Notes: generated by a model from the sequence alone, not told the origin. 64,000 nt of DNA from an uncultured Candidatus Rokubacteria bacterium (GCA_963771355.1 CAVYTA010000007.1:544001-608000); one strand, 5' to 3'; numbered from the stretch's first letter, positions 1 to 64,000 are shown. Program-made: numbers and translations.

Positions 1-600
1 CTCTTCTCCCCGCTCACCATCGCGCGGAAGCTCGCCGGCGACCGCCTCGACGCGGACCTTGCCGCCCAGCCCGGGGTGGTGGAGGCGGCGCTCGAGGTGA
101 TCGCGACCACGGTGACGCGCTACGCGGCGGCGGCGCTGGAGGCGGGCGCGGACGGATTCTTCTTCGCCACCCAGCACGCCAGCCGCGACGTGATCGCCGA
201 GGCAGCCTTCCGGCGCTTCGAGCTGCCGTATCTCCGCCGCCTGCTCGAGAAGCTGGACGCGGGGCCCGGGCTCACCATGCTGCACCTCCATGGGAAGGAC
301 ATCTACTTCGATGCGTGCGCGGAGCTGCCGGCGGCGGTGCTCAACTGGCACGACCGGCTCACCGGGCCCACCCTGGCCGAGGGGAAGAAGCGCGCCCGCG
401 GCGCGGTGGCGGCGGGAATCGGGGAATCGGGCACGCTACGCCGCGGGCCCGCCGAGGCCGTGGCCGCCGAGGTGCGCGACGCCCTCGCCCAGACCGGCGG
501 CGCCGGCCACATCGTCACCACCGGCTGCGTGCTGCCCCTGGACGTGTCGGACGCGCAGCTCCAGACGGTGGTGGACACCGTCCGGAAGGCTCGAGCATGA
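1..600 (+). CDS. Uroporphyrinogen decarboxylase-family (URO-D/MtaA-like TIM barrel) protein, 5' end outside window
   Basis: Frame open from base 1 (LFSPLTIARKLAG..., GADGFFFATQ, MLHLHG, LNWHDR, TTGC), typical URO-D-like C-terminal half. Confidence 0.8.
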   Translation, partial: LFSPLTIARKLAGDRLDADLAAQPGVVEAALEVIATTVTRYAAAALEAGADGFFFATQHASRDVIAEAAFRRFELPYLRRLLEKLDAGPGLTMLHLHGKDIYFDACAELPAAVLNWHDRLTGPTLAEGKKRARGAVAAGIGESGTLRRGPAEAVAAEVRDALAQTGGAGHIVTTGCVLPLDVSDAQLQTVVDTVRKARA

Positions 601-2114
601 GGGTTGCCTCGCCGCGCTGGCTCTCCGCGGTCGCGCTGACGGTGGGTCTCGTGACGGGCCCGGTGGGGGGGCTCGCCGCTCCCGCCGCCGCCCAGGGCGA
701 GCTGCGCGTCGCGATTCCGTGGACGCCGGAGAACCTCGACCCCACCATGAATCTCTCCTCGCTGCGCTCGCAGGTGGGCGTGAGCATCTTCGACTCCCTG
801 GTGGACCGCGACGGCGAGGGGAAGATCGTGGGCGCCCTGGCGGAGTCGTGGCGGCTCCTCGACGACCGCACCTGGCAGTTCCGCCTCCGCCGCGGCGTGG
901 TCTTCCACAACGGCGAGCCGTTCAATGCCGAAGCGGTCCGCTCCACCTTCCTGCGCGTGCTGAACCCGGAGCAGAAGTCGCCCAACCGTGCCAACGTGGC
1001 CGAGGTCGAGCGCATCGACGTGCTGGACGAGTACACCTTGAACCTCGTGACGAAGAATCCGTACGCGCCCTTTCTGGCCCGCCTCATCGACTTCCCGATG
1101 GTGCCGTCGCGCTATACCGCCGAGAAGGGCAATGCGGGGCTGGCCCTCCGGCCGGTGGGGACGGGGCCCTTCCGCTTCGTGGAGCTGGTGAAGGACGATC
1201 ATCTCGTCGTCGAGGCCTTCGACCGCCACTGGCGGGGCGCACCCCGGATCCGGCGCATCACCTTCAAGCCGATTCCGGAGCCCTTCACGCGGGCGGCGGC
1301 GCTGCGCAACGGCGAGGTGGATCTCATCACCACCATGCCGCCCAATCTCGGGCGCGAGCTGGAGAAGGTGCCGGGCCTCCGCGTGCACCGCGTGCCGAGC
1401 ACCTGGCAGATCTACCTCGGGCTCAATGCCTTCCGGAAGCCCCTGTCCGACGTGCGGGTGCGCCAGGCGCTGAACTACGCGACCGACGTGGACTCCATCA
1501 TCAAGAATGTGCTCGACGGCAACGGCCGCCGGCTCGACGGGCCGTTCACCGCGGGCGTGTTCGGGTTCGACGCCTCCGTGAAGGGCTACGCGCCGGATCC
1601 CGCCCGGGCCCGGCGGCTCCTCGCCGAGGCGGGATATCCGGACGGGCTCGAGATCATCCTCGACGCGCCGGCCGGCCGCTATCAAGGCGACAAGGAGATC
1701 GCGGAAGCCCTCGGCGGCCAGTGGCAGAAGGCCGGCTTCCGGCCCAAGGTGCAGGTGGCGGAGTGGGGCGCCTACTTCAAGAAGTACCTGGGCAAGCAGA
1801 TGCAGGACGCCTATCTGCTCGGCCTCGGCGGGCCCATGCAGGACGGCGACGAGCTCTACAACCTCGTCTCCTCCAAGGGCCGCGGGCTCTACTACAAGAA
1901 CGAGAAGGTGGACGAGCTCTTCGACCAGGGGCGCAGCACCACCGATCCCGCCAAGCGCCGGAGGATCTATGCCGACCTCGCGCGGCTCATGGTCGAGGAC
2001 GCCACCTGGGTGTTCCTCATGCAGCAGGTGGACATCTACGCCACCCGCGACCGCCTCGGCTGGACGCCGCGCGCGGATCAGTGGCTGCTCTTCGGGCCGG
2101 CCACGGTGAAATAG
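597..2114 (+). CDS. ABC transporter substrate-binding protein, family 5 (DppA/OppA-like)
   Basis: ATGA overlap with previous stop; signal peptide; LAESW, FRLRRGVVFHNGEPFNAE, PVGTGPF, DVRVRQALNYA motifs. Confidence 0.92.
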   Translation: MRVASPRWLSAVALTVGLVTGPVGGLAAPAAAQGELRVAIPWTPENLDPTMNLSSLRSQVGVSIFDSLVDRDGEGKIVGALAESWRLLDDRTWQFRLRRGVVFHNGEPFNAEAVRSTFLRVLNPEQKSPNRANVAEVERIDVLDEYTLNLVTKNPYAPFLARLIDFPMVPSRYTAEKGNAGLALRPVGTGPFRFVELVKDDHLVVEAFDRHWRGAPRIRRITFKPIPEPFTRAAALRNGEVDLITTMPPNLGRELEKVPGLRVHRVPSTWQIYLGLNAFRKPLSDVRVRQALNYATDVDSIIKNVLDGNGRRLDGPFTAGVFGFDASVKGYAPDPARARRLLAEAGYPDGLEIILDAPAGRYQGDKEIAEALGGQWQKAGFRPKVQVAEWGAYFKKYLGKQMQDAYLLGLGGPMQDGDELYNLVSSKGRGLYYKNEKVDELFDQGRSTTDPAKRRRIYADLARLMVEDATWVFLMQQVDIYATRDRLGWTPRADQWLLFGPATVK

Positions 2115-2118
2115 CCGC

Positions 2119-2886
2119 GTGGCATTGCTGGAGGTCGAGGGGCTGCGCCGGAGCTTCTACGGCGTCCAGGCGCTCACCGGCGTGGACCTGCGCGTGGCCG
2201 CCGGGACCATCACCGGCCTGATCGGCCCCAACGGGGCGGGGAAGACCACGCTGTTCAACTGCGTCTCCGGGCTGATCCCGCCCGAGGGCGGGCGCGTCCG
2301 CTTCGACGGGGAGGACATCACCGGCTGGCGCGCCGACCGCGTGACCCGCCGCGGGCTCGTCCGCACCTTCCAGATCGCCCGCGGATTCCCGCGCCTGTCC
2401 GTGCTGGAGAACCTCATGCTCTATGGCGCGGGGCAGCCGGGGGAGTCGCTGTGGCGCGCGCTCGCGCGCCCGCCCGCGGTGGCGCGCCGCGAGGCCGCGC
2501 TGCGCGACCGTGCCCTGGCGGTGGCGCGGCGGCTCAACCTGATGGCCGTCGCCGATGCGCCCGCCTCCGACCTCTCCGGCGGCCAGAAGAAGCTGCTGGA
2601 GCTGGGGCGCGCCCTCATGACCGACCCCCAGTGCATCCTGCTCGACGAGCCCATCGCCGGCGTCAACCCGACCCTGGCCGGGGAGATCGCGCGCCACCTC
2701 GAGTCGCTGCGCGCCGATGGCCTCACCTTCCTCATCATCGAGCATCACCTGGACGTGATCGCGCGGCTCTGCGAGCCGGTGGTGGTGATGGCGGAAGGGC
2801 GGCATCTCGCGGAGGGCACCTTTGCCGCCCTGGCCGCCGACCCGCGCGTGCAGGCGGCCTACATGGGCCGACGGGGAGTGGCGTGA
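2119..2886 (+). CDS. livG: Branched-chain amino acid-type ABC ATPase (LivG-like)
   Basis: GPNGAGKTT, RTFQ, LSGGQ, LLDEP, IEH motifs. Confidence 0.88.
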   Translation: MALLEVEGLRRSFYGVQALTGVDLRVAAGTITGLIGPNGAGKTTLFNCVSGLIPPEGGRVRFDGEDITGWRADRVTRRGLVRTFQIARGFPRLSVLENLMLYGAGQPGESLWRALARPPAVARREAALRDRALAVARRLNLMAVADAPASDLSGGQKKLLELGRALMTDPQCILLDEPIAGVNPTLAGEIARHLESLRADGLTFLIIEHHLDVIARLCEPVVVMAEGRHLAEGTFAALAADPRVQAAYMGRRGVA

Positions 2887-3590
2887 CGCTCCTGGACTGC
2901 CAGGACATCGTGGCCGGATACTCCGCCGCGGACGAGGTGCTCAAGGGGGTGGACCTCACCGTCGCGCGCGGCGAGATCGTCAGCATCATCGGCCCCAACG
3001 GCGCCGGAAAATCCACCTTGCTCAAGGTGGTGGCGGGCATTCTCGTGCCCCGCCGCGGCAGCGTGCGGCTGGGGGAGCAGGCCATCGGGGGGCGGCCGGC
3101 GCGCGAGGTCTCGGCCCTGGGAGTGGCCTTCGTGCCGCAGGAGCAGAACGTGTTCCCCACCATGACGGTGCGGGAGAACCTCGAGATGGGCGGCTACGTG
3201 GATCCCCGGGGCGCCCGACGGCGGATCGACGCCATCTTCGAGCGCTTTCCCGCGCTGGCGGAGAAGCGCCGGCAGGCCGCGCGCACGCTGTCCGGCGGCC
3301 AGCGTCAGATCCTCGCCATGGCCATGGCGCTCATGGTGGACCCGGTGCTCCTGCTGCTCGACGAGCCCTCGGCGGGGCTCGCGCCGCAGGCGGCGGAACG
3401 GCTCTTCGAGACGATCCGGGGCATCAATGCCGATGGCGTGTCCATCGCCATGGTGGAGCAGAATGCGCTCGAGGCCCTCGCCATTGCCGGACGGGGCTAT
3501 ATTCTGGTGGACGGGCGCAACAGCCGCACGGGTCCCGCCGCCGAGCTGGCGCGGGACCCCGAGGTCCGCCGCATCTTTTTAGGAGCTTGA
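2883..3590 (+). CDS. livF: Branched-chain amino acid-type ABC ATPase (LivF-like)
   Basis: GTG overlapping previous TGA; GPNGAGKST, LSGGQRQ, LLLDEPSAGLAP, VEQN. Confidence 0.88.
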   Translation: MTLLDCQDIVAGYSAADEVLKGVDLTVARGEIVSIIGPNGAGKSTLLKVVAGILVPRRGSVRLGEQAIGGRPAREVSALGVAFVPQEQNVFPTMTVRENLEMGGYVDPRGARRRIDAIFERFPALAEKRRQAARTLSGGQRQILAMAMALMVDPVLLLLDEPSAGLAPQAAERLFETIRGINADGVSIAMVEQNALEALAIAGRGYILVDGRNSRTGPAAELARDPEVRRIFLGA

Positions 3591-3655
3591 TTGGCGAGCC
3601 GCAGCCGAAGGCGAGGCGAGCGGAAACGAAGGACAACCCGAGCGGAGCGAGGGAC

Positions 3656-4303
3656 ATGGCAGAAAATAATGGAGCGCCGGTATTCACACAGGTGGTGTCC
3701 ACGCTGGAGGAGCTGCGCGCGCTCATGGGCGAGCCCTCCGAGCTGGCGCTGCGCAAGGATATCGGCCGTCTCGACGCGCACTGCCGCAACTTCATCGCGC
3801 GCTCGCCCTTCGTGCTGATGGCGACCTCCGACCGGTCGGGGCGCTGCGACGTGAGTCCCAAGGGTGACGCGCCCGGCTTCGTCCAGGTCCTCGACGAGCG
3901 GCATCTCGTGATCCCGGATCGCCCCGGCAACAAGCGCTTCGACGGGATCCGCAATCTCCTGGAGAACCCGGGCATCGGTCTCCTCTTTCTGCTGCCTCGC
4001 AGCGAGGAGACCTTGCGGGTGAATGGGCGGGCTTTGATCGTCCGCGATCCCGACGTGCTGGGGCGCTTCGCCGTGCAGGGCAAGCTGCCCCTGCTCGCCA
4101 TCGCGGTGGAGGTGCAGGAGAGCTTTCTCCACTGCGCGAAGTGCGTGAAGCGCTCCGGGCTCTGGGAGGTGTCCCAGTGGCCCGACCTGAACGGGCTGGC
4201 CTCGCCCGCCCAGATGTTCCTGGACCATGCCAAGCCGCGCGACATGACCGTCGAGGCGCTCGACCGGCGTCTCCAGGACGGCTACCGCACCAATCTCTAC
4301 TGA
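3656..4303 (+). CDS. Pyridoxamine 5'-phosphate oxidase-family FMN-binding protein
   Basis: CDVSPKGDAPGFV, IPDRPGNKRFD, ETLRVNGRA, FLHCAK. Confidence 0.85.
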   Translation: MAENNGAPVFTQVVSTLEELRALMGEPSELALRKDIGRLDAHCRNFIARSPFVLMATSDRSGRCDVSPKGDAPGFVQVLDERHLVIPDRPGNKRFDGIRNLLENPGIGLLFLLPRSEETLRVNGRALIVRDPDVLGRFAVQGKLPLLAIAVEVQESFLHCAKCVKRSGLWEVSQWPDLNGLASPAQMFLDHAKPRDMTVEALDRRLQDGYRTNLY

Positions 4304-4324
4304 AGGCGACGAGGAGACCTACCG

Positions 4325-5539
4325 ATGACCGAGCGCGACCACGACATCTCCCGCCGAACCCTGCTCGCGGGCAGCGCCGCCCTCGCCGCCGCGGCCTGGT
4401 CGCCGCGGCGCGCCGCCGCGCAGGGCGCCCCCATCCGCCTGGGCACGCTGACCCCGCTCACCGGGGCGGGCGGCTCCTACGGCCCCTCCATGCGCAAGGC
4501 GATCGAGTGGGTGGCCTCCGAGGTGAACGGAGCCGGGGGCGCGCTCGGACGCAAGATCGAGCTGGTGAGTGAGGACGACCAGACCAATCCGGAGGCCGCG
4601 GTGCGCGCCGCGCGCAAGCTCATCGACGCGGACAAGGTGGCGGCCATCATGGGCACCTGGGCCTCCTCCGTCACCACCGCGGTGGCGCCCCTCTGCTGGG
4701 AGTCCAAGACCTTCCTCACCACGGTGTCGGGGTCGGACACCATCACCCAGCTCCCGCACCTGGGCTATCTCGTCCGCACCCAGCCGAATACCCAGCTCCA
4801 GATCGGCAAGCTCGGCGAGTTCATCCTCTCGCTCAAGTCCAAGCGCGTGTTCGTCCTCGCCGCGCAGACGCCCTTCGCGGTGCCGTCTCAGAAGCGCCTG
4901 TCCGAGATCCTGCCCAAGGGTGGCTCGGAGCTGGTGGGCGGCGTCATCTACGACAAGGACAAGACCACCTTCCGCTCCGAGATCGACCAGGCGCTCCGGG
5001 CCAAGCCGGACATGATCTATCTCAACGGCTATACCCCCGACACCACGGTGGTGCTGAAGGAGCTCTTCAAGGCCGGCTACACCGGGGCCAAGATCGCTCA
5101 GGGCTATGCGGTCAACCAGAAGCTCCTGGACTCGGTGCCTGCCGAGGTGACGGACGGCACCTACACCGCCACCCCCTCGCCGGCGGTGGACTCGGCCGGC
5201 TACAAGCGGCTCGCCAAGTTCCTCGGCGCCGCCGACCTGGATCCTTACTCCTGCCAGTGCCACGATCACGCGAGCCTGGTCATCCTCGCCATCGCGAAGG
5301 CCAAGGGCGAGGCCACCGGCACCGCCATCAAGGATTCGGTGCGGAAGATCTCGCAGGGCAGCGGCGTGAAGGTGGACAACGCCGTCGAAGGGCTCAAGCT
5401 CCTGGCCCAGGGCAAGGAGATCAACTACGAGGGCGCCAGTGGGCCCTGCGACTTCACCGAGACCGGCGACATCATCGACTGCAAGATCCGCTACGACGTG
5501 GCCGAGAAGGGCGCGTTCAAGCTGGTGAAGCTTCTCTGA
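4325..5539 (+). CDS. Liv-type ABC substrate-binding protein with Tat signal
   Basis: SRRTLL twin-arginine signal; PLTG, EDDQTNP, YEGASG. Confidence 0.9.
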   Translation: MTERDHDISRRTLLAGSAALAAAAWSPRRAAAQGAPIRLGTLTPLTGAGGSYGPSMRKAIEWVASEVNGAGGALGRKIELVSEDDQTNPEAAVRAARKLIDADKVAAIMGTWASSVTTAVAPLCWESKTFLTTVSGSDTITQLPHLGYLVRTQPNTQLQIGKLGEFILSLKSKRVFVLAAQTPFAVPSQKRLSEILPKGGSELVGGVIYDKDKTTFRSEIDQALRAKPDMIYLNGYTPDTTVVLKELFKAGYTGAKIAQGYAVNQKLLDSVPAEVTDGTYTATPSPAVDSAGYKRLAKFLGAADLDPYSCQCHDHASLVILAIAKAKGEATGTAIKDSVRKISQGSGVKVDNAVEGLKLLAQGKEINYEGASGPCDFTETGDIIDCKIRYDVAEKGAFKLVKLL

Positions 5540-5543
5540 GCGC

Positions 5544-6407
5544 GTGACCGAGGTCGCACAGCTCCTGGTCAACGGCCTGGTGGCCGGCACCATTCTGGCG
5601 GTGCCGGCCATCGGCTTCACCGCCATCTATGCGGTGCTCCGCTTTCCCAACTTCACGGTGGCGTCTCACGCCACCATCGGCGCCTTCGCCGGCTATGTCG
5701 CCAATACCGCCGGCGGCCTGCCCGCCTGGGCCGCGGTGGGTGTCGCCTTTCTGGTGACGGGCGTGGCGGGCGTGATCAACGACGAGGTGGTGCTGAAGCC
5801 CCTGCGGCCCTCGGGGGCGCTCACCGCCGCCATCGCCGCGGTGGCGCTCACCATCGCGCTGGAAAACGTCATCCGCTTCATCTGGGGCAACGACCTCCGC
5901 GGCTACGCTCTCCCTCTCCGGCGCGACTGGCAGTGGGCGGGACTGCGCATCGGGCCGCAGCAGGTGGAGAACCTCGTCATCGCGGTGGTGGCCATGGGGG
6001 CGCTGTTCCTCTTCCTCGCCTTCACGCGCACCGGCAAGGCCATGCGCGCGGTGGCGGACAACCCCACCCTGGCCGGCATCAAGGGCATCAACGCCGAGAT
6101 GGTGGCCCGCCTCGTCAACTTCGTGGGGATGGGGCTGGCCGGCATCGGCGGCATGCTCCTGGGCCTGGACACCAGCATCGATCCGCTCACCGGCTTCCGC
6201 GTCATCCTCTCCGTGTTCGCCGCCGCGGTGGTGGGCGGCCTCGGCAGCATCCCGGGCGCGGTGGTGGGGGCGCTGGCCATCGGGGTGGCGGAAGAGCTGT
6301 CGCTCCTGTCGCTGGCGCCCGCGTATCGAACCGCGGTGGGCTTCGTCGCCATCCTGCTCGTGCTCACCGTGCGCCCGCGCGGCATCCTCGGGGAGCGTGC
6401 CTTCTAA
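5544..6407 (+). CDS. livH: Liv-type ABC permease (LivH-like)
   Basis: Hydrophobic; TRTGKAMRAVADN, GGLGSIPGA, RPRGILG. Confidence 0.88.
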   Translation: MTEVAQLLVNGLVAGTILAVPAIGFTAIYAVLRFPNFTVASHATIGAFAGYVANTAGGLPAWAAVGVAFLVTGVAGVINDEVVLKPLRPSGALTAAIAAVALTIALENVIRFIWGNDLRGYALPLRRDWQWAGLRIGPQQVENLVIAVVAMGALFLFLAFTRTGKAMRAVADNPTLAGIKGINAEMVARLVNFVGMGLAGIGGMLLGLDTSIDPLTGFRVILSVFAAAVVGGLGSIPGAVVGALAIGVAEELSLLSLAPAYRTAVGFVAILLVLTVRPRGILGERAF

Positions 6408-6408
6408 G

Positions 6409-7320
6409 GTGGAAAACTACCTCATCGCGATGGCGACCTTCGCCGGGCTCTACGCCCTCCTCGCGCTCGGCCTCAATCTCGTCTGGGGCATGACGGGGAT
6501 GATCAATCTCGGCCTGGTCGGCTTCTACGCCTTCGGCGCCTACGTCTCGGCGCTCCTCACCAAGAAGGCGGGCTGGCCCATGCCGGCGGGTCTCCTCGCC
6601 GCCATGCTCCTCACCGCGGGGGCGGGCATCCTCATGGCCCTGGTCACCGCGCGGCTGCGCGGCGACTACCTCGCCATCATCACGCTGGGCTTCTCCGAGG
6701 TGGTGCGCATCGTGGCCAGCAACGAGATCTGGCTCACCAACGGCACCGACGGCATCTCGGGCATCCCCGGCCCCTGGCGCGGGCAGGTGAGCCCCGCCGC
6801 CTTCAATCTCATCTTCCTCGTGATCGTGAGCGCGGCGGTGCTGGTGGTCTTCGCCGCCCTCCAGCGCGTGCGTCACTCGCCTTACGGGCGCGTGCTCCGC
6901 GCCATCCGCGACGACGACCAGGTAGCCGCCGTGGCGGGCAAACCGGTGATCGCCTTCAAGGTGGAGGCCTTCGCGGTGAGCGCGGCCGTGCTGGGGCTGG
7001 CGGGCGCGCTCTACGGCCACTACACGTCCTACATCGCCCCGGAGGGTTTCGTGCCGCTCATCTCGATCTATATCGTGCTTGCCCTCACCGCCGGCGGCAC
7101 CGGGAACAATGTCGGCGCGGTGGTGGGCGCCTTCCTGGTGGTGTTCTTCCTGGAGTCCACGCGCTTCCTCACCGGCGGCCTCCCCGGGCTCAAGCCGGTG
7201 CAGGTGGCGGCGGTGCGCGAGTTCCTCATCGGGGCCAGCCTCATCGTGGTGCTGCGCTTTCGGCCGTACGGCCTCATTCCCGAGCGGATCCCGCGCTACG
7301 CAGCGCCGGAGGCCAGGTAA
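6409..7320 (+). CDS. livM: Liv-type ABC permease (LivM-like)
   Basis: LRGDYLAIITLGFSE, SPYGRVLRAIRDD, GGTGN. Confidence 0.88.
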   Translation: MENYLIAMATFAGLYALLALGLNLVWGMTGMINLGLVGFYAFGAYVSALLTKKAGWPMPAGLLAAMLLTAGAGILMALVTARLRGDYLAIITLGFSEVVRIVASNEIWLTNGTDGISGIPGPWRGQVSPAAFNLIFLVIVSAAVLVVFAALQRVRHSPYGRVLRAIRDDDQVAAVAGKPVIAFKVEAFAVSAAVLGLAGALYGHYTSYIAPEGFVPLISIYIVLALTAGGTGNNVGAVVGAFLVVFFLESTRFLTGGLPGLKPVQVAAVREFLIGASLIVVLRFRPYGLIPERIPRYAAPEAR

Positions 7321-7820
7321 TGTCCCGCGCGCCGCGCACCGACGCGCTCCCGCATCTTCATGCGGTGGCGGCGGCGCTCGCCCAGCCGGGCCAGCCCGCG
7401 CCGCTGTGGGCCGCGCTGGACCGGGCGCTGGGCGCCGTCATCGGCCACCGGCTCTTCACCGTGCTCCGCTTCCACTCCGACTCGCGCGAATCTGAGCGCT
7501 GCTACACGAACCAGCCGGCCGCCTATCCGGTGGGCGGGAGGAAGCCGTTCACCGAGAGCGCATGGTCGCGCCAGGTCTTCGGCCAGCGCCGACCGTACAT
7601 CGGCCGCTCGGCGGAGGACATCCGCGCGGTGTTCTTCGACCACGCTCTCATCGCCTCGCTGGGCTGCGACTCGGTGCTGAACCTGCCCGTGGTCCACGGG
7701 GGTCGAGTGCTCGGAACCCTCAATCTACTCCACGAGGCCGACTGGTACAGGGAGGAAGACATCGCGAGCGGCTTGCTCTTCGCCGCACTCGCGGTGCCCG
7801 GCTACCTCGCCCTCGGTTAG
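7320..7820 (+). CDS. Stand-alone GAF-domain protein
   Basis: TAATG coupling to livM; SVLNLPVVHGGRVLGTLNL GAF C-terminal strands. Confidence 0.8.
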   Translation: MSRAPRTDALPHLHAVAAALAQPGQPAPLWAALDRALGAVIGHRLFTVLRFHSDSRESERCYTNQPAAYPVGGRKPFTESAWSRQVFGQRRPYIGRSAEDIRAVFFDHALIASLGCDSVLNLPVVHGGRVLGTLNLLHEADWYREEDIASGLLFAALAVPGYLALG

Positions 7821-7922
7821 CCCACCAGCGCCGGCTGCGCCTGGGCCAGCCAGTAGGGCATGTCGAGCGCCCGGGAAAGGGTTAGAATCGACATCGCCAC
7901 CCTCTCCGGGGTGTGCCGACTA

Positions 7923-7958
7923 TTAGCACTGCTAACGTGTTTTTCGCCCCCGCTAACG
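7923..7958. promoter_or_regulatory. Candidate operator upstream of haloperoxidase-like gene
   Basis: Palindrome TTAGCA-C-TGCTAA (7923-7935); GCTAACG repeated at 7931 and 7952. Confidence 0.35.
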
Positions 7959-8040
7959 CTCCGCCGATGGGCACCGGGTACACGTGAGCCATGCGGCCTG
8001 CGCCGCGACAACCTCGGTGGGGTCGAAAGGGAGAGACACC

Positions 8041-9246
8041 ATGCTAAGGCCATGGAAAAGCCCGATGCCCCTCATCTACGCCCTCCTCGCCCTCGTCCTC
8101 GCGGGCGGCTGCGCCCATGAGGGCGGACGTCCCGCCGCCTCGGCGGTCGGGTCTCCGCCGCCGGCGAGTCCCTGGGCGCTGCCGACCTCGACGATGCGCT
8201 GGAACGAGTACGCGTGCGAGCTGATCGCCCGGAACCAGATCGGCCAGGTTCCCTCTGCGCGCACGCTCGCCTACACCAACCTCGCGATCAACAACGCCAT
8301 CGTCACGGCGCGGCCGCAGGGCCGCAAGCCGGACGGTGCCGCCGCCGGTGCCGCCGCCGCCGTCCTGGCCTTTCTGTTCCCGAAGGAGGAGCAGGCCATC
8401 GCCGCCCGCCTGTCCGGCGAGACGGCCGCGCTGGGGGCCGACGCCCGTTCGGACTTCGCGGCCGGGGTCGAGATCGGGCGTGCCGCCGCCGCCAACGTCA
8501 TCGAGGCCGCGAAGAGTGACCGCGTCGCCCTCGCCTGGTCCGGTCCGGCGCCCACCGGTCCGGACAAGTGGGCCAGCCAGATGCAGCCGCCCCGCCCGCC
8601 GCTCGGGCCGCGCCTGGGCGAAATGCGACCGTTCTTCATGACGACCGGCTCGGACTTTCGCACGGCGGGGCCCCCCGCCGCCGGCTCACCGGCGTTCCGC
8701 GCGGCGCTGGCGGAGGTGCGCGCGGTCTCGGACAAGCGGACCAACGAGCAGCTGCGGATCGCCCAGTACTGGGAGAATCTCACCGGCGCATTCGCGGCCG
8801 GCGCCTGGAACGACGTCGCCCGCAGTGCTATCTCGGCGCGCGGGCTCACCGAGCCCGAGTCCGCGCGGGTTCTCGCGATGGTGCACATGGTCGCGGTAGA
8901 CGCGGTCATCGCCTGCCACGACTCGAAATACACCTACTGGGTGCCGCGGCCGACGCAGGTCGATCCGGGGATCCGCTTGACGATCGGTCTACCGAACCAC
9001 CCGTCCTATCCGAGCAACCACGCCTGCATCTCCGGGGCGATTGGCCTCATCCTGGACTCTCAGCTCCGCGATCAGGGGGGTCGCTACTCCGCCATGGGCC
9101 GGCAAGCCGGCGAATCGCGGATCTACTCCGGGATCCACTACCGCTTCGACGTCGACGATGGATTCGTCATCGCGCGCAAGGTGTCGGCGCGCGCCCTCGA
9201 GGTGGGGATTCCCACCGATCGGCCATTCGTGCCGCTCGGGCGCTGA
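8041..9246 (+). CDS. Vanadium-dependent haloperoxidase / PAP2 superfamily lipoprotein
   Basis: Lipobox LAGG-C; KYTYWVPRP, HPSYPSNH, SRIYSGIHY catalytic motifs. Confidence 0.85.
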   Translation: MLRPWKSPMPLIYALLALVLAGGCAHEGGRPAASAVGSPPPASPWALPTSTMRWNEYACELIARNQIGQVPSARTLAYTNLAINNAIVTARPQGRKPDGAAAGAAAAVLAFLFPKEEQAIAARLSGETAALGADARSDFAAGVEIGRAAAANVIEAAKSDRVALAWSGPAPTGPDKWASQMQPPRPPLGPRLGEMRPFFMTTGSDFRTAGPPAAGSPAFRAALAEVRAVSDKRTNEQLRIAQYWENLTGAFAAGAWNDVARSAISARGLTEPESARVLAMVHMVAVDAVIACHDSKYTYWVPRPTQVDPGIRLTIGLPNHPSYPSNHACISGAIGLILDSQLRDQGGRYSAMGRQAGESRIYSGIHYRFDVDDGFVIARKVSARALEVGIPTDRPFVPLGR

Positions 9247-9254
9247 GGCTCAGC

Positions 9255-9590
9255 TCACACGAGCGGCACGTAGTCGTACTCGCCGATGCCCTGGAGCACG
9301 AGGAAGGTCGCCGACCTCTCGCCGGCATTGGTGACGAGGTGCGGCCGTCCGGGCCGGACGCTATAGGTCTCGCCCGGCGCCAGGCGCACGTCTTCCTTGG
9401 GGTCGCGGAGGAATAGTCGCAGCCGTCCCTCCAGCACGTAGAAGGTGTCCTGGATATTGGTGTGCGAGTGCCAGGGCACCTGCTGGGTCGGCGAGAGCTG
9501 GAGCTCCGAGATCCGGAAGCCCGGCCGCTCCGCGTGGCGCGCGCGCCGCTCGACCTCGTAGAGATGGCTGGAGTCCTTGACGGCGTCCAT
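9255..9590 (-). CDS. Cupin domain protein
   Basis: PWHSH...FYVLEG, PGRPH cupin motifs; GGAGG RBS. Confidence 0.85.
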   Translation of the reverse strand: MDAVKDSSHLYEVERRARHAERPGFRISELQLSPTQQVPWHSHTNIQDTFYVLEGRLRLFLRDPKEDVRLAPGETYSVRPGRPHLVTNAGERSATFLVLQGIGEYDYVPLV

Positions 9591-9614
9591 GATGTCCTCC
9601 TTATGACGTTCGGG

Positions 9615-10094
9615 TCACAGCCATGAACATCCATCACCGTCGGGCCCCGAAAATTGCTTACAGTACCAACAATGTTCACTGTTTCGGTTAGCTCTACAAT
9701 CTTTCTCCAGTTCACCCATTGCCTTTACAACACACTCAAGATCCTCCTCACACGCTATTAATTTCCTTAGATATTGCTCTCGAGTCAAAGCGACGACACC
9801 GCTAGGATCAACAGTGTTTAGATTAAATCCATCGACATACATATTGCCAAGCCGACCCTTGCTACTTACTGTATAGAATATTTTGAGATTTTTATTATTA
9901 GACGTGAGGGTTAATTTTCGAACCTTGTACGTTCCATCTGGTCTGCCTTTCAAACCTAGAGGGATCGTTACTTGAGGAGGCACTCTCCCGTTAAAAAACT
10001 CACGAGCTAAAACCTCGGATTCAGACAGGGACACTCTGTAAGTACAGCTAGTAAGCGAAAAGAGAAGTATCAATAAGCCGATTGTTTGTGTCAT
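9615..10094 (-). CDS. Orphan AT-rich predicted lipoprotein with Cys-rich C-terminus
   Basis: 159-codon ORF with GGGAGG RBS and lipobox LTS-C; much lower GC than flanks. Confidence 0.7.
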   Translation of the reverse strand: MTQTIGLLILLFSLTSCTYRVSLSESEVLAREFFNGRVPPQVTIPLGLKGRPDGTYKVRKLTLTSNNKNLKIFYTVSSKGRLGNMYVDGFNLNTVDPSGVVALTREQYLRKLIACEEDLECVVKAMGELEKDCRANRNSEHCWYCKQFSGPDGDGCSWL

Positions 10095-10208
10095 CTCGCC
10101 GATCCTCCCTTACCCGCCTCCGCCCGTCAACTCTTCTTGATGGGCAGCAACCGGAAGGCATATCACTGAGTTCCAGAAAGACTAAATCTTTCGATATAGA
10201 ATGTCGCG

Positions 10209-10973
10209 GTGGACCGGGTCCTGGACACCATGGTCGAGGCGGCGCGCGCGGGCGGCGCCATCGCCCGCGCGCGCTTCACGCGCGGCTTCGCCGTCTCGAT
10301 CAAGGGCGACGGGTCGCCGGTGACCGAGGCCGACCGCGAGGCGGAGGCCGCCATCGCCCGCGTGCTCGGCGCCGCGTTCCCTGGCCACGGCTGGCTGGGC
10401 GAGGAGACCGGCGGCCGCGGGCCGGACGATCGCCGCTTCATCGTGGACCCCATCGACGGCACCCGGAACTTCGTGGCCGGGATCCCCTTCTGGGCCACGC
10501 TCGTCGCCCTCGAGGAAGCCGGCGTGTCCACCGCCGGCGTCGTCTTCCAGCCCCTCACCGGGGACCTCCACGTGGCGCGGCGCGGAGGCGGCGCCTTTCT
10601 CAACGGTCGCCCCATCCGCGTCTCCACCCTGGACGCGCTCGCGCGCGGGACGCTGCTGCACGGCTCGCTCGACGTCATTCGACGCGCGGGGGTCTGGGAT
10701 GGGTTCGTTCGCCTCGTGGACAGCACGCCCATGCAGCGCGGCTTCGGCGATTTCCTCTCCTTCACCACGGTGGCGGAAGGGAAGGGCGAGGTGGCGCTCA
10801 CGCCCAGCGTCAAGCCCTGGGACCTCGCCGCGCTGCGCCTCCTCATCGAGGAGGCGGGCGGCGCCTTCTCCGACTTCGAGGGCAAGCCCACGATCTATTC
10901 CGGCACCGCCTTTGCCACCAACGGCGTGCTGCACGCCACCGCGCTGGCCCACTTTCGAGGAGATCGCCCATGA
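10209..10973 (+). CDS. Inositol monophosphatase family / histidinol-phosphatase-like
   Basis: SPVTEADREAE, GEE, VDPIDGT, WDLAA. Confidence 0.88.
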   Translation: MDRVLDTMVEAARAGGAIARARFTRGFAVSIKGDGSPVTEADREAEAAIARVLGAAFPGHGWLGEETGGRGPDDRRFIVDPIDGTRNFVAGIPFWATLVALEEAGVSTAGVVFQPLTGDLHVARRGGGAFLNGRPIRVSTLDALARGTLLHGSLDVIRRAGVWDGFVRLVDSTPMQRGFGDFLSFTTVAEGKGEVALTPSVKPWDLAALRLLIEEAGGAFSDFEGKPTIYSGTAFATNGVLHATALAHFRGDRP

Positions 10974-12031
10974 CGCGCATCGCCGAGCTCGACACTCCCG
11001 TCGTCACCATCCGCCTCGACGTGATGGAGGCCAATATCCGCCGTGTGCAGGCGCGACTGAGCGCACTCGGCGTGGGCAACCGCCCCCACATCAAGACCCA
11101 CAAGATCCCCGCCATCGGCAAGCAGCAGATGGCGGCGGGGGCGATGGGCATCACCTGCCAGAAGCTGGGAGAGGTGGAGGTGTTCGCCGACGCGGGCGTG
11201 GCGGACGACGTGCTCCTCTCCTACAACATCCTCGGCGCGGCCAAGGCCGAGCGGCTCATGGCGGCCAACCGCCGCATCAAGCGGCTCACCGTGTCGCTCG
11301 ACAACGAGGTGGTGGCGCGCGGGCTCTCCGAGGCGGCGGAGCGCGCCGGCCAGGACCTCCGCTTCGTGGTGGAGTGCGACACCGGCATGGGTCGCACCGG
11401 CGTGCAGACGCCGGTGCAGGCCTTCGAGCTCGCGCGGACGGCCATGCGGCTGCCGCGGCTGCAGTTCCAGGGCATCATGACCTTTCCCAGCAAGGATCCC
11501 GACACGGGCGTGTTCTTCGGGGCGGCCCTCGGGCTCTTCCGCGAGGCGGGCATCCCGGTGCCCATGGTGTCCGGCGGCGGTACGCCGGCGCTGGCCACGG
11601 TGGAGCGGTTCCCGATGCTCACCGAGCACCGCGCGGGCACCTGCGTGTTCAACGATGCCATGGTGGTGTCCACCGGCACCGCGGGCTGGGACGACTGCGC
11701 GATGCGCGTGCGCGCCACCGTGGTGAGCCGGCCCACTCCCGAGCGCGCGGTGCTGGACGCGGGCTCCAAGGTCCTCACCTCCGACCAGTACTTCATGAAG
11801 GGCTTCGGTCACGTGATGGAGTATCCGGAGGCGGCCGTCATTCATCTTTCCGAGGAGCACGCGGTGGTGGATCTCACCGCCTGTCCCGAGCGACCGAAGG
11901 TGGGGGACGTGGTGCAGGTGGTGCCGAACCATTGCTGCGTGGTCTCCAACATGGTGGACGAGCTGCACGGCGTGCGGGGCGAGACGGTGGAAGTGGTCTG
12001 GCCGGTCGCCGCGCGCGGCCGCGTGCGCTAG
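10970..12031 (+). CDS. D-threonine aldolase / DSD1-like fold-III PLP enzyme
   Basis: RPHIKTHK PLP lysine, SGGGTP, LSEEH, PNHCC metal motif. Confidence 0.88.
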   Translation: MTRIAELDTPVVTIRLDVMEANIRRVQARLSALGVGNRPHIKTHKIPAIGKQQMAAGAMGITCQKLGEVEVFADAGVADDVLLSYNILGAAKAERLMAANRRIKRLTVSLDNEVVARGLSEAAERAGQDLRFVVECDTGMGRTGVQTPVQAFELARTAMRLPRLQFQGIMTFPSKDPDTGVFFGAALGLFREAGIPVPMVSGGGTPALATVERFPMLTEHRAGTCVFNDAMVVSTGTAGWDDCAMRVRATVVSRPTPERAVLDAGSKVLTSDQYFMKGFGHVMEYPEAAVIHLSEEHAVVDLTACPERPKVGDVVQVVPNHCCVVSNMVDELHGVRGETVEVVWPVAARGRVR

Positions 12032-12039
12032 GCGGCCGC

Positions 12040-13662
12040 ATGCCGCGCACCGGCGCGATGCTGCTCGTGGATGCGCTGGTGGAGGCGGGCGTGGGCCCGC
12101 TCTTCTCCCTGTCCGGCAACCAGATCCTCTCCGTCTACGACGCGACCATCGGCCGGCCCCTGCCCATCGTCCACACGCGCCACGAGGCGGGCGCCGTCCA
12201 CATGGCCGATGCCTGGGGACGGCTCACGGAGACGCCCGGCGTGGCGCTGGTGACGGCCGGCCCGGGGCACCTCAACGCCGTGTCCGCGCTCTATGGCGCG
12301 CTCATGTCGGAGTCGCCCATGGTCTTGCTTTCGGGGCATGCGCCGCGCGGGCAAGCGGGGCGCGGCGCGTTTCAGGAGATGGATCAGGTGGGCGCGGCGC
12401 GCCCGGTGACCAAGGCGGCCTGGCGCGTGGAGGACGCCGCGCACATGGGCGTGGAGGTGACGCGCGCGCTGGCGATCGCCGCCGCCGGCCGGCCGGGCCC
12501 CGTGCATCTGAGCCTGCCCGGCGATCTCCTCGAGGCGACCGTCGCCGACGGCCCGGTCTCGGCCCCCTCCATCGGCGCGGTGGCTGCGTCCGCCGTCGCC
12601 GACGCCACCCTCGCCCAGATCCTCGGTCTCCTCGCGGGCGCGCGGCGCCCGCTCATCGTGCTCGGCCCCGCCATGGCGCGTCCGGCCCGGGCCGCCGCGG
12701 TGGCCGCGCTCACGCGCGCGACGGGCATCCCCGCTCTGCCGGTGGAGAGCCCGCGGGGGCTCAACGATCCCTGGCTTCACTCGGCGGCGAACACGTTCGC
12801 CGAGGCGGACGTCGTGCTCCTGCTCGGCAAGCGGCTCGACTACGGTATCCGGTTCGGCGACGCGGGCGTCTTCGCGGCCGACCGGCGCATCATCCAGGTG
12901 GACTGGGAGTCGTCCGCGCTCGCGAGCGACGCCCGCGTGGCCCTGTCCGTCGTGGAAGATCCGGCGCACATGGCGGAGCGTCTGGCCGCTGCCGCCGCGT
13001 CGCGCCAGTGGAAGCATGCGGCCTGGGGCGACGAGGTGCGCGCCGCGCGCGCCGCGGTTCCCACGAGCTGGATGGCGCTCCGCGACGCCACCGCGCGTCC
13101 GATTCACCCGCTGCGGGTCTGCGCGGCGCTCCAGCCCTATCTCGACCGCGGCGCCATCCTGGTGGCCGACGGCGGCGAGTTCGGGCAATGGGTGCAGGCG
13201 GGCTGCGAGGCGGGCACGCGCCTCATCAATGGGCCGTCCGGCTCCATCGGCAGCGCCCTTCCCATGGCGCTGGGCGCCCGGGCCGCGCATCCCGATCGCG
13301 TCGTCATCGCCGCGCTGGGTGACGGCACCTTCGGCTTTCACGCCTTCGAGCTCGACACCGCCGCGCGGCACGGCCTGCCTGTGATCGCGGTGGTAGGGAA
13401 CGACGCGCGCTGGAACGCCGAGCATCAGCTGCAGCTCCAGCACTACGGCGCCGAGCGCACGGTGGGCTGCGAGCTCTTGCCGACTCGCTACGACCAGGTG
13501 GCGACGGCCTTGGGCGCGCATGGCGAGCACGTGGAGTATCCAGGAGACCTCGACGCCGCCCTGGCGCGCTCGGTGGCGTCCGGCCGGCCGGCCGTGATCA
13601 ACGTGGCGATCGATGGCGTGCCCGCGCCGACGTACCGCAAGTCGTCCGCTGGCGTCCACTAG
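12040..13662 (+). CDS. Thiamine diphosphate-dependent enzyme (acetolactate synthase / acyl-CoA lyase-like)
   Basis: RHEAGAVHMADAW, TAGPG, GDG...GND ThDP motif. Confidence 0.88.
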   Translation: MPRTGAMLLVDALVEAGVGPLFSLSGNQILSVYDATIGRPLPIVHTRHEAGAVHMADAWGRLTETPGVALVTAGPGHLNAVSALYGALMSESPMVLLSGHAPRGQAGRGAFQEMDQVGAARPVTKAAWRVEDAAHMGVEVTRALAIAAAGRPGPVHLSLPGDLLEATVADGPVSAPSIGAVAASAVADATLAQILGLLAGARRPLIVLGPAMARPARAAAVAALTRATGIPALPVESPRGLNDPWLHSAANTFAEADVVLLLGKRLDYGIRFGDAGVFAADRRIIQVDWESSALASDARVALSVVEDPAHMAERLAAAAASRQWKHAAWGDEVRAARAAVPTSWMALRDATARPIHPLRVCAALQPYLDRGAILVADGGEFGQWVQAGCEAGTRLINGPSGSIGSALPMALGARAAHPDRVVIAALGDGTFGFHAFELDTAARHGLPVIAVVGNDARWNAEHQLQLQHYGAERTVGCELLPTRYDQVATALGAHGEHVEYPGDLDAALARSVASGRPAVINVAIDGVPAPTYRKSSAGVH

Positions 13663-13665
13663 AAT

Positions 13666-13824
13666 CGGCGAGCGCGGCCGGGGCGGCCCCCGGGTTTCCG
13701 AGACCCATTTCCCGAAGACGGCCATCGGACGCGACCCGCCCGGATGGAGCCCAGCCGCGGAGGGTAGCGCGCACGCGTGCCTTGTGGTCGCGGAACCCGG
13801 GGGCCGCCCCGGCCGCACTCGCCG
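13666..13824. repeat. Long near-perfect inverted repeat (~40-bp arms, ~80-nt spacer), MITE/REP-like or structured RNA
   Basis: 13666-13705 cggcgagcgcggccggggcggcccccgggtttccgagacc matches the reverse complement of 13786-13824 with 2 mismatches and 1 bulge. Confidence 0.85.
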
Positions 13825-13859
13825 CCGCGAGTCCGACAGCGAGCGAGCGGGGGAATGGA

Positions 13860-13890
13860 GCTAGCGCGCGAGCTTCGCGGGCGCGCTAGC
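13860..13890 (-). terminator. Hairpin at end of DAO-family gene
   Basis: gctagcgcgc...gcgcgctagc 10-bp stem overlapping the stop; no U-tract. Confidence 0.35.
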
Positions 13891-15073
13891 GGGAGACGGT
13901 CAGGCGTTCGCGGCCGTAGTTGTCGGGGTCCACCCAGGGCTTGCCCTCGGCGAAGCGCGTGGAGCGGAAGGGCGTGAGATCCATCAGCGCGGGCTTGCCC
14001 TGGACGACCCACTCGGCGAGACAGCGGCCGATGGCGGGGGAGGTCTTGAAGGAGGTGCCGGAATCGCCCAGCATGACCCAGAGACCCGGGACCGAGGGGA
14101 TCTGGTCGATGATGGGGCGCCCGTCGGCGGACATCATGATCATTCCCGCCCAGCCGCCGCGCATGGGCGCGTCCGCGAAGGCCGGCAGGCGCGCCGAGAG
14201 CTTCTCGCGGCACAGCGCCACGTAGTCGGGGTCCACGCCCTCCGCGAACTTTTCCGGGTCGCCGTGCGAGGCGCCCAGCTCCACGCCGATCAGGGTCGAC
14301 GCCGCGCCTTCCGGCCGTATCCAGGCCTCGTGCGTGTCATCGCTGATCACGCAGTGCCGCCGCGTCATGCCGGCGGGCCAGCGGAAGATCGACACCTGGA
14401 TGCGGAAGGGCGAGAGCGGGTAGGCGAGACCGAGCGGCTCGAGCAGCGGCGCCGCCCAGGCACCCGGCACCAGCACCACCGCCGGCGTCTCGATGCGTCC
14501 GGCGGCCGTCTCCACCGCGACCACCTTCCCGCGCTCGGTCACGATGCGCGTCGCCTCACAGTGCGTGATGATCTCGGCTCCCTGCCGCCGAGCGGCTTCC
14601 GCGAGGGAATACGTGGTCGCGTTGGGATCGGCATAGCCGGAATCCGCCTCGTAGGCGGCGGCGCCCACGTCTTCGAGCACGCTGCCGGGGAGGATCTCGC
14701 GCACTTCCTCGGGCGTGACCACGCGGGTATTGATCCCGATCTTCTGCTGCACGGCGACGTTGCGCGCCAGCCGCTCGGCATGGCCGCGGGCCACCAGCTT
14801 GAGATAGCCGATGCGCTCGAAGCCGCAGTCGCCACCCACCCGGTTCTGCCAGTCGTGGAAGACCTTGAGGCTCTCGTGAGCCAGCCGGGACTCGTGCTCG
14901 TTGGTGTAGTGCATGCGCACCAGGGAGCCGGACTTGCCGGAGGCCCCGGCGGCCAGGTGTCGCCGCTCCACCAGCACCACGCGCTTCACCCCGAGCCCGG
15001 CCAGGTGAAAGGCCGTGCTCGCTCCGTTCACGCCTCCGCCGATCACCACGACGTCCGCGGTCTTATTGGTCAT
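13886..15073 (-). CDS. FAD-dependent oxidoreductase, DAO / sarcosine oxidase beta family
   Basis: VVIGGGVNG Rossmann motif, GASGKS, DGRPII, GTSFKTSPAIG. Confidence 0.9.
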   Translation of the reverse strand: MTNKTADVVVIGGGVNGASTAFHLAGLGVKRVVLVERRHLAAGASGKSGSLVRMHYTNEHESRLAHESLKVFHDWQNRVGGDCGFERIGYLKLVARGHAERLARNVAVQQKIGINTRVVTPEEVREILPGSVLEDVGAAAYEADSGYADPNATTYSLAEAARRQGAEIITHCEATRIVTERGKVVAVETAAGRIETPAVVLVPGAWAAPLLEPLGLAYPLSPFRIQVSIFRWPAGMTRRHCVISDDTHEAWIRPEGAASTLIGVELGASHGDPEKFAEGVDPDYVALCREKLSARLPAFADAPMRGGWAGMIMMSADGRPIIDQIPSVPGLWVMLGDSGTSFKTSPAIGRCLAEWVVQGKPALMDLTPFRSTRFAEGKPWVDPDNYGRERLTVSR

Positions 15074-15109
15074 GGGATCTAGTCCTCTTTTCGCCGGATT
15101 CTCGCATGC

Positions 15110-15138
15110 TTGACAGGGAGAGGGGAAGGCCCTATAAA
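15110..15138 (+). promoter_or_regulatory. Sigma-70-type promoter of peptide ABC operon
   Basis: TTGACA-N17-TATAAA. Confidence 0.75.
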
Positions 15139-15247
15139 AGAACCCCACTCGAACCCTTCGGTCCCGACGATGGTTTGTCTGAGGGGGCCACGCAGAGTCG
15201 CGAGCCCGACACGAGCACAATCCCACATTCGGTAAGGAGGAACGCTT

Positions 15248-16794
15248 ATGAAAGTTACCCGCAGAGAGATTCTCAAGGGCGCGGCCATCGCCGGCGCCGC
15301 CGCAGCCCTGCCGGGCGGACTCACCGGTCCCGCCGCCGCCCAGACCACCCAGAAGCGCGAGCTGGTGGTGGCCCAGGGAGGCGACATCGCCTTCCTCGAC
15401 CCCCACATGAGCACGTCGTCCAACGACATCCGGATCTCGTTCAACATCTTCGACAATCTCACGAGCCGCCGGCCCGACGGCAAGCTCAGCCCGGGCCTCG
15501 CCACCGAGTGGAAGCTCCAGGGTCAGCAGGCCTGGGTGTTCAAGCTTCGCCAGGGCGTGAAGTGGCATAACGGCGACCCGTTCAGCTCGGCCGACGTCAA
15601 GTTCAGCATCGAGCGGACGTACGATCCCGCGGCGAAGATGCGGGTGAATACGATCCTCACCACCATCGAGCGGATCGAGGCGCCCGGATGCAACGACGCG
15701 TCGTCATCCACACCAAGAAGCCGGATCCGCTCCTGCCCGCGCGGCTGGGCTTCTACGCGGGCCAGATCGTGCCGAAGAAGTATCTCGAATCGGTGGGCCC
15801 CGAGACGTTCAACCAGAAGCCGGTGGGCACGGGTCCCGTGCGCTTCGTGTCGTGGACCAAGGACGACCGGATCGTGCTCGACGCCAATGCCGACTACTGG
15901 GGCGGCAAGCCGGACTTCGACCGTCTCGTCGTCCGGGCCTTGCCGGAGATGGCGCCCCGCGTGGGCGCGCTCCTGAAGGGTGAGGTCGATATCGCCACCC
16001 AGCTCCCGCCCGACCAGGGCGAGCGGGTCAAGGGGAATGCGAGCACGGTGGTGGCAGGCGCCCTCTACGGCGGCCTCTACGTCCTTGCCGTGAACAGCAA
16101 GGTCAAGCCGCTCGACAACCCGCTGGTCAAGCAGGCGCTGTCCCTGGCCATCGACCGCGAGTTGATCATCAAGGAGCTGTGGAGGGGCCGCGGCGTCGTC
16201 CCGAGCGGGCCCATCGCCAAGGGCGACAACCACTTCGACGCCTCGCAGCCGGCGCTCGCCTACGACCCCAAGGAGGCGAAGGAGCGGCTGAAGAAGGCCG
16301 GGTACAAGGGCGAGGAGATCATCATCACGACCACCTCCGGCTACATGGCCGGCGACAAGCCCATGGCCGAGGCGGTGCAGGCCATGTGGAAGGACGTCGG
16401 GATCAACGGCAAGGTCGAGGTCGTCGAGTACTCGGTGCGGGCTCAGATGAACAAGGACAAGACGTTCAAGGGGCTCTGGTGGTCCGATCCCACCTCCACC
16501 CTCCGCGATCCCGACGGCATGATGTGGCGGCTGCTCGGTCCCGGCGGGCCGCAGGACTACTGGCGCCACGCGGAGTGGGACGAGCTCGGCAATACGGCCC
16601 GCTTCTCGGTGGACGAGAAGTTCCGCGGGGAGGCCTACAAGAAGATGACCAAGATCTTCCTCGAGCACTTCCCCTGGCTCCCGATACTCCAGCCTTACGA
16701 GGACTACGGGCTCCAGAAGCACGTGGAGTGGACGCCCGACCCGCTGCAGCAGCTCGAGATCCGGCGCTTCAACTTCAAGTTCCGCCGGGCCTGA
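15248..16794 (+). CDS. Family-5 ABC substrate-binding protein (Tat), frame break at ~15685-15700
   Basis: TRREILK Tat signal, AAGGAGG RBS; N-part in ORF 15248, C-part in ORF 15688; removing two bases restores IEAPDATTVVIH. Confidence 0.88.
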
Positions 16795-16807
16795 TCCCCG
16801 CCTCTCA

Positions 16808-16850
16808 CTTCTCCTCTCCCCGGTCTCGGGGGGAGGGGAGGGTGAGGGGG
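16808..16850. repeat. REP-like intergenic hairpin element
   Basis: ctcctctccccggtctcggggggaggggagggtgagggg; resembles the CCCTCACCC..CCCTCTCCC..GGGAGAGGG class of palindromic repeats. Confidence 0.55.
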
Positions 16851-16856
16851 TTGCGC

Positions 16857-17785
16857 ATGCGGAGCTTCCTTCTCTTCCTGGCCACCCGCGCCGGCCGTGC
16901 TCTCGTCGCGCTCTGGCTGGTCTCGACGGTCGTCTTCGTGGTCATGCGGCTGTCGGGCGATCCCACCCCGCTCCTCCTGCCGCCCGACGCGCCGCAGAGC
17001 GAGATATTCCGGCTGCGCACGGAGCTGGGCCTGGACCGGTCGCTGCCCGTGCAGTACGCGGTGTTCCTCGGGAATCTCGTCCGGGGTGACTTCGGCCAGT
17101 CCATCCGGTTCAAGACGCCGGCGATCGCCGTGGTGACCGAGCGTCTGCCCGCCACCGCTCGAGCTCGGCTTGACGTCCTTCGGGCTCGCCATCCTCATCG
17201 CCATTCCGATCGGGCTTCTCTCCGCCGTGTATCGCAACACCCTGCTCGATCACGCGGCGATGGGCCTTGCCCTGGTGGGGCAGTCCGCGCCGACCTTCTT
17301 CCTCGGCATCCTGTTCATCCTGCTGATCTCCGTGAACGCGGGCCTCGTTGCCCACGTCCGGACGGGGCGACTGGCGACACCTCGTGTTGCCGGCGGTGAC
17401 CCTGGGTCTCTTCGGGATGGCCTCCGTCGCCCGGATCACGCGCTCGTCGATGCTCGAGGTCCTGCGCGCCGACTACATCCGGACCGCGCGGGCCAAAGGA
17501 CTGGCCGAGACTCTCGTCATCGCCAAGCACACGCTCAAGAACGCGGCCATCCCCATCGTCACCATCACCGGGCTCCAGTTCGGCAGTCTCCTCGCCGGCG
17601 CCGTGGTGACGGAGACGGTGTTCGCGTGGCCGGGCATCGGCCGGCTCGCCATCCAGTCCATCTACAATCGCGACTACCCCGTGGTGCAGTGCGTGGTGCT
17701 GCTCTCCGCCGCGCTCTTCGTGGTGGTCAACCTCGCCATCGACGCGCTCTATGGCCTCCTCGATCCCCGCATTCGCGTCCGCTGA
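16857..17785 (+). CDS. Peptide ABC permease (DppB-like), frame breaks at ~17156 and ~17347
   Basis: LGLDRSLPVQY, RGDFGQS, RSSMLEVLRADYIRTARAKGL, ETVFAWPGIG, RDYPVVQ across three frames. Confidence 0.88.
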
Positions 17786-18660
17786 GGCGGCCGTCGGCAC
17801 GCGCGACCGCGGCGGCCGGCCGGCGGGCGCGGCGCGCGCGCCGGCTCACCGCCGCCGGGATCGCCTTCGTGCTGGTCCTCGGCGTGGTGGCGGTGGCGGC
17901 GCCATGGCTGGCGCCCCAGGACCCCACCCGCCAGTCGCTGCGCGCGCGGCTGGTCCGGCCCACCCTGGAGGCGGCGGACGGGCGCGCGCACGTGCTGGGG
18001 ACCGACCACCTGGGTCGCGACGTGCTCTCGCGGATGATCTTCGGCTCCCGCGTGTCGCTCCTGGTGGGCTTCGCCGCCGTGCTCGTGGGCGGCCTCGTCG
18101 GCTCGGTGCTCGGGCTCCTCGCCGGCTTCCGCGGCGGCTGGACGGACACCGTGATCATGACCGTCGCCGACGCCCAGCTCGCCTTCCCCTTCATCCTCCT
18201 CGCCATCGGCATCATCGCGGTGCTGGGCCCCAGCTTCGGCACGCTCATCGTGGTGATCGGGCTCTCGGGCTGGGTGTCCTACGCGCGCATCCTCCGCTCG
18301 CAGGTGCTGGGCCTGCGCTCGCGCGAGTTCGTCGAGGCCGTCCACGCGCTCGGCGGCTCCGTCCTCCGCATCATGTGGAAGCACGTGCTCCCCAACGTGC
18401 TCTCGTCGCTGGTCGTCATCGCCACCCTCGAGCTGGCCCGCGCCATCGTGCTCGAGGCCACGCTGTCCTTCCTGGGCCTGGGCATCCAGCCGCCCACGCC
18501 GTCCTGGGGCGGCATGGTGCAGGAAGGGCGCGAGTATCTCGACTCCGCCTGGTGGATCTCGACGTTCCCGGGCCTCCTCCTCATGGCGACGTCCATCGTG
18601 GTGAGCCGCACCGGCGACTGGCTGCGCGATCTCCTCGATCCCACCCTCCGGGGCGAGTGA
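17751..18660 (+). CDS. Peptide ABC permease (DppC-like), probable frame break at ~17820
   Basis: LGTDHLGRDVLSR, HVLPN, LSFLGLGIQPPTPSWG; nearest ATG (17751) is in an adjacent frame. Confidence 0.85.
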
Positions 18661-18672
18661 GCGCCCCCAGCC

Positions 18673-19320
18673 ATGGCGTGGTCGCTGCGGCTGGTCGAGC
18701 ATCGCCTGGAAGTCGGCGCGCTGCGCTCCTTCCCGGACGGGCCGCGCGTGATCTTCGTGCGCGCGGGGACCATCCGGCTCGTCACGCCCGGGAGCGGCGC
18801 CGGGGGACCGCCGGTCGGGCAGGAGGCGGCGATGTTCGCCGCCGGGGCCTGCGGCGTGCAGTCCTGTCGCGCCGCGCTCAGCTTCCTCGTCTTCGAGCTG
18901 GTCCGCCAGCCGCCGCCGCCGGCGGGCGGCCGCACGCTGCTCGAGCATCCCATCGCGCTCGACCCCAAGGCCGCCTGGCTCATGCGCTGCGACCGCGTGG
19001 ACTTCGAGCCGGGCGGCGTGGCCCCGCGCCACCGGCACCGCGGCGGCGGCATTCGCTGCCTGCTGCGCGGGTCGCTCACGGTGACGGTGGGGGATGCCCC
19101 CGGGCAGCTCATGCGGCCGGGCGACTGCTGGTTCGAGAGCGGGCGTGAGCCGGTGCTGGCCCAGGCCTCCACCGCGGAAGAGACGTCCTTCGTCCGGTGC
19201 GCCCTCCTGCCTGCGGAGATCCGCGGCCAGACCTCCATTCGCTACGTGGACCCGGCGGACGCCACGCGCGGCCGGCCGCGGACGTATACTGTCTTCGTCG
19301 ACGAGCCCATCACGCCATGA
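18673..19320 (+). CDS. Cupin-domain protein
   Basis: PRHRHRGGGIRCLLRG, PGDCWFE. Confidence 0.7.
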   Translation: MAWSLRLVEHRLEVGALRSFPDGPRVIFVRAGTIRLVTPGSGAGGPPVGQEAAMFAAGACGVQSCRAALSFLVFELVRQPPPPAGGRTLLEHPIALDPKAAWLMRCDRVDFEPGGVAPRHRHRGGGIRCLLRGSLTVTVGDAPGQLMRPGDCWFESGREPVLAQASTAEETSFVRCALLPAEIRGQTSIRYVDPADATRGRPRTYTVFVDEPITP

Positions 19321-20240
19321 ACAAGCTCGAGCGTGTGCGCGCGGCCCTGGCCGGGGCCCCCCTGGACCATCCGCCCTTCACCGTCTGGTACCACTTCGGC
19401 CTCCAGCATGCCTCCGCCGAGCGCATGGCCCAGGCCCACCTCGACTTCTTCGAGGCCTACGATCTGGACTGGCTCAAGCTGATGAACGACTACTCCTACC
19501 CGATGCCCAAGGGCGTGGAGACGCTCGATCACGCGGCGGACCTCGAGCGCCTGGGCCCGCTCGAGCTGGAGGAGACGCCGCTCGGCGCCCAGCTCAAGGT
19601 GATCGAGATCACCGCGCGGGCCCTGGCCGGCCGCGCGCTCGTGGTGGACACGCTCTTCAACGCCTGGAACACCCTGCGGCGCAACGTGGTGAAGGGCGCC
19701 ATCGACGACATGATGCGCGAGCATCCGGCCGCGCTCGGCCGCGCGCTGGGCGCCGTCAACGACAACCTCATCCGCTACGCACAGGCCGCGCTCCAGCGCG
19801 GGGCCGCCGGGATCTTCCTCTCCGTGCCCGCCTCCACGGAGTTCGTGAGCCGCGACCAGTACGAGCGCTTCATGCGGCCGTACGACCTGGCGCTGCTGGA
19901 GGCCATCCGGGGCCGGGGCACCCTCCACGTGCTGCACGCTCACGGCAACCACATCTTCTTCGACCAGATGATCGACTATCCCGTCCAGGCGCTGTCCTGG
20001 GCCGATCGCGACTCCGGCCCCACCCTGGGCGAGGCCCGCCGGCGCACGGACCTGGCCCTGATGGGGGGCATCAGCCAGGGGCGCTTCGCCTACGAGTCCG
20101 CCGCGCATATCCGCGGCCAGATCCGGGGCGCCCTCGCGGACGCGGGGCGCGAGAAGCTCTTCCTCGCCCCCGGCTGCGCGCTGCCCTCCTACACCTTCCC
20201 CGAGCTGATTCACGCCGCGCGCGACGCCGCCACGCGGTGA
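19317..20240 (+). CDS. Uroporphyrinogen decarboxylase-family protein (second paralog)
   Basis: ERVRAALAG, GAAGIF, VLHAHG, LSWADR, LAPGC. Confidence 0.82.
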   Translation: MNKLERVRAALAGAPLDHPPFTVWYHFGLQHASAERMAQAHLDFFEAYDLDWLKLMNDYSYPMPKGVETLDHAADLERLGPLELEETPLGAQLKVIEITARALAGRALVVDTLFNAWNTLRRNVVKGAIDDMMREHPAALGRALGAVNDNLIRYAQAALQRGAAGIFLSVPASTEFVSRDQYERFMRPYDLALLEAIRGRGTLHVLHAHGNHIFFDQMIDYPVQALSWADRDSGPTLGEARRRTDLALMGGISQGRFAYESAAHIRGQIRGALADAGREKLFLAPGCALPSYTFPELIHAARDAATR

Positions 20241-20752
20241 ACGTCTACCTCTCGGGCCTGATCGGCTCCGGGAAGACCACGCTCGGGCAGCGGCTGGCCG
20301 ACCGGCTCCATCGCCCGTTCCTCGATCTCGACCGCGAGCTGGACGCCGAGCTCGGCCGGAGCTTCCATGCGCTCGTGCGCGAGCAGGGGTGGCTGGCCTT
20401 CCGGGAGCGCGAGTACGAGATCGTCAAGCGCTTCGCCGCGGCGCGGAACACCGTCTGCGCCCTGGGCGGGGGCACCGTGCGCTACGCATGGAACCGCGAC
20501 GCGCTCCGCGGCACCGGAGTGACCGTCCTCCTCGAGGCGGAGCTGGCCACCCTCGCCGCTCGTGTCCGCGCCGCCGATCGGCCGCGCGTGAATCCCGGCA
20601 TCTCGCTGGAGGAGGACCTGGCCGCCATCTGGGCCGCCGCCGCGCCGCTCTATCGCGCCGCGGACCTCACCTATCGCACCGACGCCGGCCGCGGCGTGGA
20701 CGAGGAGGTCGAGGATCTGATTGCGCTGCTGCGCGGCCGCGGCCTCGATTGA
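20237..20752 (+). CDS. aroK: Shikimate kinase-family protein
   Basis: GLIGSGKTT, DLD, FRERE, LGGG motifs. Confidence 0.8.
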   Translation: MNVYLSGLIGSGKTTLGQRLADRLHRPFLDLDRELDAELGRSFHALVREQGWLAFREREYEIVKRFAAARNTVCALGGGTVRYAWNRDALRGTGVTVLLEAELATLAARVRAADRPRVNPGISLEEDLAAIWAAAAPLYRAADLTYRTDAGRGVDEEVEDLIALLRGRGLD

Positions 20753-20789
20753 CGGCCCGCGCGCGGCCATGCTATTCGAGGGGCGCCCC

Positions 20790-21998
20790 ATGACGACGAC
20801 TCCCCCCGGCGCGCTTCCGCTCGAAGGCCTGCGCGTCCTCGAGCTGGGCCACATCATCGCGGGGCCGTCGGCGGGCCTCCTGCTGGCCGATCTCGGCGCC
20901 GACGTGGTCAAGGTGGAGCGGCCCGGCGACGGCGATCAGTCGCGCACCATGCCCGCCGGCACCTCGGCCAACTTCCACTTCCTCAACCGCAACAAGCGCA
21001 GCATCACCATCGACCTGAAAGGGTCGGCGGACGGCCGCGCGCTCTTCGTGCGCCTGGTCTCGGCGTCCGACATCGTGATCGACAACTTCGCCCATGGCGC
21101 GGTGGAGGCGCTCGGGCTCGGCTACGACGTCCTCGCGCGCGCCAACCCCCGCCTCATCTACCTCGCGCTCAAGGGGTTTCTCCCCGGGCCGTACGAGGCC
21201 CGGCCCTTCCTCGACGAGCTGGCGCAGATGTCGGCGGGGCTCGCCTTCATGACGGGGCCGCGCGGCACGCCGCTGCGCGCGGGCGCGTCCATCGTGGACG
21301 TGGGCGCGGCGGCCTACGGCGTGATCGCAGTGCTGGCCGCGCTCCAGCAGCGGGCGCGCACCGGCACCGGGCAGAAGATCACCTCCGGCCTCTACGAGAC
21401 GACGGTGTTCTGGGTGGCGCAGTGGCTCGCCCAGTACGCGGCCACCGGCGAGCCGTCGGTGCCGATGCCCGAGATCCGCCAGGGCACGCGGATGGGCTGG
21501 GGTGTATACCAGCTCTTCACCGCCTCGGACGGCGAGCAGGTCTTCATCGGCATCACCTCCAACGGCCACTGGGAGCGCTTCTGCAAGGAGTTCGCCCTGG
21601 ACGATCTCCTGGCCGACGCGCGCCTGAACGACAATGCCAAGCGGGTGGCCGCGCGCGACTGGCTGCCCGCGCGCATCGGCGAGGAGATGGCGCGCCACTC
21701 CAGCGCGGCGCTCGCGGAGCGGCTGGAGCGCGCGCGGGTCCCCTTCGCGCCGCTGCGCCGGCCCGATCAGCTCGTGGACGATCCGCACCTCAACGCGGCG
21801 GGGCAGTTCATCGCCACTCCATTGCCGGGGCGGGGCCTGGCCAAGCTGCCCAAGCTCCCCATCCGCAGCACCGCCTTCGAGTTCGGCCTGCGCCGTCCCG
21901 CGCCGCATCTGGGTGAGCACACCCGCGAGGTGCTCGAGGAATTCGGGCTTTCGAAGGACGAGATTGATACCTTGGTCTCACGGAGGATCATCGGATGA
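20790..21998 (+). CDS. CaiB/BaiF class III CoA-transferase
   Basis: LEGLRVLEL, LADLGADVVKVE, NRNKRS, SIVD, APHLGEHT. Confidence 0.92.
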   Translation: MTTTPPGALPLEGLRVLELGHIIAGPSAGLLLADLGADVVKVERPGDGDQSRTMPAGTSANFHFLNRNKRSITIDLKGSADGRALFVRLVSASDIVIDNFAHGAVEALGLGYDVLARANPRLIYLALKGFLPGPYEARPFLDELAQMSAGLAFMTGPRGTPLRAGASIVDVGAAAYGVIAVLAALQQRARTGTGQKITSGLYETTVFWVAQWLAQYAATGEPSVPMPEIRQGTRMGWGVYQLFTASDGEQVFIGITSNGHWERFCKEFALDDLLADARLNDNAKRVAARDWLPARIGEEMARHSSAALAERLERARVPFAPLRRPDQLVDDPHLNAAGQFIATPLPGRGLAKLPKLPIRSTAFEFGLRRPAPHLGEHTREVLEEFGLSKDEIDTLVSRRIIG

Positions 21999-22978
21999 GC
22001 GACCTGCCGAAGCGCGTCAAGATCCGGGAAGTGGGCCCGCGCGAGGGCTTCCAGTTCGAGAAGGGCGCCATCACGCTGGAGGCGAAGATTTCCTTGGTCG
22101 ACGCGCTCTCCGCCACCGGCCTGGGGACCATCGAGTTCACCTCGTTCGTGAGCCCCAAGTGGGTGCCCCAGATGGCCGACGCCGAGGCGATGGTGGCCGG
22201 CATCCGCCGTGCGCCCGGCGTGGCCTACGAGGCCATCTGGCTCAACGTGGCCGGCCTCGAGCGGGCCGCGCAGCACCGTGACCGGCTCGCGCTACGCCCG
22301 CTGTTCGGCGTGGCCGCCACCGACACGTTCATGCGCAAGAACACCAACCGCAGCGTGGACGAGCGCCTCGAGGAGATGCCCAGCTGGGCGGAGCGCTACC
22401 GGGCGCTCGGGATGGACTGGCTCGACGTGGGCGTGATGGCGGCGTTCGGCTGCAACTACGAGGGCGACGTGGAGCCCCGCGCGGTGGTGGGCGTGCTCGA
22501 GAAGGTGGAGCGCAAGGCGCAGACCTGCGGCTCCCGCCTGGGCGGCATCGGCCTCGCCGACACCATGGGCTGGGCCAACCCGCTCCAGATCAAGCGTCTG
22601 GTGGGCGCGGTGCGCGAGCGCTGGCCGGCGGCGTCGATCAAGCTCCACCTCCACGACACGCGCGCCCTGGCCATCGCCAATGTGGTGGCCGCCCTGGAGA
22701 TGGGCATCGAGTACTTCGACAGCGCGGTGGCCGGCATGGGCGGCTGCCCCTTTGCCGCCCACAAGGGCGCCGCCGGCAACGTCACCACGGAGGACCTCGT
22801 CTTCCTCTGCCAGGAGATGGGCATCGAGACCGGCGTGGACCTGGACGCCATGATCGCGGCCGGCCAGCTCGCCGAGCGCGTGGTGGGCCACGAGCTGCCC
22901 GGCAAGCTCAAGTCGGGCGGCAACCTCGCCCGGTACCGCGCCCGCGCGAAGGCCGCGACCACCGCCGCCGCAGTCTGA
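21995..22978 (+). CDS. HMG-CoA lyase-family protein
   Basis: EVGPREGFQ, LADTMG, HLHDT, GGCPFA, GNVTTED. Confidence 0.9.
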   Translation: MSDLPKRVKIREVGPREGFQFEKGAITLEAKISLVDALSATGLGTIEFTSFVSPKWVPQMADAEAMVAGIRRAPGVAYEAIWLNVAGLERAAQHRDRLALRPLFGVAATDTFMRKNTNRSVDERLEEMPSWAERYRALGMDWLDVGVMAAFGCNYEGDVEPRAVVGVLEKVERKAQTCGSRLGGIGLADTMGWANPLQIKRLVGAVRERWPAASIKLHLHDTRALAIANVVAALEMGIEYFDSAVAGMGGCPFAAHKGAAGNVTTEDLVFLCQEMGIETGVDLDAMIAAGQLAERVVGHELPGKLKSGGNLARYRARAKAATTAAAV

Positions 22979-22983
22979 CGTTC

Positions 22984-23787
22984 CTAGAGGCGCGCGGCGA
23001 GGGCCGCCACGCGCTCACGCGCCGCCTCGTCGAAGCGCCGCGCGTTGCCCACGGCGCAGTTGTCGGCCATGTGCGCGGCGCTGCTCGTGGCCGGGATGCT
23101 CACGCTGACGCGCGGGTCGCTGATTCCCCAGTTCAGCAGGGTCTGGGCCCAGGTGCGCAGGCCGTAGTCCGCGAGGAAGCCGAGCTCGCGCGCGGCCGGC
23201 GCGCGGCGGGCGAGGGAGCCCTGACCCAGCGGCCGCATGACGACGACGCCGATATTCCGCGCGGCGGCCAGCGGCAGGAGGGTGCGCTCCACCTCGCGCT
23301 CCTGCGGGTTGAGCGGCACCTGGATGGCGGTCACGCGGCCGGTCTCGAGGATGCTCGCCATCTCGCCGAAAGCGCTGGCGCTATAGTGCGTGATGCCGAC
23401 GGCGCCCACCGTGCCCTTCTCGCGGAGCTCCTCGAGATAGGGCAGGTGCTCGCGCCACGCGACCAGATTGTGGATCTGGTAGAGGTCAACCCGGCCGCCG
23501 TACCACGCCAGCGCCTGGCGGATCTGCTCGCGCCCCTCGCGCGGCGAGCCGGCCCAGACCTTGGTGGCGATCTGCACCAGCGCGCGGCGGGGGCCCAGCG
23601 TCTCCGCCAGCACGCGCTCCGCGCGGCCGTACATCGGGGAGGAATCGAAGAAGGTGGCGTCCCCCGCCAGCGCGGCGTCGGTCACCGGACGGACGGCGAC
23701 CGGGTCACGCACGTCGAAGGTCTGCCAGGTGCCCATGCCGATGACCGGCACGGTGAGGCCGCTACCGCCCAGCGGGCGCCGCTCCAT
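22984..23787 (-). CDS. Aldo/keto reductase
   Basis: GMGTW, FDSSPMYG, IATK, DLYQIHN. Confidence 0.9.
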   Translation of the reverse strand: MERRPLGGSGLTVPVIGMGTWQTFDVRDPVAVRPVTDAALAGDATFFDSSPMYGRAERVLAETLGPRRALVQIATKVWAGSPREGREQIRQALAWYGGRVDLYQIHNLVAWREHLPYLEELREKGTVGAVGITHYSASAFGEMASILETGRVTAIQVPLNPQEREVERTLLPLAAARNIGVVVMRPLGQGSLARRAPAARELGFLADYGLRTWAQTLLNWGISDPRVSVSIPATSSAAHMADNCAVGNARRFDEAARERVAALAARL

Positions 23788-23845
23788 ATGGGCATTTTCT
23801 CATGTCCCTCTCATCGGGATCTCATGTGGGCTGTGGGAAGATGCC

Positions 23846-24241
23846 ATGGTGCGCGACGACGACTCGGAGGAAATTGCGGGTACGCTGGGCGTCTTCGGCT
23901 CGCCCCCTGTGGCGGCCAGCGCGCGCGTCCTGCGGCAGAGCCCGCAGCGCCGGACGCGCCGGGCGCTGGCGGCGCTGGGCGCCTGCTGGGCCGCGGCGGT
24001 TCCGTGCGTTTTCATGCCGCTGGCCCATTTCTTCCTCGTGCCGACCCTCCTGACCACCGGCGTCGTCCTCGCGGTCCTGCGCGCGCGAGAGGACACGCGG
24101 CTCCTCGGGGTGCACGGGCGCTGCCCGCGCTGCGGCGTGGAGCAGGAGTTCCCGGCCGGTGGGCGCTTCCACGGCCAACGATCGCTGGACTGCCCGCATT
24201 GCCACAACCACCTGACCTTCTCGGCGGCGGTGGTACCGTAG
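23846..24241 (+). CDS. Small 2-TM membrane protein with C-terminal CxxC...CxxC zinc ribbon
   Basis: Two hydrophobic helices then CPRC and CPHC; start uncertain. Confidence 0.7.
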   Translation: MVRDDDSEEIAGTLGVFGSPPVAASARVLRQSPQRRTRRALAALGACWAAAVPCVFMPLAHFFLVPTLLTTGVVLAVLRAREDTRLLGVHGRCPRCGVEQEFPAGGRFHGQRSLDCPHCHNHLTFSAAVVP

Positions 24242-24248
24242 CCATGAG

Positions 24249-24926
24249 ATGCGGATCCTCGTCGTGGAGGACGAGCGGAAGGTCGCGAGCTTCATCCGGC
24301 AGGGGCTGGCGGAGGAGGGGTATGCCGTCGAGCTGGCGGCCGATGGCGCCACCGCACTCGATCTGCTGACCGGCGGTCCGCCTTACGACCTCGTGGTCCT
24401 CGACGTGATGCTGCCCCGGCTCGACGGCCTCGGGGTCCTCAAGGCGGCACGGGCCAAGGGCGTGCCGACGCCGGTGCTGCTCCTCACCGCCCGCGATACC
24501 GTGGCCGACAAGGTGGCCGGGCTCGATCAGGGCGCCGACGACTACCTCACCAAGCCGTTTTCGTTCGACGAGCTGCTGGCGCGGGTGCGGGCGCTCCTCC
24601 GCCGCGGCCAGGGGCAGCGTGCGCCGGTGCTCCGCCTGGACGACCTCACCCTGGACCCGGCCACGCGAGAGGTCCGTCGCGGCGCGCGGCGCATCACGCT
24701 GACCGCGCGCGAGTACGCCCTCCTCGAATATTTCCTCCGCAGTATCGGGCGTGTCCTCACGCGCCCGATGCTGGCCGAGCACGTGTGGGGCCTCGACTTC
24801 GACCCCGAGAGCAATATCGTGGACGTCTACGTCGGCTACCTGCGGCGCAAGGTCGACGGCCCCGGCGAGCGGCGGCTGCTCCACACCGTGCGCGGCGCGG
24901 GGTACGTCTTGCGGACGGAGCCATGA
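24249..24926 (+). CDS. OmpR-family response regulator (CusR/CzcR-like)
   Basis: MRILVVEDE, LDVMLP, GADDYLTKPF, LHTVRGAGY. Confidence 0.93.
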   Translation: MRILVVEDERKVASFIRQGLAEEGYAVELAADGATALDLLTGGPPYDLVVLDVMLPRLDGLGVLKAARAKGVPTPVLLLTARDTVADKVAGLDQGADDYLTKPFSFDELLARVRALLRRGQGQRAPVLRLDDLTLDPATREVRRGARRITLTAREYALLEYFLRSIGRVLTRPMLAEHVWGLDFDPESNIVDVYVGYLRRKVDGPGERRLLHTVRGAGYVLRTEP

Positions 24927-26353
24927 GACTGCCGCCGGGTCTTCGCACCGTCCGGACGCGGCTCACTCTCTGGTACACGGGCCTCCTCCTCGTCATCCTC
25001 CTGCTGATGGGATGGCTCTCCTACGAGGTGCTGGCGTGGAGCCTGCTCCAGGACATGGACGCGTCCCTGGGCACGGTGGCCCAGGTGATCCGGGACACCG
25101 CCGACGCGCGCCAGGGCGGCAGTGCGGCGGAGACGCTGCTGCGCGAGCTGCTGGGCCCCGAGGTCTACGACAAGTTCTTCCAGTTCCGCGATCGCGAGGG
25201 ACAGCCGGAAGACCGCTCGGGCTTCCTGCGGGGCCGCTCGCTCCCGCTCTCGGCGCTGGCGCGTGACAACGCGCGACGCGGCGTCCGCACGCTGGAGACC
25301 CTGATGCTGCGGGGGGGCGAGCGGGTGCGGCTCCTCACCCTGCCCATCGTGCGCGACGGCCGGCTCGATCAGCTCGTGCAGGTGGGCATCTCGCTCGACC
25401 GCATGGAGGCCGCGCTCCGCCGCTATGTCCGCATCTACCTGGCGCTGGTGCCGGTGGGGGTGGGGCTCGCCGCGGTGGGCGGCGCGCTGATCGCGCGCGC
25501 GGCGCTGGGGCCCGTGAACGCGATGGCGCGCACCGCCCGCCGCATCACCGCGGAGGATCTCTCGCAGCGCATCCCCATCCGCGGCACCGGCGACGAGCTG
25601 GACTATCTCGCCGAGACCCTCAACGGCATGCTGGCGCGCCTCGAGCCGGCCTTCGGCCAGATGCGCCGCTTCACCGCCGACGCGGCCCACGAGCTGCGCA
25701 CGCCGCTCACCGCGCTCAAGGGCGGCATCGAGGTGGCGCTGCGCAGCGCCCGTGATCCGGAGGAGTACCGGCGCGTGCTCCGCGACAGCCTCGAGGAGGT
25801 GGATCGGCTCATCCGGGTGGCCGAGGACCTCCTGCTCTTCTCGCGCACCACCGCGGCGGGGATCGGCGCCGCGCGCGCCCATGTCGCGCTGGAGCCTTTG
25901 GTGCTGGAGGCGCTGGACACCGGAGCGCGGCTCGCGCAGGGCACGGGGGTGACGGTGCGGCTCGGCGCGGTGACGCCCGCGGAGGTGACCGGCGATGCCG
26001 ACGCCCTGCGCCGGGCGCTGCGCAACCTGGTCGAGAATGCCGTGAGGTATACGGCGGCGGGTGGCACGGTGGAGCTCGCGCTCTTGCGCGAGAAGGACGC
26101 CGCCGCCCTCGTCGTGGAGGACAGCGGCATCGGCATCGAGCCCGCCGACCTCGAGCGCATCTTCGAGCCCTTCGTGCGCCTGGACGAGGCCCGCTCACGC
26201 GCCAGCGGGGGCACCGGCCTGGGCCTGGCCATCGCGCGCGGCATTGCCGTGGCGCACGGGGGCTCGCTCACCGTGCAGAGCGCGCCCAAGGCGGGGAGCC
26301 GCTTCACCCTGCGCCTACCGCTGGCGATTGACATGCCCGCGCGGCCTTCCTAG
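24923..26353 (+). CDS. Sensor histidine kinase (2 TM, HAMP; CusS-like)
   Basis: AHELRTPL, NLVENA, DSGIGI, GTGLGL. Confidence 0.92.
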   Translation: MRLPPGLRTVRTRLTLWYTGLLLVILLLMGWLSYEVLAWSLLQDMDASLGTVAQVIRDTADARQGGSAAETLLRELLGPEVYDKFFQFRDREGQPEDRSGFLRGRSLPLSALARDNARRGVRTLETLMLRGGERVRLLTLPIVRDGRLDQLVQVGISLDRMEAALRRYVRIYLALVPVGVGLAAVGGALIARAALGPVNAMARTARRITAEDLSQRIPIRGTGDELDYLAETLNGMLARLEPAFGQMRRFTADAAHELRTPLTALKGGIEVALRSARDPEEYRRVLRDSLEEVDRLIRVAEDLLLFSRTTAAGIGAARAHVALEPLVLEALDTGARLAQGTGVTVRLGAVTPAEVTGDADALRRALRNLVENAVRYTAAGGTVELALLREKDAAALVVEDSGIGIEPADLERIFEPFVRLDEARSRASGGTGLGLAIARGIAVAHGGSLTVQSAPKAGSRFTLRLPLAIDMPARPS

Positions 26354-26356
26354 CGT
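26328..26356 (+). promoter_or_regulatory. Sigma-70-type promoter of TPR gene
   Basis: TTGACA-N17-TAGCGT ending 7 nt before GTG 26363. Confidence 0.55.
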
Positions 26357-26362
26357 GGACCG

Positions 26363-28393
26363 GTGGACCGATCCGAGGAGCGAGCGCCCGTGGACGAGCT
26401 GATCCGCCTGCTCCAGCGCGCGGCGGCCGCGCTCAAGGTCGGCCGGCATGCGGAGGCCGAGGCCCTCGCGCGCGCGGCGCTGGCGCGAGACCCTGCACGC
26501 GGCCCCGCCTACACGGCGCTGGGCGCCGCGCTCACCCAGCTGCGGCGTCCGGCGGAAGCGGAGGCCGCGTTCCGCGAGGCGGTCCGGCTCGGGTCCGGCT
26601 CCGCGTCGGCGCGCATCGACCTGGGCGACGCGCTCTTCGAGCAGGGCAAGGCGGCGGATGCCGAGGCCGAGTACTGCGCGGCGACGACGCTCGATCCGCG
26701 CGGCTTCCGCGGGCACTTCAAGCTGGGTCTGGCGCGGGAGCGTCAGCGCCGCTGGGAGGACGCGGCGGCCGCCTACCGCGTGGCGGCAGGCATCCGTCCG
26801 GAGCACCTCCTCGCCCAGATCCGCATGGGCCTCGTGTACCGGCGGCTCCGGCGCGGGCCCGAGGAGGAGGCGGCGCTTCGCCGGGCGGTCGCCCTGGCGC
26901 CCGCGAGCGTGGACGCGCAGCACAATCTCGGCCTGGCGCTCCTGCGCCAGGGGCTCCACATCGAGGCCGAGGAAACGCTGCGACGGGCCGCCACGCTCGC
27001 GCCGCGCAACGCCATCATCGCCGACGATCTCGGACAGGCGTTGACAGCCCAGGGGCGCCATGCCGAGGCGGCGGTGACCTGCCGGGAGGCGCTGCGCCTC
27101 GCGCCCGGACGGGTGAAGCCGCAGGTCCACCTCGCCAATGCGCTCCGGCGGCTGCGGCGCTGGCACGACGCCGCCCAGGCCTATCGGGCCGCCATCCAGC
27201 GCAAGGGCGACGACGCCACCTTGCTGGGCCATCTGGGCGTCACGCTCTGGCATGCGCGCCGCTACGGCGAGGCGCTCAGCGCGTTCCGTGAGGCGCAGCG
27301 CCTGGAGCCGCAGAATGCCGCCTGGCATGGCCGGGTCGCGCGCGTGCTCGAGCGCCAGGGCCGCGTTCCCGAGGCCGAGGCGGCCTTCCGCGCCGCCATT
27401 CGCCTGCGTCCCGGGGACGTCGGTCTCCGGCGCGGGCTCGCCGGCGTGCTTCGCCGCGAGGGCAAGTGGCTGGAGGAGGCCGAGGCACATCGCGCCGCCA
27501 TCGCGCTCCGACCCGACGATCCCAACGTGCACTATGATCTCGGCCTGGCGCTCTCCGCCCAGGGGCTGGACTTCCACGCGGAGGCGGCCTTCCGGGCCGC
27601 GGTGACGCTGGAGCCCGACACCGCCGACTTCCACGTGGAGCTGGGCATCGCGCTCGGCCGCCAGGGCAAGCACGCGGAGGCGGAGGCCGCGCTGCGCGAG
27701 GCGGTTCGCCTGGACCCGCTCGACATCGTGGCGCTGGGCAATCTCGCCGTCGGCCTCGGCCGGCAGGGACGCTACGCCCAGTCGGCGGCGGTGTACCAGG
27801 ACGCGCTGCTGATCAAGCCGGAGAACGCGGCGCTGCAGCGCGGGCTCGGCGTGGTCCTCTATCTCCAGGGCAAGTACGCGCCCGCGGAGGCGGCGTTTCG
27901 CGAAGCGGTACGGCTCAAGCCGGGTTACGCGAAGACCCATGCCTATCTGGGTGAGATGCTGAGCGAGCAGGGGCGGCCGGCGGAGGCGGCGGAGGCGTTT
28001 CGCGCCGCCATCCGCGCCAAGCCCGACAGCCCGGCCGCGCATCGCGGGCTGGGCGGCGTGCTCCTCGCGCAGGGGCTCCACGAGGCGGCGGAAGCGGCGT
28101 ACCGGGCGGCGCTACGCCTGCGCCCGGAGGAGGGCCAGAATCACTTCAATCTGTGGATGGTGCTCGAGCGCCAGGCGAAGCACGCCGAGAGCGAGGCCGC
28201 CTATCGCGAGGCCATCCGCCTCAAGCCGGATTTCGCCGAAGCGCATGCGCGACTCGGCTCGGTACTGCTCCGCGTGGGGCGCCTGGCGGAGGCGGAGGCC
28301 GCCTATGCCGAGGCGGTGCGGCTGCATCCGGACGACGCGCGATTCCGCAGCGGGCGCGACGCCGTCCGGCGGCGCCGGACCGCGGCGCCCTGA
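26363..28393 (+). CDS. Tetratricopeptide repeat protein (TPR-only)
   Basis: Many ~34-aa units with LG..L..QGR..EAEAAFREAVRL.P. Confidence 0.9.
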   Translation: MDRSEERAPVDELIRLLQRAAAALKVGRHAEAEALARAALARDPARGPAYTALGAALTQLRRPAEAEAAFREAVRLGSGSASARIDLGDALFEQGKAADAEAEYCAATTLDPRGFRGHFKLGLARERQRRWEDAAAAYRVAAGIRPEHLLAQIRMGLVYRRLRRGPEEEAALRRAVALAPASVDAQHNLGLALLRQGLHIEAEETLRRAATLAPRNAIIADDLGQALTAQGRHAEAAVTCREALRLAPGRVKPQVHLANALRRLRRWHDAAQAYRAAIQRKGDDATLLGHLGVTLWHARRYGEALSAFREAQRLEPQNAAWHGRVARVLERQGRVPEAEAAFRAAIRLRPGDVGLRRGLAGVLRREGKWLEEAEAHRAAIALRPDDPNVHYDLGLALSAQGLDFHAEAAFRAAVTLEPDTADFHVELGIALGRQGKHAEAEAALREAVRLDPLDIVALGNLAVGLGRQGRYAQSAAVYQDALLIKPENAALQRGLGVVLYLQGKYAPAEAAFREAVRLKPGYAKTHAYLGEMLSEQGRPAEAAEAFRAAIRAKPDSPAAHRGLGGVLLAQGLHEAAEAAYRAALRLRPEEGQNHFNLWMVLERQAKHAESEAAYREAIRLKPDFAEAHARLGSVLLRVGRLAEAEAAYAEAVRLHPDDARFRSGRDAVRRRRTAAP

Positions 28394-28416
28394 CCCCCGC
28401 ACTCGAAAGGATCGCC

Positions 28417-29187
28417 ATGCTCCAGGGCATCGACCATCTCGTCGTCGTGACGCGGGACCTCGACACCGCCATCGCCGGCTACCGCGCGCTCGGCTTCACG
28501 GTGACGCCCGGCGGCCGGCACGCGCGCGCCAGCCACAATGCGCTGGTGGCTTTCGCCGACGGCGCCTACCTCGAGCTCATCGCCTACTGGGAGGACGGCA
28601 GCGCGCATCGGTGGTGGCCGCCGCTCCAGAAGGGCGGCGGCCTGGTGGACTTCTGCCTCGCCACCGATGATCTCGACGCCGACCTGGCCGCCTTCCGCCG
28701 CGCCGGCGTCACCATGGAGGATCGGAGCCCGGGCGGCCGCGCGCGGCCCGACGGCTATCAGCTTCGCTGGAGCTCCGCCGCGCCGGCGCGCGCCCAGCAG
28801 GGCGTGGCGCCCTTCATCATCGAGGATGACACGCCACGGGCCGAGCGCGTGCCGCGCGAGACCACGCACGCCAATGGCGTCACCGGCGTCGGCGTGGTGA
28901 TGGTCGCGGTGGACGACGTGCCCCGCGTGGCCGGCTGGTACGCGGGCACCCTGGGCCGGCCGGGGGAGCCGGTGAAACGCGACGATCTCGGGGCCGCCGG
29001 CTACCGCTTCCGCGTGGGCCCGCACGCCCTGGAGTTCCTGGCCCCCGTGATCGCCGGGGCGGGGCCTCTGGCCGACTGGCTCACGCGCCGCGGCCCGTCG
29101 CCTTACGCGGCCACCCTCCTGGGCGGCGCCCCCAAGGGCCCGGTCGACCCCGCTCGCGCCCAGGCCGCGCGCTTCATCTTCGTCTGA
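28417..29187 (+). CDS. VOC / glyoxalase-like family protein
   Basis: IDHLVV, GGRH..SHNALV.F.DG.YLELI, PFIIED. Confidence 0.85.
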   Translation: MLQGIDHLVVVTRDLDTAIAGYRALGFTVTPGGRHARASHNALVAFADGAYLELIAYWEDGSAHRWWPPLQKGGGLVDFCLATDDLDADLAAFRRAGVTMEDRSPGGRARPDGYQLRWSSAAPARAQQGVAPFIIEDDTPRAERVPRETTHANGVTGVGVVMVAVDDVPRVAGWYAGTLGRPGEPVKRDDLGAAGYRFRVGPHALEFLAPVIAGAGPLADWLTRRGPSPYAATLLGGAPKGPVDPARAQAARFIFV

Positions 29188-29295
29188 GTACCACCAGCGC
29201 CAGTCGCCACGGGTCCCCGCTACGGCCTCGGCGCCGAGAGGAAGCGGTCCATCATGACGGCGCGCCCATCATAAACGATGGGTACGAGGAACGCG

Positions 29296-29862
29296 CTAGG
29301 CGGGGGTGACCTCGATGGCGGAGATGCGGCGGTAGCTGACCCCGATCTTGTGACTGTCCGCGTCCACGACGAGGAGGCCGTTCTCGGTGATCTGCGAGAG
29401 CGTCCCCACGATGGGCTCGGGGGCGTTCCGAACGGAGATGGCCACTCGGCGCCCGAGATGGGGCCGGGCCTCGGCCTCCCACACCGTGCGGAGCTGCTCC
29501 ACCGCGCCGGCCATCATGTCGGTCTCGCGGATCGGCTCGACCTCGCGGATGGCGCCGAACACCGGCATGTGAAACTCCGCCGCCGGCTCGGTATGCCCGT
29601 GCGGGGCGGCTTCCTGGCGCTCCTGGGCCGCCCGCAGGAGCTCCGCCATCCGGCTCGTCATGGCGCGGTAGAGGTAGTAGCCGATGAGCATCGCCCCCAC
29701 CGCCAGCGACAGGTTGACGAGGACCAGAGTCCGGCCGAGGGCGCCCAGGATGTAGAGGGTGTCGAGGTACAGGAGCATCGGCAGCACCGTCACGAAGGCG
29801 AACACCACCGCCGCCGCGCGCTGGAGCGTGTAGGAACGGGGCCTGGGCTCGGCCGGCTCCAT
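29296..29862 (-). CDS. Hypothetical 2-TM protein with small C-terminal beta domain
   Basis: Two N-terminal hydrophobic helices; fits the gap between neighbours; host-like codon usage. Confidence 0.7.
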   Translation of the reverse strand: MEPAEPRPRSYTLQRAAAVVFAFVTVLPMLLYLDTLYILGALGRTLVLVNLSLAVGAMLIGYYLYRAMTSRMAELLRAAQERQEAAPHGHTEPAAEFHMPVFGAIREVEPIRETDMMAGAVEQLRTVWEAEARPHLGRRVAISVRNAPEPIVGTLSQITENGLLVVDADSHKIGVSYRRISAIEVTPA

Positions 29863-29975
29863 GTCCCGATGCTAACTCCGGGTGTCGAAAGTTCGCACCG
29901 TTTTTGGCCGCGGCCGGCCGGGCGGGTGCCGGAGATACCTCCGGGGGGCATGCTAGTATCCCCCCGGAGGTGCCC

Positions 29976-30770
29976 GTGGGGCTCTCGCGTCGTGAGCTGC
30001 GCGCGCTGCGCGGCTTCGTGTTCGACCTCGATGGCTGTGTGTGGACCGGGGACGTGCTCGTCCCGGGAGCCGCGGAGGTGCTGGCCCTCCTCCGCGAGCA
30101 GGGTCGCGGAGTGTCCTTCCTCACCAACAACTCGGCCGCCCGCTCGGCCACCATGCAGGCCAAGCTCGAGCGGCTGGGCGTCCAGGCCGCGCTCCCCGAG
30201 GTGCTCACGCCGCTCGAGATCCTCGGTGAGGTGATCGACGCGCGCTGGGGGCCCTCCCGCGTGCTCGTCATCGGGACCGAGCTGCTCGGGAGCACGCTGG
30301 CCGAGTCGGGCCATACCCTGGTGCCGGCCGAGCGATTCCACGAGGCCCAAGTGGTGGTCGTGGGTCGTGACCCGGACTTCACCTACGATCGCCTCACCGC
30401 CGCCGCGCGCGCCATCGCCGGCGGGGCCCACTTCCTCACCCCCAACCTCGACCCCCGCCTGCCGCTCGAGAACGGCGATTTCCTGCCCGGGTGCGGCGCG
30501 GTGGTGGAGGCGGTGGCGGCGGCCGCCGGTGTGCGGCCGATCGTGGTGGGCAAGCCCGAGCCGCCGCTCTTCGAGCTGGCGCTCGCGCGGATGGGCGTGA
30601 CCGCGGACACCGCGGCCATGGTGGGCGACAGCGTGGACTCCGACATCCGGGGAGCCCGGCGCGTGGGCATGACCGCCATTCTCTTCGCCCCCGCGGGCGG
30701 GCCGGACGGCGTGGCCCACTTCATGGTCAAGTCCATGGCCCAGCTTCGCCGTCTGCTGGCCGAGCGGTAG
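29976..30770 (+). CDS. HAD-IIA hydrolase (NagD-like)
   Basis: FDLDG, LTNN, GKP, MVGD...SDI. Confidence 0.9.
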   Translation: MGLSRRELRALRGFVFDLDGCVWTGDVLVPGAAEVLALLREQGRGVSFLTNNSAARSATMQAKLERLGVQAALPEVLTPLEILGEVIDARWGPSRVLVIGTELLGSTLAESGHTLVPAERFHEAQVVVVGRDPDFTYDRLTAAARAIAGGAHFLTPNLDPRLPLENGDFLPGCGAVVEAVAAAAGVRPIVVGKPEPPLFELALARMGVTADTAAMVGDSVDSDIRGARRVGMTAILFAPAGGPDGVAHFMVKSMAQLRRLLAER

Positions 30771-31474
30771 TGCCCCGCCTGCGGGTGCTTCTCCACTCGG
30801 GCGGCCCTCTCGGGGCCGAGGGGCGGCGCATCGTCGGCGAGTTCCTCGGTCCCGCCCGCCGCGTCGGCTTCGTCACCGCGGCCAGCCTGCACGACGAGCG
30901 CGTCTACTTCGAGCGCGTGCGAGGGATGCTGGCGCCGCCGCCTCCCGAGGGCGCGGGCCTGGAGCTGGTGCACATCCGCTGGAACGCGCGTCCGCTCCCG
31001 GCGCTGGGGGACGTGGAGGCCGTGTTCATGGGCGGGGGCAATACCTACGCGCTGCTCATGCGCCTGCGCCGCTCGGGGCTGCTGCCCGCGATCCGCCGGC
31101 GCGTGCGCGCGGGCCTGCCCTATGTCGGCGCCAGCGCGGGCTCCAACGTGGCGGGGCCCACCATCCTCACCACCAACGACTGGAACGTGGTGGGTCACCC
31201 GCGCTTCGACGCGCTCGGCCTCGTCGGGTTCAACATCAACCCGCACTACAAGGAAGCCGATCCCCTGATGGCGGCGGGGAGCGAGACCCGCGACGACCGC
31301 ATCCGCGAGTACCACGTGGTCAACCGGAATCCGGTGGTGGGGCTCGAGGAGGGCGCGCTGGTGCGCGTCGAGGGCGGCCGCGCCACCGCGCTGGGCACCG
31401 CGCGCATCAAGCTCTTCCGGCGCGGGTCGGCGCCCGTCTGGTTCGCGCCGGGCGACCGGCTGCCCGTGCGGTAG
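30770..31474 (+). CDS. pepE: Dipeptidase E (peptidase S51)
   Basis: GGGNTY, GASAG, INPHY, GSETRDDRI.EY. Confidence 0.88.
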   Translation: MPRLRVLLHSGGPLGAEGRRIVGEFLGPARRVGFVTAASLHDERVYFERVRGMLAPPPPEGAGLELVHIRWNARPLPALGDVEAVFMGGGNTYALLMRLRRSGLLPAIRRRVRAGLPYVGASAGSNVAGPTILTTNDWNVVGHPRFDALGLVGFNINPHYKEADPLMAAGSETRDDRIREYHVVNRNPVVGLEEGALVRVEGGRATALGTARIKLFRRGSAPVWFAPGDRLPVR

Positions 31475-31516
31475 AGGCGGCCCGCCGCCCGCCGAAGGGC
31501 GCCGACTGATCGGAGG

Positions 31517-32275
31517 TCAGCCGGCCTTCTTCCCGACGCGGCGGTGGGGCGAGCCCGGCTGCTTCTTCTTCCGGTAGCGCAGGTTGAGGAGCTCGACGAA
31601 GAGGGAGAAGGCCATCGCGACGTAGATGTAGCCCTTCTCCACGTGGGTGCCCATGCCCTCCGCCACCAGCATCACCCCGATGAGCAGCAGGAAGGCCAGG
31701 GCGAGGATCTTCACGCTCGGGTGACGCTCCACGAAGCCGCCGATGGGGGCCGCGGAGACCAGCATCACCAGCATGGCCAGCACCATGGCGATGACCATGA
31801 TGGGGATGTGGTCGGCCATGCCGACGGCGGTGATGACCGAGTCCAGCGAGAAGACGATGTCGAGCATCAGGATCTGGACGAGCACCCAGAGAAACTTGCC
31901 CCGGGAGCCGCCGGCGGCGGGCGCCGCCGGATGGTCGGCCTCGATCTTGTCGAAGATCTCCCAGGTGGACTTGGCGATGAGGAAGAAGCCGCCGCCGAGC
32001 AGGATGAGATCACGACCGGAGACGGCATGGCTCAGCACCGAGAACAGGGGAGCGGTGAGCCCCATGATCCAGGAGATCATGAGGAGAAGTCCGATCCGGA
32101 TGACGAGGGCCAGGGTGAGGCCGATGCGGCGGCCGAGCGTCTGCTGAGAAGCGGGGAGGCGCCCGACGAGGATGGCGATGAAGACGACGTTGTCGATCCC
32201 GAGGACGATCTCCATCGCGGTCAGGGTGACCAGCGAGACGATCGCGTCGCCGGAGAGGAGGACGCTCCAGTCCAT
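31517..32275 (-). CDS. TerC-family membrane protein
   Basis: EIVLGIDN, DIVFSLDSVITAVG, KGYIY. Confidence 0.92.
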   Translation of the reverse strand: MDWSVLLSGDAIVSLVTLTAMEIVLGIDNVVFIAILVGRLPASQQTLGRRIGLTLALVIRIGLLLMISWIMGLTAPLFSVLSHAVSGRDLILLGGGFFLIAKSTWEIFDKIEADHPAAPAAGGSRGKFLWVLVQILMLDIVFSLDSVITAVGMADHIPIMVIAMVLAMLVMLVSAAPIGGFVERHPSVKILALAFLLLIGVMLVAEGMGTHVEKGYIYVAMAFSLFVELLNLRYRKKKQPGSPHRRVGKKAG

Positions 32276-32280
32276 GCCGG

Positions 32281-33219
32281 CTAGACCTTCGGGAGGACGT
32301 CGCGCGCGAAGAGCTCGAGGGCGCCGATGTCGTCCTGGTCGAGCATCTGCAGCAGCACGCGCTGCATGCCTACCCCATCCCAGCGCTGGAGGTCCTCGAC
32401 CACCTGAGTGGGCGTGCCGGCGAGGAAGCCGGCCGCGCGCCAGGCGGCCTCGCCGTCGGGCAGGGCGGGGAAGACGGCGCGCGCGTTCGCCACGCGCCGG
32501 GCCACCTCCGCCGCGTCGCGGCCGATGGCCAGTGGGACCATCAGCGAGCGGGCGATGGTGTCGGGATCGCGCTTCACCGCCCGGCAGTGCTCGGCCAGCA
32601 CCTGGCGCTTGGCGCGATAGCCTTCCACGTCGAGGCGGGTGACGTTCCACTCGTCCGCGAGCTCCGCCACGATGCGCAGGGTGCGCTTCTCGCCGCGCCC
32701 GCCGATGACCACGCGGAGCCGCCCCCGGGGCGGCCGCGGATAGCTCTCCGCCTTCTTGAGCGGGTAGTAGGGCTGATCCAGCGTGACCGGCTCCGGCGCC
32801 TCCAGCGCGCGGATGACGCGCGCGCCGCACTCGAGCCGGTCCAGGCGCTCCTTCAGCGGCGGAAACGGCACGCCGTACATGGTGTGCTCGTGCTCGTTCC
32901 AGCCGGCGCCGATGCCGAGGTCGAAGCGCCCGCCCGCCAGAGTGTCGATGGCCGCGGCCATCTTGGCGAGGATGGCCGGGTGGTAGAAGGTGAGCGGCGA
33001 GACCATGGGGCCGAAGCGGATGCGCCGGGTGCGGGTGGCCAGCGCGGTGAGCGAGACCCAGGTCTCCAGCGACGGCCGCCTGGATTCGCCGCCCAGCCCG
33101 GTGAGGTGGTCGGAGCGGCAGAGGGACTCGTAGCCGAGGTCCTCCGCCGCCTGCGCGAGCCGCCACCAGCGCTCCCAGGTGAGCCCTTCCTGCCCCTCGA
33201 TCATGATGCCGACCCGCAT
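32281..33219 (-). CDS. Luciferase-like monooxygenase (LLM class, probably F420-dependent)
   Basis: EGQEG, RSDH, GRFDLGIGAGW, GGRGEKRTL. Confidence 0.88.
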   Translation of the reverse strand: MRVGIMIEGQEGLTWERWWRLAQAAEDLGYESLCRSDHLTGLGGESRRPSLETWVSLTALATRTRRIRFGPMVSPLTFYHPAILAKMAAAIDTLAGGRFDLGIGAGWNEHEHTMYGVPFPPLKERLDRLECGARVIRALEAPEPVTLDQPYYPLKKAESYPRPPRGRLRVVIGGRGEKRTLRIVAELADEWNVTRLDVEGYRAKRQVLAEHCRAVKRDPDTIARSLMVPLAIGRDAAEVARRVANARAVFPALPDGEAAWRAAGFLAGTPTQVVEDLQRWDGVGMQRVLLQMLDQDDIGALELFARDVLPKV

Positions 33220-33297
33220 GGTGCGCGTCCTCCTCGGGGTGATAACAGTTCTGCCAGCTTACATCGGGTCGGTGCCGGAGGTAGACTCAATGGCGCC

Positions 33298-34555
33298 ATG
33301 GCCGACGCGGGGGCGAAGCGGCTGCTGCTCCTGATCCCCACCCGCACGTACCGCACCGAGGATTTCATGGAGGCGGCCGGCCGCCTCGACGTGGACCTGG
33401 TGGTGGCCTCCGAGCAGCCGAACGTGATGGCGGGGGAATTCCCCGACCATCTCCTCACCCTGCCCTTCGATGATCCCGCCGCGGCGGCCCGCGCCATCGC
33501 CGAGTACGCCCGCGATGCGGCCCATTCACGCGGTGGTGCCGGTGGATGACGGCACCACGCTGGTGGGGGCGGCCATCGCCGAGCGCCTCGGCCTCCGCTG
33601 CAATTCCACCGGCGCGGTGGCGACCGCGCGCAACAAGCTGCGGCTCCGCGAGCGGCTGGCCGCGGCGGGTGTGCCCGGCCCGGCCTTCACCGCCTTCGGG
33701 GTGACCGAGGACGCGCGCGCGGCGGCCCAACGGGTCCGCTATCCCTGCGTGCTCAAGCCCCTCGTGCTCTCGGCGAGCCGCGGGGTGATCCGAGCGGACG
33801 ACGCGCCCGGCTTCGTGACGGCCTTCGCACGCGTGGCGGCGCTCCTGGCCGACCCCGAGGTGCGCGCACTGGGCGAGGGGACCGACCAGATCCTGGTGGA
33901 AGACTTCGTCCCCGGCGCCGAGGTGGCCCTGGAGGGCCTGCTCACGGAGGGCGCTCTCACCGTGCTCGCGCTCTTCGACAAGCCCGACCCCCTCGACGGG
34001 CCGTTCTTCGAGGAGACCATCTACGTGACGCCGTCGCGCCTGCCCGAGGCGACCCAGCGGGCCATCGCGGAGGTCACCGCGCGCGCGGCCCGCGCGCTCG
34101 ATCTCACGGATGGCCCCATCCACGCCGAGCTGCGCCTGCCCCCCGCGGCCGCCGGGCCGGCGCCGGTCGTGATCGAGCTGGCCGCGCGCTCCATCGGCGG
34201 ACTCTGCTCCCGCACCCTGCGCTTCGGCACCGGGCTCACGCTGGAAGACATCATCCTCCGCCGCGCCCTGGATCTGCCCATCGCGTCGCTGGAACGGGAG
34301 CGGGCCGCCGCGGGGGTGATGATGATCCCCATCCCGCGTGCCGGCGTGCTGGACAAGGTGAGGGGGGTCGAGGCGGCCGGCGCGCTGCCGCACGTGGAGG
34401 ACGTGACCATCAGCGCGCATCCCGGCGAGACGCTGGTGCCGCTGCCCGAGGGCCACCGCTATCTCGGCTTCATCTTCGCGCGCGCGGCGACGCCGGCGGG
34501 GGCGGAGCAGGCGCTCCGCGCGGCCCATGCCGCGCTCGCCTTCGACATCCACTGA
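33298..34555 (+). CDS. ATP-grasp domain protein, frame break at ~33511
   Basis: RNKLRLRERL, YPCVLKP...SASRGV, VEDFVPG.E, HAELR, IELAAR; N-terminus lies in ORF 33201 frame. Confidence 0.85.
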
Positions 34556-34566
34556 GGAGGCCCGTC

Positions 34567-36552
34567 ATGCGTGGCATGCGCCCGGACGATCTCACCCGCA
34601 TCCGCTTCGTGTCCGATCCGCGGATCTCGCCCGACGGCCGTCGCGTGGCGTTCGTGGTGACCACGCTCTCCGAGGAGAAGGACGAGTACCTGTCGAATAT
34701 CTGGTTGGTAGAGTCGGAGGGCGGCGCGCCCCGTCGCTTCACCGCCGGCCCCGGCCGCGATACCGCGCCGCGCTGGTCGCCCGACGGCTCCCGCCTGGCC
34801 TTCATCTCCGAGCGCGAGCGTGGCAAGAAGGGCCAGCTCCTCGTCATGCCCGCCGACGGCGGCGAGCCCACCGCCCTCACCGAGCTCAAGAACGGGGTCA
34901 GCGGAGCGGAGTGGTCGCCGGACGGGACCCGGCTGGCCTTCGTGTCCAAGGTGGGCGGCTGGGAGGAGCCCGAGAGCGAGGACGAGCGGCGGAAGTCCAA
35001 GCCCGCGCGGATCATCACCACGCTCAAGTACCGGTTCAACGGCGAGGGCTGGATCCACGACCGGCGCCCGCATGTGTTCACGGTGTCGGCGGCGGGCGGG
35101 GCCCCGCCCGTCCAGCTCACCGACGGCGACTGGGGGGATGCCCAGCCCGCCTGGTCGCCCGACGGGCGCTGGATCGCGTTCGCCTCCGCCCGCCATGACG
35201 ACCGCGACCTGGACGACGCGTCCGACATCTGGATCGTGGCGGCGGCGGGCGGGGGGCCGCGGCGAATCACCGACACGCTCGGGCCCGCCATGTTTCCCGC
35301 GTTCTCGCCGGACGGGCACACCCTCGCCTATCTCGGCCGGCGCCACCGCGCGGAGTTCGGCCGGAACTGGCGCATCCTTACGGTGCCCGTGGAGGGCGGC
35401 ACCCCGCAGAGCCTCACCGACGCGCTCGACCGCTCCGGCGCCGCGCTGGAGCGGCCGCCGCTCTGGTCGCCCGACGGGAACTGGATCACCTTCGGCGTGG
35501 AGGATCACGGCACGCTGGTGCTCTACCGCGTGCGCCGCGACGGGGATGGCGCGCCCGCGGGGCCCCCGGCCGCCATCGTCACCGGGGATCGCGTGGTGAA
35601 CGGCGTCTCGCTCTCCGCCGACGGGCAACGTCTCGCCTTCACCGCCACCGACGCGGTCACGCCCACGGAAGTGTTCACCTGCGGCCCGGATGGGAGCGGC
35701 GAGCGGCGGCTCACCGACGAGAACCGAGCGTGGCGGGCGTCGGTGACCCTCGCCGCGCCCGAGCGCTTCGCCTTCGAGCGGGCGGGCTTCACCGTGGAGG
35801 GCTGGATGATGAGGCCGGTCGGCTTCACCGCGGGCCGGCAGTATCCCGCGCTGCTCAGCATCCACGGAGGCCCGCACGCGCAGTACGGCGTGGGCTTCTT
35901 CGACGAGTTCCAGGTCTACGCCGCCGCGGGCTTCGGGGTGATCTTCCTCAACCCGCGCGGGAGCCAGGGATACGGCGAGGCCTTCACGCGCGCGGTGGTG
36001 GGCGACTGGGGCGGGGGCGACTACGCGGACGTGATGGCGGGGCTCGACGAGGCCCTGCGGCGGGCGCCGTGGATCGATCCCGAGCGCCTGGGGGTGCTGG
36101 GCGGGAGCTACGGCGGCTTCCTCACCTCGTGGACGGTGGGCCACACCGACCGCTTCAAGGCCGCCTGCTCCGAGCGCGCGGTCAACTGCCACACGAGCAT
36201 GTTCGGCACCAGTGACATCGGGCACATCTTCAACGTGTCCGAGGTGGGCGGGCTGCCGTGGGAGGCGCCCGAGGTGTACCGGGAGCGCTCGCCGCTCACC
36301 TACGCCAAGAACGTGACCACGCCGCTCCTCATCGTTCACTCGGAAGAAGATTTTCGTTGCCCGATCGAGCAGGGCGAGCAGCTCTTCGTCGCGCTCAAGA
36401 AGCAGGGCAAGGAGGCGGTCTTCGTCCGGTTCCCCGACGAGAACCACGAGCTCTCCCGCTCGGGCAAGCCGCGCCACCGGCTCGAGCGCTTCCGCATCAT
36501 CCTCGACTGGTTCACCAAGCGACTGGCGCCGGAGGCCCCGCATGGCGGGTGA
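34567..36552 (+). CDS. S9-family peptidase (acylaminoacyl peptidase-like)
   Basis: WSPDG propeller repeats, HGGP, GGSYGG, D and H triad residues. Confidence 0.93.
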   Translation: MRGMRPDDLTRIRFVSDPRISPDGRRVAFVVTTLSEEKDEYLSNIWLVESEGGAPRRFTAGPGRDTAPRWSPDGSRLAFISERERGKKGQLLVMPADGGEPTALTELKNGVSGAEWSPDGTRLAFVSKVGGWEEPESEDERRKSKPARIITTLKYRFNGEGWIHDRRPHVFTVSAAGGAPPVQLTDGDWGDAQPAWSPDGRWIAFASARHDDRDLDDASDIWIVAAAGGGPRRITDTLGPAMFPAFSPDGHTLAYLGRRHRAEFGRNWRILTVPVEGGTPQSLTDALDRSGAALERPPLWSPDGNWITFGVEDHGTLVLYRVRRDGDGAPAGPPAAIVTGDRVVNGVSLSADGQRLAFTATDAVTPTEVFTCGPDGSGERRLTDENRAWRASVTLAAPERFAFERAGFTVEGWMMRPVGFTAGRQYPALLSIHGGPHAQYGVGFFDEFQVYAAAGFGVIFLNPRGSQGYGEAFTRAVVGDWGGGDYADVMAGLDEALRRAPWIDPERLGVLGGSYGGFLTSWTVGHTDRFKAACSERAVNCHTSMFGTSDIGHIFNVSEVGGLPWEAPEVYRERSPLTYAKNVTTPLLIVHSEEDFRCPIEQGEQLFVALKKQGKEAVFVRFPDENHELSRSGKPRHRLERFRIILDWFTKRLAPEAPHGG

Positions 36553-37291
36553 GGGCCGGGTCGCGCTGGTGACGGGCGCCCAGCAGGGGATCGGACACGC
36601 CACCGCGCTCGCGCTGGCCCGCGCGGGCCTGGACGTGGCGCTGAACTACCTCGACAACCGCGCCGCCGCCGAGAAGGCGGCGGCGGCGATCCGCGCGCTC
36701 GGCCGGCGCGCCCTGGTGGTGTCCGGCGATGTCTCCCACGCCGCCGACGTCGACGCCATGCTGGGGGCGGTCGCGCGGGGGCTCGGCGTCCCCGACGTCC
36801 TCGTGAACAATGCCGGCATCTATCCGCGCTCGCCCTTCCTCGAGCTCGCCGAGCGCGAGTGGGACGCGGTGCTGGGCGTGAACCTCAAGGGCTCGTTCCT
36901 CTGCGCCCAGGCGGCGGCGCGCGCCATGGTGGCGGCGGGGCGCCGCGGGGTCATCATCAACCTGGCGTCACAGGCCATCCGCGGCGCGCCGCTGGGGGTC
37001 CACTACACCGCCAGCAAGGGCGGCATCGTGGCGATGACGCGCGCGATGGCCCTGGCCCTGGCGCCCCACGGCATCCGGGTCAACGCGGTCGCCCCCGGCC
37101 TCACCGACACCGCCCAGCCCCGCTACGAGCACACCGAGGAGACCATGGCCGAGCTGAGCCGCGCCGTCCCCCTCGGGCACATGGCGGCCCCGGACGACAT
37201 CGCCGACGTGATCGTCTTCCTCGCGTCCGACGCGGCCCGCCACGTCACCGGCCAGACGATCCACGCCAACGGCGGCTCCTTCATGGCATAG
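36542..37291 (+). CDS. SDR-family oxidoreductase
   Basis: TGAQQGIG, NNAG, YTASK, NAVAPG. Confidence 0.92.
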   Translation: MAGEGRVALVTGAQQGIGHATALALARAGLDVALNYLDNRAAAEKAAAAIRALGRRALVVSGDVSHAADVDAMLGAVARGLGVPDVLVNNAGIYPRSPFLELAEREWDAVLGVNLKGSFLCAQAAARAMVAAGRRGVIINLASQAIRGAPLGVHYTASKGGIVAMTRAMALALAPHGIRVNAVAPGLTDTAQPRYEHTEETMAELSRAVPLGHMAAPDDIADVIVFLASDAARHVTGQTIHANGGSFMA

Positions 37292-37407
37292 CCCGCGCAC
37301 CTCCGCTATACTTCGATGTTGCCCGACCGCCAACTCACCCGGATAGTCTATGGGTTATCACCATACGTTTCCGAGAGGACGACCGTGACCGTGTTTCCGA
37401 GCGCGCG

Positions 37408-38466
37408 ATGACGATTCCCACCGAGCCGATTGGCAGCATCCCGAGACCGCCGGAGCTCATCGAGGCCTTCACCCGAAAGGGCCCCGAGGATCCGAGCCTG
37501 GACCCTCTCTACGAGGCCGCCGTGCGGGACACCGTGCGGCGGTTCGAGGCAACGGGGTCGCCCGTCGTCACCGATGGCGAGCAGCGGAAGTACCACAACT
37601 TCTGGACCTATCCCGTGTACGGGATGCCGAACACGATGCCCGACGGCTTCCAGATCCCCTTCGCGGCGGGACATGTCCGGCGCATGCCGCGGCTGACGCA
37701 CGGCCCCTTTCGATTTCGACGCTCCGCGGACAGCTTCCTCGAAGTGGCGCAGCGCTACGCGACGGTTCCGGTGAAGCAGGCGATCATCTCGACGTCCGCG
37801 CTGAGCCTCATGTATCCGGCCGACGGGATCCCGGGCTATTCGCGCGAGCAGTTCATCGACGACCTCCTTCGCGAGCACGAGCTCGAGATCCGCCGGTGCC
37901 TGGAGCGGGGCGCGCATTCGGTGCAGATCGACTTCACCGAAGGCCGCCTCTCGATGAAGGTCGACCCCTCCGGGCACCTCCTCAACAGCTTCATCGACTT
38001 GAACAACCTCGCGCTGTCGCGCTTCTCCGCGGAGGAGCGCCGGCGGATCGGGGTGCACACCTGCCCGGGCGGCGATCGGGATTCCACCCACAGTGCCGAC
38101 GTCGCCTACGAAGAGCTGCTGCCCAGCCTGTTCGAGCTGAAGGCCGGCCGCTTCTATGTCGCGCTGGCGGGCGAGGGGGACCAGGTGCGCGCGCTGAAGA
38201 TCATCCGCGATCATCTGAAAGCGGACCAGCGCGTGTTCGTCGGCGTCATCGCGCCGATACACCCGCGGATCGAGACGCCCGAAGAGGTCCGTGACCGGGT
38301 CCTGGAGGCGGCACAGTACATCCCCCTGGCGCAGCTCGGCACCACCGACGATTGCGGGTTCTCACCCTTCAGCGACGACACGTCGACGTCCCGTGACACG
38401 GCGTTCGCCAAGATCCGGGCGCGGGTGGTCGGTACCGCCCTCGCCGCGAAGGCGCTCGGGCTGTGA
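37408..38466 (+). CDS. Single-barrel cobalamin-independent methionine synthase-like (MetE C-terminal-type) protein, atypical
   Basis: GSIPRP, TDGEQRK, VQID, HTC, ETPEEV, DDCGF. Confidence 0.85.
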   Translation: MTIPTEPIGSIPRPPELIEAFTRKGPEDPSLDPLYEAAVRDTVRRFEATGSPVVTDGEQRKYHNFWTYPVYGMPNTMPDGFQIPFAAGHVRRMPRLTHGPFRFRRSADSFLEVAQRYATVPVKQAIISTSALSLMYPADGIPGYSREQFIDDLLREHELEIRRCLERGAHSVQIDFTEGRLSMKVDPSGHLLNSFIDLNNLALSRFSAEERRRIGVHTCPGGDRDSTHSADVAYEELLPSLFELKAGRFYVALAGEGDQVRALKIIRDHLKADQRVFVGVIAPIHPRIETPEEVRDRVLEAAQYIPLAQLGTTDDCGFSPFSDDTSTSRDTAFAKIRARVVGTALAAKALGL

Positions 38467-40221
38467 TGGTCGAGCACGACGACGAGGATCGGCTCCTGCG
38501 GGCGGTGACGATCCAGAATGCCAATGCCATCCTGGTGGCCCGGCGGCGCGCCGAGCAGGAGCTCCTGCAGGCGAAGGAAGCGCTGGAGCTCAAGACCGGC
38601 GAGCTCGCCCATTCGCTGGCGATGCTGCGCGCGACGCTCGAATCCACCACCGACGGCATCCTGGTGACCGACGAGCGCGGGCACGTCACCGACTTCAACG
38701 AGCGGTACCTCGCGATGTGGCGGCTGCCCCGCGAGCTGGTGGTGTCGGGAGCGCACCGGGAGATCATGGAGGCGATCGCCGCGCAGTTCACCGACGCGCG
38801 GCCGTTCGTCGACCGGGTGGAGGAGATCTACGCGGCCGCGAGCGAGGAGACCTTCGACGTCCTGGAGCTCGCGGACGGCCGGGTGTTCGAGCGATACTCG
38901 CGCGTCCAGATCGTCGACGCCCGCAACGTCGGGCGCGTGTGGAGCTTCCGCGACATCACCCAGAACCGACGGACGGAAGAGGCCTTGCGCGAGGAGACCC
39001 GGGAGCGCCGGCATCTGCTCGAGAGCGAGCGGGCGGCACGGAGCGAGGCGGAGCGCGGAAGCGCGATGAAGGACGAGTTCCTGGCCACGCTCTCCCACGA
39101 GCTGCGCACGCCCCTCAATGCCATCCTCGGGTGGTCGCAGATGCTCCGGCTCTCGACCATGAGCGAGAGCGATCGGCAGCGGGGACTCGAGATCATCGAG
39201 CGCAATACGCGCGTCCAGGCGCAGCTGATCGAGGACCTGCTCGACATGAGCCGGATCACGTCCGGCAAGCTGCGCCTCGATATCCAGGCGATGGCGCCGG
39301 CGGCGGTGGTGGAGGCGGCGCTCGACACGGTGCGCGCGGCGGCCGACGCCAAGGGGATCCGCCTGACCTCGGTGCTGGACCCGGCGGCGGGACCGGTGGT
39401 GGGAGACCCGAATCGCCTCCAGCAGGTGGTCTGGAACCTGCTCTCCAACGCCATCAAGTTCACGGGAAAGAATGGCCGGGTGCAGGTGCGTCTCCAGCGC
39501 GTGAACTCCCACATCGAGATCAGTGTCACCGACACCGGGATCGGCATCGCGCCCGAGTTCTTGCCGTACGTGTTCGAGCGGTTCCGGCAGGCGGACGCCT
39601 CCAGCACCCGCCCGGCGGGCGGACTCGGTCTGGGCCTCGCCATCGTGAAGCAGCTCGTCGAGCTCCATGGGGGCTCGGTGCGGGCGGCGAGCCCGGGACC
39701 GGACCGCGGGGCGACATTCACCGTGGAGCTTCCGCTCCTGGCCGTTCAACGCGACCGCCCCGAGGCGCGCCGGCATCCCACCGCCCAGAGCATCGCCCCT
39801 CTGGAGTTCACGCGGCTGGACCTGGCCGGCATCAAGGTGCTGGTGGTCGACGATGAGGTCGATGCGCGTGACCTGATCGCGCGGGTACTCGCCGAGTGCC
39901 GCGCGGAGGTGTTCACCGCCGGCACCGCCGAGGAGACGCTGGCCGCCATCGAACGAGTCCGGCCGCATGTGCTCGTGAGCGACATCGGCATGCCCACCGT
40001 CGACGGGTACCAGCTGCTCCGGCAGGTCCGGGCGCTCGGCCTCGCGCGGGGCGGCGGCGTGCCGGCGATCGCGCTCACCGCCTTCGCCCGCTCGGAGGAC
40101 CGGACCCGCGCGCTGCACGCGGGGTTCGTCGTCCACGTCTCGAAGCCGGTGGAGCCCGCGGAGCTGATGGCCGCGGTGGCGAGCGTGGTGGGGCGGACGG
40201 GCGAGCCCGTGCCGCGCGTGA
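38466..40221 (+). CDS. Cytoplasmic hybrid histidine kinase (PAS-HisKA-HATPase-REC); real stop probably obscured by an indel
   Basis: SHELRTPL, NAIKF, DTGIGI, GGLGLG, SDIGMP; ORF track runs to 40796 antisense to the next gene, while TGA 40219 is in the +1 frame. Confidence 0.88.
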
Positions 40222-40232
40222 GGGTGGACCCC

Positions 40233-41811
40233 CTAGGACTGCCTCAGCGCCGCGCCGATATCGTCGGGGCTCACCGGCTTGGTCAGATGGAGATCGAAGC
40301 CCGCCTCTTGCGCCCGGACGCGATCGTAGGGCTGGCCGTAGCCGGTCACCGCGACCAGCCGGATCACGGCGTTTCCCATCGCCTGCCGCACCCGCCGGGC
40401 GACTTCGTAGCCATCGAGCCCGGGAAGCCCCACGTCGATGAGGGCGACGTCCGGTTGCACCTGGAGGATCAGGGCGACGCCCGCCACCCCGTCCGCGGCC
40501 GTCCGGACCTCGTGGCCCTGCAGCGTGAGGAGGATCTGGAGCGCCTCGCGCGCATCCTCGTGATCCTCGACCACGACGATGCGTCGGGGAAGGGAGGGGG
40601 CCGGCGCGAGCTCGGGCCGAGGGGCGGCCGCCTCCGCGGCGAGGGGGAGACGCACGACGAACTCGCTGCCCTGTCCCGAGACCCGCGCTATGGGCCGCCA
40701 CGCGGCCCCCGTGCTGCTCGACGAGGCCCTTCACGACGGCGAGGCCGAGGCCGAGGCCGCCGCGCGCGCGTTGGAGGGAGACGTCGGTTTGCGTGAACGG
40801 CTCGAAGATGGACTCGAGCATCTCGGCGGCGAGACCGATCCCCCGATCTTCCACGCTGAGGACGGCCTCGCCGTTCTCCCGGCGCGCGACCACGCGGATC
40901 GGCTCGCCGGGGGGCGAGTACTTGACCGCGTTGTCGATGAGGTTCCCCGCGATCTGCTCGAGGCGCACCGGATCGCCTTCCACCACCACCGGGCGCCCAT
41001 CGGTGACGAGCGAGACGCGATGCGCGTGCGACACGGCGGCGTGGCGGGACTCGACACACTGGCGGACGACCTCGCGGAGATCGACGGGCTCCCGCCGCAG
41101 GGCGATCTTGCCCGACATGATCCGGGACACGTCGAGCAGATCGTCGATGAGCCGGGAGAGGTGCTGCGCCTGGCGGCCGATGATGGTCCGCGACCGGCTC
41201 TCGGCCTCCGCGCGGGCCTCGAATCGGTCGAGCACGGCGGCGCCGTTGACGATGGCGGCCAGGGGATTGCGGAGCTCGTGCCCCAGCATGGCCAGGAAAT
41301 TGTCCTTGGCCCGGCTCTCGCGCTCGGCGGCGGCGCGCGCGACGCGGAGCTCCGCCTCGACGCGCTCGCGGACGGCCAGGTAGTCGCGGGTCTCGTATTG
41401 CCGGCGCCGCGCGCGGAGCGCGGTCCGGATCGCCGCCACCAGGGTGATGGCGCGGACCGGCCGCTCGAGGACGGTGACGTTCCCGGACTCGGCCAGCGTC
41501 TGGAGCATCCGGTAGTTCGTGCCGCTCACGTGCCCGCTCGTGGTGAGGATCACCAGGGGCAGGTCCGACCAGGGAGCCTGTTGCTCGCAGGCCTCGAGGA
41601 GGAGCTGGGTCGACGCCCGGGCGAGCGCCTCCTCGGTCAGCAGCACCGCGCCCGCGCCCTCCCCGATGGCCTCGCAGAGCGCGTCGATCCCCGCGCAGAC
41701 TGCCGTGGCCATGCGGGCTCTGGACAGGACCTCGCACGCGATCTCGCCGTCCCGACCCACCGGCGCCAGGATGAGGACCCGTTCCTCCGCGGCGCTACTT
41801 GACGGGGCCAT
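40233..41811 (-). CDS. Hybrid histidine kinase (pseudo-REC-HisKA-HATPase-REC), frame break at ~40676
   Basis: GHELRNPL, NAVKY, DRGIG, GGLGLG; C-terminal REC in ORF 40233..40655; removing one base gives GLGQGSEFVVRLP. Confidence 0.88.
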
Positions 41812-43294
41812 CCGGGGCCGACCGATTCTCGGTCTTCAAGATCGTCGGAACGCCCGACAGCACTCCCTGGAATTGCGTCAGGGGCGGGCCGACCCGGACA
41901 CCGGGGCCGAAGTGGATCTCCCGGATCGTGTTCTCGTGCCGGCCCGTCCGGTTCTTCATGACCGAGACGGCGCGCCGGACCTCGCCGGTGACCTCGAAAT
42001 ATCGGAAGAGCAGGACCGTATCGGCCAGATACGTGACGTCCACCGGGGTGGACATGCTGCTGCCGATGAGCCCGTGCTGGGCCATGAGCATCAGGGTCAC
42101 CACGCCGCGCTGGTTCAGATAGGTGAGCATCTCGTGGAGCTGCACGATGAGCGAGCGCTCCTCCGGCATGGAGGCGAGCAGCCCGTTCAGGCTGTCGATG
42201 ACCACCAGCCGCGCATCATCCCGCTCCACGCCCCGGCGCACGCCCTGGATGAACTCGCCGGGGGAGAGCTGGGCGGCGTCCACCTGCTGGAGGGTGATGC
42301 GACCCCCTTCCACGTGGGACCGCAAGGGGAGGCCGAGCGCATCCGAGCGAAGGAGAGAGGTGCCGTCCTGCTCGTCGAAGAGGTAGACCATCGCGTGGTG
42401 CCCGCGGCCGGCGGCGCTCGTCGCGTACTGGGTCGCCACGATGGACTTCCCGGCCCCGGCCGGGCCCATGAGGAGGACGCTCGTCCCCCGGACCAGGCCT
42501 CCGCCCAGCAGGACGTCGAGCTCGGGCACGCCGCTCTCGACGACTCCACCGTCGCGGAGCTGGCGATGCTCCGTCGCGACCATGCGGGGGAATACCCGCA
42601 TGCCGCCGGTGACGATCCGGAAATCGTGGTACCCACCGCGAAAATCGAGGCCGCGGAGCTTGGCGATGCGGAGCCGTCGCCGCTCGGCGCCGAACTCGGT
42701 GGCGAGCTGCTCGAGCCGGATCACCCCATGCGAGATGCTGTGGAGCTGGAGATCACTGCGGTCCGCCGTCTGGTCGTCGAGGAGCAGCACGGTGCACTGC
42801 CGGCCGCCGAAGAAATGCTTCAAGGCCAGGATCTGCCGCCGGTAGCGCAGCGGATCGCGTGCGAGCAGCCGAATCTCGGACAGGGAGTCGAACACGACGC
42901 GGGTGGGGTTGGTCCGCTCCACCTCCCGGAATACCGCGGCGGTGGTCTCGCCGAGCTCCACCTCGGAGGGATGGAGGATGGTGTACTCGTCGTCCGCGCG
43001 TGGAGATTCGGCCGGGGCCAGCTCATACAAAGCCACGTCGTCGAGCGACCAGCCGTGCGACTGGGCCACCGCGCGAAGCTCGTCGGCGCTCTCGGAGAGC
43101 GTGACGTACAGGCCGGGCTCGCCGAGGCGGGCGCCCTCGAGCAGGAACTGCAGCGCGAGCGTCGTTTTCCCGGTCCCGGGCTCTCCTTCGACGAGATAGA
43201 GCCGGTTCCCCGGCAATCCGCCCCGCAGGATGTCGTCCAGGCCCTCGATGCCGGTGGAGACGGGGGAAGGCTGGACCGGGGGATTGTTGGGCAT
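41795..43294 (-). CDS. KaiC-like double-domain RecA-fold ATPase
   Basis: STGIEGLD, GEPGTGKT, FDS, KLRG; second domain SGVPELD, GPAGAGKS, IDS, KNR. Confidence 0.92.
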   Translation of the reverse strand: MPNNPPVQPSPVSTGIEGLDDILRGGLPGNRLYLVEGEPGTGKTTLALQFLLEGARLGEPGLYVTLSESADELRAVAQSHGWSLDDVALYELAPAESPRADDEYTILHPSEVELGETTAAVFREVERTNPTRVVFDSLSEIRLLARDPLRYRRQILALKHFFGGRQCTVLLLDDQTADRSDLQLHSISHGVIRLEQLATEFGAERRRLRIAKLRGLDFRGGYHDFRIVTGGMRVFPRMVATEHRQLRDGGVVESGVPELDVLLGGGLVRGTSVLLMGPAGAGKSIVATQYATSAAGRGHHAMVYLFDEQDGTSLLRSDALGLPLRSHVEGGRITLQQVDAAQLSPGEFIQGVRRGVERDDARLVVIDSLNGLLASMPEERSLIVQLHEMLTYLNQRGVVTLMLMAQHGLIGSSMSTPVDVTYLADTVLLFRYFEVTGEVRRAVSVMKNRTGRHENTIREIHFGPGVRVGPPLTQFQGVLSGVPTILKTENRSAPDGPVK

Positions 43295-43321
43295 CGAGCT
43301 CAGGGGTGGGCGGGTCTCGGG

Positions 43322-45059
43322 CTAGAGCCGCTTGAGGGTCTTCTCATGCGCCTGCCAGATCGGCCGCGGCAGGCGGTCGCCGAAGGTCTTGTAGAACTCC
43401 CCCAGCTCGTCGAGCGCGCGCACCCAGTCTTCCTTGCCCACCCGCAGCGCCTCCGCCAGCCGGTCCGGCGGCATGTCCAGTCCGGACAGGTCGAGCCCGT
43501 CCGGAGTGGGCACATTGCCAATGGCGGTCTCGGTGGCCTGGCCCCCACCCTGGATGCGCTCGAGGATCCACTTCAGCACGCGGACGTTCTCGCTGTAGCC
43601 GGGCCAGAGGTACTTGCCGTCGGCGTCCCGACGGAACCAGTTCACGCGGAAGATCTTGGGCGGGTTCTTGAGCCGGGGCCCCATGGCGAGCCAGTGCTGC
43701 AGGTAGTCGGCCATGTTGTAGCCGCAGAAGGGGAGCATGGCCATGGGATCGCGCCGCACCACGCCCACCTCTCCGGTGATGGCGGCGGTCGTCTCGGTGC
43801 CCATGGCCGAGCCGAGGAAGACGCCGTGGTCCCAGTCGAAGGCCTCGAAGACCAGCGGCACCACCCGCCCGCGCCGCGAGCCGAAGATGAAGCCGGAGAT
43901 AGGCACGCCCTCGGGATCCTCCCAGTTGGGCGCGATGGACGGGCACTGCGACGCGAGCACGGTGAAGCGGGAATTGGGATGCGCGGCGGGTCCGCCCCCG
44001 GGCTGCCAGGCCTTGCCCTGCCAGTCGAGCGTTCCCGCCGGCGCCGGCTTGTCCATGCCCTCCCACCAGGGCTCGCGATCCGGCGTCATCGCGACATTGG
44101 TGAAGATGGTGTTGGAGCGCACCATGGTCATCCCGTTGGGATTGGTCTTGGGCGAGGTGTTCGGCGCCACCCCGAAGAAGCCCCGCTCGGGATTGACGGC
44201 GCGGAGCTGGCCCTGCTTGTCCACGTGGATCCAGGCGATGTCGTCGCCCACCGTCCAGCAGCGGTAGCCGGGCAGCCGCGAGATCACCATGGCGAGATTG
44301 GTCTTGCCGGACGCGCTCGGCATGGCGCCGGCGAGGTAGGTGACCTTGCCGGTCGGGTCCTCCACGCCGAGGATCAGCATGTGCTCGGCGAGCCAGCCCT
44401 CCTGGTGCGCCTGCGCGGAGGCGATGCGGAGGGCGTGGCACTTCTTGCCCAGCAGCGCGTTGCCGCCGTAGCCGGAGCCCACGCTCCAGATGAGCTTTTC
44501 CTCGGGGAAGTGGAGGATGAAGCGGCGGTCCGGGGAGAGATCGCCGAGGGAGTGAAGTCCCGGGACGAAGTCGTCGTCGGCGCGCATGTGCTCGAGGGCC
44601 ACCGCTCCCACCCGCGTCATGATGTGCATGCTCGCGGTGGCGTAGGCGCTGTCCGACACCATCAGGCCCACGCGGCTCATCGACGAGCCCGCGGGTCCCA
44701 TGAGGTAGGGGATGACGTACATGGTCCGCCCGCGCATGCTCCCGCGGAAGAGACCGCCCACGCGCCCCTTCGCCTCCGTCGGGGTCCATCCAGTTATTGG
44801 TCGGACCCGCGTCGTCCTTTTCACGCGAGCAGATGAACGTGAGCTGCTCGGTGCGGGCGACGTCGGTGGGATGGCTGCGGTGGAGATAACAGTTCGGGTA
44901 GGTCTTCTCGTTGAGCGGTACCAGCGTGCCGTCGGCGAGCATCTGCCCCACCAGCCGGTCGTACTCCGCCTTGGAGCCATCGCACCAGACGACGTCGGCG
45001 GGTTTGGTGAGGGCGGCTACCTCGTCCACCCACTTCTCGGCGACAGTCGTCATGGCCAT
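43322..45059 (-). CDS. pckG: Phosphoenolpyruvate carboxykinase (GTP), frame break at ~44783
   Basis: WCDGS, DVARTE, GPTNNW, GSGYGGNALLGKKC, PSASGKTN, VGDDIAW, NPERGFFGVAP, HPNSRF. Confidence 0.93.
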
Positions 45060-45161
45060 AGCGATGTCCTCGCGGCGTAGGGATGGAAGGCCAGAAGGCT
45101 ACGGCTCGGGCGCTACTCTAGCAGAAAAGCCCGCGCGAGGATTTCAAAGTCGCTTCTGGCC

Positions 45162-46529
<1,368 letters not shown>

Positions 46530-46543
46530 GGGCGATGTGCGAG

Positions 46544-46559
46544 TGCAACCGCCATGCCC
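46544..46559 (-). promoter_or_regulatory. Sigma-54 promoter of NtrC-family gene
   Basis: Minus strand GGGCATGGCGGTTGCA (GG-N10-GC). Confidence 0.65.
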
Positions 46560-46622
46560 GGTCCCGCGCAGCCATTTGGCGCGGGTTTAGCGCAACTTAC
46601 AGCGAGAGGAAGGAAAGTCCCA

Positions 46623-46649
46623 GAACCTATTTACCGTGTAAATTTCGAC
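46623..46649. promoter_or_regulatory. Putative enhancer (UAS) box pair
   Basis: gaacctatttacc-g-tgtaaatttcgac. Confidence 0.55.
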
Positions 46650-46796
46650 CCAAAACGCCGCCACGATGGCTCGCGGCGTGTCGTCGGGTGGCTCGTCCGC
46701 CGAAGGAGTCGAGCACGGCGAAGAGCGCGCGCGCTCCTCGCCGTGCTCCGCATGCACCCACCGACCGCGGCCGGCGGGCGCTGATTGTCCCGAGTC

Positions 46797-47045
46797 CTAG
46801 CGCCGACGTGGCGGCGTGGAGGGGCGACTCTCGTCGGCGACGTCCCAGTCCGTCTCCTCGAGGAAGTCATCGAGCTCCTGCTCCGCCTGGTCCTTGGCGT
46901 AGCCGTAGCGCTCCTGGAGGAGGCCGGCCAGCTTCTCGAATCGGCCGGCGGACTTGTCCAGCTCGTCGTCGGTGAGCTCGCCCCACTTTTCCTTCACGGT
47001 GCCCTTGACCTTCTTCCACTTGCCTTCAAGGATGTCACGGTTCAT
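46797..47045 (-). CDS. csbD: CsbD-family general stress protein
   Basis: MNRDILEGKWKKVKGTVKEKWGELTDDEL...LQERYG; AAGGAGG RBS. Confidence 0.93.
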   Translation of the reverse strand: MNRDILEGKWKKVKGTVKEKWGELTDDELDKSAGRFEKLAGLLQERYGYAKDQAEQELDDFLEETDWDVADESRPSTPPRRR

Positions 47046-47071
47046 AGCGCCCTCCTTGCTTGGGGAACGGG

Positions 47072-47087
47072 AGCAATATCCATGCAA
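47072..47087 (-). promoter_or_regulatory. Near-consensus sigma-54 promoter of csbD
   Basis: Minus strand TTGCATGGATATTGCT (one mismatch in the -24 GG). Confidence 0.45.
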
Positions 47088-47172
47088 GCCACTTCTTGCC
47101 GCGTAAGTGCGCGCCCGCTCGCGGATCGTGCGGACCGCGCCGGAGAAAGGCCGTCACATCGCGGGAGGGCGG

Positions 47173-47216
47173 GGGAGTCCCTACCGGGTAAAACGCCGTG
47201 ATTCTGTAAAACGCCG
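47173..47216. promoter_or_regulatory. Putative enhancer (UAS) box pair plus direct repeat
   Basis: gggagtccctacc-g-ggtaaaacgccgt; GTAAAACGCCG at 47188 and 47206. Confidence 0.55.
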
Positions 47217-47248
47217 GGCGTCCATGAACGGTCGTCATCATGGCGGGA

Positions 47249-47264
47249 CGGTATTCAACTTGCA
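47249..47264 (+). promoter_or_regulatory. Sigma-54 promoter
   Basis: CGGTATTCAACTTGCA. Confidence 0.6.
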
Positions 47265-47291
47265 CCATGGCGGAGGCGGGAGGACCAACAC

Positions 47292-47513
47292 ATGAAAGGG
47301 ATCACCATCGTCGGGGTGCTGCTCATCGTCCTGGGGGTCATCGCGCTCGGCTACGAGGGCATCACCTACACCACGCGCGAGAAGGTCCTCGACATCGGGC
47401 CGCTGAAGGCCAGCGTGGACAAGAAGAAGACCATCCCGCTCTCGCCGGCCCTGGGCGCGCTGGCGCTGGTCGGGGGGATCGTGCTGGTGGTGGTGGGCGC
47501 GCGGCGCGGGTAA
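47292..47513 (+). CDS. Small 2-TM membrane protein (DUF3185-like)
   Basis: GGAGG RBS; TM-YTTREKVLDIGPL...KTIPL-TM. Confidence 0.8.
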   Translation: MKGITIVGVLLIVLGVIALGYEGITYTTREKVLDIGPLKASVDKKKTIPLSPALGALALVGGIVLVVVGARRG

Positions 47514-47525
47514 CTGCCGGTGCGC

Positions 47526-50156
47526 TCAGACCGGCCGGCCGGCGGCCGGAGCGCTGCCGGCGAGAAGCTGGACGAGCAGGGCGATCAGGGTGGCGGTGTT
47601 CACCGGCTTCGGCACGTGCAGGTCATAGCCGGCGTCGAGGATGCGCCGCCGGTCGTCCTCGCTCGCGTAGGCCGTCAAGGCCACGGCGCGGATGCGCCCG
47701 CCGCGCGTCGATTCGAGACGGCGCATGCGCTCGATGAGGCTGATGCCGTCCTCGCCCGGCATCCCGATGTCGGACACGAGCACGGCCGGCCAGCGCCGCG
47801 CCGCCTCCCCCATCGCCTCCGCCACCGAGGCGGCCGTGCTCACGTGGGCGCCCAGGCGGGCGAGGCTCACCGAGACCGCCTCGCGCGCGTCGGCATCGTC
47901 GTCGACCACGAGCACCGCGAGGTCCCGTAGCACCTCCCCCGCTGGTGCGGCGAGCTCCAGGCCCGCCGGACCCCGCCAGGGCCGCGTGCTCGCGGTGAGG
48001 GGCAGCATGACCGTGAAGGTGGTCCCCCGGGCCTCGCCGGGGCTTTCCGCCCGGATGGTGCCGTGGTGCAGCTCCACCAGCTGGCGCGCGATGGCCAGCC
48101 CCAGGCCGAGGCCGCCCTGCGGCCGGGTGGTGCTGCTGTCGCCCTGACGGAAGCGGTCGAAGATGTGTGGGAGGAGCGAGGGCGCGATGCCCTGACCCGA
48201 ATCGTGGACTTCCACCTCGGCGTCGGTGCCGCGCCGGCGGAGCCGGACCTCGATGCGCCCGCCCACCGGGGTGAACTTGAGCGCATTGGACAGGAGGTTC
48301 CACATCACCTGCTGCAGGCGGGTGGCGTCGCCGAGCACCGGCCCGACGTCCGGGTCGAGGGTCCTGACGACCGTGAGGTGCTTGGCCTCCGCGGTGGCCC
48401 GCACCGTTTCCACCGCGGACTCGATCACCGCCTGCAGCTCGATGGGGCCCAGCTCCAGGCGGAGCTTGCCCGACGCGATTCGCGAGATGTCGAGCAGGTC
48501 GTCGATGAGCTGCGCCTGGAGCGCGGCGTTGCGGTCGATGGTGTCGATCCCTCGCGCCAGCGTGTCCGGGTCCAATGGGCGCTGGCGGAGCACGCCGGCC
48601 CAGAGACGGAGCGCGTTGAGGGGCGTGCGCAGCTCATGGGACAAGGTGGCGAGGAACTCGTCCTTGGCCCGGTTGGCGCGCTCCGCGTCGCCGCGCGCAC
48701 GCTGCTCGCGCTCCAGTAGCTCCGAGCGCTCCGCCTCCGCCCGCTTCCGATCGGTGACGTCGAGGGCGACCAGGATGGCGAAGGGGGGCCGGCCGGTCTC
48801 CCGGATGGACGAGACCGATACGCTCGCCCACACCGACGTCCCGTCGGGACGGCGCAGCCGTACCTCGCGGGTCTGGTTGTGCCCGTGCTCCAGGGGGTCG
48901 GCGAGCAGGCGCCGCCCGTCCGCGGCGTCGTCCGGATGGATGAACTGCTCGAGTCGCGAGCCCAGCACCTGCTCGCGGGGGCGGCCCACCATGTCGCAGA
49001 GCCGGTCGTTGGCGAGGGTGAAGCCGCCCTCGAGGTCGAGCTGGGCGATGCCGGCGATGCTGCGGTCGATGATCGCGCTGAGGCGCTCCTCGCGGTCGCG
49101 CAGCGTTCGCTCTCCCTCCGCGCGCTGGAAGCCGGCGGTGAGGAGCGCGTCGGCCATGGAGTGGATCTCCTTCACCGGCGAGGGCGGATGGGTGGTCATC
49201 CGCCCCGAGCACAGGGCGTAGGCGGAGGCGGACAGCGCTTGCAGCGGACGCGTGATGCGCCGCCCCAGGATGGTGGCGGCTAGCCCGCTCAGGAGCAGGA
49301 AGCCCACGCCGCCCATCACCACCGCACCCAGCGAGCGCCAGAAGGGATACTCCACCACCGCGGTGGGAACGGCCACCACCACCGTCCAGCCCGCCGCCCC
49401 CGTGCGCGCGTTGGCGAAGTACACGGCGCGCCCCGTCGCGTCGGAGCCCTGGTGCCAGCCGGGCGCCTTCATGTCGCCCCCCGCGGTGACGGCCAGCGCC
49501 GAGCGCCGGCCGACCGCCTCGGCGTGTCCCGGATGCTGGGCGAGGATGCTGCCGTGCGCGTCGACCACCGAGGCCGACCATTCATCGGGATGCTTCTGCT
49601 CGGCAAGAATGTCCCGGAGCGAGCCCGGGGTGACGCTGGCGCTCAGGACGTAGAGGAGGGACACGTCGCGGAATACCGGCAACCGCACCATGTAGCTGCG
49701 ATCATCGGATCGCGGGCCGGCCATGAGTCCGCTCACCGCGGGGAAGCCGGACGACACCGCCCGCGTGAAGCTCTCGCGCTCCGTCACGGCCTCGGGCGAA
49801 TCCCCATAGGGAACGAGCGTGTTGAGGACGCGGCGGCCGTCGGGCTCGGCGAGCGTCACCGCCAGCCAGCCGCGCTGGGTCTCGAGGCGCCGGCGGGCAT
49901 CCGCATAGAAGAGCGAGAAGTCGCGGCGCTCGAGATTGCGCGAGGTGGCGAGGATCTTGAGGGTGCCGACGGTGTTGTTGAGCTCACGATCCACGGCGGC
50001 GGCGAGCCCACGCGCGGTGTCATGCAGCTCGCGCTCGACGGCGCCCCGGCGCTCGTCCGAGATGCTCAGCGCCAGCCAGCCGCTGAAGACCACGACGGGA
50101 AGGACGGCGGCGATCACCAGGATGAAGAGGTGGGCCCGGACGGAGAACCGCTTCAC
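47526..50156 (-). CDS. Membrane hybrid histidine kinase (Cache-like-PAS-HisKA-HATPase-REC)
   Basis: Two TMs, PAS IHPDD, SHELRTPL, NALKF, DSGQGI, SDIGMP. Confidence 0.92.
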   Translation of the reverse strand: MKRFSVRAHLFILVIAAVLPVVVFSGWLALSISDERRGAVERELHDTARGLAAAVDRELNNTVGTLKILATSRNLERRDFSLFYADARRRLETQRGWLAVTLAEPDGRRVLNTLVPYGDSPEAVTERESFTRAVSSGFPAVSGLMAGPRSDDRSYMVRLPVFRDVSLLYVLSASVTPGSLRDILAEQKHPDEWSASVVDAHGSILAQHPGHAEAVGRRSALAVTAGGDMKAPGWHQGSDATGRAVYFANARTGAAGWTVVVAVPTAVVEYPFWRSLGAVVMGGVGFLLLSGLAATILGRRITRPLQALSASAYALCSGRMTTHPPSPVKEIHSMADALLTAGFQRAEGERTLRDREERLSAIIDRSIAGIAQLDLEGGFTLANDRLCDMVGRPREQVLGSRLEQFIHPDDAADGRRLLADPLEHGHNQTREVRLRRPDGTSVWASVSVSSIRETGRPPFAILVALDVTDRKRAEAERSELLEREQRARGDAERANRAKDEFLATLSHELRTPLNALRLWAGVLRQRPLDPDTLARGIDTIDRNAALQAQLIDDLLDISRIASGKLRLELGPIELQAVIESAVETVRATAEAKHLTVVRTLDPDVGPVLGDATRLQQVMWNLLSNALKFTPVGGRIEVRLRRRGTDAEVEVHDSGQGIAPSLLPHIFDRFRQGDSSTTRPQGGLGLGLAIARQLVELHHGTIRAESPGEARGTTFTVMLPLTASTRPWRGPAGLELAAPAGEVLRDLAVLVVDDDADAREAVSVSLARLGAHVSTAASVAEAMGEAARRWPAVLVSDIGMPGEDGISLIERMRRLESTRGGRIRAVALTAYASEDDRRRILDAGYDLHVPKPVNTATLIALLVQLLAGSAPAAGRPV

Positions 50157-50169
50157 AGGCGCGACGTCT

Positions 50170-50436
50170 TCACTTGGACGGGCGAGGCGCCTTCTTCTCG
50201 TCTCCGGGGGCGTTGTCGTCGATCCATTCCCGAGCCACCCGCACGCCCGTCGCCAGGGCGGCCGATTCGCTGGGGAACTCCGTGCCGTCCAGGTCGAGCG
50301 GGGTGGTGCTCACGCCGGTGGCGGTCTCATGCTGCACGGTCGCCACCGCCGCCCAGGCGCCGTCCGGACGCTGCTCGGTGGTGACCTCGATCTCGTACCC
50401 GGGAACGCCGGACGGCACGACGTGTCGCTGAATCAT
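50170..50436 (-). CDS. Small hypothetical protein (88 aa)
   Basis: AGGAGG RBS, upstream sigma-54 site, 13 nt before the kinase start. Confidence 0.75.
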   Translation of the reverse strand: MIQRHVVPSGVPGYEIEVTTEQRPDGAWAAVATVQHETATGVSTTPLDLDGTEFPSESAALATGVRVAREWIDDNAPGDEKKAPRPSK

Positions 50437-50510
50437 TCGTGAACCCTCCTGGGCTGGACACGCGAGCTGGGCCCTGCTTGGTCCGCCTCTGTATAAAGGA
50501 ACCAATACTT

Positions 50511-50526
50511 TGCAAGCGGTGTGCCG
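50511..50526 (-). promoter_or_regulatory. Sigma-54 promoter
   Basis: Minus strand CGGCACACCGCTTGCA. Confidence 0.75.
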
Positions 50527-50617
50527 CGAAGGTGCCCAGAAAGACGGCTGAAATGGTGCCTGGTTCTGCCGATTCGCGGGCCGGGTGCCTGACCCAGCCC
50601 CATTTTTTCCCAGGGCA

Positions 50618-50644
50618 GGGAATGCCTACCGTGTAGTTTCGGGG
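50618..50644. promoter_or_regulatory. Putative enhancer (UAS) box pair
   Basis: gggaatgcctacc-g-tgtagtttcgggg. Confidence 0.55.
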
Positions 50645-50825
50645 CCGCGCGCGTTGGTCCGACCCTGGCCCGACCCTTGCTCTCCGGACTGCCCGTGCAC
50701 GTCGCGCCCAGCTCGGGCCTGGCCTAGCCCAGGTTACTTCGAGGAGTCATCCACGGAGGCCCGCCCCGCCGAACGGCCGGGCGGGCGACTATCTACAGCC
50801 GGCTCGGGCTGGCGCGACGGGCTCG

Positions 50826-53333
50826 TCAGGGCAGAGCCTGATGCAAGGTCCAGTAGCGCGCCCAGGGATCGGCGCGCAGGGCCCCGAGGCGCCGTGGCAC
50901 GGTCTTCACCGTGTAGTGATCGGAGGGCAGGTCCGGCGCCAGCTCTTCCCAGGCGAGCGGGACCGAGACGGGGGCCTCCATCGTCGCGCGCGTGGAGAAT
51001 GCCGACACCGAGCTGGCGCCGCGCGTGTTCCGCAGGTAGTCGATGAAGATACGGCCCTTGCGCGCGGCCTTCGCCATGGTGGCGGTGAAGCGGTCGGGCT
51101 CGCTCCGGGCGATCGCGGTCGCCACCGCCCGGGTGAACTCGGTCACCTTCTCCCAGGACGAGGGCGCCAGCGGGACCACCACGTGGAGGCCCTTGCCCCC
51201 CGTGGTCTTCACGAAGCTCTCGAGCTTCACATCCCGCAGCGTGCGCCGGACCAGGCGCGCGGCGTCGAGCATCTGGGGCCAGCGCACTTCCGGGCCGGGA
51301 TCCAGGTCGAACACCGCGCGATCGGGCCGCTCGAGCTGCCGGGCCACCGCGTTCCAGGTGTGTATCTCGAGCACGCCCATCTGCACCAGCTCGATCAGCG
51401 CGGGCAGCGAGTCGGCGATGAGGAAGTCGCCGCCGCCGGCCTCCATGGTGATGCGCACACGCCGGAGAGCGGTGCCCGTGCCGGGGCGGGCATGGCGCTG
51501 GAAGAAGCACTTCGCGCCCACCCCTTCCGGGCAGCGCAGCAGCGTGGTGGGCCGGTCGGCGAGATGGGGCAGGATCCAGTCGGCCACCGCCTCGTAGTAA
51601 CGGGCGAGATCGCGCTTGGTCAGGCCGATCTCGGGATAGAGCACGCGGTCGGGGTGGGTGAGCTTCACGCCCGCGATGGTATCGGCCGCGCCGGAGGCGG
51701 CCGGAGGACGAGCGGCGGTGGTGCGGTGGCGCGCTCGCGAACGACCGCGCGGGCGGGCTTGTCCTCTCGTAAACCCTGGAACGAGGGATGGCGCATACGC
51801 CCATCGCCCGTCCACTCGGTGAAGGCGACTTCGCCGACGAGCTGGGGCTCCACCCAGTGGACTCGTTGAAAACGGGGCGCCGCGCCGAAGGGGCTGTCGC
51901 GCCGTCGGAGGCGCCGGAGGCGGGGGGCGAGCACGCGGAGGTCCGCGTCCGAGAAGCCCGTGCCGACCTTCCCCGCGTAGCGGAGCTGTGCGCCATCGCG
52001 CACCCCGACCAGGAGGGCGCCGAGCCCCACGCGCGCGCCGTCCGGCTCCGTGTAGCCGCCGATCACCACTTCCTGTCGCTTGAGACACTTGGTCTTGAGC
52101 CAGGTCATGCCGCGGCCGGAGGTGTACGGGGCGTCCCGCCGCTTGGACACCGCGCCCTCGAGGCCGAGCCCGCAGGCGCGGCGAAGGAACGCATCGCCGC
52201 CGCCCGTCACGTGTGCGGAGTAGCGCACGGGTCCGTCGGTCGCCTTCGCCTTCGAGAGGAGCGCCTCCAGGGCGGCCTTCCGGCTCTCGAGCGGCGCCCC
52301 GCGGAGATCGCGTCCGTCCAGATACAAGAGGTCGAAGGCCATGTAGACGAGCGTGCCGGCGTCTTGGCCTTCGCCCAGCCGTTGCTGCAGCGCTTGAAAG
52401 CTCGTGGTGCCGTCGGGCTTGAGCACCGCCACCTCGCCGTCCAGCAGGGCGGTGCGCGCGGGCAGGCGCGCAGCGGCGGTGGCGATGCCGGAGAAGCGGG
52501 CCGTCCAGTCCTTGTCGTTGCGGCTCAGCAGCCGGACGCCCCCCTGGTCGAGCCGGCAGAGAATACGATAGCCGTCGAACTTGATCTCGTGCAGCCACGC
52601 GTCACCCTCGGGCGCCTGGTCCACCAGCGTGGCGAGCTGCGGGGGCACGAAGCGCGGGAGCGCCGCGGACCGCGCGCCCGGGACCACACGAGGTGAGGGG
52701 GCCGCGACGCCGCGGGTCCGAGCGACGCGCTTGCGCCCTTCGCGTCGGGCCGGGCCGTTCTCGGAGGGCGCCGCGGCGGACGCGGCGGCGTCCTCACGCT
52801 CCTTGATCAGGAGCCAGGGCTCGCCTCGGCCCTCCTTGTCGCGCATGCGCACGAGCACCCAGCCGCCCCGCAGGCGCCGGCCATGGAGGACGAACTTGAG
52901 ATTGCCTTTGCGATATCCCTCGCGCGGGTCGCCCACCGGCGTCCAGGTGCCGCGATCCCAGATCTCGACCTTGCCGGCGCCGTACTCGCCGGCCGGGATC
53001 GTCCCCTTGAAGGTGGCGTACTCGAGGGGATGATCCTCGACGTGCATGGCGAGCCGCCTCACCTTGGGATCGAGGCTCGGGCCTTTCGGCACCGCCCAGC
53101 TCTTGAGCACGCCGTCCATCTCGAGACGGAAGTCGTAGTGAAGGCGGGAGGCGGCGTGCTTCTGAACGACGAAGATGGGGCCTCGCGCCTTTTTCTTGGA
53201 CCCCTTGACCTTCTTGGGGTCCCCTCGCGGGGCCCGTTGCCCGCGGCTCCGGCGTGGCCGCGAAGTCGCGCTTCCGATCGTACTCGGCGAGGCGAGAGCG
53301 GCGGCGCGCGGGCGCCTCAGACCGCGACGGCAC
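50826..53333 (-). CDS. ligD: DNA ligase D (phosphoesterase-ligase-polymerase), frame breaks at ~53230 and ~51720
   Basis: [82 protein letters not shown]; start approximate. Confidence 0.92.
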
Positions 53334-53592
53334 CGGGATTGCCCATCGGCTCCTCAGGTACCGCCGCTCCGCTCGGGTAGATGTCGTCGGAGCCGTAGCG
53401 GAGTCGAGCGGGCACCGCGGCATCGTCCACCGCGCTGGCTCCGAATTCTTCGGGATGCTGATGCCTGAAGCAGGCCCGGATCATCTCGATGGCCGAGCGC
53501 GGTACTGGGGCAAAGCGGCCGGGTAAAATCTCACCGGCCGAAGTCACTTCCCTCTGATGGACCAGGTCCAGACGTAGAGACAATGTCGCCAT
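53317..53592 (-). CDS. Small hypothetical protein upstream of ligD (91 aa)
   Basis: ATG 53592 lies just after a consensus sigma-54 promoter; no recognisable family. Confidence 0.45.
53508..53534. promoter_or_regulatory. Putative enhancer (UAS) box pair
   Basis: gggcaaagcggcc-g-ggtaaaatctcac. Confidence 0.45.
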
Positions 53593-53604
53593 AACACGCC
53601 GTGA

Positions 53605-53620
53605 AGCAAGAGCGATGCCA
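53605..53620 (-). promoter_or_regulatory. Sigma-54 promoter toward ligD
   Basis: Minus strand TGGCATCGCTCTTGCT. Confidence 0.75.
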
Positions 53621-53645
53621 GAGCCCGATCGTTCACCAAGTTTCG

Positions 53646-53661
53646 CGGCACGTCTCTTGCT
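53646..53661 (+). promoter_or_regulatory. Sigma-54 promoter of kinase-DUF748-REC unit
   Basis: CGGCACGTCTCTTGCT. Confidence 0.75.
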
Positions 53662-53673
53662 GCGGCTCTCATC

Positions 53674-54906
53674 ATGGACGCGCATACCGGGGGAGAGGAA
53701 ACCCAGCATCTTCGAGCGGAGCTGAAGCGCGAGCGGGCGGCCCGGGTTGCGGCCGAAGCAGCCAACCGGTCCAACGACGAGATGCTCAACGCGATCTCGC
53801 ACAAGCTCCGCAATCCTCTCAATACCATCATGCTCTGGAGCCAGGTACTGCGAGAGCAGCCCGGGGATCCCGCGCTCGTGACGCGGGCCCTGGATGGGCT
53901 GGAGCACGCGGCGCGTCTGCAGATCCGCATGATCGACACGCTCCTCGACATGTCCCGTATCGCACTGGGCCGGTTGCGGCTGGAAGTTCAGGACGTCCCG
54001 CTCCGGCCCATCGTCGAGAGCGCGGTGGAGGCGTCGCGGCCGCTCGCGGCCGCCAAGGCCATCACGCTGGACACGAATCTCGCCGCCGGCCTGATCGCGG
54101 TGTCGGGGGACGCGACTCGTCTGGGTCAGGTGATCTGGCACCTGCTCTCGAATGCGATCCAGCACACGCCGCGCGGGAGCACCGTACGGATCGGGCTCAC
54201 CCGGACCCAGAGCCTGGCGCGAGTCACGGTGCGTGATTCCGGGGCCGGAATCGAGTCGTCGCGGATTCCCACGATCTTCGATCTCCACCAGACCAGCAGC
54301 GGCGGGACCTCGACCGACGACGCGCCCGGCCTGGGCCTTTCGCTGACGCGCCACATCGTGGAGCTGCACGGCGGCACGGTCCACGCCGAGAGTCCCGGCC
54401 ACGGCGAGGGCGCCACGTTCTCCTTCGAGCTGCCGTTGCTCGGATCGAGCACGCCGGCGGTGGTCGACCACTCCGGCGAGCCGGGTGGCAACGGCGTCGG
54501 GACACCCATCCCGGTGTCCCTGGGCGGCTTGCGCATCCTGATCGTCGAGGATGAGCCCAGCGCGCGCGACAGCATGCGCATCATCCTCCAGCGCTGCGGC
54601 GCCGAGGTGGCGGCGGTGGGCTCGGCTCGTCAAGCGCTGGAGACGCTCGCCGAAGGCCGCTTCGACGTCCTGGTGAGCGACATCGCGATGCCCGGCGGGG
54701 ACGGCTACGAGTTGCTGCGCCGTGTGCGGGCGCTGGCGCCCGAGGATGGTGGGCAGATCCCCGCCGTCGCCGTCACCGCGCAGGGCCCGGAGTCGCGGTC
54801 CCGCGCCCTCGCGGAGGGCTTCCAGCTCTACCTGAACAAGCCGGTCGACGCCGCCCACCTGGTTCGCCTCGTCACCGCGCTGGGCGGGCGCGCCCGCGGG
54901 GCCTAG
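53674..54906 (+). CDS. Sensor-less hybrid histidine kinase with degenerate H-box
   Basis: SHKLRNPL, SNAIQH, DSGAGI, PGLGL, REC SDIAMP. Confidence 0.88.
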   Translation: MDAHTGGEETQHLRAELKRERAARVAAEAANRSNDEMLNAISHKLRNPLNTIMLWSQVLREQPGDPALVTRALDGLEHAARLQIRMIDTLLDMSRIALGRLRLEVQDVPLRPIVESAVEASRPLAAAKAITLDTNLAAGLIAVSGDATRLGQVIWHLLSNAIQHTPRGSTVRIGLTRTQSLARVTVRDSGAGIESSRIPTIFDLHQTSSGGTSTDDAPGLGLSLTRHIVELHGGTVHAESPGHGEGATFSFELPLLGSSTPAVVDHSGEPGGNGVGTPIPVSLGGLRILIVEDEPSARDSMRIILQRCGAEVAAVGSARQALETLAEGRFDVLVSDIAMPGGDGYELLRRVRALAPEDGGQIPAVAVTAQGPESRSRALAEGFQLYLNKPVDAAHLVRLVTALGGRARGA

Positions 54907-54908
54907 CC

Positions 54909-56537
54909 ATGCCGCGATCGGGCCGGCTCCGGATGCCGGGACTGCGGCTTCCGAAAGGCCGCTGGCCCTACTGGGCTCTCGGTACCCTCGCGGTGGTGGC
55001 GCTGCTTGCCTATTCGGCGGCCTTTCTCATGGATGAGCCCCTGCGCCGCTCGATGGAGGGCCGGCTCAACGAGCGGCTGAAGGGCTATACCGCGCACGTC
55101 GGCAAGCTGGACTTCCACCCCTTCGGGTTCTCGCTGGACCTCGAGGACCTCGTGCTGACGCAGGACGCGCACCCGGATCCGCCGGTGGCCCGCATCCGGC
55201 GGCTCTCCGCCAGCGTGGAGTGGCGCGCGCTACTGTCCGGGAAACTGGTGGGCGACGTGGAGATCGTGGAGCCGAAGGTGAACCTGAACCTCGCCCAGGC
55301 GCGGGCGGAGGCCAAGGATCCGACGCCGGTGGAGAAGCGGGGCTGGCAGGAGGCGCTGGAGGCCATCTACCCGCTCAAGATCAACACCTTCGTGATCCGC
55401 CGCGGCGAGCTCGTGTACACCGATGAGGAGGGGCCTTTCGCCCCGCTGACGCTTCGGGAGCTCGAGCTCGAAGCCAGCAATATCCGCAACGTGCGCTCGA
55501 AGGAGCGGACCTATCCCTCCGCGGTCCACCTCACCGCGAGCGTCTTCGAGCGGGGCAAGCTCAAGGTGGACGGGAACGCCGACTTCATGGCGATGCCGCA
55601 CGCGGCGATCCTCGCCGACGTGCGCATGGAGGGCATCGAGCTCGACTACTTCCGCCCGCTCACCCGGCACTACGACGTCGTGGTCAAGGGCGGCGTGCTC
55701 TCTGCCGACGGTCGGGTGGAGTACGCGCCCACCGTGAAAACGGTGGAGCTGCGCGACGCCCGGGTCGACGGAGTCGCCGTGGAGTACATGCACAAGGGCG
55801 CCAAGGGGGTCAAAGGCGTGAGCAAGGTGGCCGAGAAGGCGGGCACGGCAGCGGCGGAGGCGGCCACCGAGAAGCCGGGCCTGATCATCCGCGCCGCCAA
55901 CCTCGAGGTCACGCGCAGCACCTTCGCGTTCGTGAACGCCGCCGCCAAGCCCCCCTACCGTCTCTACCTCTCCGACACCAAAGTGAAGATCAAGAACTTC
56001 AGCAACCAGCGCGCGGAAGGGCCGGGAGATGTGGAGCTGGCGGCGAAGTTCATGGGCACCGGCCCCACCGCGATGCAGGTTCGCTTCCGGCCCGGCACGC
56101 CGCGGCCCGACATGGACATCAAGATCCAAATCACCGACACCCAGATGCAGCGCATGAACGACCTGTTCCGCGCCCACGGCGGCTTCGACGTGAAGGACGG
56201 GCACTTTTCCTTCTTTTCCGAGATCAAGGTCAACAAGGGCCAGGTAGACGGCTATGTGAAGCCGCTGTTCAAGGACCTGGACGTGTATGATCCGAGCCAG
56301 GATCGAAACAAGAGCGTCTTCAAGCGCGCCTATGAGGCGATAGTGGGCGCCATCGCCGAGCTGCTGGAGAACAGGTCCCGCGACGAGGTGGCCACCAAGA
56401 CCCCCGTGAAGGGACGCATCGATAATCCCAATGTCGGGACGATGGAGGCCATTGTCCGTCTCGTACAGAACGCGTTCGCCGAGGCCATTATGCCGGGCTT
56501 CGAGCGGGAGCTTCGCCGGAAGTCGTCCTCGGGCTGA
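54909..56537 (+). CDS. DUF748 / AsmA-like membrane-anchored beta-rich protein
   Basis: N-terminal TM; SASVEWRALLSGKLVG; GYVKPLF..LDVY; LVQNAF. Confidence 0.78.
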   Translation: MPRSGRLRMPGLRLPKGRWPYWALGTLAVVALLAYSAAFLMDEPLRRSMEGRLNERLKGYTAHVGKLDFHPFGFSLDLEDLVLTQDAHPDPPVARIRRLSASVEWRALLSGKLVGDVEIVEPKVNLNLAQARAEAKDPTPVEKRGWQEALEAIYPLKINTFVIRRGELVYTDEEGPFAPLTLRELELEASNIRNVRSKERTYPSAVHLTASVFERGKLKVDGNADFMAMPHAAILADVRMEGIELDYFRPLTRHYDVVVKGGVLSADGRVEYAPTVKTVELRDARVDGVAVEYMHKGAKGVKGVSKVAEKAGTAAAEAATEKPGLIIRAANLEVTRSTFAFVNAAAKPPYRLYLSDTKVKIKNFSNQRAEGPGDVELAAKFMGTGPTAMQVRFRPGTPRPDMDIKIQITDTQMQRMNDLFRAHGGFDVKDGHFSFFSEIKVNKGQVDGYVKPLFKDLDVYDPSQDRNKSVFKRAYEAIVGAIAELLENRSRDEVATKTPVKGRIDNPNVGTMEAIVRLVQNAFAEAIMPGFERELRRKSSSG

Positions 56538-56558
56538 GTTCGCCGGAAGCCGTTTCCC

Positions 56559-56909
56559 ATGGCGCACATTCTTCTCGTGGAAGATGACGTGGACAGCCGC
56601 GACGCGCTCCGGTTCCTGCTGGAGCACTCGGGCCATCGCGTCAGTGTGGCCGGCGGCGGGCGGGAAGCCATCGCCCTGGCCGCCTCGCTGGAGCCGGACT
56701 GGGCGGTCATCGACATCGGCTTGCCCGACATCGACGGCTATGAGGCGGCGCGCGGCGTCCGGCAGAGCGCGCCATCGATCCGGCTGGTGGCGCTGACGGG
56801 CTATGGGCGCCCGGAAGACCGCGCGCGCGCGTTTGCCGCCGGCTTCGATGCCCATGTGATGAAGCCGGTGGATCCCGACCGACTCGCGGAGATCCTCACG
56901 TCGCGCTGA
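56559..56909 (+). CDS. Single-domain response regulator
   Basis: ILLVEDD, DIGLPDIDGY, ALTGYG, KPVD. Confidence 0.92.
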   Translation: MAHILLVEDDVDSRDALRFLLEHSGHRVSVAGGGREAIALAASLEPDWAVIDIGLPDIDGYEAARGVRQSAPSIRLVALTGYGRPEDRARAFAAGFDAHVMKPVDPDRLAEILTSR

Positions 56910-56945
56910 CGCCACCTTCGGGTGGCATTCGCGCGCGCGGTATGC

Positions 56946-56961
56946 TGGCGGGTCTCTTGCA
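56946..56961 (+). promoter_or_regulatory. Sigma-54 promoter
   Basis: TGGCGGGTCTCTTGCA. Confidence 0.7.
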
Positions 56962-57016
56962 ATCTCTCGCCCGTGGGGCGGGCGCCTCCACATTCCATGC
57001 CCAAGGAGACACTGAC

Positions 57017-57550
57017 ATGGCCAGTCCATCCGCGATGGTGACGGGACTGTTCTGGGATCGAGAGGCGGCGGAGCGCGCGTATCAGGCGCTGCGTAGCCGC
57101 GGCTATAGTGATGCCGATATCAACGTGATGATGTCCGCGGCCACGCGTGAGCGCTTGTTCGGCGACGAGACGCCGCCCGGGACCGCGCGGGGGAGCAAGG
57201 CACTGGAAGGCGCGGGGGTGGGCGCCGGCGTGGGCGCGGTCACCGGCGGCGTGATCGCGGCGCTCGCGGCGGCGGCGACGGTGGTCGTGCCCGGCGTGGG
57301 GCTCGTCCTCGCCGGGCCGCTCGCGGCCGCGCTCGCCGGAGCCGGCGCGGGCAGCCTGACCGGCGGGGTGATCGGTGCGCTCATCGGCGCCGGCATACCC
57401 GAGGATCACGCGAAGGTCTACCAGCATGCCCTCGAGAACGGCGGCATCGTGATGGGAGTGGGCCCGCGCACCGACGAGGACGCGCGGTATTTCGAGTCGG
57501 AATGGCGGCGGGACCGCGACCCGGCCGAGAGTCGACCGGCCAGGCGGTAA
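57017..57550 (+). CDS. General stress protein (Gly-zipper, YflT/GSP17M-like)
   Basis: AERAYQAL...DINVMM; glycine-zipper; GIPEDHAKVY...GGIVMGV; AAGGAG RBS. Confidence 0.8.
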   Translation: MASPSAMVTGLFWDREAAERAYQALRSRGYSDADINVMMSAATRERLFGDETPPGTARGSKALEGAGVGAGVGAVTGGVIAALAAAATVVVPGVGLVLAGPLAAALAGAGAGSLTGGVIGALIGAGIPEDHAKVYQHALENGGIVMGVGPRTDEDARYFESEWRRDRDPAESRPARR

Positions 57551-57555
57551 CCGCT

Positions 57556-57600
57556 CCCCGTGCGGGTCGGAACGGCCGGGCCGTCCGAACCCGCACGGGG
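57556..57600. terminator. GC-rich hairpin between convergent genes
   Basis: ccccgtgcgggt...acccgcacgggg 12-bp outer stem plus inner stem. Confidence 0.6.
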
Positions 57601-57607
57601 CGGGCGG

Positions 57608-57850
57608 CTAGGTCGCCGAGCGCAGCGTGGTGTTGCGGGGAGAAGGACGTACCGCCTCCTGCCCCGCGTGAATGGTCTGGCCGATCGTCTGCGACGCGCT
57701 CTCCACCAGTGTCTCGGCCTCCTTCAGCTTGTTGGCCGCCTTCGCGCGAAGGTCGCGTGTGCCGACCTCGACCAGCCGATTGATCTCATTACCCCACAGC
57801 CAGTAGGCGACTCCTCCTGCAACCGCGCCAACGACAAATGCCTTGATCAT
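57608..57850 (-). CDS. Small membrane-anchored helical protein (YtxH-like architecture)
   Basis: AGGAGG RBS; FVVGAVAGG anchor then amphipathic helix. Confidence 0.72.
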   Translation of the reverse strand: MIKAFVVGAVAGGVAYWLWGNEINRLVEVGTRDLRAKAANKLKEAETLVESASQTIGQTIHAGQEAVRPSPRNTTLRSAT

Positions 57851-57878
57851 GGTGTTCTCCTCCTGTCTACACGGAGGG

Positions 57879-57894
57879 AGCAAGGGTAATGCCA
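57879..57894 (-). promoter_or_regulatory. Sigma-54 promoter
   Basis: Minus strand TGGCATTACCCTTGCT. Confidence 0.75.
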
Positions 57895-57895
57895 G

Positions 57896-57922
57896 GGCGA
57901 GGCTTACCCGATAGAAACTACC
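57896..57922. promoter_or_regulatory. Putative enhancer (UAS) box pair
   Basis: ggcgaggcttacc-c-gatagaaactacc. Confidence 0.55.
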
Positions 57923-58008
57923 GGCCGCCACACGTCCCGAAGGCAGAGGGCTGATCATCCGGAACCAAAAGCGCTTTAGATTCCCTCATTCGGAGGGCGG
58001 AACTCGGT

Positions 58009-58024
58009 CGGCACGCGCGTTGCA
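58009..58024 (+). promoter_or_regulatory. Sigma-54 promoter of DUF3309-BON unit
   Basis: CGGCACGCGCGTTGCA. Confidence 0.78.
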
Positions 58025-58074
58025 GAACACGTGAGGCGGAAGGTGGCCGCAGTGGCGGTCGCCGGGGAGGACAC

Positions 58075-58227
58075 ATGAGTACCATCCTGATCGTCGTGCT
58101 GGTTCTTCTCTTGGTGGGAGCGATCCCGGCGTGGCCTCACAGCCGGCAATGGGGTTACTTCCCCAGCGGCCTTCTGGGAATCGTCCTGCTGGTGCTCTTG
58201 ATCCTCGCGCTGACAGGGCGAGTGTGA
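58075..58227 (+). CDS. DUF3309-family small membrane protein (50 aa, absent from ORF track)
   Basis: GGAGG RBS; MSTILIVVLVLLLVGAIPAWPHSRQWGYFPSGLLGIVLLVLLILALTGRV. Confidence 0.88.
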   Translation: MSTILIVVLVLLLVGAIPAWPHSRQWGYFPSGLLGIVLLVLLILALTGRV

Positions 58228-58292
58228 TGGCCGCCGCGACAACGTCCGCTAACCGAGTCCATCGAGTCAACCGAGTCAAAGGAGGATGGCTA

Positions 58293-59171
58293 ATGCACCG
58301 TGCTACCAAGCTGAGCGCAACCGTGATGATGGGGTTGGCGCTGGCGGCCGCACCCGCGTGGGTGAATGCCGCCGACGAGAAGAAGTCGACCACCGAGGCC
58401 GTGAAGACCAACGTGAGCGACTCCTGGATCACCTCGAAGGCCAAGATCGCGCTCTTCGCCGATAGCCGCGTTCCCGGCACCTCCGTGAACGTGGAGACCC
58501 AGAAGGGCACCCTTTATCTTCGCGGCAAGGTTGACACCGACGCCGCCAAGCAGGCCGCCGAAGAGGTCGCCAAGGGCGTCGATGGCGTGAAGAGCGTCAA
58601 GAACGAGCTGCAGGTCGTCCCCGCCGGCGACAAGAAGATGGTCGAGGCGAAGGACGAAGACCTGACCAAGCAGGTGAAGACCCGCCTCCAGAACGACGCC
58701 CGCCTCAAGAAGGTGGACGTGCGGGTGGACAATGGCGTGGTGACTCTGCAGGGCAAGGTGGCCAACATCGACGATAGCGCGCGCGCCTCGCAGCTGGCCC
58801 GCTCGGTGCCCGGCGTCCGCGCGGTGAAGAACGACATGACCTTCGACAGCGCGATGGACGATTCCAGCACCATGAAGGACCGTATGAGCCGGACGAAGGA
58901 GACGATGAAGGACAAGATGAGCACGATGACGGACGGCTCCGACAAGGTGACGGGCTCGCAGACCCACGTGGCGGCGGCCCAGCAGGCGCTCCAGAAGGAG
59001 GGCTTGAACCCGGGCCCGATCGACGGCTACATGGGGCCGCGCACGACCGCGGCGGTGCGTGAGTTCCAGCAGAAGCAGCAGCTCCAGGTGACCGGCCAGC
59101 TCGACCCCGAGACGCTGGGTCGGCTGGGCGTAGGCATCGGCGGCGCCACCCGGAAGCCGCAGTCCCCGTAA
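58293..59171 (+). CDS. OsmY-like double-BON protein with C-terminal peptidoglycan-binding domain
   Basis: Signal peptide; SDSWITSKAK, GVKSVKNEL, second BON, GPIDGYMGPRTTAAVREFQ. Confidence 0.9.
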   Translation: MHRATKLSATVMMGLALAAAPAWVNAADEKKSTTEAVKTNVSDSWITSKAKIALFADSRVPGTSVNVETQKGTLYLRGKVDTDAAKQAAEEVAKGVDGVKSVKNELQVVPAGDKKMVEAKDEDLTKQVKTRLQNDARLKKVDVRVDNGVVTLQGKVANIDDSARASQLARSVPGVRAVKNDMTFDSAMDDSSTMKDRMSRTKETMKDKMSTMTDGSDKVTGSQTHVAAAQQALQKEGLNPGPIDGYMGPRTTAAVREFQQKQQLQVTGQLDPETLGRLGVGIGGATRKPQSP

Positions 59172-59198
59172 GGGCGACCCGGCAACAGGGTGGATCGG

Positions 59199-59235
59199 CG
59201 GGCCGGGGAGGCGACTCCCCGGCCCGTTTTCTTTT
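59199..59235 (+). terminator. Rho-independent terminator
   Basis: cgggccggggag-gcga-ctccccggcccg followed by ttttctttt. Confidence 0.9.
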
Positions 59236-59268
59236 GCGAATTTTCTCTATGGGCGAGGAGGGAATGAG

Positions 59269-59382
59269 GTGGACGACGGGGGCTGGCTGATACTGGCGCT
59301 GGTCGCGGGCGGACTCACGGCCTTCTTCTGGCTATGGCGCGAGCGCTGGCTACGCCGCCGGCGGCGCGACGGGGAACGCTAG
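59269..59382 (+). CDS. Putative 37-aa single-TM microprotein (absent from ORF track)
   Basis: Purine-rich RBS region; MDDGGWLILALVAGGLTAFFWLWRERWLRRRRRDGER. Confidence 0.5.
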   Translation: MDDGGWLILALVAGGLTAFFWLWRERWLRRRRRDGER

Positions 59383-59627
59383 GTGGCGGTCGATCGGGTG
59401 GAGCGGACAGGAGCGACCGGCCGCCGGCGTAGCGAAGGGGTAGACAGGGGCCCGAATCGCCACGTCCGATGCTTCAGGACGGAGATCAGCAGGCCGAGCG
59501 CGAGGAGGATGAATAAGGCGCCAATGGTTCCCACGAGAAGAGGAGTCAAGTACGGCATCACCGAGAACCCGACGGGGAAGACGCTACCCACGACACCGAG
59601 TGCCATCAAGCCGATCGCAGTTCTCAA
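59379..59627 (-). CDS. Small 2-TM membrane protein
   Basis: GGAGG RBS, upstream sigma-54 site, two hydrophobic segments. Confidence 0.6.
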   Translation of the reverse strand: MRTAIGLMALGVVGSVFPVGFSVMPYLTPLLVGTIGALFILLALGLLISVLKHRTWRFGPLSTPSLRRRPVAPVRSTRSTAT

Positions 59628-59654
59628 TGTAGGAATTCCTCCAGTGGTCCCCTA

Positions 59655-59670
59655 CGCAATACAGGTGCCA
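59655..59670 (-). promoter_or_regulatory. Sigma-54 promoter
   Basis: Minus strand TGGCACCTGTATTGCG. Confidence 0.75.
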
Positions 59671-59757
59671 GTCCTGGGACCTGGACGAAAGTGCTATCCT
59701 ATCGACACGATGTCTTGCCGGATCGGGGTGGCAGGCATCCGCCTGGAGTCACGAACA

Positions 59758-59784
59758 GGTAAATTTTTCCGGATAGATCTTTCC
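59758..59784. promoter_or_regulatory. Putative enhancer (UAS) box pair
   Basis: ggtaaatttttcc-g-gatagatctttcc. Confidence 0.55.
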
Positions 59785-59804
59785 ATTCGGACCGACTGCT
59801 CGGA

Positions 59805-62800
59805 ATGAGCCTCTTCGTGTCGGGACCGATCCGGGCCGACCTGCTCAGTGCAGAGCGCCTCGAGCTGAAGGCCGAGTCCATCGCCCGGGACCGAGTGGTC
59901 GAGGGCAAGGTCGTCGATGCCTCCCTGCTTGGCCGCGTGCGGGACAACGGCCGGGTCTTGCTCCGGTGTTACCGGGCGCTCGCCGCGGTCATCGAGGAAG
60001 AGCGAGCCACCACCCCCGCCGCGGAATGGCTGGTCGACAACTTCCACATCGTCGAAGACGTCCTCAACGAGATCCGCACCGCCCTGCCGCCCGGCTTCTA
60101 CCGCCAGCTTCCCCGGCTCGGCGAGGGCCCGTTCACCGGCTCACCGCGCGTGGTCGGGCTTGCCTCGACCTTCGTGGCGCACACGGACAGCCGCTTCGAT
60201 CCCCTCGCGCTCCAGCGCTTCGTCTTGGCCTTCCAGCGCGTGCAGCCGCTCCAGATCAGCGAGCTGTGGGCGGTACCCATCGCCCTCCGCTTGACCTTGG
60301 TGGAGAACCTGCGCCGGCTCGCCGAGGAGATCGTCGAGGGCCGCGCGGATCGGCTCGCCGCGGATCGGCTCGCCGACATCCTGCTCGGACAGGGCGAAGG
60401 CCCTCCGGATCCCCTCGCGTTCCGGAGCCTGGGCGATCAGGTGCCGAGCACGCCCTTCGCCGTGCAGCTCGCCCAGCGCCTGCGCGATCAGGATCCCGAC
60501 GCCACCCCCGCCGCCCACTGGCTGGAGGAGCGGCTGGCCACCGTCGGAACCTCGTCGCAGGAGCTGGTGCGCGCCGAGCATCAGCGCCAGGGGGCGGCCA
60601 ACGTCAGCGTCCGCAACGTGATCACGAGCCTCCGCGTCATGGGGACGTTCGACTGGCACGAGTTCTTCGAGAGCGTGAGTCTCGTGGACCGGGTGCTGCG
60701 CGAGGAGAGCGCGTTCGGCGCGATGGACTTCGCCACCCGCGACCGGTACCGGCATGGCATCGAGGATCTCGCCCGCGGATCGGGCCGCACGGAGATGGAC
60801 GTCGCCCGCCAGGCTCTCGCGCTGGCGGGGGGAAGGGAAGACCCGGGCCACTACCTCATCTCGAAGGGCCGGCCCCGACTCGAGGAATCGCTCGACTATC
60901 GCACGTCGGTGCGGCAGCGCCTCGTCCGCGCCTACATGGCGTCCGCGACGTGGAGCTACCTCGGCTCGACCTTCATCGTCACCGCGTTCCTGCTGTGGTC
61001 GCCGCTCTTCTTCACCCATCATCTCGGGGTGAGCACGGCGCTGCTCGTGGTGCTCGGCGCCCTCGCGATATTTCCCGCCTCCGACGCCGCCACCGCGCTG
61101 ATCAACCGCGCGATGATGGAGCTGCTGCCCCCGCGCCCGCTGCCGCGGCTGGAGCTCGCCCGGGGCGTGCCGCCCGAGCTCAAGGCCCTGGTGGTTGTCC
61201 CCACGCTCCTGACGGACGAGGCGCAGATCGCCGAGCAGATCAGCCGCCTCGGGGTCCACTATCTCGCCAACTCCGACGGCGCGCTGCGGTTCGCCCTCCT
61301 CTCGGACTGGACCGACGCGCCCGGCGAGCACGCTCCCAGAGACGACGCGCTGCTCGCGGCGGCACGGGCGGGCATCGACGCGCTCAACCGCCAGTACGGG
61401 GCCGCCGCCGGGGGGGAGCCCCGCTTCTACCTCTTCCATCGCCGCCGCGTGTGGAGCGCGGGCGAGGGGACCTGGATGGGCTGGGAGCGCAAGCGGGGCA
61501 AGCTGCACGAGCTCAATCGGCTGCTGCGGGGCGCCGCCGACACCACCTTCCTCACCGCACCGGCGCCCTCCTCCGTGCCCGAGGACATCCGCTACGTGAT
61601 CACGCTCGATGCCGACACCCACCTGCCTCGCGGCGCGGCGGCGCGCCTGGTGGGAACGCTCGCCCACCCGCTCAACCGGGCGCGGCTCGACCCGCGCGAG
61701 CGTCGAGTGGTCGAGGGCTACGGGATCCTGCAGCCCCGCATCGCCCCCACGCTGCCCACCGACCGCGAGGGCTCGATCTACCAGCGGATCTCGTCCGGTC
61801 CGGCGGGCATCGACCCCTACGCCTCCGCGGTGTCGGACGTCTATCAGGACCTCTTCGGGGAGGGCTCGTATACCGGCAAGGGCATCTACGACGTCGATGC
61901 TTTCGAGAGCGCGCTCGCCGGGCGGGTGCCGGAGGGCGCGCTCCTGAGCCACGACCTGTTCGAGGGGCTATTCGCGCGGGCCGGGCTGGTCAGCGACATC
62001 GAGCTCTTCGAGGAGTTTCCGGCGCGCTACGAGGTCGCGGCGGCGCGGCAGCATCGCTGGGCGCGAGGTGACTGGCAGCTTCTCCCCTGGATCCTGCGCG
62101 GAGCGGCGGGCCGGGGCGCGGCGCGCGGGAGCATCACTCCGATCGGCCGGTGGAAGATGTTCGACAACCTGCGGCGCACGCTCTCCGCGCCCGCCGCCTA
62201 CCTCACCTTGCTCGTGGGCTGGACCTTGCCCGACGGGGTCGCGCTGATCTGGACCAAGTTCGTCCTGCTCGCCATCGCCATTCCGGCATTCATCCCGGTG
62301 TCGACGGAGATCCTGCCCCAGCGGCCCGGCATATCCAAGCGCGCCTACCTGCGGAGCGTGGCCGGGAGCCTCCTCCTGGCGATCGCCCAGGTCACCCTGT
62401 CGCTTGTCCTCCTCGCCCACCAGGCCTGGCTGATGGCCGACGCGGTGGTCCGGACCCTGGCGCGCCTCCTCTTCACGCGGCGTCGGCTCCTCGAGTGGGT
62501 CTCCGCCGCCCAGGTCAAGTCGAGCTCGACCCTCGAGCTGCGCAGCGTGTACGCACGCATGGCCGGGGCGCCCGTCCTCGCGCTGATCGCGGGCGTGGTG
62601 GCGATGTTGGCCCCGGGCGCGCACTGGATTCTCGCCGTCCCGCTCGTCACCTTCTGGCTGCTCTCGCCCGCCGTCGCCCGCTGGATCAGCCTGCCCCCCC
62701 GCGCCCGGCCGGCCGAGCAGCTGTCCCCCGGCGAGCGCGAGACCCTGCGCGCCACCGCGCGGCGAAGCTGGCGCTTCTTCGAGACGTTCGTGACCGCGGC

Positions 62801-64000
62801 GGAGAACGCGGTGCCGCCGGACAATTTCCAGGAAGACCCGCGCCCCGTGGTCGCCCGGCGGACCTCCCCCACGAATATCGGCCTCTACCTGCTCTCCACG
62901 GTGTCCGCCCGTGACTTCGGCTGGCTCGGCACCCTCGACATGGCGGACCGGCTGGAGGCCACCCTCGGCACGCTGGACCGGCTCGAGCGCTTCCGGGGGC
63001 ATTACTACAACTGGTACGACACCGGCGACCTCCGTCCGCTCGAGCCCCGCTATGTCTCCACCGTCGACAGCGGGAACCTCGCCGGCCATCTCTGCGTGCT
63101 CGCGGTGGCGGCGCGGGAGCGGACCGAGCGGCCCTTCGTGGAGGTGGAGGCGGCGGGGGGCATCGTGGACGCGCTGCGGCTCGTTGCCGAGGCCGCCCCC
63201 CTCACGCCGGGCGGAGCGGCGGAGCCCCTGCGGGCCGCGGTGGAGCGACTCATCGAGCGCCTCGCCACGCCGCCGGTGGCGGCCGGGGAGTGGGAGGTCC
63301 GCCTGCGCGCCCTCGCGTCGGACGCCGACGGCCTCACCGCGCTGGCGGAGGGGCTGGAAGGGGAGTCCCGGGGGCCGGCGCTGGCCTGGGTGAAGACGGT
63401 TCAGGCGACGATCACCGCCCATCGCCGCGACCTCGAGGCGCTGGCGCCCTGGGCCGAGCCGCTCGAGGCGCTTGCCGCCAGCGTGCCGGACGGGATGCTC
63501 GCCGGCCGGGAGGCGGTGGCGCGCGTGCGGAGCACGATCCCCGCGCTCCGCGACATGCCGGCCTGCGCCGAGGCGGCCGCGCAGGAGCTGGTCGAGCTCC
63601 TGGCCGCGGGCCGGGGCCAGGGCGTCGGGCTGGACGCCGGACGCGTCGGCAAGGTCATCGAGGCCATCGAGCGGTCGGGGCTGGCCGCCGCCGCGCTGGT
63701 CCGCCGCCTGGAGGAGATCTCCCGCGCCGCGCGGGAGCTCTTCGAGGCGATGCACTTCGGGTTCCTCTACGACGAGAGCCGCCACCTGTTCACCATCGGC
63801 TATCGGGTCTCGGATGGCTCGCTCGACGGCGGGCGCTACGACCTCCTGGCCTCCGAGGCGCGCCTCACCAGCTTCATCGCCGTCGCCCGCGGCGACGTCC
63901 CCGCCTCCCACTGGTTCCGGCTCGGGCGGCCCATGACGCCGGTGGAGCTGGGTACCGCGCTGCTGTCGTGGTCCGGCTCGATGTTCGAGTACCTCATGCC
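59805..64000 (+). CDS. ndvB: Cyclic beta-1,2-glucan synthase-like protein (NdvB/ChvB/Cgs), runs off the window
   Basis: Start and end in the same frame (no stop, so absent from ORF track): AEWLVDNF, WMGWERKRGKL, VITLDADT, SHDLFEG, RQHRWARGDWQ, PPDNFQE, RTSPTNIG, YDLLASEARL, SWSGSMFEYLMP. Confidence 0.9.
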   Translation, partial: MSLFVSGPIRADLLSAERLELKAESIARDRVVEGKVVDASLLGRVRDNGRVLLRCYRALAAVIEEERATTPAAEWLVDNFHIVEDVLNEIRTALPPGFYRQLPRLGEGPFTGSPRVVGLASTFVAHTDSRFDPLALQRFVLAFQRVQPLQISELWAVPIALRLTLVENLRRLAEEIVEGRADRLAADRLADILLGQGEGPPDPLAFRSLGDQVPSTPFAVQLAQRLRDQDPDATPAAHWLEERLATVGTSSQELVRAEHQRQGAANVSVRNVITSLRVMGTFDWHEFFESVSLVDRVLREESAFGAMDFATRDRYRHGIEDLARGSGRTEMDVARQALALAGGREDPGHYLISKGRPRLEESLDYRTSVRQRLVRAYMASATWSYLGSTFIVTAFLLWSPLFFTHHLGVSTALLVVLGALAIFPASDAATALINRAMMELLPPRPLPRLELARGVPPELKALVVVPTLLTDEAQIAEQISRLGVHYLANSDGALRFALLSDWTDAPGEHAPRDDALLAAARAGIDALNRQYGAAAGGEPRFYLFHRRRVWSAGEGTWMGWERKRGKLHELNRLLRGAADTTFLTAPAPSSVPEDIRYVITLDADTHLPRGAAARLVGTLAHPLNRARLDPRERRVVEGYGILQPRIAPTLPTDREGSIYQRISSGPAGIDPYASAVSDVYQDLFGEGSYTGKGIYDVDAFESALAGRVPEGALLSHDLFEGLFARAGLVSDIELFEEFPARYEVAAARQHRWARGDWQLLPWILRGAAGRGAARGSITPIGRWKMFDNLRRTLSAPAAYLTLLVGWTLPDGVALIWTKFVLLAIAIPAFIPVSTEILPQRPGISKRAYLRSVAGSLLLAIAQVTLSLVLLAHQAWLMADAVVRTLARLLFTRRRLLEWVSAAQVKSSSTLELRSVYARMAGAPVLALIAGVVAMLAPGAHWILAVPLVTFWLLSPAVARWISLPPRARPAEQLSPGERETLRATARRSWRFFETFVTAAENAVPPDNFQEDPRPVVARRTSPTNIGLYLLSTVSARDFGWLGTLDMADRLEATLGTLDRLERFRGHYYNWYDTGDLRPLEPRYVSTVDSGNLAGHLCVLAVAARERTERPFVEVEAAGGIVDALRLVAEAAPLTPGGAAEPLRAAVERLIERLATPPVAAGEWEVRLRALASDADGLTALAEGLEGESRGPALAWVKTVQATITAHRRDLEALAPWAEPLEALAASVPDGMLAGREAVARVRSTIPALRDMPACAEAAAQELVELLAAGRGQGVGLDAGRVGKVIEAIERSGLAAAALVRRLEEISRAARELFEAMHFGFLYDESRHLFTIGYRVSDGSLDGGRYDLLASEARLTSFIAVARGDVPASHWFRLGRPMTPVELGTALLSWSGSMFEYLM

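Follow-up and report, generated by a model that had tools for sequence, protein, structure and literature searches.

A methionine-synthase-like barrel co-encoded with helix-bearing soluble histidine kinases: a candidate sensor subunit

A single-barrel protein of the methionine synthase type and a soluble hybrid histidine kinase are encoded by overlapping genes in the 64,000-nucleotide stretch from an uncultured Candidatus Rokubacteria bacterium that we analyzed (the window), and across bacterial genomes the coupling of such barrels to kinases that begin with one particular short helix is far beyond chance. The pairing is apparently real, conserved and undescribed, and we regard a physical partnership between barrel and kinase, in some form, as very probable. 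Concerning its purpose we lean, with modest confidence, toward the reading of the barrel as a cytoplasmic sensor subunit that can detach, and which would bind the N-terminal helix of the kinase and switch its activity according to the occupancy of its pocket. A sequence-only reading of the locus had proposed a partner or modifier of the kinase rather than a methionine synthase; the partner half of this proposal gained support from the coupling, the helix and a complex model, while the option of a catalytic modifier was weakened by a lineage that has lost the zinc cysteines and kept its partner.

The barrel gene (37408..38466, plus strand, as are all features of the pair) encodes 352 amino acids that form a single catalytic-type TIM barrel resembling the MetE core without the folate-binding half (PF01717, 23.2 bits). 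Its stop codon (TGA, 38464-38466) shares one base with the start codon of the kinase (ATG, 38466-38468), and this TGATG overlap at 38464..38468, which had been pointed out from the sequence, likely couples the translation of the two genes; an overlap of 1 or 4 bases recurs in 44 of 62 related pairs. The kinase starts with a conserved helix (residues 7-29, 38484..38552), the helical segment that had been quoted as lying ahead of the PAS domain, and continues with a coiled-coil-type linker (38553..38636) and domains identified by domain matches, namely PAS_7 (residues 58-172, 38637..38981), HisKA (201-267, with His211) and HATPase_c (313-424), together spanning 39066..39737, and a receiver domain (REC, 458-571, with Asp506, 39837..40178). 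No hydrophobic stretch exceeded 1.33 in a 19-residue Kyte-Doolittle window, in agreement with the earlier statement that the kinase has no transmembrane segment, and among 62 relatives a window above 1.8 occurred in a single protein, far from its N-terminus. The protein therefore combines the HisKA histidine, HATPase_c domain, receiver aspartate and lack of a membrane helix of a soluble hybrid histidine kinase.

In the assembly the kinase reading frame stays open as far as 40796 (776 aa), leaving the TGA at 40219-40221 one base out of frame. One base is absent at 40211/40212 in all four DNA runs of near-identical strains (one X13 contig shows a different arrangement at this place), which brings the TGA into frame after 584 codons, and in ten close relatives the kinase ends no more than 14 residues past the last receiver helix. 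The segment 40211..40221 thus probably holds a spurious extra base followed by the real kinase end, so that the end at 40221 taken in the sequence-only reading is the probable one although the assembled frame reads through it. On the minus strand there is a convergent module (40233-41811 and 41795-43294) in which a KaiC-like double ATPase accompanies a HisKA-HATPase-receiver kinase. This kinase is split by a comparable additional base at 40675, missing from four of four DNA runs and from one RNA run, and both extra bases are therefore probably assembly errors. Next to it, a GTP-type PEP carboxykinase extends over two frames (43322-45059, minus strand), probably owing to another assembly indel. 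The region 45162-50156 contains a sigma-54 NtrC-type regulator, a short ORF (46797-47087) and a dCache-PAS hybrid kinase, the regulator and kinase placing the pair in a signaling cluster. The short ORF resembles CsbD stress proteins but had no Pfam match.

The AlphaFold2 model of the barrel (pLDDT 89, loop 222-230 unresolved) matched MetE catalytic barrels, the best match being MesD (3rpd, TM 0.75, 19% identity), and the protein thus has the MetE catalytic barrel fold. In MetE the zinc ligands are H641, C643, E665 and C726, its substrate residues are S433, E484 and D599, and the homocysteine residues are numbered 8/59/174 in MesA (PMC7857596). The corresponding zinc positions in the barrel are His217-x-Cys219 (38056..38064) and Cys316 in DDCGF (38353..38355), both of which could be read in the 352-aa ORF as the sequence-only reading had stated, while S10, E58 and D175 correspond to the homocysteine residues by motif and MesA numbering. 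H217, C219, C316, S10, E58 and D175 did not vary across the 89 aligned proteins, whereas the zinc cysteines are gone in eight further coupled copies. QIDFTE (residues 173-178) was likewise found as described, and FYVAL (249-253) indeed stands where the family has its glutamate, since a phmmer alignment to 1ypx placed Ala252 (38161..38163) on the Glu of FFLE; in the AlphaFold2 model this residue closes strand 248-251. The Glu/Asp that serves as fourth zinc ligand (E. coli E665) is therefore absent, and E256 or H228 could substitute for it. MesB has Asp at the equivalent position (PMC7005905).

These features bear on the alternative that the barrel is an ordinary core methionine synthase of the MesA-D type, merely co-transcribed with the kinase and making no contact with it. 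Its fold and homocysteine-pocket residues match those of core synthases (PMC7857596), and databases label it as a methionine synthase. However, alanine takes the place of the Glu/Asp ligand, where glycine is not expected to permit zinc binding according to PMC7857596, and the four NCBIfam methionine synthase models that matched, among which there is no dedicated MesB or MesC model, gave 36-51 bits against cut-offs of 313-576. Membership among the two-barrel folate-dependent MetE proteins (about 750 aa) does not fit either, as the protein has 352 aa with PF01717 only, and no match to the N-terminal folate barrel PF08267 was found at the locus. Moreover, the genome holds a full MetH above cut-off and, besides it, eleven single-barrel PF01717 loci (G000, L107-L117), namely the window barrel and ten others, which means that the window barrel is not needed for methionine. 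A dedicated helix and copies without cysteines would also be left unexplained, and we consider this alternative very unlikely. Complementation of metE, which had been suggested as a check, would be of little informative value because MesB, a proven core synthase, fails to complement E. coli metE as well (PMC7857596). MesX (PF08908), the partner of MesD, had no match in the genome, and 14 control genomes were blank as well. Eleven single-barrel loci in one genome represent an unusual expansion, and the barrel family as a whole comprises at least 8000 clusters and an estimated 3500 or so stretches in GTDB, both clades described below taken together. One 1400-aa protein named as Rhizoctonia solani, a fungus (P0143), is 50% identical to the barrel over 65% of its length, and is either a fungal member or contamination.

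A quick IQ-TREE analysis gave a fully supported split between 72 rows and 17, and FastTree agreed (81 vs 20). The larger, kinase-coupled clade has Ala (69) or Ser (3) at residue 252 and a YHN insertion at 62-64, while the 17 rows of the sister clade have Gln (15) or Glu (2) and no insertion; in these alignments Ala/Ser252 and YHN62-64 mark the coupled clade. QIDFTE had been taken as the label of a subclade, and although the motif is present, it is not diagnostic, since Q[IVLMT]DFTE is common to both clades and the helix-less sister clade reads Q[ILMT]DFTE. Sister proteins, annotated as 'cobalamin-independent methionine synthase II family protein' and found for instance on Streptomyces plasmids and on Trichlorobacter pGLOV01, are 52-68% identical to the window protein and share its zinc and pocket residues, but differ in residue 252, in the insertion and in their varied neighbors. 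Plasmid-borne copies (L118:3794-4891, L119:5001-6065) adjoin cobO and a 2-oxoacid oxidoreductase gene in Trichlorobacter, or, in Streptomyces, a gene of the carboxymuconolactone decarboxylase family, which is also found at L100. No helix partner was found in 20 of 20 sister loci checked. Three related sister barrels (L095:3310-5745, L096:1966-4355, L099:2203-4592) directly precede a GAF-HisKA-HATPase kinase without the helix, with a TGATG overlap in two and a MEDS-domain gene upstream in L095, and possibly represent a second, independent kinase coupling.

The strength of the coupling became apparent from several samples, in which related genomes are not independent of one another. In GTDB 587 loci were confirmed, and the best 80 of them, which are skewed toward close relatives, comprised 70 loci of the YHN/Ala clade (3 at a contig edge) and 10 of the sister clade. 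Among the 67 assessable Ala-clade loci of these best 80, 64 had the helix directly downstream, beginning within a few codons of the barrel stop, two had a helix kinase just upstream, and one had a 3'-broken barrel; the 66 coupled loci span ten named phyla and three kinase classes, and the helix was absent beside all 10 sister-clade loci. Relatives in this best-80 set thus almost always adjoin such kinases (66 of 67), contrary to the rarity named in the sequence-only reading as counting against a partnership, and the suggested co-occurrence with the kinase N-terminus was likewise borne out. Whole-genome samples, which are free of the bias to close relatives, gave the same picture. In 251 genomes of the window's own phylum, all 14 barrel loci of at least 76% identity adjoin the helix (window included, one split), the 17 helix matches consist of 14 after a barrel and 3 after a barrel remnant, and nine sister-clade loci are without a helix (one cut by a contig end). 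In 351 genomes of the bacterial family to which locus L053 belongs, 28 of 33 strong helix matches follow a barrel and 5 do not, three weak matches having been set aside, while the 30 genomes with a barrel match comprise 28 coupled, one sister-type and one truncated case. In metagenomes the helix was present in 6 of 11 loci, always after a barrel, and the 5 loci without helix have no barrel. This is the conserved co-encoding with a soluble kinase expected of an accessory sensor.

The same data speak to the idea of a purely genetic link, in which the barrel gene and the 5' end of the kinase gene would travel together as a cassette, providing any kinase behind it with a promoter and translation start. 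The spread is patchy, with helix matches in 14 of 251 own-phylum and 36 of 351 L053-family genomes, kinase cores have been swapped behind the helix, and barrel remnants retain the barrel 3' end and the overlap. In two copies (L092:1499-1797 and L093:673-962; G142) the barrel gene has collapsed to a mini-ORF of about 50 codons that joins its first and last parts and still overlaps the helix-kinase start. In contrast, two Nitrosospira genomes (L040:2192-6059, L041:2533-6059) retain both genes in reversed order, with the helix kinase first and the barrel 340-720 bases downstream, and neither a mobility gene nor any other third gene was conserved among the neighbors of the pair. The helix, moreover, is conserved as protein rather than DNA (majority base 0.80/0.85/0.55 by codon position), and a complex model of the two proteins, described below, passes its controls, so that a cassette of this kind appears highly improbable.

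The helix itself matches no Pfam family, and nothing else in the partner kinases is constant. In 63 aligned rows R26 is invariant and E7, L11, A15, A19, E30, L33 and L40 are nearly so, with no conserved Cys, Met or His. Kinases of the HisKA, HisKA_3 and HWE_HK classes carry it, and their PAS/GAF sets differ (59 of 62 partners scanned). A profile search found 1761 proteins, and among the 120 listed the helix was N-terminal in 116 and the annotated output domains were kinase domains. R26 and the first PAS motif are 23, 30, 37 or 44 residues apart in 39 of the 42 proteins that could be measured (21 others have no such motif), and an in-frame deletion of 21 bases, equivalent to one linker heptad, was found at 38561-38581 in three of four runs of near-identical strains. 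Judged from these sequences, linker lengths that vary in seven-residue steps are what would be expected of a phased, signal-carrying coiled coil.

Folding the barrel together with kinase residues 1-50 and zinc gave a complex score of 0.63 (0.63, 0.57 and 0.65 in separate runs), whereas three controls scored 0.00. Contacts agreed by at least 85% between runs, and the partner had a pLDDT of at least 77. Of 157 solved complexes 116 reached the mark used, as did 2 of 215 mismatched pairs, a calibration that is only rough here because our own alignments and a ligand were used. The complex prediction, proposed in the sequence-only reading as a check, thus came out in favor of a partnership; the score expresses model confidence and lends support rather than proof, and a lone helix docks easily. 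In the model, helix residues 7-29 contact barrel residues 81-82, 133-154 and 182-204, most of the predicted docking surface (133-204) being encoded at 37804..38019, and the site lies on outer barrel helices and not on active-site residues. No similar complex was found among the phmmer or fold matches of the barrel. At the 26 interface positions the consensus of the coupled clade was kept in 52% of sister cells compared to 66% elsewhere (permutation p 0.006, without control for surface exposure), and the sister rows were not part of the folded alignment.

Whether a docked barrel acts as an enzyme can be weighed by comparing intact and degraded copies. According to this alternative the barrel would be catalytically active, with turnover itself as the signal, or would modify the kinase or make a ligand for its PAS/GAF domains by transferring a methyl or alkyl group to a zinc-activated thiol, while sitting on the helix much as HoxBC does on HoxJ. 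Such a role is in line with the complete or almost complete conservation of H217, C219, C316, S10, E58, D175, E256 and the DSTHS loop across the 72 coupled-clade proteins, whose mean pairwise identity reaches 75% across phyla, and the invariant E256 or H228, which could stand in for the absent glutamate, are both lost along with the cysteines. With 154 near-invariant columns, the intact clade keeps an active site of enzyme grade, which is as compatible with catalysis as with binding. However, eight coupled barrels of the L053 family, which form one lineage (L126-L133), lack C219 and C316 and have also lost E256, T177, H89 and the 221-229 loop, in all 29 of the 154 near-invariant positions, yet they keep 12 of 12 near-invariant interface residues, S10, E58, D175, H217 and A252 as well as the helix partner and a 4-base overlap. 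Their median pairwise dN/dS was 0.30 (0.18-0.41), while five intact betaproteobacterial copies, compared over greater distances, gave 0.15 (estimated by a simple Nei-Gojobori procedure on GC-rich DNA), and they are thus under purifying selection. Since the zinc cysteines have been lost while interface and coupling were kept, catalysis looks dispensable, and this lineage favors binding over turnover as the core role. In addition, the helix offers no conserved residue to modify, its predicted site lies away from the active-site residues, the varied PAS/GAF content leaves no shared receiver for a small molecule, and no third conserved gene could supply a methyl donor. We therefore regard an enzymatic role as unlikely. 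PF01717 no longer matches the two Cys-less barrels tested, which makes these genes invisible to domain annotation.

A further alternative, to which we give somewhat less credence still, is that the barrel binds the helix and senses nothing, serving as a constitutive scaffold, a folding aid or a stoichiometric inhibitor of the kinase. The Cys-less lineage has kept its interface residues after losing the zinc site, the gene overlap suggests a fixed stoichiometry, and the kinases have PAS/GAF domains of their own. But a pure scaffold would have no need of the pocket that the other 72 proteins keep nearly invariant, the linker is held in heptad phase, which suggests the passage of a signal, and there are kinases without a barrel. 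Five helix kinases (L120-L124) have no adjacent barrel, and no barrel match at E 1e-40 was found in their assemblies; together with the remnant-only copies they indicate that helix kinases persist without the barrel. The Cys-less lineage, with its single origin and relaxed dN/dS, may represent a stage of decay toward these five orphan kinases.

The preferred reading, that of a detachable sensor subunit, can be put into a sequence of steps. The gene overlap would provide near-equal amounts of barrel and kinase, and the helix face formed by V14, N18, A21, I22, A25 and R26 is predicted to lie in the groove of barrel segments 133-154 and 182-204. The barrel would bind an amino acid of the homocysteine or methionine type via S10, E58 and D175, and in most lineages the ligand sulfur might be held by a His-Cys-Cys zinc without the usual Glu. 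Ligand binding would order the 222-230 loop and alter the grip on the helix, and the heptad-phased coiled coil could relay this change to whichever PAS, GAF or kinase core follows. Against this reading it should be considered that D175 and S10 could owe their retention to structure, and that L095, L096 and L099 couple to a kinase without the helix, so that coupling does not require the helix and takes a form there for which this reading gives no account. More tentatively, and as a proposal that we would not yet call probable, the pair may exemplify a widespread plug-in module, in which a methionine synthase barrel serves as receptor for a sulfur amino acid or for the thiol/zinc state and controls any HisKA, HisKA_3 or HWE kinase that carries a docking helix of about 25 residues at its N-terminus, with a zinc-free pseudoenzyme receptor in one lineage.

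To our knowledge, most soluble kinases of soil bacteria have no known input, and the pair suggests a specific one, in the form of a barrel encoded on its own together with a short helix grafted onto three kinase classes. Because the family is annotated as methionine synthase, pathway predictions for these genes may be wrong. Intact, Cys-less and orphan states occur within one bacterial family and provide a natural series for the change from enzyme to receptor, cultured hosts of the pair, Massilia atriviolacea (L053) and Caenimonas soli (L073), are available, and both partners are soluble proteins. For the engineering of two-component systems, a transferable helix that places a kinase under the control of a partner could also be useful.

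Compared with known proteins, the barrel resembles MesA-MesD and the catalytic domain of MetE (PF01717; 3rpd, 1ypx) in its fold, in the His-x-Cys...Cys arrangement and in the homocysteine residues S10, E58 and D175, but it is only 19% identical, has Ala at the position of the fourth zinc ligand, reaches no NCBIfam cut-off and is nearly always paired with the kinase helix, in one lineage even without cysteines. Unlike for MesA-MesD, neither a corrinoid-protein gene nor a MesX gene is a conserved neighbor of window-type barrels. Among the openly accessible papers listed by a literature search, none was seen to describe a pairing between such a barrel and a kinase. A related principle is represented by the regulatory hydrogenase HoxBC of Ralstonia eutropha, a metalloenzyme paralogue that acts as a cytoplasmic sensor and interacts with the soluble histidine kinase HoxJ (PMC6978683). 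HoxBC has an unrelated fold and metal, whereas the window-type barrel pairs with three kinase classes via a short helix. Stand-alone H-NOX and NosP proteins are heme sensors encoded in the same operon as soluble kinases. They share with the pair the separate cytoplasmic sensor gene in an operon with a kinase lacking membrane helices, but the window pair has no heme domain and uses another docking element. By analogy with HoxBC-HoxJ and with H-NOX and NosP, the barrel and its helix kinase may be likened to a variant of the accessory-sensor kind.
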